Origin: a virus | Lineage: Duplodnaviria; Heunggongvirae; Uroviricota; Caudoviricetes | Virus record (IMG/VR): IMGVR_UViG_3300028591_000093 | Coordinates: 1-16,764 of that record | Length of the DNA stretch: 16,764 nt | Reading direction: 5' to 3' (one strand) | Part shown: positions 1 through 16,764 of the stretch, piece after piece | Position numbering within the stretch: position 1 is the first letter of the stretch | How the letters are laid out: every line of letters starts with the position of its first letter | Program-made: the position numbers and the translations under genes | The notes under the pieces: model-generated | Database searches by the model: none | Seen by the model: the letters and a program-made list of their open reading frames with translations, nothing else | Told to the model about the DNA's origin: nothing

Positions 1-1220
1 CCCACACTCCAGGCAAGAGACTGGCTATACTGGTTGATAGTCCAGAACCAGTAATTAACATCCTCATCTGGGTTTTGTGCATCATAGTGTCTCCAAAGAT
101 TAGATACACTGTTAGGTACTTTGAATAATTTTCTAAGTACTAACTTATGCGCCATAGATGCAAGCATAAACTCACTCATACTAGGTAAGTAAGGTTGCTG
201 AATAATGTTGTCTGCACTCATTTGAATAGAGTCACACCATTGAGCAGCTTGGAACTTACCCCAGTTAAGAATAAGTGCTTGAGTTGCTAAGTTACCATTG
301 TAATCATTGAAGAATGCTTCTCTAGCAGCATGAGTAGAACTCTCACCAGCAACATCTTCATAAGCATGATAACCAGGATTACTCAGTACATCTACAACTG
401 GTAAACACCACTCTTTATATGTAGTATTATTTGGTAATACAACAAAGGATGCATCAGGGTCTACAATTAAGATACCGTCAATGTTTGCTAAGTTCTCTGT
501 ATCAATATCCCAGCTTCTATCCCCAACCCAATCATCAATACTTGGATTATAGAAGGTGTTGTTCTTGATATAGTAGCAAGTCATATCTTTAAGAGTAGTT
601 AAACTATAGTGTCCTTGATATTCATCAGCATCTGGAATCTCATAGTAATCCAAATCATGATATTTCCAATCATCTCCTTCAAATGAATAGTTGATACCTC
701 TATCAGATTTAAAGTTATTAGTAATAGGAAGTAAACAAAGAGTAACATCTTGATTTACTTGTCTATACACTTGTCTCGGTGCAGCACCATAACCACTCTT
801 TTTAGCATAGATTTGATAGATGTCACAAGTAGGAATAGTAATAGTTACTTCTCCAAAAGAGTTAGTAGTATATTCCTTATGATAATTAGTAGCCTCAGTC
901 TCATCCAGAGGTACACCATACTTACCATCAATAGTGTAACAATCTACAATGACTGTTGCATTTGCAGCAACTTTCTTTACCATGTAATCTGGGTTAGAAC
1001 TGTCAACAAGCTCATCAATATGATAAACTTTAATTGTAGCTTTAAACTGGTCAATGTGTCTATGCTTATCATAGTAAGTGGTCATATCCTGCACATCTTT
1101 CAATTGTACATTAGTATTCTTCAAACTATATGTAGGATGTGCTACAGTACCACCAGCAGTAACATCCTGTGTACCATGCAGAAGAATACCTCTTATGTAA
1201 TCAAACAGTTTAATTTTCAT
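1..1220 (-). CDS. Partial (3' end runs off the window) receptor-binding/fibre-type protein, >406 aa, with a C-terminal C-type-lectin-fold / DUF1566-like domain
   Basis: Not in the ORF track. Manual translation from ATG at 1220 is open to the window edge (MKIKLFDYIRG...PYLPSMSEFML...NYWFWTINQYSQSLAWSV). The LPSxxE and W-T-x-x-Q-Y-S-x-x-x-AW-x-V motifs resemble CLec/DUF1566 phage proteins. The start overlaps the end of the upstream gene (1210-1220). Confidence 0.75.
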   Translation of the reverse strand, partial: MKIKLFDYIRGILLHGTQDVTAGGTVAHPTYSLKNTNVQLKDVQDMTTYYDKHRHIDQFKATIKVYHIDELVDSSNPDYMVKKVAANATVIVDCYTIDGKYGVPLDETEATNYHKEYTTNSFGEVTITIPTCDIYQIYAKKSGYGAAPRQVYRQVNQDVTLCLLPITNNFKSDRGINYSFEGDDWKYHDLDYYEIPDADEYQGHYSLTTLKDMTCYYIKNNTFYNPSIDDWVGDRSWDIDTENLANIDGILIVDPDASFVVLPNNTTYKEWCLPVVDVLSNPGYHAYEDVAGESSTHAAREAFFNDYNGNLATQALILNWGKFQAAQWCDSIQMSADNIIQQPYLPSMSEFMLASMAHKLVLRKLFKVPNSVSNLWRHYDAQNPDEDVNYWFWTINQYSQSLAWSV

Positions 1221-1665
1221 TTCTGTATTGTTTATAAATGTTATAAGCTTTAGTTAGTTGTTCAGGAGTAAGAGTAAAAGACCCATTCTCAAGATATGCT
1301 TCAAATATAACTTGCTCATATTTATGCTTGTCTTTTAGATTAGAGAGAAGTGGGGTTAATTGTTTTAAATCATCTAACCCCATCCCAATCTCCTCAAGAA
1401 CAGCAGGGACCAGAAATTTTCCAATTTCTAATCCCATGTTGTACTTGAGATGAAAATTAATGAGCTCTTGTTTACTCTTATTTTTATTCCAGAAAAACAA
1501 ATCAGTTTTATCTAATCTCTAAATCTAGAAGTAATATCTATTAGCTGGAAGATTCTCAAAGATTACATAATCTGTATCATGTGTCTTATAATCTGGAAAA
1601 GAACTAAAAAATACCTGACTACCAACTAAGATTTTATTTTGTGTACTTAAACTAATCTTAGCCAT
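1210..1665 (-). CDS. 151-aa putative minimal nucleotidyltransferase (Pol-beta superfamily-like)
   Basis: Reading TAG (1525-27, 1519-21) as Gln extends ORF 1210..1500 to an ATG at 1665 that overlaps the upstream TAA (TAATG). The N-terminus ILVGSQVFFSSFPDYKTHDTDYVIF fits the hG[GS]x9-13DxD motif. Confidence 0.55.
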
Positions 1666-3194
1666 TATTCTTCAGCTTGTGCATCAGGGTCCTCGCCATA
1701 TTCAACTTTATAAATCCAGTGCTTCTCAACAACTTCTTCTTCATATTGTAAGCTAGTTGGGTCCTCATAGAATGTAGCATACGGGACATAGTTTTCAGCA
1801 GCAGTATCTGGTGTTAAGGAATCAATTAAAATACCCCATCCAGTATCCTCACCTACTTCTTTCATTGCTACATAGTATGTAGTACCATCAATCTCAATTT
1901 CACTGGTTTCTGCATCTGACCTGTAAACATAATTCTCATAGTCATCACCATAGTTACCGTGTTGATAGAATCTAACAACATCTAGTGCCAATTGGTAAAT
2001 AACATTAGTATCTTGTTGGATATTAACCAAATCTTCTTCAGCAATTGACCAACTTGCAGGTTCTAAGTATTGAGTATCATAATCAAGAGCAGGCCATTCA
2101 ACACTGTCTCCCTTATGAACTGTCTTTTGAGCAATCAAGTTAGCATCTGCAACACTATCCTTGTAAAACCTAACTGTTACAAAATCATTTTGTACACCTT
2201 GCACAGCATTGTCTACATATTCCTTAACAGCAGCAGATGTAGGAGCATTAGTACTATCATTAGTAACAGTTCCAGCAAAAGCTTGTACAGTTGCTGATAC
2301 TTTACCATCCGCTTCACTTACTTTCTTAATGTAAGAACCATCTTGACCAACTTCTGCAACATCTAATGCTTGGACTGCTGCTGCGGCAGTACCTGCTGCA
2401 TCATAATTAGAAGCAAGACTGTCTGCATAGTTCTTAGCTGCTGTCTCTGCTGATGCAGCAGAACCAACAGGGTCCCAAGCAGCTTCATCTCCTAACTAAA
2501 CCCAAATATTACTAGAACAGATATATTCCTTAGTTCCAACAATAATAATATCACCATCAGAATAACCAGTGGTATCAGCAGGTAAAGAAGGTACAACTCC
2601 TCTAAAGTGAGTAGCACCTGCCAAAGCAGCAGTAGCTTGCTGTACATGCGCATACACAGCTGCCGCACTTGGAGCAACAGTACCATTCTCTGTTACACTA
2701 GAAGCGAATGCTTTCTTAGTAGCAGAAATCTTACCATCTGTTTCTGAGATTTGCTCAATAAAAGAACCAACTTCCCCCTCATTTGCTACATCAAGTTTGC
2801 CAATTTCTGTAGTTGCTGTGCCAGCAGTATCATAGTTTGGTGCTAAACTGTCAGCATATGCTTTAGCAGCAGCCTCAGCATCATTTGCTTTACCAGAAGC
2901 ATAATCTTTTGTAGCTAATATCTCTAAATCTACACCTGCCTGAGTAGCAATAGGTGTAGTCCATTTTCTTTCACCGTTTTCCAGACCTTCATAGATATAC
3001 ATCTGTTTGTCAGCTATAACATAGACAGACATACCTTCTTCAAGTCTATTAACAGGGATTGTGGCTAAGTCTGCTTTAGTAGCAACACTTCTCCAACCAC
3101 CCTTACCATATTTGGCTTCATGAGTTGCATAAATATCGTCTGTTGTAAATGGAACAACAGCAGCTGCAACATTAGTACCTTGTATGTTTGCCAT
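1665..3194 (-). CDS. 509-aa tail/head fibre-like structural protein with an internal duplication
   Basis: ORFs 2496..3194 and 1665..2204 are in frame and joined through a single TAG (2496-98), ending at TAA. Ala/Thr-rich, with a ~78-aa repeat present twice. The product call is from composition and context. Confidence 0.7.
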
Positions 3195-3198
3195 ATTA

Positions 3199-4701
3199 TT
3201 AAGAAATTACAACAGTTATAGCAGAACCAGTTTGTATATCACCACTTCTGTAAATTCTATATTCTACTTGATAACCATACTCATTAGTAATAATTCTATC
3301 TTCTGTTACCCAGCCAGTATAGGAAAGACCACCAACAGTAGTAGTGATATTACCTAAACTTTTAGGAATCGCATAATAGAAATACTTACCACCAGAGCAG
3401 TTATAAGTTATTGTTTTTGCTTTACTGTTAGACAACTCACTAGAAAGAGTAGCTAAATCAACGCTAGATGCAGTAGCACTTGCTCCCCAGAATCTTCTAT
3501 GCTGGAAAGAAACAGAAGCACTTGCACTTGTAGTATCATTACCAGTAGCCTTAACTACTTTGTTATTTGATACAATTAAACCACTCTTAGGAGCAGTAAA
3601 TGTACAATTATAAGTAACACTTGAAGTTATATTACTTGTTTCTAGCACTGCTTGTGCACCAGCTTCTACATTGATAAATGTCCAAGAACCAGATGCTCCT
3701 GTGGGGGCTTTCTAAGATGCAGAAGGTGTTGGAATACTAGCAGTGCCAATATAATCTACTTTAGCACCATTCTCAACAGAAATACTAGCGTTATGAGAAG
3801 TACTCTTTTCTACATCTTGCTGGTCCTTAATAGTCCAAGTGTGTGCAATAGCAGGAGTTACTAAAGTTAAGTCCCCTTCATAATTACTGCCATCTTTTAA
3901 CATATAAGGAGAGAAATCAATTGCATCAAATTTAGCATCAATTTCAGTCTTATTGTAGTAATTATTAGCAACCTCTTGTGCTAATGCTGTTAAATCAGCA
4001 GACCTTGCAACTGATTCATCAACAGACAAGTTATAACCAATAATTACATTACCTTGCTTGATTTCTTCTACAGTAATACCACCATCTTGTGTAGCACCAA
4101 TAACAGTCTTAGTTAAGGATTGTAATTGTTGAAGCACCCATTCAGTAGTAGCATAAATAGATACATCTGGACCAAGTTTAATCCAAACTCTACCACTCCA
4201 GATATACTCATCATTACCTGCTCTATAGAAATCTCCTTTGTGTAACTGTTCAACTGGAATTGCATCCAGCTCTTCCTTATCTGTTACACAACCTGCAAGA
4301 TGAACATAATCATCATATTTTGCTTCATCTGCTGAAATTTGACCAGACAATCTCTAGTCAAGCTCTTGAATAAGTTGTTCAAGTCTGTTGAATTCACCCT
4401 CACCACCACTTACCTGGTAAAGATAAATAAGGGACCCTTGTAAGAGTTTACACAGGTGCATAAGGTCTTCTTTTGTAAGATGCTTAGCACCATTATCAAA
4501 TCTTATTACCACTTCAGACAGTTGATGTAACAAATCATCTAAAGAAGTAATGCTAGGATATGGTTCTGTGTAAATGTTATCAGCTGTAGTCTACAGGCTT
4601 TCAATATCTCTAACAACAAAACTGTTTGTCAGACCACTTTCCAAACCTCTCTGTGTACTTACAGGGTTAATAAAAATTGGGATTTGTACTTGCCCAGCCA
4701 T
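3199..4701 (-). CDS. 500-aa fibre-like structural protein
   Basis: ATG at 4701 lies 1 nt after the RT TGA. Read-through of TAGs at 4591-93, 4354-56 and 3712-14 joins ORFs 3712..4350 and 3199..3648 in one frame, ending at TAA 3199. The C-terminus is Ser/Thr-rich and beta-strand-like. Confidence 0.7.
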
Positions 4702-4702
4702 A

Positions 4703-6004
4703 TCAGTTATAATAATAGTATTTATGTTTATATTGTATTGTTGTAGCAAATGGGAAATATTCCTAATCCCTTGCTAATCTATCTTTCAAAACTTCAGAAG
4801 AAGAGATAAAGGTATAGTCTTCTGATTCTTGGTCTTCTTCCAAGAAGGAAAATCTAACAACTACTTTATCTACTCCTTTTATAGGAACTATTGCAAATTC
4901 TTTAATTGCAATCTGCTTGTCTACCACATCTACAATACTGAGTCTTTTCTCAATAGGTACACCAAGCCATCTGTCATATCCCTTTTTCTCAGTCAAAGTC
5001 TGGTAGGGCATTTTCTTAAACAATTTAATATTTCTACCATTTAATATCACTTTCCACAAACCAAAAGACCTAGTTAGTTGTAGCCAACCCATATAACTTG
5101 CCATTTGTTGTTTGAATACATGGTCATCAACACCTTGCTTATTAAGTTTATTGGCCTTTTGTTTTATATGCAAATATAAATGTCTCTGGAGTTTAATACT
5201 GTTTTCTGTAAATATACAGCCAACCATTTTAACCCCACTTCTCACTGGAGCAATCCTCACATTATTCTTTACTGTAAGTTTATGACTATCAGCAAATTTA
5301 AGAATTTCTCCAAGAAGGAACTTAGCCATTTCTTTTGTAGGTATAATAATGAGTATATCATCCATATACCTAAAATAATACTTTACTCCAAGAACTTCTT
5401 TAAAATAATGGTCACAGGCAGATAAAAATAAATTAGCAAGATATTGACTACTGCCAACACCAATTGCTAAACCTTTCTCGTTTCTATCTATCAACCTTTC
5501 AAAATACCTTATGATTCTCTTATCTTTAAATGTTTCTCTGACCATTTGCTTCATTATATCATGGTCAATAGACTCATAAAAGTGTCTGAAATCAGTTTTA
5601 AGATAATACCATTCTTGATGAGTATTTACAACTACAGATATTTGTTTAGCTAGTTTATGTAAACCTCTGTATTGTAAACTACCAAAAGAACACCAAGGTA
5701 TTCTATCAAGAAGTTCCCATTTAACCTTTCTTAGGACAGTATGGTCAAGTATTTTATCAGGATAAAGATTTGGGGCATGAATATCTCTTTCTTTGGGCTC
5801 ATAAACCTTAAAAGAAAAGAGTGGGGTTAACTGATAAGTTTCATCTTTAAGTTGTTGCTACAATGTAGCTATTATCTAATCATGTTGTCTCATGCATCTT
5901 TCTACAGCCTTCTAATTCTTACAGACTGCTAAGGCCTCTCTAAAACCATTTTCTAGATTACCCTTTTCATAAACCTCTTCCCATGTAATTTTTGACCTTA
6001 TCAT
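4703..6004 (-). CDS. DGR-type reverse transcriptase, 433 aa, with a ~100-aa C-terminal extension
   Basis: Contains YYFRYMDD (catalytic YxDD) and GLAIGVGSSQYLANL (IGxxxSQ motif typical of DGR RTs), plus N-terminal F.VYEPKER.I and YLKTDFRHFYESIDH motifs. ATG at 6004, TAGs at 5912, 5876, 5858 and 4763 read as Gln, ends at TGA 4703. Adjacent to a TR/VR pair. Confidence 0.95.
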
Positions 6005-6011
6005 AATACTT

Positions 6012-6251
6012 CCCTGTCCTAGTTAGTAAGTCATCTTCAGCAATTGCTTACCAACACCTTACTAATATACAGTGTTCTGTTGTTAAACAACAAGGTTGTG
6101 ACTTAGTTGCACTAAGGAAGTGCTATATTAACAATATGTATTAAGTGACAGTTAGGAGGCAAACCCATTCACATTGTTAGCATTGTTAACATTGTTAGCA
6201 TTGTTAGCACGACCAAGCCCATAGAGGGTTTGCCTACCTAAGTCACAACCT
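6012..6251 (-). ncRNA. Putative structured DGR template RNA (5' flank - TR - spacer)
   Basis: A perfect 14-bp inverted repeat (6093-6106 / 6238-6251) encloses a 10-bp inverted repeat (6157-6166 / 6226-6235) and a small hairpin (6109-6123). The transcript ends are inferred, not seen. Confidence 0.6.
6155..6231 (-). repeat. DGR template repeat (TR), 77 nt
   Basis: Minus strand reads AA ACC CTC TAT GGG CTT GGT CGT GCT AAC AAT GCT AAC AAT GTT AAC AAT GCT AAC AAT GTG AAT GGG TTT GCC TCC. It is intergenic, rich in AAY codons and aligns without gaps to 8229-8305. Confidence 0.95.
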
Positions 6252-6258
6252 ATAAAAA

Positions 6259-6528
6259 TTATTTTCTAATAATCTTATAATAAGTACTAGTAATAGTACC
6301 TCTACCACCCTCACCACCAGGAGTACCTGTTGTTGTATAAGGACCTTCTTTTAAAGAAATACCTGTAGTAATTAAATTGTCAGATTCTGTTGAAGGACCT
6401 ACCAAGTACTAGAAGTATCCAAGAGACATTCCTCTTAAAAAGTCTTCAATTGGGCTGGTAGCATCTTCTCCATTTAAGTACTGAAAGTACCCTAATGAAA
6501 TCCCTCTTAAACACAAATCATCCAACAT
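6259..6528 (-). CDS. 89-aa hypothetical protein with a tandem LRG(I/M)SLGYFQYL repeat, located at the position usually held by avd
   Basis: ATG 6528 lies 2 nt after the target-gene TAA. One TAG (6409-11), TAA at 6259. Missing from the ORF track because of the TAG. Confidence 0.75.
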
Positions 6529-6530
6529 AA

Positions 6531-8663
6531 TTAGTCTCCTTTTGTTACAAATACTGCAAATTGCATGTAAGGTTGGTCAAGAACTGATTTAGAACCAGCT
6601 TCTACTGAACCAGAAGTTGTGTAAGCATATGGATTACCAGAACCTTGTGGTTGGTCATTGATTGAGCTGACATTGATAACACCATTACTCTTCAATACAA
6701 AGTATTCACCTCTAGTTGCAGCAGGTACCCACTGTGCAATAGGAACAACCCTATCAACACCAGATTGAGTAATTTCTGCATCCGTTCTATCATCAAACAT
6801 CACTGCTATTTGATAACTGTTATCAGTTGGGCAAGTAAATGGAAGATTAGCATCTGCCACAAAAGACTCACCTGGCTCAACAGTTCTAGCATTGAATGTT
6901 ATTTGTTTACCATTTTCAGGATTATAATAAGTTACACCAGAAACAAGATTAACTCCTGTACCAACTGTGCTATAAACACTAGACCTACATCTACAATATA
7001 CAACATTCTGTACATTAGGGTCTACTATTTGATAAGCATAGATAGTACCTGTAGCATCTGCACTCATTGTGTAGCTATTATAATTTCCTTCCACAGCTGC
7101 TGCTGTTACAACAAGCATATCATCTGGTTTTCTACCTTCATAATCAGCATATGTTGGATTCCAGTACATTGCTCTGTCAGTATCAGAAGCATTGCTGTCT
7201 TTTCTTAACAAGTATTTACCAGCAGGCAGCGAATCACCAGGACCATACTGAGTGCCAGTATACTTATCTAAGTTCATAGTTGCATGTTTGTCAGTAATAT
7301 GGTCAGATTGAATCGCATATACTGCATTATATTGCAACTGTGAAGGATTAATCTTCATTATTTTTGAATAGATAGCACCTTTATTTTCTTGAGTGTTACT
7401 CTCATCAAGTTTGATGTTACCATTTTCTACCTTGATACAACCTGTAATAGTTCTGTTATCAAAGCACCAAGTGTGACCATCAGAAGCAGTTCTTACACCA
7501 GCACCTGTAGTGCCAAGTACTGCAATGTGTGCAGCAGGTGGAAATGCTCCATAATATAAGTTATTCTGTGGGAATACACAAGCTGCTGTTGGCTTCAAAG
7601 TGAAATCAAGCCCATCTGGGTCATTGAAGATGTCATAAGCAGTTTGGTCAGGGAATACACAAGCATTATCACCAGTTGCAAATTGCATTGACTTAGAAGC
7701 TGTGATAAGATTTAAACTAATCATTGCATTTACTACATCAGAGATATTTGGTGTATCACCTGCAATCTCATTATCAGTAAGTGTGATAGTTAAAGTAACA
7801 TTTTCATCATCATATGCATAACTGAGTGTTTCACCAGTATCCCAGAGAATTTGCCAGTTCTTAGTTACATTACCTGTACCACCAGCTCTTTTCACAAAAT
7901 ATCTACAGTCACTTGCAAAACAACATTGCTGGAAGTAATCTCTTGAGTTTTCATTTGCCTCAACAAAAAAGTCCCACTTTGCATAGACACATCTGTTTCC
8001 ATAATGTCTACCAGTAGCGGCTCCATCTCCTCTTCTTACAATGTTATTTTCTACTCTATCTATTCTTGTATTGTAATAAGTGCAATATGTAGATTGGCTT
8101 CCTGAGTAGTTACTCAATACTACTCCACAACCAGTATTTCTTCTGATGTCAGAGTAGATGATTCTACTGGGGCTGCTGCCTCCAGCACAGCCCCTCCATA
8201 GTTTACTTTGGTGTACTAGGACAGGGCTGGAGGCAAACCCATACACAAAGTCAGCATAGCTAACACTGCCAGCACCGACAGCACGACCAAGCCCATAGAG
8301 GGGTTTATAAGCATCAACTGTTGAAGCATCTGCACCAGCTACTTCCTCACCACCATTCATAAATATCATGTTAGGATAGCCACCAAACCAAGGCAATGTA
8401 TTAACACCCTTACCATCCCAAATAGCAGCACCATAGTAGTCAGCTTTTAGTTGTGTTGAGTGATTACCAACCATAGAATCTGAGAAAATACCTCTCAAGA
8501 TTATAGTACCTGGTTTACTTGTTTGATTATAATATGCTTGAGTAATAGTTCTGTAAGGATTCTGCATAGTACCATCACCATGCTCATCTGAACCAAATCT
8601 ACTATCAACATATTTATTACCATTAGTTGTTCTCCATCTAAAATCTCTATTAGTTGTTGCCAT
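6531..8663 (-). CDS. 710-aa DGR target protein, probably a receptor-binding tail fibre/spike with an N-terminal beta-helix-like start motif
   Basis: Contains the VR at codons ~120-145. The N-terminal YVDSRFGSDEHGDGTMQNPYRTITQAY resembles the cap motif of right-handed parallel beta-helix proteins. It lies in the fibre gene cluster. Confidence 0.8.
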   Translation of the reverse strand: MATTNRDFRWRTTNGNKYVDSRFGSDEHGDGTMQNPYRTITQAYYNQTSKPGTIILRGIFSDSMVGNHSTQLKADYYGAAIWDGKGVNTLPWFGGYPNMIFMNGGEEVAGADASTVDAYKPLYGLGRAVGAGSVSYADFVYGFASSPVLVHQSKLWRGCAGGSSPSRIIYSDIRRNTGCGVVLSNYSGSQSTYCTYYNTRIDRVENNIVRRGDGAATGRHYGNRCVYAKWDFFVEANENSRDYFQQCCFASDCRYFVKRAGGTGNVTKNWQILWDTGETLSYAYDDENVTLTITLTDNEIAGDTPNISDVVNAMISLNLITASKSMQFATGDNACVFPDQTAYDIFNDPDGLDFTLKPTAACVFPQNNLYYGAFPPAAHIAVLGTTGAGVRTASDGHTWCFDNRTITGCIKVENGNIKLDESNTQENKGAIYSKIMKINPSQLQYNAVYAIQSDHITDKHATMNLDKYTGTQYGPGDSLPAGKYLLRKDSNASDTDRAMYWNPTYADYEGRKPDDMLVVTAAAVEGNYNSYTMSADATGTIYAYQIVDPNVQNVVYCRCRSSVYSTVGTGVNLVSGVTYYNPENGKQITFNARTVEPGESFVADANLPFTCPTDNSYQIAVMFDDRTDAEITQSGVDRVVPIAQWVPAATRGEYFVLKSNGVINVSSINDQPQGSGNPYAYTTSGSVEAGSKSVLDQPYMQFAVFVTKGD
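8169..8194 (-). promoter_or_regulatory. Candidate IMH-type GC-rich hairpin 34 nt downstream of the VR, inside the coding sequence
   Basis: GGGGCTGTGCTGGAGGCAGCAGCCCC can fold into a ~10-bp stem with a 2-nt bulge and a 4-nt loop. It uses GC-ending codons that are unusual for this genome. Confidence 0.5.
8229..8305 (-). repeat. DGR variable repeat (VR), encoding KPLYGLGRAVGAGSVSYADFVYGFAS
   Basis: Identical to the TR except at 14 positions, all A in the TR: ACC>CCC, AAC>GTC, AAT>GGT, AAC>GGC, AAT>AGT, AAC>AGC, AAT>TAT, AAC>GAC, AAT>TTT, AAT>TAT. Confidence 0.95.
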
Positions 8664-9106
8664 TATGCCTTAGTTATTTTAATACCAATAGCAGCATTAC
8701 CACTATTAGCTCTAGTTATTGTCCACATTATTACAGCATTTGCAGGAATGCTCTTACTACCTTCCCAAACACCATTTGTTAAAGTAAGACTCACAGATGA
8801 GCCTGAATTTTGTACATAATAAGAAATAGAACTTACATTGTACCCAACAACTTTAGTAAGATTAACTGCACCAAACATATTTACATCAGTAACAGTAACT
8901 ACATCTGTACCAAAGTCTATAGAATAAGTATGATTGCCTTCAATCATTCCACTTATATCCTCTTCTTGTAATCCACCAACAGAATTACCACCAAAGTAGA
9001 CTTTTCCATCATCAGTAATTACAAGAGCATCACTACAATCTTCTGACACTGTTTCAGGGTCATTACCAGTGTAGCTAATAATTCTAGGTCTTTTAATTTC
9101 TTCCAT
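8663..9106 (-). CDS. 147-aa hypothetical protein, probably virion/fibre-associated
   Basis: Clean ATG-TAA ORF. Its TAA overlaps the ATG of the DGR target gene. Confidence 0.7.
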   Translation of the reverse strand: MEEIKRPRIISYTGNDPETVSEDCSDALVITDDGKVYFGGNSVGGLQEEDISGMIEGNHTYSIDFGTDVVTVTDVNMFGAVNLTKVVGYNVSSISYYVQNSGSSVSLTLTNGVWEGSKSIPANAVIMWTITRANSGNAAIGIKITKA

Positions 9107-9123
9107 TAAAAGTAATGTTTAGT

Positions 9124-9153
9124 GGAGGCATGTAGGATTACCTACACACCTCC
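9124..9153 (-). terminator. Strong intergenic RNA stem-loop (terminator-like or processing/stabilising hairpin)
   Basis: Minus strand GGAGGUGUGUAGG-UAAU-CCUACAUGCCUCC forms a 13-bp stem including two G.U pairs. There is no U-tract directly after it, so termination is uncertain. Confidence 0.45.
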
Positions 9154-9167
9154 TTATTTATATTATA

Positions 9168-12100
9168 TTAAGATGCAGCACTTACTATACTTCTTTGTGT
9201 ACCACCATTGATTAACCAACCAATAGTAGGAATATAAGTTCCAACATATTCTGCTACTTGACCAGCAGGAATTGATTCAATGTTTGTCATTAACTTTGCA
9301 GTTACTCCACCTACTGTATAGAAAGTAGGAGTTACAGCACTACCACTAGTATTAGAAATGATAACAGAGCATGTAGTTACTTTACCTGTATTAGATGGTT
9401 GTCCAACATAAACAGTAGAACCTGTAGTTATGTATACTTCATAATTACCATTCATAGGTGATGCTTGAGATAATGTTGTAGTATATCTACCAACATGACC
9501 AATTACATCTTGAATAGATAAATGAGATGAAGTTACTGTACCACCATTATATCCACCTACATTTTTAAGATAGAAGTTATCTCCAGATAAAGTATAACCT
9601 AATGCACTTATTGCATTATTACTATCAATTGCTACATTATCTCCAGAAGTATATTTGGAATCAGATGCAATCTAATAAATCTTTGAACCATCATTATAGA
9701 AAAGCTTACCTGTTATAGGATTGTAACTTTGTCTAGACCCATTGAAATGTGACATTGGGTCATCAGCTTCACCACCCGCTATATAAACTTTTTCATAATC
9801 AGTTCTAGCATTATTTAATTGCCAAACTCCATAGTCGGTACTTGTCTTATCAACATAGAATATAAGATTATCAATTATGATTTTAAGACAGTTAATATAT
9901 AAGTTCTGATATGAGAAAGCATTATACATAAATTTGCTTTCTCCTGCAAACATGCTCCATAAATCAGGAGTTACAGAATTGCCGTTTCTATCATATACTC
10001 CACTTCCTGTTGTATAATCTGGTAATGCTGGCAATGCAATATTAGTCACAGGATTTTTACCTGAACTAGAATAAGGAGTAAAATCATATGTTTTACTCTT
10101 AAAGTCTATCTTTAACTCTGAACCATTGTAATCAGCTCCTTCAATTGTAGAACTTGCTGTACCAAACTTTAATGTAAGAATGCCGTTGTCAAATGAAACA
10201 AGGTTCTTCATTACAGCAGCATTACCAGAAGAATTAGTATCTAATTCAGAAAGATATGGAGCTAACCAATAACCTTTATCCCAATAATTACCAGCATCTT
10301 TTTGACTAAAGTTACCATCAATTATCTTTGAATTATACCATTTCTTAGTAGAAATGTCATATATAGAACCAAATATATAAATAGTACCTGTATAGCTTTC
10401 AGAAGAATCTGAAAGTTGAGCAATAGACATCGAGCTAGAATTGGTTACAACTCCATTGATAAATCCAATATAACCTGAAGCTTCAACTGAACTATTAGCA
10501 GTTACTGTTTCTGTTCCAATAAGTACTCTATTATGTCTGCCAGTAGAGGTTTTGATGTTAGCAATACTATATACATTTACAGTTCCAGATGGGAATGATT
10601 CAGCACCTTGAGAAGAAACTCTACCTGTCCAGTAAATAACTTTAGCAGTATTATTGTTTTGATTAACACTTACCCAAGCAAATTCACTAGGCATTTTAGG
10701 AGAATTCTCTCCAGTACTACCACTAGGATAAATATCATATAAAGTATTTCTATAATAAACATCTTTATTAGTAGAAAAATGTCTTGCAACAGCATTAGAA
10801 TCATTTACAATAGAGAAACCAATTTGGTCTCCAGTTGTATTACCCGAAGTTGTTCCAATTAAAGATTCTACTATATAAGAAGATTTACTATATGGCATCA
10901 AGTAACCATTGAATTCTATAGAATTTACTTTATTCTTAACAGCACCACCATCATTATACCATCTACTATAACCATAACCACTATTAGATACATATGTACC
11001 ATCTCCATATTCTGGCATGTTGTTACCATAACTGTTATTATGGCAAGCAGCCTAGAATTGTTGCCAAGATGCAAGAACATCAGTTTCAATATTATCAGGA
11101 CTCTTACATTGTAAAAAATCTTGTTGATTATCTACAATCAAAGCATCTTGATATAACAATTGATGTGTAGTTAACTCATCATTTTCATCAGAGTAGATTA
11201 ACTCATGTCTAACTGTTGGTACTTCACAATGAATTTTATTATCATCATCAATGTTGATAAGTCTACCTGCTTCATAAGCTCCCTTACCACCACTTCCTTG
11301 AATCTTTAAGTCATAATTAGTACCATCAGTATATTCAATTCTGAAAGTATAATAATCTTCCTCATCAGGCAATCCTGATACTTGATAAATAGTTCTAATA
11401 CTTCTACATCTCAAATCTCCAAGTTCGATAATAGTTTGAAAACTATCAAAAGACATTTGAAGTTTTTGATAGCTCATTGGAGGATAATCCTCATCAGTAA
11501 TGTTGATTAACCTAAATGCTGGAATTAAACCTTCAGCATTAAGTAAATCCCCTTTAGGACCTCTAATGTTACCACCAGTGTTTTGCCAGATTTGAGTAGA
11601 GGTTAATTCATCAATACTGTTTAATCTAAATACATCACCAATATTAGCAAATGTATCATCGGTTCCTGTATAGACAGCATAGTCACCAACATCAGCACCA
11701 GCAATGTTAATTGGGGCAGTAGTTGTAAAGAACACAGGATGACCTTGTTCACCTCTAGGGCCCTGGTCTCCTTGCTCACCTTTTACACCATTTCTTACCT
11801 TGAATGTACCAATATAAGTACTATCTTCAGGAGAATCTCCTTCTTCCCCAACATACATATCATAGAAGTTATAATCACCACTAGTTGTTATAAATGCTGT
11901 TGGGTCTGATTCATTCTCATTATTAAGAACAATGTTGTTTACAGCATATCCTCTTGGCCCTCTAAAACTACCAATCTTATCAAAGCTTGTTGTAGTAGCA
12001 CCATGAATATCAAGGCCATTACCTAAACTGATATAAACATCACCTGTATCAGTATTTAAGTAATAATCACCTCTTGGAATATTCATCACATAAGTACCAT

Positions 12101-12881
12101 TCTCAGTAACTTCAGTACCATAGTGCCAAGTAGAATAAGCAGGTAAAGTAAGATAAACCTCACCTGCATTATCTTCTCCACTTGTAAAGTCAGTATCAAG
12201 AGTACCAATCAATCTATTAGTTCCAGTAATAAAGAACTGTATAGTCTTATTCTCATTAAAATGATTACTAACTTCACAATAATCTGCTACTTCAGCATGA
12301 TATGCTTCTTTAATTTTCTCAATAGTAGTTGGTAAAATACCATGAGGGTCATAGATTGCTTCTTGGTCATTCTCATCAATAATAACAGTTAAGTTATTAT
12401 ATTGAGTATTTTCAGCAGTGTTAATATGTAATTCTGTCCAATGTGCTAAGTTGTAATTCTCAACAAACACATCAGAAATAGACAGATTGTTAATAACACC
12501 AGTTTTGTCAACAGAAGCTTTTCTAGCAGAGCAATAAGCATAAGAAGATTGAGGAATCAAAATTCTAAATACTTCATTGTTGCTATCATATGTATAATAC
12601 AATGTAGATTCTCTACCTCTACTTAAACCTGTAAAGTTGAGATAACTACCATTGATAAAGAGATTAAATACACCATCACAGATAATACCTTGTGCATCAA
12701 AATAAAGTAACTTAATAGTCACAATATCCTGGTCTTGACAAGGTATTGTAATCATTTTAGTCTCACTAGTACCGTTCTGGAAAGGTAAGTATCTCTTATT
12801 TGCTCCTTGAACAAAACCAGTCAAACCAGCAGTACCAACACCAGACTGGTTTTCAAATTCAGTAATATCAGTATTATTCAT
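9168..12881 (-). CDS. ~1237-aa large tail fibre-like protein with collagen-like Gly-X-Y segments
   Basis: ORFs 11052..12905, 9672..11018 and 9168..9455 are in one frame and joined by TAGs at 11052 and 9672. ATG 12881 follows GGGGAGGA and overlaps the upstream stop. GVKGEQGDQGPRGEQG at ~11742-11789, with RGPRG and RGPKGD nearby. Confidence 0.8.
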
Positions 12882-13608
12882 TGAACAGGTCCTCCCCTTC
12901 TTCACTAGTTAACATTTTTAAACTATCTACTTCAGCATCTCCTGTTTGTACAAGAGCCTCTCTATTAAGAGTACCATCACCCCAAGCATGGTTGAGTTGA
13001 ACTTTAAGTGCAGCAGCAATAGCTTCTATACTTGTTTTCTCACCAATAAGGTCAATAAATGGTCTGAATTCTTCTGCTACTGGATGGAAGTAATATGGCT
13101 TACCAGCACTACTGGAGTTACTAGCTTCAGTAGCATTGTTAACATCATAGACTAACCAGTAGTCTTTCTTGTCATTATCTGACATTGTACTAATGTTGGC
13201 TTTAATATTCTCAAACTGAGCCTCAGTTACTAAATGCCATTTTGGTATATAATCACAGTTCACTTCTACATCCAATTTAGTTATTGTTCCAGATTCTGTT
13301 ACATCCCAGTTAAGAGTTCTCCATGTCCAGGATGTTTGAGGTGTATTAACATTAGTTGCAAATACATCTGGAGCAGTTCTTGTTTTTACAAAATCACTGT
13401 TCTTCAAGATGAATTGTTGCTGTAGGTCATGCAATTTTTGCTGAACCTCGGGCTCAACATCTAAAAAGTCAGCCCACTGAGCAACATCACACACTATTAC
13501 CATGAATAATGTCTTCTCCCAAGTACAGTCATGTGTTTGTCCAAGATACCTTAACTTGTCATAATAAGCAAGTATAGTATCATATAATGTCTTACCTACA
13601 GCTATCAT
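12874..13608 (-). CDS. 244-aa hypothetical structural protein (tail/collar region of a crAss-like phage)
   Basis: Clean ORF, coupled to both neighbours. Function inferred from context only. Confidence 0.6.
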   Translation of the reverse strand: MIAVGKTLYDTILAYYDKLRYLGQTHDCTWEKTLFMVIVCDVAQWADFLDVEPEVQQKLHDLQQQFILKNSDFVKTRTAPDVFATNVNTPQTSWTWRTLNWDVTESGTITKLDVEVNCDYIPKWHLVTEAQFENIKANISTMSDNDKKDYWLVYDVNNATEASNSSSAGKPYYFHPVAEEFRPFIDLIGEKTSIEAIAAALKVQLNHAWGDGTLNREALVQTGDAEVDSLKMLTSEEGEDLFNE

Positions 13609-13610
13609 AA

Positions 13611-14195
13611 TTATTTACCACAACCACATCCAATTATTGGTCCTTGACCACCACATCTTCTGTAGTTCTTATTTATAATGTTAAATAGGTTTAGAGCATC
13701 TGCTGTCTGTTTATGTTGCATAGCTTGTAAGTGTGCCCATAACAGTAAGTATTTTACATACAACTCAGAGTTAACACTAGCACATCCATCACAGCTTCCA
13801 GCAGAAGCTAATATTTCTTGCACTAAGTAATCATACACATTATGTACATCTGAACAAAGTGCAACAATCTCTGATGTATCATTAGACTCAAGGCTGTGAG
13901 CACTAAGAGTGATTTGATACATTGCAGGGTCAGTTACATGAAGAGCTTCTTCTAAGTCAATTCTAGTAGCAATAACAGGAGAAGTATTATAAATCTTTTG
14001 TTCATGTTCATCATATTCTCCTGACCAGAATAAAGCATCTGTAAGGTCTACAATATTGACAGTACCATTAGGCAACCAGTATTTTAAAGATACCCCTGTA
14101 AATACAGCATTTACTGTCTTGTTACAGCTAGCAACTATCTCCAAATACTTTCCTTCTTCAGTAACTCTAAATATATCAAGATTGATTGTCACCAT
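13611..14195 (-). CDS. 194-aa crAss-like structural protein with a C-terminal Cys motif (tail hub/collar-type, tentative)
   Basis: The N-terminal FRVTEEGKYLEI and C-terminal RRCGGQGPIIGCGCGK resemble, from memory, conserved crAss-like virion proteins. Not verified by search. Confidence 0.5.
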   Translation of the reverse strand: MVTINLDIFRVTEEGKYLEIVASCNKTVNAVFTGVSLKYWLPNGTVNIVDLTDALFWSGEYDEHEQKIYNTSPVIATRIDLEEALHVTDPAMYQITLSAHSLESNDTSEIVALCSDVHNVYDYLVQEILASAGSCDGCASVNSELYVKYLLLWAHLQAMQHKQTADALNLFNIINKNYRRCGGQGPIIGCGCGK

Positions 14196-14454
14196 CTGGT
14201 TGTTTAGTAATTTTAGCAGTTAAACCTAATGCAGCACAGAATACAATTATATATCCACAAGCTGTGAATAATAGAGGGCTAACTCCATAAGTTGCTTGTA
14301 AATCAAATAACTTATCTGCCCCTAGAACTGCTACCGCTGCTGTACCCAGTTCTATTGCAAACTTCAGTATTTTCTGGAAGAAGGGAGGTGATTTCTTAGA
14401 CCACCTCTCCTTTGCTTCTTTCCAGAAATTATTTTTTTCTGTTGTTAATGGCAT
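14176..14454 (-). CDS. ~92-aa holin-like membrane protein with two hydrophobic segments
   Basis: Hydrophobic stretches ILKFAIELGTAAVAVLGA and LLFTACGYIIVFCAALGLTA, with a basic N-terminus. The likely start is ATG 14454, overlapping the end of the portal gene. Confidence 0.55.
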   Translation of the reverse strand: MPLTTEKNNFWKEAKERWSKKSPPFFQKILKFAIELGTAAVAVLGADKLFDLQATYGVSPLLFTACGYIIVFCAALGLTAKITKQPDGDNQS

Positions 14455-16624
14455 CGTTGTTAGGATTTGTATCAAGTAATTGTAATCTTTCTAATTGATT
14501 TCTTTCTCTAATAAGTTGATTCTCCTCTTCCTTGAGCTTAGCTGTTTGTTCTGCATCAAATCTCTTGATAGCAAGACCTTCAGTAACTTCATACTCATCA
14601 ATTTGGAGTTTCTTCTCATTGAGTTGACCAAGCTTATTGATTGCTTGATTAAGCTGCTTTTGCAACTGTTGTTGTTGTTTTTGAGCTTCTTCTAGAGCTT
14701 GTGTAAGTTGTTGTACTTGATTGTTCTCCAGTTTCTTTTGTCTGATAGCTTCCATAACAGCCTCTTTCATTTCTGTAGTAGACTTGGAAGTAGTAACGAT
14801 AACAAGTAACTCTGGGTCAACTTGGCTAGCTTGAGACAACTGAATAGCTACTTGTCTAAGCAAGTCTTGCTGTTCAATCAATTCAGCTGTATCAACAACA
14901 TGTACATCATAACTAGTAGAAGTATAATGTTCAGGAAGTACATCAAGATAGTATTTCTGATTACCAAGAACAAATTCTCCTTTAAGACCTTTCTTGTAAA
15001 CAATCTTAGAAATGTCTATGCAATCAGTAAGTACTTCTGATGTTACAGTATCCATTGCCTGGAAATACGGCTTGGTAATAACATAAGATTGCTGCATACC
15101 TTTTTCTACATTGGCTACAGCATCTCTTTGTTGAATACCGCCTAATCTCTCTCTAAATACACCTGTAATAGAAGAACATGTCATCTCAACTCTTTCCAAA
15201 GCTAAGTCAATAGCCTGGATTGCATTAAGAGATAATGTATCATCAAAACCATTAACAAGTGTATTCATGTTCTCACCACCTTCTTGTGCTGAGTTCATAA
15301 GAGAAATACCTAACTTTCTCCAACCCCAGTACTTAATCAGTCTTTCATCAAACTCAGTACCAAGTTCTGCTGGTAACTGTGCTACATCAACATGTGCACC
15401 CTTAACACCAGACAAAGCAATATAGTTATCTCTTAAATAATGCAAGAGATTAAACTTATCTTGTAAAGTAGCAGTGGCCAAAATAAGAGAATATGGGATA
15501 CCAGTTCTATCTGTAAAATACAGACCATTCAAAGCAAGTCTTGCTTCTGTTGGTTCATCAATATCTCTTACCATATCATCATCTCTACCAAATAAGATGT
15601 AAATGTTCTCACCAATTCTAGTTACATTGTATCTGTAAGCTTTGGTATCATCTCCTTCTCCTTCAGTATCAATCCACTCTACTTCATACACAGGAATAAG
15701 GTCTCTAACAATATCAGAAACTTCTTCATGTGTATTATCAAAACCTCCTGTATAAGAATCCCAGAGACCATCAGACAGATTTACACCAATTCTACCGTTG
15801 ATGGCAGCTAACAAAGTAGCATCATTATATCTGTGATGCATTTGTTCATTGATTTTATCTCTATCTTCTTTAGAAAGATACTTACCATATTTCATGATAA
15901 TCTCTCTCTTGGTCATCCATTTTCTAACTACATCTCTGTAGCCATTCTTAATATACTTACTTTTTGGGTCTCTTTCAATGAAAGTATTAAGAGGGTCAGA
16001 AACTTCAAGTCTAAAACCATTACCAGATTTAGTCTTTACTACTTTATAATGTCCCTCACCACCAACAAGCAAGTCTGTCAGGAGTTCTGTTAATTGATTC
16101 TTTAAATCTATATCTCTAGAATTGATAGCATACTGAACAATTGTCTATGCAGCCATCTCATAATTAGAGATATAATTTCTATTTACAGAATCCTCAACTT
16201 CTTTAAGTTCTTGGTCAATTACCTCATCCTGTACAGGGTCTTGAGGGTCTTTGCCCATTATTAGTCTGTAAATATAATTTTCAAGCTTAGAAATAGCAAG
16301 TTGATGTATCTTGTTCTCCACTTCTAATTGCTTGTCTCTGTAAATATTAGAAAGAGTTTTAGAATCCTTACAAGAAATTTTAGGTTGAAGCTTCTGAGTA
16401 AGATACTCTCCAACGATAGCATCAATATGCTTTCTAGTCAGAGGTACAAATTCTACAGAGGTTGGATTCTCAACACCATAACCTTTTTCATAAGCCTCAT
16501 ACTGTTTTTTGTCAAGAATTCCATGATAGTAGTTATAAGCTTTGTAAAGAGATTTTCTCTCAATAACTAACTCAGTAATAGCACTATCACACTCTTTCAT
16601 TAAGTATTCTTTGTCTTTACTCAT
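14429..16624 (-). CDS. Portal protein, crAss-like, 731 aa
   Basis: ORFs 16145..16624 and 14429..16072 are joined through TAG 16145 (EMAA-Q-TIVQY). Motifs YNYYHG..D..QY, FVPLTRKHIDAIVGEY, ITGVFRERLGGIQQRDAVANV and the coiled-coil Q-rich C-terminus match crAss-like portals as I recall them. Confidence 0.85.
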
Positions 16625-16764
16625 CTCTTATAAGTAATTTACAATTGTCTTGCTCATAGAAACCACCTTGAGGATGTAACTTAACATTCTTACTGATGAT
16701 TTCATTGAGCTTAGACTTCTTTAACTAATTTGTTATAAATTCTAAAAACTCTTCATCGTTAGAG
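16617..16764 (-). CDS. 3' end of a small hypothetical gene upstream of the portal
   Basis: Open frame SNDEEFLEFITN(Q=TAG)LKKSK...LLIRDE ending at TAA 16617, overlapping the portal ATG. Confidence 0.6.

Follow-up and report, generated by a model that had tools for sequence, protein, structure and literature searches.

Organization of the DGR

The window, by which we mean the whole stretch of 16,764 nucleotides of gut-phage DNA that was analysed, contains a diversity-generating retroelement (DGR) whose components are all located on the minus strand. The features are listed below from the target gene to the reverse transcriptase (RT).

6531..8663, minus strand: DGR target gene, 710 aa, without in-frame TAG
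8229..8305, minus strand: variable region (VR), repeat partner of the TR, mismatches only at TR adenines
8215..8226, minus strand: IMH-like putative primer-binding site in the target, sense strand CCCTGTCCTAGT, beginning 3 nt past the VR end
8169..8194, minus strand: GC-rich hairpin GGGGCTG...CAGCCCC, ~35 nt 3' of the VR (DNA fold z = -3.6)
6259..6528, minus strand: small ORF of 89 aa separating the target from the TR, contains an internal duplication and a single TAG read as Gln
6238..6251, minus strand: 5' arm of a long-range RNA stem around the TR, pairs with 6093-6106 (14/14)
6155..6231, minus strand: template region (TR), with nine AAY codons
6005..6154, minus strand: spacer RNA from the TR to the RT start, 150 nt, with the 3' stem arm (6093-6106) and the conserved hairpin UGUUGUUUAACAACA
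6147..6154, minus strand: TR 3' flank UAACUGUC, IMH*-like, pairs with spacer nt 137-144
6012..6023, minus strand: 12-mer ACUAGGACAGGG, spacer nt 132-143, proposed primer and IMH-complement
6011, minus strand: predicted priming nucleotide, spacer A144, by analogy with Sp A56 of BPP-1 (+/- ~2 nt)
4703..6004, minus strand: DGR reverse transcriptase, 433 aa

The RT contains an RVT_1 domain (Pfam, E = 3.9e-12) together with the I/LGxxxSQ and YxDD motifs that mark DGR-type RTs, here in the form of IGVGSSQ and YMDD, as well as a C-terminal extension of ~100 aa. Four of its codons (31, 43, 49 and 414) are in-frame TAG read as Gln. In the phage collection, the annotated proteins closest to it are RTs from Bacteroides phages (p00/Hankyphage group) and crAss-like phages, which we take to be DGR RTs as well. 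A total of 14 mismatches were found in the 77-nt repeat formed by the TR (6231..6155) and the VR (8305..8229), and all 14 occur at TR adenines. The last 12 nt of the VR, GGGTTTGCCTCC (8240..8229, minus strand), contain no adenine and are the same as the end of the TR. The VR is positioned near the N-terminus of the target protein (~aa 120-146), and no second VR with the same flank was found in the phage's own genome.

Close relatives were taken from Logan/ENA contigs via protein look-ups; a search of viral_contigs with the RT protein and the conserved spacer pattern returned none. They comprise members of the window's own cluster and of a second one (cluster 2), with an RT 73% identical to that of the window. 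Natural variation was observed in six independent contigs from the two clusters, where each VR is distinct at TR-adenine positions and the TRs hardly vary, and the sequence flanking the VR is fixed between samples while the VRs vary.

Pfam searches gave no match for the 710-aa target protein, nor for the 89-aa ORF, although the latter occupies the position of Avd. To our knowledge, Avd is not universal among DGRs. No matching family was found in an Rfam search with the TR-spacer RNA. The stem that encloses the TR is mostly different in sequence in cluster 2, with three both-side compensatory pairs in the 14 positions, and the two ends of the TR are also complementary to one another (6157-6166 and 6226-6235). 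On the target side, a larger imperfect inverted repeat (8177-8193 and 8219-8235) extends over the end of the VR and into the primer site. The cluster-2 relatives have another GC hairpin, of 8 bp, at the equivalent place downstream of the VR.

The 12-mer and its complement beside the VR

The minus strand reads ACTAGGACAGGG from 6023 to 6012 (CCCTGTCCTAGT on the plus strand, 6012-6023) and this segment ends 7 nt before the RT start codon (ATG, 6004..6002, minus strand). The plus strand at 8215-8226 again reads ACTAGGACAGGG, followed by CT and then by GGAGGCAAACCC, the 3' end of the VR (8229-8240). The exact complement of the 12-mer thus lies 2 nt beyond the VR end, as a preliminary description of this DNA had claimed. 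Only two copies of the 12-mer were found in the 169,151-bp phage genome with up to one mismatch allowed, both at these sites.

The 150-nt spacer has ~11 other distinct matches of at least 12 nt genome-wide in both orientations, from which the chance of a complementary match within ~15 nt of the VR end is ~1e-3, the same value as the rough estimate made earlier. The target site is read in frame as CCT GTC CTA GT. and its codons are rare, since GTC accounts for 4% of Val, CTA for 5% of Leu and AGC for 8% of Ser in the long ORFs of the window; the first two had already been noted as uncommon. Such rare codons point to a constraint at the nucleotide level. Given the compensatory changes in relatives (see below), the complementarity is a genuine feature rather than a chance match.

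The preliminary description further pictured the RNA 12-mer and the cDNA as a continuous mimic of the antisense strand of the target. The pairing agrees with this picture but the perfect continuity does not, as two unpaired target nucleotides (AG) separate the 12-mer site from the first base templated for the cDNA and interrupt the helix.

Covariation in relatives

Covariation between the spacer 12-mer and the post-VR sequence in homologous DGRs, which had been suggested as a check, was found in cluster 2. Here the target flank has changed from CCCTGTCCTAGT to TCCAGTCCTGGT by three synonymous substitutions, and the spacer, which goes from ACTAGGACAGGG to AACAGGACTGGA, has changed in a complementary way. 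Five relatives (L001, L090, L169, L170 and L171) show compensation of all three substitutions, leaving a perfect run of 10 nt, whereas a peripheral pair is lost in two others (L173 and L174), where the perfect run is 9 nt. Comparing these sequences, we read two of the compensated pairs as firm and one as partial, the latter occurring in some relatives only. In L183, a member of the window's cluster, the target C+3 is replaced by T facing an unchanged G, and we read this G.T pair as an intermediate toward the A:T pair of cluster 2. The first pair with the TR flank covaries as well, from U+1:A144 in the window to A:U in cluster 2.

The core covarying position, A140/T, has a possible alternative partner within the spacer (CUGU/ACAG in the window, CAGU/ACUG in cluster 2), so that part of the covariation could serve RNA folding. 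For the compensated positions 134 and 143, the VR flank is the sole partner, with none in the TR flank.

This particular site is carried by two diverged lineages only. No complement longer than 6 nt between the spacer and the post-VR sequence was found upstream of the RT ATG in DGRs with RTs ~40% identical (L082, L083, L086 and L087). When the search in this clade was extended across the ATG, complements of 6-9 nt overlapping the start codon were observed, such as TATGAAAGC in L082, GCAGACGA-ATG in L187 and AAGTTAGGA in L191, each of which is weak individually.

A different explanation for the two copies would be a match by chance, or a 2.2-kb segment that is invertible or mobile and has the 12-mers as its terminal inverted repeats. 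The copies are formally inverted repeats, 2191 nt apart, and an a posteriori chance of ~1e-3 is not negligible over many windows. However, neither version accounts for the compensatory changes in the relatives. Every relative fetched has its target, small ORF, TR and RT arranged in the same way, an inversion would add only ~44 open codons by our reading of the sequence, and BPP-1 and many other DGRs share the arrangement. We consider this explanation highly improbable, and an invertible segment with terminal repeats was rejected on the basis of the compensatory changes, the constant gene arrangement and the parallel with BPP-1.

Pairing with the VR flank and the TR flank

The 12-mer segment also pairs with the TR 3' flank, where one base pair, two mismatches and five base pairs were found over TR +1 to +8 (6/8). 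The longest contiguous match is therefore 12 bases for the VR flank vs five for the TR flank, and the VR flank is the only partner of spacer nt 132-136 and 142-143. The duplex energies are -24.1 (VR flank) vs -11.4 kcal/mol (TR flank) in the window and -23.3 vs -11.4 kcal/mol in cluster 2, and non-cognate combinations of primer and flank give -16.6 kcal/mol.

These values bear on the view that the segment matters only for priming on the TR, by pairing inside the RNA, with the VR flank being a diverged copy of the TR flank that has no role in the choice of target. The two flanks do have sequence in common (CTGTC in the window, CAGT.CT in cluster 2), and priming in BPP-1 needs pairing between Sp and TR, namely the pairs next to A56 (Handa et al. 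2018; PMC6182149). On the other hand, the match to the VR flank is both longer and ~12 kcal/mol stronger, the compensated positions 134 and 143 have no TR-flank partner that could explain them, the target keeps its rare codons, and across DGRs the spacer matches VR-specific bases rather than TR bases. A role limited to pairing within the RNA is thus an improbable account of the segment.

Survey across DGRs

Among 88 non-redundant TR/VR pairs, the longest complement between spacer and VR end reaches at least 9 nt in 33, compared to 4, 2 and 7 in three orientation controls. The mean longest complement is 8.03 for the cognate pairs vs 6.79 +/- 0.12 for permuted pairings, and the VR flank beats the TR flank in 49 cases vs 25. 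A replication with 37 new pairs from cellular genomes gave 10 with at least 9 nt vs 1, 2 and 4 in the controls, in which this rate is 2-11% over survey and replication. Second or distant VRs of one DGR can share the same complement, as in L107, L077 and L040. Duplex energies hardly distinguished cognate pairs from the reversed control in the survey (-29.05 vs -28.07 kcal/mol, p = 0.08; z ~4.4 vs permuted pairs). They are affected by the many alternative pairings that long sequences allow and by a differing composition of the TR flank, and the statistic relied on is the exact run with its orientation and permutation controls. Conservation of the target C-termini gives many of the matches common motifs, which makes the number of independent events smaller than the counts would suggest. 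Taken in this way, the survey suggests that complementarity between cognate spacer and VR end is widespread across DGRs.

In 19 of the 32 strong cases, the complement ends -1 to +8 nt from the RT ATG. This position would also fit a pairing, within the polycistronic mRNA, of the post-VR sequence with the region just upstream of the RT start codon that controls RT translation, for instance if the start were opened only while ribosomes move through the target gene. The segment lies 7 nt from the ATG in the window and 1 nt from it in the cluster-2 relatives, all elements from the target through the small ORF and TR to the RT follow one another on one strand with small gaps, and the covariation fits pairing between two RNAs equally well. 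Such control of translation, however, leaves the exact placement at the VR boundary unexplained, which would occur by chance in ~30 of 2100. The equivalent segment in BPP-1 is a mapped primer situated 88 nt from the ATG, and the same complement was found at second or distant VRs that are downstream of the RT (L107) or ~6 kb away (L040). Furthermore, a VR flank that pairs better than the TR flank, as seen across DGRs, is the mark of an IMH as opposed to an IMH*. We regard control of RT translation as unlikely.

The reading of the complementarity as base-pair-programmed homing, put forward in the preliminary description, is supported by the covariation, by the BPP-1-like geometry of the TR flank and by the enrichment in the 88 and 37 pairs from unrelated DGRs, with the target presumably being paired as DNA.

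Proposed mechanism

The 12-mer probably serves the DGR template RNA as its primer segment and is at the same time the complement of the target IMH, where it would anchor the RNA-cDNA hybrid at the VR. In this mechanism, the transcript would consist of the 3' end of the small ORF, the TR and the spacer, with the long stem enclosing the TR. Spacer nt 137-144 would pair with the TR 3' flank UAACUGUC, which places A144 opposite U+1, and RT would therefore start the cDNA on the last C of GCCUCC. By analogy with BPP-1, priming is expected at A144 (position 6011, +/- ~2 nt). The cDNA would begin with GGAGGCAAACCC and, through a presumed covalent link, stay attached to the RNA.

In this attached state, the RNA segment ACUAGGACAGGG would then pair at 12 of 12 positions with the sense strand immediately 3' of the VR, much better than with the TR flank, the partner presumably being target DNA rather than RNA. 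This pairing would anchor the RNA-cDNA hybrid at the 3' boundary of the VR, set the register and make the VR, not the TR, the recipient, and it is likely to be required for homing. The GC hairpin ~35 nt beyond the VR probably makes the strand more accessible.

A broader proposal is that the IMH of DGRs generally is only the binding site of the RNA primer joined to the cDNA, with target choice being programmed by RNA and co-evolving, and with the programming segment lying against the RT start codon in most DGRs of the phage/Bacteroidota type. We give this generalization an even chance of being correct.

Significance of the findings

Pairing between primer and IMH is not a new idea, as it was already proposed for BPP-1 (PMC5703328), where it was based on one element and on sequence inspection. 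What is new here is natural covariation that supports such pairing in an independent DGR distant from BPP-1. In a 2026 paper, the route by which DGR cDNA locates the VR and comes to replace it and the role of the IMH are still described as unknown (PMC12875486). As far as the searched literature shows, complementarity between spacer and VR end has not been published as a general rule. If this rule is true, the targets of a DGR, distant ones included, would be predictable from its spacer, and a change of ~10 nt could be enough to direct it to a new target. The rule would also aid the annotation of DGR targets and IMH sites in metagenomes and the retargeting of DGR-based mutagenesis tools.

Comparison with known systems

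The closest parallel is the DGR of Bordetella phage BPP-1, where Sp A56 is the primer and IMH is distinguished from IMH* (PMC5703328, PMC6182149, PMC3240598). The BPP-1 primer pairs better with the IMH, and this pairing was proposed to direct integration (Naorem et al. 2017; PMC5703328), and a 2'-OH branch was shown for this element (Handa et al. 2018; PMC6182149). The segment Sp 48-56, AGGUGGUCA, which ends at the mapped primer A56, pairs at 9/9 positions with the VR IMH vs 7/9 with the TR IMH*. In both systems a spacer segment is thus perfect with the VR 3' end and imperfect with the TR 3' end (12/12 vs 6/8 here), the layout of the TR-flank pairing is common to both, and directionality would come from a sequence present in the VR and absent from the TR. 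An adenine-free block before the site and a GC hairpin after it are also found in both, with the hairpin at 8169..8194 corresponding to the stem-loop that follows the BPP-1 IMH.

Several differences were observed. The segment is 88 nt from the RT ATG in BPP-1 and 7 nt here. In the window, the cDNA would start after a gap of 2 nt, no Avd is recognisable, and the RT has 433 aa with a C-terminal extension and TAG read as Gln. Unlike in BPP-1, no part of the IMH-like site belongs to the TR/VR identity, and the site falls within a reading frame, the VR being close to the N-terminus of the 710-aa target. The nature of the support differs as well, consisting of junction mapping and mutagenesis of primer-TR pairs in BPP-1 and of natural covariation here; the primer-IMH pairing of BPP-1 is itself a proposal rather than proven.

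Retron msr-msd RNAs resemble the proposed mechanism in that, once local pairing has formed, a nucleotide inside the non-coding RNA primes cDNA synthesis on that same RNA. Their msDNA, however, is not homed into a target gene, and the 2'-OH branch is known from BPP-1 and not from the element in the window. Group II introns likewise use an RNA attached to the RT machinery, which selects a DNA target for retrohoming by a short pairing (EBS-IBS) beside the insertion point. The two differ in that the group II ribozyme reverse-splices into DNA and its cDNA is target-primed, whereas DGR cDNA is RNA-primed first and then replaces a homologous segment.

Organization of the DGR

The record holding the window is a crAss-like phage of 169,151 bp, of which the window forms the first 16.8 kb. 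TAG is a sense codon in this phage, with four in-frame occurrences in the reverse transcriptase (RT), one in the 89-aa ORF and none in the 710-aa target. The features, with the five minus-strand elements in their order, are as follows.

8663..6531, minus strand, first: target gene, 710 aa
6528..6259, minus strand, second: 89-aa ORF
6231..6155, minus strand, third: TR
6154..6005, minus strand, fourth: spacer, 150 nt
6004..4703, minus strand, fifth: RT, 433 aa, with an RVT_1 domain and IGVGSSQ and YMDD motifs
8305..8229: VR, within the target gene (6531-8663)
8169-8194: GC hairpin, ~35 nt downstream of the VR
6093-6106 / 6238-6251: TR-enclosing stem, 14 bp
6157-6166 / 6226-6235: complementary TR ends

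Between VR and TR there are 14 mismatches, every one at a TR adenine, and both repeats terminate in the adenine-free block GGGTTTGCCTCC. In described DGR targets the VR is mostly C-terminal and lies in a C-type lectin fold. Here it is unusually placed near the N-terminus (~aa 120-146 of 710) and therefore the IMH-like site and hairpin must be encoded within the reading frame. The target protein has no match in Pfam, and its N-terminus seems to resemble that of right-handed beta-helix proteins. The 89-aa ORF contains an internal duplication in which TAG is aligned with CAG (YFQY).

Cluster 2, a close group of relatives, has a different GC hairpin of 8 bp where the window has that at 8169-8194. 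In the window, the VR end is also overlapped by a larger inverted repeat with imperfect arms. In a distant relative (L083, RT ~39% identical), the target sequence CTGTCC, homologous to the putative primer site of the window, forms a hairpin with GGACAG 4 nt downstream (4061-4080), followed by two further GC hairpins (DNA fold z = -5.1). The partner of CTGTCC is in cis in L083 and in the spacer in the window.

Complementarity at the VR boundary

The exact 12-nt complementarity between the spacer and the sequence just 3' of the VR, as claimed in the preliminary description, was confirmed: ACTAGGACAGGG occurs on the minus strand at 6023..6012, 7 nt upstream of the RT ATG, and on the plus strand at 8215-8226, 2 nt off the VR end. 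These are the only two copies found genome-wide with at most one mismatch. Other spacer matches of at least 12 nt number ~11 across the genome, so that one would fall at the VR boundary in the complementary orientation with a chance of ~1e-3, in agreement with the earlier estimate. The site is encoded in the target as AGC CCT GTC CTA, in which three codons are rare: CTA accounts for 5% of Leu codons, GTC for 4% of Val and AGC for 8% of Ser, the first two being those already described as uncommon. The complementarity is not due to chance.

Covariation in relatives

Protein searches recovered two close clusters, the window's own (RT 97-98% identical to that of the window) and cluster 2 (73%), and a wider clade with RTs ~40% identical; gene order is identical in all relatives fetched from them. 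Both 12-mers are constant in four more contigs of the own cluster, whose VRs vary at TR-adenine positions; the element is thus active and its site conserved. L183 departs from this, as T replaces target C+3 and faces an unaltered G in a G.T wobble.

The cluster-2 target flank (TCCAGTCCTGGT) carries three synonymous changes that retain the protein reading SPVLVH, each answered by a complementary change in the spacer (AACAGGACTGGA). Here 10 consecutive nt pair perfectly, with 1 nt between them and the RT ATG. Two contigs (L173 and L174) have CTA in place of CTG, where the outermost pair is gone and 9 nt remain; the covariation check proposed for homologous DGRs therefore yielded two firm compensatory pairs, one partial and one wobble intermediate. 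Selection on base pairing between spacer and target flank is well supported.

Cluster-2 phages also carry a second DGR ~6.7 kb downstream of the first RT (L001 12076-12912; also L170, L171 and L173), consisting in L001 of a TR (12816-12912), a VR (12076-12172) and a second RT gene. Its TR/VR mismatches number 14-19, with 93-100% at TR adenines, and its best spacer/VR-end complement, at offset +21, reaches just 9 nt (p = 0.1). The open-ended ORF 3..1220 of the window may be the counterpart of its target. In a Paludibacteraceae MAG (L087, 7734-8994), a DGR with an RT sharing 38% identity with the window's adjoins cas1 and cas2, probably a chance adjacency in a prophage or genomic island.

Survey across DGRs

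TR/VR pairs were detected automatically in all fetched loci, with 88 non-redundant pairs as the discovery set and 37 new pairs from cellular genomes as the replication set. For each pair, the 235 nt 3' of the TR were compared with 50 nt around the VR 3' end, and the length of the longest exact complement was taken as the statistic. Complements of at least 9 nt were found in 33/88 and 10/37 pairs, against 4, 2 and 7 and 1, 2 and 4 for the direct, reversed and reverse-complement-reversed controls, although recurrent motifs mean fewer independent events than counted. Cognate means were 8.03 and 7.81 versus 6.79 +/- 0.12 and 7.14 +/- 0.17 for permuted pairings. The VR flank outdoes the TR flank by 49 to 25 (p = 9e-4) and 21 to 9. 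An energy-based variant of the test was weak.

Matching usually begins 6-10 nt ahead of the end of TR/VR identity, and in 19/32 strong cases the segment ends -1 to +8 nt from the RT ATG. By inspection, the spacer agrees with VR-specific rather than TR bases, as in L136 (spacer TAAAAACGGCACA-ATG, VR TGTGCCGTTTTTA, TR TATACCGTAAATT) and likewise in L077, L100, L120 and L161. In L107, L077 and L040, the same complement recurs at a second or distant VR of the DGR.

In many DGRs (L136, L077, L057, L207, L225 and L247 among them) the complement abuts or overlaps the RT start codon, e.g. GCAAAGGC-ATG and TAAAAACGGCACA-ATG. One RNA molecule could then hardly be both primer and RT message, an arrangement that might either couple translation with templating or partition the two.

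Predicted TR-flank pairing and RNA folding

In the window, the same spacer segment can also pair, imperfectly, with the TR 3' flank: A144 with U+1, and G137-G141 with CUGUC (+4 to +8), separated by two mismatches (A+2/G143 and A+3/G142). The layout is kept in cluster 2 (A+1:U, CAGUUCU with AGGACUG), so the first TR-flank pair covaries. Duplex energies for TR and VR flanks are -11.4 and -24.1 kcal/mol in the window and -11.4 and -23.3 kcal/mol in cluster 2; non-cognate primer/flank combinations give -16.6 kcal/mol. RNAalifold supports the long TR-enclosing stem, which in cluster 2 is mostly of different sequence and still pairs, 3/14 pairs being changed on both sides. It also predicts a 4-bp pairing inside the spacer (CUGU/ACAG in the window, CAGU/ACUG in cluster 2) that could keep the segment in a resting state.

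Function and comparison with BPP-1

In BPP-1 the priming nucleotide was mapped to A56, the first templated base is TR G117, and priming depends on the pairs adjoining A56 (Handa 2018, PMC6182149). By analogy, priming in the window is predicted from about A144 (6011) and the cDNA would begin GGAGGCAAACCC. The RNA and cDNA had been proposed to mimic the target antisense strand continuously, but on the VR the primer/target helix would be interrupted by two target bases, AG.

The model of the preliminary description is an existing proposal, since Naorem et al. 2017 (PMC5703328) state that the VR IMH offers the RNA primer more extensive pairing than the TR IMH* does, and propose that this difference directs integration and accounts for directionality. 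A 2026 paper (PMC12875486) still terms the integration step unknown. In line with the Naorem model, the 12-mer most likely serves both as primer and as complement of the IMH; the position of the priming nucleotide, base pairing of the segment to target DNA and a need for this pairing in homing are inferred. The main rival, RNA-RNA pairing with the target flank that regulates RT translation, fits the position at the RT ATG and leaves unexplained the placement at the VR boundary, targets located elsewhere and the BPP-1 data.

What the present analysis adds to the Naorem model is covariation in nature and a complementarity that seems to be general among DGRs. In BPP-1 itself, Sp 48-56 (AGGTGGTCA, ending at A56) is complementary to VR 118-126 in the IMH at 9/9 positions and to the TR IMH* at only 7/9. 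The window resembles BPP-1 in that the spacer can pair imperfectly with the TR flank and better with the VR flank, and its GC hairpin downstream of the VR parallels the BPP-1 stem-loop.

Follow-up and report, generated by a model that had tools for sequence, protein, structure and literature searches.

How a diversity-generating retroelement (DGR), a hypermutation system, chooses where cDNA synthesis starts and where it ends has been worked out for one element only, the Avd-dependent element of Bordetella phage BPP-1. The locus described here, which lies in a phage genome with no match to the Avd family, raises the question of what might define these two points when that protein is missing. 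An original prediction, made by reading the sequence alone, held that nested inverted repeats fold the template repeat (TR) into a presented loop and that the stems might set the start and stop points of reverse transcription. The analysis reported here makes it probable that the region is the cis-acting RNA of a DGR, read on the minus strand, and that the outer and the inner stem would play different roles in it.

The DGR and its genomic setting

The window, by which we mean the whole stretch of 16,764 nucleotides that was analyzed, is part of a 169-kb virus record (169,151 bases; G000) with a CheckV completeness of 89%. It has a GC content of 35% and carries every gene on the minus strand. 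The virus is a TAG-recoded gut-type phage, and reading TAG as a sense codon merges ORF fragments into complete genes. The genes and repeats that make up the locus are the following.

4703..6004, minus strand: DGR reverse transcriptase (RT), 433 aa (PF00078, 3.9e-12; phrog_1423, 4.5e-72)
6155..6231, minus strand: TR, 77 nt, a direct repeat with 8229-8305
6259..6528, minus strand: 89-aa repeat-containing ORF in the avd position, not Avd by sequence
6531-8663, minus strand: 710-aa target ORF, holding the variable repeat at about residues 120 to 145, near its N terminus
8229..8305, minus strand: variable repeat (VR), within the 710-aa target ORF

The RT gene, which starts 151 nt downstream of the TR, contains four in-frame TAG triplets that are sense codons, and its frame is open when TAG is read as Q. 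TR and VR differ at 14 positions, all 14 of which are TR adenines when read on the minus strand, the sense strand of the DGR RNA. A DGR is recognized by a TR/VR pair with adenine-only differences together with an adjacent DGR-type RT, and both are present here. Avd, the accessory protein found in most DGRs, was not detected: its family, PF05635, had no match across the 169-kb record, which is 89% complete. The same record contains a single TR element of this kind.

The 89-aa ORF that occupies the avd position had no match of any sort in Pfam and PHROG searches, Avd included, and contains the internal repeat LRGISLGYFQYL twice. In most homologues, a small ORF of ∼70 to 140 aa lies likewise between the target gene and the TR. 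Many of these have 2 to 4 internal repeats (e.g., xSFSAxx...), and the C terminus often reads ...IIR(V)K. This conserved family as a whole had no Pfam or PHROG match, and its sequence is not Avd-like.

Relatives of the element were found by using an RT alignment as the query in viral, metagenome, and genome collections, whereas a single-protein RT scan of viral contigs recovered none. RT relatives with 97% (P0001) and 73% (P0002) identity were identified, and loci whose RTs are 31 to 73% identical have a similar TR just upstream of the RT gene. Where homologous loci extend far enough, a VR is found ∼1.7 to 2.1 kb upstream, with differences almost all at TR adenines; such adenine-directed TR/VR differences were seen in 13 homologous loci. 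The RT of the window has a C-terminal extension of ∼100 aa, which is kept across the clade of 430-aa RTs. In one homologous locus, the TR element (L089:744-898) equals the version found in L088 and L090 (L088:292-446; L090/L093) except at TR adenines, where GCCAACAACAACAACAAC is changed to GCCCTCAACTCCGACTAC; either this TR has been overwritten by mutagenized cDNA or the sequence is a VR/TR assembly chimera.

Nested inverted repeats around the TR

Two nested inverted repeats surround the TR as predicted, with arms that are exact reverse complements over 14 bp in the outer stem and over 10 bp in the inner stem. A small hairpin with GCACT and AGTGC arms was also found precisely where it had been placed. 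These elements, and two more that follow the outer stem, are listed in their order along the sense strand.

6238..6251, minus strand: 5' arm of the outer stem, AGGUUGUGACUUAG, the exact complement of 6093-6106
6226..6235, minus strand: 5' arm of the inner stem, AGGCAAACCC, the exact complement of 6157-6166, straddling the 5' boundary of the TR
6157..6166, minus strand: 3' arm of the inner stem, GGGUUUGCCU, at the 3' end of the TR and identical in the VR
6109..6123, minus strand: small hairpin GCACU-UCCUU-AGUGC, present in the fold and followed by AA and the outer 3' arm
6093..6106, minus strand: 3' arm of the outer stem, CUAAGUCACAACCU, the exact complement of 6238-6251
6078-6092, minus strand: short stem-loop UGUUG-UUUAA-CAACA with a 5-nt loop, directly 3' of the outer 3' arm
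6072-6077, minus strand: tail GAACAC, following the stem-loop at 6078-6092

The nine AAY codons of the TR (6167-6205) lie between the inner arms and hence in the loop, in agreement with the original prediction. The outer 5' arm is noncoding, starts 7 nt past the stop codon of the 89-aa ORF, and is separated from the inner 5' arm by 2 nt. Apart from the outer stem, no perfect inverted repeat with arms within 250 nt reaches 14 bp in the window, and mononucleotide shuffles of the window contain a mean of 0.02 such repeats. For the inner stem, the numbers are less telling: 24 ten-mer pairs forming 10-bp inverted repeats were observed in the window against 8 expected, and a single 10-bp repeat could well arise by chance in a sequence of this length. 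The case for the inner stem is therefore one of position and comparative evidence. An explanation by chance inverted repeats, or by a by-product of the coding constraints on the TR, would suit the 10-bp repeat taken alone, but it has to contend with the rarity of 14-bp repeats in shuffled windows, with the covariation of both helices in 29 sequences (see below), and with arms that lie partly outside the coding-constrained TR. Its probability is negligible, the shuffle counts and the covariation having already refuted it. The second-longest local inverted repeat in the window, a perfect one of 13 bp (TCTGGTAATGCTG; 10018-10030 and 10217-10229, 186 nt apart), lies inside a 1,245-aa ORF.

Folding and covariation of the helices

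The minimum-energy fold of 6080-6265 on the minus strand contains both stems; its energy is −54.2 kcal/mol (z = −4.65), and none of 200 shuffles folded to a value as low. An alternative register is available in which UAGG, located where the outer 5' arm faces the inner stem, pairs with CCUA just past the inner 3' arm (6153-6156 / 6237-6240), so that the minimum-energy fold reads 11 + 14 bp instead of 14 + 10, suggesting possible branch migration between the outer and inner helices. When homologues were folded singly, an outer stem of unrelated sequence was present in 18 of 19, with a conserved hairpin directly after it, and the inner stem was present in most. The one exception, L092, has the outer stem with one mismatch, as read by hand.

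Because MAFFT RNA alignments placed the arms out of register, a covariance model was used instead. The model was built from the window sequence alone with three helices, the loci were searched with it, and the model was then rebuilt and the search repeated. The aligned set comprises 30 TR elements, 29 of them distinct, from loci with RT identities of 31 to 73%. In this alignment, which the covariance model fitted to the structure and whose pairing figures are thus somewhat inflated, the 29 distinct homologues show changes on both sides of 13 of the 14 outer pairs (94.2% of cells paired), 6 of the 10 inner pairs (89.2%), and 4 of the 5 pairs of the stem-loop at 6078-6092 (95.2%). The covariation score was reached by none of 500 shuffles, and sliding the partner columns by 1 to 3 positions lowered pairing to 39 to 48%. 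RNAalifold, in an independent prediction, recovered the outer helix in full (14 pairs), together with the hairpin and six of the inner pairs. To judge by the arms themselves, runs of 10 to 14 complementary positions with lineage-specific sequence cannot stem from alignment fitting. In L081, the nearest relative, the outer arms AGGUUGUGACUUAG/CUAAGUCACAACCU are replaced by AGGUCUAGCCAGGU/ACCUGGCUAGACCU, a compensatory exchange of 10 positions in each arm. The A-rich tail, RAA(AA)YA, is kept in 30 of 30 elements, and one G-C pair close to the foot of the outer duplex is invariant among them.

The helices are thus present, conserved with compensatory changes, and located where VR homology ends (see below). 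On this comparative evidence, both inverted repeats are real, conserved RNA helices that would close the DGR template into a loop, and the folding and covariation results bear out the defined RNA architecture that had been proposed from the single sequence.

The inner helix is rich in G·U and U·G pairs, which are the commonest type at four pairs (in 9 to 17 sequences), and at one further inner pair G·U ties with C-G (alignment A9). This abundance places the structure on the sense-strand RNA. It also bears on the possibility that the inverted repeats act not in the sense RNA but in the cDNA or in DNA, where they might form a cruciform or serve as a signal for recombination. Such a role has some precedent, as the known homing elements include a DNA stem-loop that lies downstream of the VR, but the G·U and U·G pairs of the inner helix would become C-A mismatches on the opposite strand or in the cDNA, and neither the inner nor the outer arms occur in full length around the VR. 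Action of the repeats at that level is highly improbable.

The L081 inner helix has three central U-U mismatches and keeps only the helix ends, so the full length of the inner helix is not essential. L081 also has an equivalent of the small hairpin, again of 5 bp and of other sequence, GGUGU-ACAUA-GCACC followed by AA; in homologues more distant than L081, this hairpin is not evident.

Among more distant DGRs, the model found weaker matches just upstream of the RT gene with the same layout of outer stem, inner stem, UGCCnnUUGGCA hairpin, and A-rich tail. Most of these matches are from Bacteroidota, with others from Eubacteriales and Acholeplasma MAGs. The inner, TR-closing helix is a less familiar extra helix that is common in Avd-less, mostly Bacteroidota-type DGRs, and no published description of it was found in the searchable literature. 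The Rfam curated covariance models had no match in 6000-6300 at an E value of ≤1, and no conserved stem-loop of the Avd-binding type was found just downstream of the TR across the homologues. In three MAG loci (L161:941-1115, L164:977-1150, and L163:942-1109), the VR region aligns to the whole TR-element model with 46 to 60 bits, suggesting that the VR-flanking sequence of these loci also resembles TR flanks.

Where copying ends

In the cryo-EM study of the BPP-1 RNP, an element termed cPRT Stop was described that consists of a duplex, a short stem-loop, and unpaired adenosines engaged in A-minor contacts with G:C pairs of the duplex. The duplex, of 11 bp, is formed by the avd 3' end with Sp59-70, and the cDNA ends 4 to 8 nt before this stop duplex (after the avd strand). 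The same study predicted putative stop duplexes, with a mean of 13 bp, in 207 of 278 DGRs.

In 19 loci of the family studied here, 1 to 10 nt separate the outer 5' arm from the start of VR homology, with 6 nt in the window. Given this spacing and a layout that matches cPRT Stop, cDNA synthesis would very probably be ended by the outer stem, by analogy with BPP-1, and the A-rich tail may dock by A-minor contacts as in BPP-1. Both inner arms, by contrast with this position of the outer stem at the border, lie within the VR-homologous region. VRs with A-to-N changes inside the inner 5' arm occur in the window, L003, L167, L092, and L165; in the window, A6229 of that arm is C in the VR. Homology that continues through the inner arm with changes at adenines indicates that the cDNA would read through the inner stem and end at the foot of the outer stem, and it argues that the inner 5' arm is not the primer and the inner stem not a boundary. 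The earlier idea that the stems set both the start and the stop of reverse transcription thus holds in part: the outer stem fits the stop, but the inner stem does not fit the start. The further suggestion that the stems explain the very short TR finds no support; in homologues bearing the same stems, the VR-homologous stretches measure ∼83 to 99 nt.

These data also weigh on a reading in which the inner stem is itself the template:primer duplex, so that its 5' arm would prime at the boundary marked by its 3' arm and the AAY loop alone would be copied. The inner 5' arm is indeed complementary to the TR 3' end, the TR 3' end of BPP-1 is likewise in a duplex beside the stop duplex, and every AAY codon falls in the loop. 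An arm whose adenines are mutated in the VRs just named, and across which VR homology runs to 1 to 10 nt from the outer stem, is however template; VR homology likewise includes the inner 3' arm, and a separate spacer segment shows primer-like complementarity to the VR flank (see below). Priming from the inner stem is therefore very unlikely.

Alternatively, the stacked helices, ∼24 bp in all, could form an RNase III-type processing or stability element that excises the TR RNA from a polycistronic transcript or protects it, instead of stopping the RT. In favor of this reading, the helices form a long, near-continuous duplex at the border between coding RNA and TR, and cleavage of the TR RNA in the course of priming has been reported for BPP-1. 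What directly follows the 3' arm, however, is a conserved hairpin with an A-rich tail, which specifically matches cPRT Stop, and the TR boundary tracks the helix foot. We consider a processing element in place of a stop unlikely, while noting that the two roles are not mutually exclusive.

A candidate primer in the spacer

With the outer stem as the probable stop, the start of copying has to be sought on the other side of the TR, where the following features are relevant.

8215..8226, minus strand: VR 3' flank CCCTGTCCTAGT, IMH-like, complementary to the spacer 12-mer
6137..6154, minus strand: TR 3' flank, IMH*-like, a degenerate version of the VR flank, in which CUGUC (6147-6151) can pair with GACAG (6014-6018)
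6023..6065, minus strand: long stem-loop of the spacer, UUAGUAAG ... CUUACUAA, which forms in the minimum-energy fold
6012..6023, minus strand: spacer 12-mer ACUAGGACAGGG, candidate RNA primer and target guide ("anti-IMH"), the exact complement of 8215-8226

The 12-mer ends 7 nt before the RT start codon. It is the sole spacer segment complementary to the VR/TR flank, and it lies downstream of the stop strand. Homologues have equivalent segments of 8 to 12 nt that are complementary to their VR flanks, differ in sequence, and are located 8 to 40 nt before the RT start. Measured against shuffled flanks, the complementarity between primer and VR flank had a P value of ≤0.03 in 12 of 23 loci, and several of the remaining loci have 5- to 6-nt matches at the same two positions; L081 and L082 stood outside this test because their VRs lie beyond the contig ends. 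Pairing of the candidate primer with the TR flank, as scored with RNAduplex in the homologues, was no better than that of shuffled primers, the zone having been mispicked in three loci, and in the window this pairing amounts to 5 bp only (GACAG:CUGUC). Taken together, the complementarities make the spacer 12-mer at 6012-6023 the likeliest primer, and cDNA synthesis would most likely start in the TR 3' flank paired with this segment. Two other candidates were rejected, as neither showed consistent complementarity: a BPP-1-style primer immediately upstream of the outer 3' arm, and the conserved CAAAUACUU motif as a partner of GAGUAG.

The position of the long stem-loop at 6023-6065, which has two compensatory pair changes relative to L081 (as read from the alignment), suggests that it is an RT-binding domain. 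In the distant homologues L083-L099 and L161-L171, the spacer between the A-rich tail and the RT gene contains CUUGUGAGUAG, a small covarying hairpin, and CGAAAAUUGG ... GCAG, all strongly conserved; this motif is possibly their RT-binding domain, and the window and L081 have the stem-loop at 6023-6065 instead. On the target side, a perfect 10-bp inverted repeat, TGCCTCCAGC / GCTGGAGGCA (8177-8186 and 8226-8235), pairs the final bases of the VR and the first bases of the VR 3' flank with a segment of the target gene ∼40 nt farther downstream, and it occupies the place of the post-VR DNA stem-loop of BPP-1.

A model for the DGR RNA

The explanation that we think is probably correct as a whole is as follows. 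The outer 14-bp helix would pair sequence upstream of the TR with the downstream spacer, organize the RNP, and bring cDNA synthesis to an end a few nucleotides short of the paired region. Beside it, on the same 5' strand, the inner helix of 10 bp would stack, closing the TR into a hairpin loop and holding the TR 3' end next to the stop duplex; the RT would read through this helix and unwind it, which would make it a scaffold or a gate and not a boundary. Initiation would take place in the TR 3' flank, with 6023..6012 as the probable primer; being also the exact complement of the VR 3' flank, this segment could direct the RNA-cDNA hybrid to the target.

The window belongs to a large group of gut-associated Avd-less DGRs. 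These elements keep the stop module, with its duplex, its hairpin, and its A-rich tail; they have in addition a covarying helix that would close the template, and their primer/guide strand seems to lie in another place. Should this be borne out, the stop module would represent the conserved core of DGR RNA, and the presentation of the template 3' end would be a property that can be rewired. Possible uses include the annotation of TR boundaries from sequence and the design of compact, Avd-free DGR templates for targeted mutagenesis.

Comparison with BPP-1 and other systems

Judged by its layout, the outer stem is this phage's version of the published stop duplex. Both are duplexes between sequence upstream of the TR and the spacer (14 bp here and 11 bp in BPP-1), in both a short stem-loop and an A-rich tail (unpaired adenosines in BPP-1) come directly after the downstream strand, in both the TR emerges as a loop, and in both the VR-homologous region stops a few nucleotides from the upstream strand. 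The outer 5' arm would correspond to the avd strand of cPRT Stop, the outer 3' arm to its Sp strand, and the stem-loop at 6078-6092 with GAACAC to its stem-loop and unpaired adenosines. The upstream strand here is noncoding and follows a small non-avd ORF, however, whereas in BPP-1 it is part of avd, and the hairpin loop is one of 5 nt and not UNCG. Because the genome has no avd gene, no Avd-binding stem-loop is expected, and the BPP-1 mechanism is transferred to it by analogy.

In BPP-1, the TR loops out between the stop duplex and the adjacent TR:Sp template:primer duplex (cryo-EM study), which is formed by TR117-129 with Sp47-56 (PMC5703328, PMC6182149). The notion of a presented loop had thus already been published for BPP-1. 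The two elements also have in common that the TR 3' end is held in a helix beside the stop duplex and that a spacer segment is more complementary to the IMH of the VR than to the IMH* of the TR. Naorem et al. proposed that the RNA primer directs homing because it pairs with IMH better than with IMH* (PMC5703328). Consistent with a remark in the same paper, we found that Sp48-56 (AGGUGGUCA) of BIP-1/BPP-1 can pair with VR118-126 (UGACCACCU) without any mismatch, which is not so for TR118-126 (Bordetella phage BIP-1, L241, 2082-2275).

The partner of the TR 3' end differs between the two systems, being a spacer strand 2 nt upstream of the stop strand in BPP-1 and the TR 5' flank, through the inner stem, in the window. 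The TR is a bulge loop in BPP-1 and a hairpin loop here, and the strand that continues through both helices is the spacer strand in BPP-1 and the 5' strand here. No counterpart was found to the nested primer strand of BPP-1, which precedes the stop strand by 2 nt. The candidate primer lies instead ∼70 nt downstream of the stop strand, so that its pairing with the TR flank would form a pseudoknot across the outer helix; with the primer 3' of the stop strand, the layout would be permuted relative to that of BPP-1. A BPP-1 RNA lacking TR 10-107 still supports cis-primed synthesis, which means that a TR-closing helix is no general requirement. In a fold of the BPP-1 RNA, the 5' end of the TR seems to pair with its GC-rich 3' end; this fold has z = −1.1 and was given no weight as evidence. 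The outer stem alone is an expected DGR feature, and what would be new relative to the known architecture is the inner helix together with the displaced primer.

Telomerase RNA offers a more remote parallel: a template-adjacent helix limits copying (e.g., Tetrahymena stem 1/TBE), and a closing stem encloses the template domain. The likeness to the DGR clamp is general only, the RNA being unrelated and the RT belonging to an unrelated lineage. The closer comparison is with BPP-1, and here we put forward a tentative idea, to which we give less than even weight. The RNA of Avd-less, mostly Bacteroidota-type DGRs may be a permuted BPP-1 RNA, with the TR as the hairpin loop of a two-helix stack, the primer/guide on the 3' side of the stop strand, where a large spacer domain has its base, and a pseudoknot across the outer helix, and in it the inner helix would replace, by RNA alone, the positioning that in BPP-1 is done by the spacer strand and Avd.

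Follow-up and report, generated by a model that had tools for sequence, protein, structure and literature searches.

An active DGR of a crAss-like gut phage that probably rewrites an N-terminal excursion of a tailspike-like protein with a predicted beta-helix fold

Introduction

In the DGR of Bordetella phage BPP-1 (mtd-avd-TR-brt), the target gene is followed by the template repeat (TR) and the reverse transcriptase (RT), and adenine-specific mutagenesis changes AAY codons in the variable region (VR) of the target. Variable proteins with a C-type-lectin (CLec) fold, such as Mtd, TvpA and TaqVP, carry the VR in their last ~45 residues. A constant G/C-rich 3' end is common to their TR and VR, and small invariant residues alternate with the variable ones. 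The C-terminal position has been explained by the cis-acting homing signals, which can then stay outside the coding sequence (Roux et al. 2021; PMC8144416). The rare N-terminal and internal VRs are also on record: Wu et al. 2018 (PMC5758913) reported three N-terminal and ~20 internal VRs, and 17 Ig1/Ig2 targets were counted as N-terminal by Roux et al. 2021 (PMC8144416, Suppl. Note 7). The position by itself is therefore not new. In the Ig1/Ig2 classes (Wu et al. 2018; PC_00003/PC_00008 in Roux et al. 2021), the target is a phage tail protein, and the fold of its VR domain is not recognisable as CLec. In 17 of 45 of these targets an N-terminal VR is followed by >250 residues, which was read as a C-terminal VR domain that was later lengthened by Ig-like modules (Roux et al. 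2021; PMC8144416). In the Zeta crAss-like phages, every modelled DGR target has its VR in a C-terminal CLec domain (2025; PMC12386605).

We analysed a window of 16,764 nucleotides (positions 1 to 16,764 of the IMG/VR record IMGVR_UViG_3300028591_000093) from a phage genome of 169 kb. The DGR in this window shares with BPP-1 the gene order, the adenine-specific mutagenesis and the AAY variable codons, and with the CLec variable proteins the constant G/C-rich end, the alternating small residues and a phage tail-type target. The genome resembles those of the Zeta crAss-like phages in size (~160-190 kb), GC content (~34%), number of tRNAs (>20) and the presence of a CTA suppressor tRNA, and the cassette resembles theirs in its RT of ~414 aa with amber codons, in the lack of Avd that most of them show and in its location in the structural block (PMC12386605). 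Like the Ig1/Ig2 classes, the target is a tail-type protein whose VR domain is not recognisable as CLec. Unlike the CLec targets, however, it has its VR at residues 120-145 of 710, on a scaffold that is predicted to be a right-handed parallel beta-helix. The N-terminal position and the predicted scaffold also set it apart from the Zeta crAss targets, as far as the 18 published cassettes can be compared by their description (PMC12386605). In contrast to BPP-1, no Avd was found and the RT carries recoded TAG codons. We propose, with a probability of about 0.85, that the locus is an active Avd-less DGR of a ~169-kb crAss-like gut phage and that it rewrites an N-terminal beta-helix excursion of a tailspike-like target.

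Results and discussion

Organisation of the locus

The features of the locus are listed in Table 1. The target ORF ends with TAA and has no in-frame TAG. It is located in a structural module of the phage, next to genes for a portal and a tail-fibre-like protein and with further virion-type ORFs on its far side.

Table 1. Features of the DGR locus in the window
Feature	Position	Strand	Basis or remark
DGR target gene, tailspike-/tail-fibre-like	6531..8663	(-)	710 aa, ORF list
Predicted right-handed parallel beta-helix domain, residues 14-370	7554..8624	(-)	AF2 model, VIA-align, Atlas
N-terminal cap motif, residues 17-45, YVDS..GSD..GDGT..NPY.TI..AY	8529..8615	(-)	family profile
Variable region (VR), residues 120-145	8229..8305	(-)	TR/VR comparison
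C-terminal half of the target, residues 373-710	6534..7547	(-)	conserved in family, beta-rich
Small conserved ORF, 89 aa, one in-frame TAG	6259..6528	(-)	syntenic ORF in 13/13 loci
Template repeat (TR), non-coding, 9-nt units (GCT/GTT) AAC AAT x4	6155..6231	(-)	repeat comparison
TR-RT spacer	6005..6154	(-)	hairpin 6077-6093 then AACAC; 12-mer 6012-6023
DGR reverse transcriptase	4703..6004	(-)	continuous frame, phrog_1423, PF00078

When the TR was aligned with the VR over 77 nt, the two were 82% identical and all 14 mismatches fell on adenines of the TR (T on the plus strand, A on the coding strand). Since 22 of the 77 TR nucleotides are adenines, the chance of 14/14 mismatches on A is ~0.286^14, or ~2e-8. 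The TR is the sole other copy of the VR sequence within the 169-kb genome, and both repeats share the GC-rich 12-nt end GGGTTTGCCTCC. Translation of the TR gives (K)TLYGLGRA-NN-A-NN-V-NN-A-NN-V-N-GFAS, in which the variable codons are AAC or AAT. Eleven codons are diversified (121, 123, 129, 130, 132, 133, 135, 136, 138, 139 and 141). The initial annotation had placed the VR at about codons 120-145 with ~565 residues after it, and in frame the VR does cover these residues, with 565 following. Because 1.7 kb of coding sequence lie downstream of the VR, the gene itself must contain the homing signals; unlike in BPP-1, cis elements 3' of the VR have to sit in coding sequence. The VR flank in the window had a folding z of -2.5. 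A scan for perfect-stem hairpins 3' of the VR across the loci, which misses wobble-paired stems, gave a combined p of 0.92 against gene-internal controls.

The VR is diversified in natural populations

The activity of the DGR was assessed by comparison among independent public assemblies. The window was compared with contig L022, in which the same phage had been assembled independently, and the two were identical at 16,642 of 16,655 nt. Eleven of the 13 differences were inside the VR, every one of them at a TR adenine. Two assemblies that are otherwise this similar and yet differ at 11 VR adenine sites imply very recent mutagenesis. Near-identical proteins from public assemblies (at least 75-98% identity) all had distinct VRs (23/23), and their variation was located exactly at the AAY, ACC and TAT codons of the TR. 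For most of the nine Asn-templated codons the entropy was 2.0-2.8 bits, compared with 1.8 bits or less at other positions. The variable residues were rich in Y, G, S, N, H, A and D, and Pro or Cys occurred in 0 of 204 residues, a composition that implies selection on a working protein. We conclude from these results that the VR diversifies in natural populations at present. The frozen VR that the initial annotation had considered as a sign of a relic was not found.

The RT frame contains TAG codons

In the standard code, the RT frame is interrupted three times by TAG over 18 codons (5912-5914, 5876-5878 and 5858-5860). In addition, a six-frame search of the 169-kb genome for Avd (PF05635), the one accessory protein that the search covered, gave no match at E<=1. 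Both observations would fit a relic cassette in which the RT is broken, Avd is missing and the VR differences are left from a former phase of activity or were caused by recombination. However, when TAG was read as sense, the frame was recognised as an RT. Its length is 413 aa when it ends at the TAG of 4763-4765 and 433 aa with read-through of this codon as well, and it contains GVGSSQ (the SQ motif of domain 4) and YMDD in frame. The match to the PHROG reverse transcriptase family phrog_1423 (2.9e-72) spans the TAGs, and Pfam gave PF00078 (3.5e-12). The closest RTs in GenBank phages are at most 34% identical.

A tRNA-CTA is encoded in the genome. In a relative that is 97-98% identical, the Gln codons CAG and CAA are found where the window has TAG, and the portal match increased from 108 to 149 bits with TAG read-through. 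These comparisons indicate that the phage reads TAG as glutamine; the RT would then be translated only when the TAG-reading tRNA of the phage is present. The RT TAGs are kept in the contigs L022 and L023, and all three are kept while the genomes differ at 2-3% of other sites, whereas a pseudogene would gather other lesions. In the published Zeta crAss DGRs, amber codons occur in the RT of seven, and 16 of 18 lack Avd (PMC12386605), so that Avd is no strict mark of a DGR. Together with the 11 VR adenine sites at which the two assemblies differ, these points make a relic very unlikely, and we continue with an active DGR.

The VR is located in a predicted beta-helix

The initial annotation had suggested a beta-helix scaffold for the target instead of a CLec fold. 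A model of residues 1-372 was calculated with AF2 and had a pLDDT of 88.8 and a pTM of 0.89, with a pLDDT of 86.9-88.8 in all five models. In and before the VR the pLDDT was lower and amounted to 56 for residues 111-120 and to 77-81 for residues 121-140. When the model was compared with 48,161 chains by VIA-align, residues 14-367 aligned with right-handed parallel beta-helix proteins in 50 of the 50 matches listed (Z 7.2-11.2; 33 chains with Z of at least 8). The top match was 5olq_A (Z 11.2, 243 aa, rmsd 4.9). Pectate lyases and phage tailspikes are included in the matches listed, and the 200-240 aligned residues lie on both sides of the VR. ESM-Atlas clusters with Beta_helix, DUF1565 or Pel9A-like domains had a TM of 0.51-0.65 to the model. 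With Foldseek, the domain model gave weak matches in the PDB (E of 0.02 or higher, TM 0.2-0.33). Over all Foldseek searches (full-length and domain models against the PDB; BFVD), E was 3.8e-4 or higher and mostly >1e-3, with TM 0.1-0.33, and the better rows were beta-helix proteins almost without exception. Since the Foldseek matches in the PDB are weak, we base the fold assignment on VIA-align and the Atlas. No C-type lectin chain was among the matches listed in the PDB, Atlas and BFVD searches.

The sequence was then searched with profiles. The stretch KYVDSRFGSDEHGDGTMQNPYRTITQAYY at residues 17-45 is the motif that the initial annotation had regarded as beta-helix-like, and its family profile matched the beta-helix start of the phage 7-7-1 tail fibre (9rkv_M; E 1e-3) and that of the tailspike gp124 (8fqc, chain entry 8fqc_P1; E 1e-3). 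This N-terminal cap motif is the only part of the beta-helix that profiles detect. In giant multi-beta-helix proteins the cap-motif stretch was matched repeatedly. The Pfam beta-helix models PF13229, PF07602 and PF22842 had no sequence match to the target at E<=0.1, and no family was matched when Pfam (E<=0.1) and PHROG were searched with the target protein.

In the model, the VR is placed between the rung strands 99-102 and 148-151. The ~45 residues between these strands are too short for a CLec or Ig domain. The beta-helix is predicted to continue for >220 residues past the VR, to about residue 370, which distinguishes the target from the Ig1/Ig2 proteins. Homologues or variants (P0014, P0174 and P0186) have deletions inside the VR segment. 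That such deletions are tolerated fits a surface excursion and not a core rung.

Could the VR nevertheless be part of a cryptic, divergent CLec-like domain or another known DGR scaffold, the beta-helix being an AlphaFold artefact that arises from the cap motif? New CLec variants were repeatedly missed by sequence detection (PMC8144416; PMC5758913), related phages have CLec targets (PMC12386605), the Foldseek E-values in the PDB are weak and the pLDDT falls just before the VR. On the other hand, the pLDDT is high in all five models, the beta-helix alignments flank the VR and two independent searches agree. The short distance between the flanking rung strands and the 565 residues that separate the VR from the C-terminus also speak against it. 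We therefore consider a hidden CLec domain extremely improbable. The models support the view that the VR-bearing domain has the right-handed parallel beta-helix fold known from pectate lyases and tailspikes, in line with the initial annotation, and its VR is predicted to lie between rung strands and not in an ordinary CLec or Ig domain. In such a structure the variable residues would be solvent-exposed and could contact a ligand on the host surface.

The predicted domain shares with beta-helix tailspikes, tail fibres and DUF1565/Pel9A-like proteins (9rkv, 6c72, 7eea, 1ru4, 5olq) the cap motif and the stacked right-handed rungs, with Z 10-11 over ~230-240 residues. None of these proteins is known as a DGR target, and the (A/V)-x-x excursion between rungs 2 and 3 is a feature of the target family alone. 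A trimer prediction with three copies of residues 1-330 had a score of 0.00 and speaks neither for nor against trimerisation. In the full-length model, residues 373-710 had a pLDDT of 45-80. With this C-terminal half, the sequence-profile search of the PDB gave no match and the Atlas gave weak cupin-like rows only (TM < 0.3).

The N-terminal VR is conserved in the target family

By word search, 19 full-length homologues of the target were found, and the representative library contained at least 86 target-family clusters (50% identity) at E<=1e-30. A tblastn search of the GenBank phage records with the target protein gave no match. In 12 related viral contigs, an N-terminal VR was present at the same codons and the TR followed 224-366 nt after the gene. 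The TR/VR mismatches in these 12 loci were at adenines only, or nearly so. The arrangement of an N-terminal VR and a downstream TR is thus conserved family-wide. Short "homologues" of 160-230 aa had been considered as free-standing VR domains. In these, the match ends at the VR and is followed by out-of-frame or TR-derived sequence, and they were rejected as assembly breaks or chimeras.

The family is probably the "rare" cluster PC_00083 (VR position 0.2), which was left unanalysed by Roux et al. 2021 (PMC8144416). Among the rare target clusters that large surveys pass over, real new biology can be found. We found no paper in the literature that describes a beta-helix DGR target. Of the different scaffold class that the initial annotation had suggested, the beta-helix scaffold is supported, while the N-terminal or internal position alone was already known. 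The working rule of the field, that a DGR needs a C-type-lectin fold and a C-terminal VR, would be contradicted in both parts by this target family.

Proposed mechanism and function of the target

In the mechanism that we propose, the adjacent RT would make cDNA from the TR-spacer RNA, with errors that are specific to adenines, and this cDNA would replace the VR in the target gene. The nine Asn-templated codons together with Thr121 and Tyr123 would be re-randomised, which would allow ~6e11 possible peptides. The rewritten segment would form a 26-residue excursion of repeated (A/V)-x-x between rungs 2 and 3 of the beta-helix. The small invariant residues A128, A131, V134, A137, V140 and G142 may anchor the segment on the helix, so that the x positions would be displayed. 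The predicted beta-helix would then add a second display scaffold, one of simple structure, that both natural and engineered DGR mutagenesis could use.

We infer that the target protein acts in the virion as a tailspike or receptor-binding protein. An active DGR acting on a beta-helix would also be compatible with another role, in which the specificity of an enzyme (packaged or secreted) or of an anti-defence protein is diversified, and the beta-helix is indeed without a preceding N-terminal tail-attachment domain. We regard such a role as improbable, since the gene is part of the structural block, where it is flanked by the portal and tail-fibre-like genes and, on its other side, by further virion-type ORFs, the closest profile and fold matches listed include phage tail fibres and tailspikes, and the characterised phage DGR targets so far are tail proteins (PMC8144416). 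For the tailspike, a more specific function can be imagined, which we consider rather doubtful. The N-terminal beta-helix might be an active depolymerase-type tailspike, with the excursion and its invariant Arg127 lining a carbohydrate groove beside the invariant residues D75, D83 and D252. In that case it is the substrate specificity of an enzyme cleft that the DGR would evolve, without Avd and perhaps with the help of two elements described below, the small protein with its internal repeat and the spacer hairpin with its covarying stems. If this were true, the DGR would act on enzyme-cleft specificity and not on a passive lectin surface.

A small ORF and a hairpin accompany the cassette

The target family can serve as a test case for target recognition without intergenic cis elements or Avd. 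The ATG of the small ORF abuts the stop codon of the target gene, and the ORF occupies the usual avd position. Its product is unrelated to Avd, belongs to no known family and had no homologues outside its own cluster. A syntenic ORF of 67-89 aa was present in all 13 loci. The small ORF has an internal repeat, LRG[IM]SLGYFQY, whose two copies differ mostly synonymously.

In the TR-RT spacer, the 12-mer is complementary to positions 8215-8226, just 3' of the VR, and none of 100 shuffles reached 12 nt. As a rule for the family this complementarity was rejected, since at least 9 nt at the equivalent place were found in the contigs L003 and L016 only. The spacer hairpin is followed by (G/A)AACA and its stems covary in 12 of the 12 loci compared (~9 by script and 3 by eye).

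A repeat pair with mismatches confined to adenines

The window has a GC content of 35% and every long ORF lies on the minus strand. A direct repeat of 77 nt (6155-6231 and 8229-8305) was 82% identical between its copies, and all 14 mismatches were found where the 6155 copy has T on the plus strand and hence A on the coding strand. With 22 A in the 77 nt of this copy, the calculated probability that 14 of 14 mismatches fall on A by chance is about 2e-8. The 8229 copy is the variable region (VR) and the 6155 copy the template repeat (TR) of a diversity-generating retroelement (DGR). The initial annotation had placed VR and TR at these positions and the VR in an internal, N-terminal segment of the target, and both assignments were confirmed.

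Features of the DGR and of the neighbouring tail-fibre-like gene
Feature	Position	Strand	Remarks
Target ORF	6531-8663	-	710 aa
VR	8229-8305	-	in frame with target, residues 120-145
TR	6155-6231	-	non-coding
Small ORF	6259-6528	-	89 aa; ATG abuts target stop codon; between target and TR, in the usual place of avd
Spacer hairpin	6072-6093	-	followed by (G/A)AACA; in the 12 loci compared, 25-65 nt after TR
Reverse transcriptase (RT) frame	6004 to 4763	-	single frame downstream of TR, after 150-nt spacer
Tail-fibre-like protein	9168-12905	-	three ORFs fused by TAG read-through, 1,245 aa

The translated TR would give (K)TLYGLGRA-NN-A-NN-V-NN-A-NN-V-N-GFAS, where the variable codons are AAC or AAT. 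The TR has a 9-nt periodicity and the VR peptide a three-residue period (small hydrophobic, x, x); we know of no counterpart to either period among the VRs of C-type-lectin (CLec) folds. A single VR in the genome matched the TR.

The VR varies between samples and across the family

The window was compared with the near-identical contig L022 (ENA ERZ27256846, 169,149 bp), an independent assembly. Over 16,655 aligned nt 13 differences were observed, 11 of them in the 77-nt VR and all 11 at TR-adenine columns. The VR was then compared in 23 full-length sequences from different samples, drawn from the 90%-identity clusters of the target and of its 75%-identical relative. All 23 VRs were distinct. 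At most of the nine Asn-templated positions the entropy was 2.0-2.8 bits, and Thr121 (ACC) was changed to P/A and Tyr123 (TAT) to C/S/F, as predicted for A-mutagenesis. Between the variable sites, A128, A131, V134, A137, V140 and G142 were invariant or nearly so. The 204 variable-site residues were dominated by Y, G, S, N, H, A and D, and neither Pro nor Cys occurred, each of which accounts for 1/16 of NNY codons. This bias indicates selection acting on a functional target protein. With about 15^9 x 16 combinations, the computed repertoire amounts to some 6e11 peptides.

Many metagenome contigs and predicted proteins stop, or turn into chimeras, precisely at the VR (proteins P0079-P0095; contigs L009 and L019-L021), and some jump from the VR to the TR and spacer. 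This is the assembly signature expected of VR heterogeneity within a sample. These breaks also inflate the number of apparent short homologues. Two otherwise near-identical homologues, P0174 and P0186, have lost one and three codons of the VR without a frameshift, possibly by slippage on the 9-nt-periodic TR.

A word-based search detected 19 target relatives and an exhaustive profile search 359. At E<=1e-30 and at the level of 50%-identity clusters 86 relatives were retained, about 55 of them full length. The motif aGvGRAxxAxxVGxAxxVxGvaGS is kept with x variable, and the C-terminal 338 residues of the target are conserved; in some members the VR is partly deleted or degenerate. Related viral contigs numbered 21, and 12 of their loci, each with a significant TR match, were scored. 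In all 12 the VR was located at codons ~110-162 of 610-720 and the TR 224-366 nt past the target stop, and the TR/VR mismatches were at adenines with 0 or 1 exception each. RT homologues come next in related loci, some with in-frame stops. Taken together, the DGR is real, active and family-wide.

The variable segment lies between rungs of a predicted beta-helix

The full-length target was modelled from a 19-sequence alignment with a mediocre pLDDT of 65.9. Residues 1-372, modelled from a 60-sequence alignment, reached pLDDT 88.8 and pTM 0.89. In a structural search of this model against 48,161 chains, the 50 matches listed were all right-handed parallel beta-helix proteins, including rhamnogalacturonan lyase 5olq (Z 11.2, 243 aa, rmsd 4.9, covering model residues 14-367), Pel9A, pectin methylesterases, PL6 lyases and the phage tailspikes 6c72, 7eea, 5w6h and 7xyc. 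ESM-Atlas clusters with Beta_helix, DUF1565 and Pel9A-like domains matched with TM 0.51-0.65; the Foldseek matches were weak and also mostly of the beta-helix type. The family profile matched the beta-helix start of the phage 7-7-1 tail fibre and of the gp124 tailspike with E ~1e-3.

In the model, the VR is located between the rung strands 99-102 and 148-151 and forms short helical turns (131-135, 137-139) leading into strand 140-143, with pLDDT 77-81. In the predicted structure ~45 residues separate the flanking rungs, too few for a CLec or Ig domain. The model supports the earlier proposal of a beta-helix rather than a CLec fold, with the variable segment as an N-terminal excursion from one rung to the next in a tailspike-like protein built on a parallel beta-helix. 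We infer that this segment is displayed on the surface and contacts a ligand, and that the target is located in the virion.

Comparison with published DGR targets

DGR VRs have been reported at C-termini and systematically tied to CLec folds, with the mechanistic argument that this position leaves the cis elements free to be intergenic (Roux et al. 2021, PMC8144416). N-terminal (n=3) and internal (~20) VRs have been reported mainly in the Ig1/Ig2 classes (Wu et al. 2018, PMC5758913), whose VR domain was later judged to be non-Ig and uncharacterised (Roux et al. 2021, PMC8144416). Supplementary Data 5 of Roux et al. contains a target with VR position 0.2, the RT two genes downstream and the assignment PC_00083, type "Rare", which comes from the metagenome that also yielded the related locus L004 (3300003523); such clusters were explicitly left without further analysis. 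The beta-helix target family has therefore probably been catalogued as PC_00083, yet never characterised. No description of a beta-helix DGR target came up in full-text literature searches that paired DGR with beta-helix terms.

The nearest named relatives of the portal are crAss-like phages (21-26% identity). The phage shares genome size, GC, tRNA count, a CTA suppressor, RT amber codons and the absence of Avd with the Zeta crAss-like phages of a published study, which states that all the DGR targets it modelled have a C-terminal CLec domain (PMC12386605); the VR described here is N-terminal and in a predicted beta-helix. Among GenBank phage records no match to the target was found.

TAG is read as glutamine

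The RT frame contains the motifs GVGSSQ and YMDD and three in-frame stops, all TAG (5914, 5878, 5860). With TAG as a sense codon, phrog_1423 (the PHROG reverse transcriptase) matched in one stretch spanning the TAGs (2.9e-72) and PF00078 with 3.5e-12. The three TAGs (5858-5914) are bunched in 18 codons near the N-terminus.

The window is bases 1-16764 of a 169,151-bp genome, which encodes 24 tRNAs, one with the anticodon CTA (genome 30636-30723). The window TAGs at 16147 (16145-16147) and 2498 (2496-2498) are CAG and CAA in L023, a contig 97-98% identical. Reading through the upstream TAG raised the portal match from 108.5 to 148.7 bits, and in the internal repeat of the small ORF, synonymous changes are accompanied by CAG in one copy and TAG (6406-6408) in the other. 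These results show that TAG is glutamine in this phage. Since in addition all three RT TAGs are unaltered in L022 and L023, the RT is most likely intact. Its production would presumably be restricted to times when the suppressor tRNA is available.

The small ORF and the spacer

The accessory gene avd usually lies between target and TR. No Avd (PF05635) was detectable in any frame of the 169,151-bp genome. Each of the 13 loci examined has a syntenic ORF of this kind, 67-89 aa long, that carries two or three "h-S-L/V-G" repeats; the repeat copies in the window differ mainly synonymously. The small ORF belongs to no recognisable family and may act as a new accessory of the DGR or as a chaperone for a fibre.

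In the spacers of L001-L018, the hairpin with (G/A)AACA was present in all 12 loci compared, about 9 flagged by script and the other three by eye. The stems covary (TTGTTG/CAACAG, TTGCCG/CGGCAG, CGCC/GGCG, TTGCTG/CAGCAA), and the hairpin is likely a functional element of the DGR RNA. Spacer positions 6012-6023 are exactly complementary over 12 nt to 8215-8226, starting 3 nt past the VR, which none of 100 shuffles reached. Complementarity of at least 9 nt at the same place was found in the relatives L003 and L016 only and is not clearly a family rule.

Genes flanking the target

The target is flanked by the portal and tail-fibre-like genes and by further structural-type ORFs. Several adjacent ORFs join into one frame when TAG is read through, and no other stop interrupts them (the portal, the tail-fibre-like gene, 1665-3194 and 3199-4749). 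The tail-fibre-like product showed a weak PHROG tail-fibre match and a collagen-like stretch, and its L023 orthologue a faint YadA_head match. The middle of this gene (~9300-11500) is the region most divergent between the window phage and L023.
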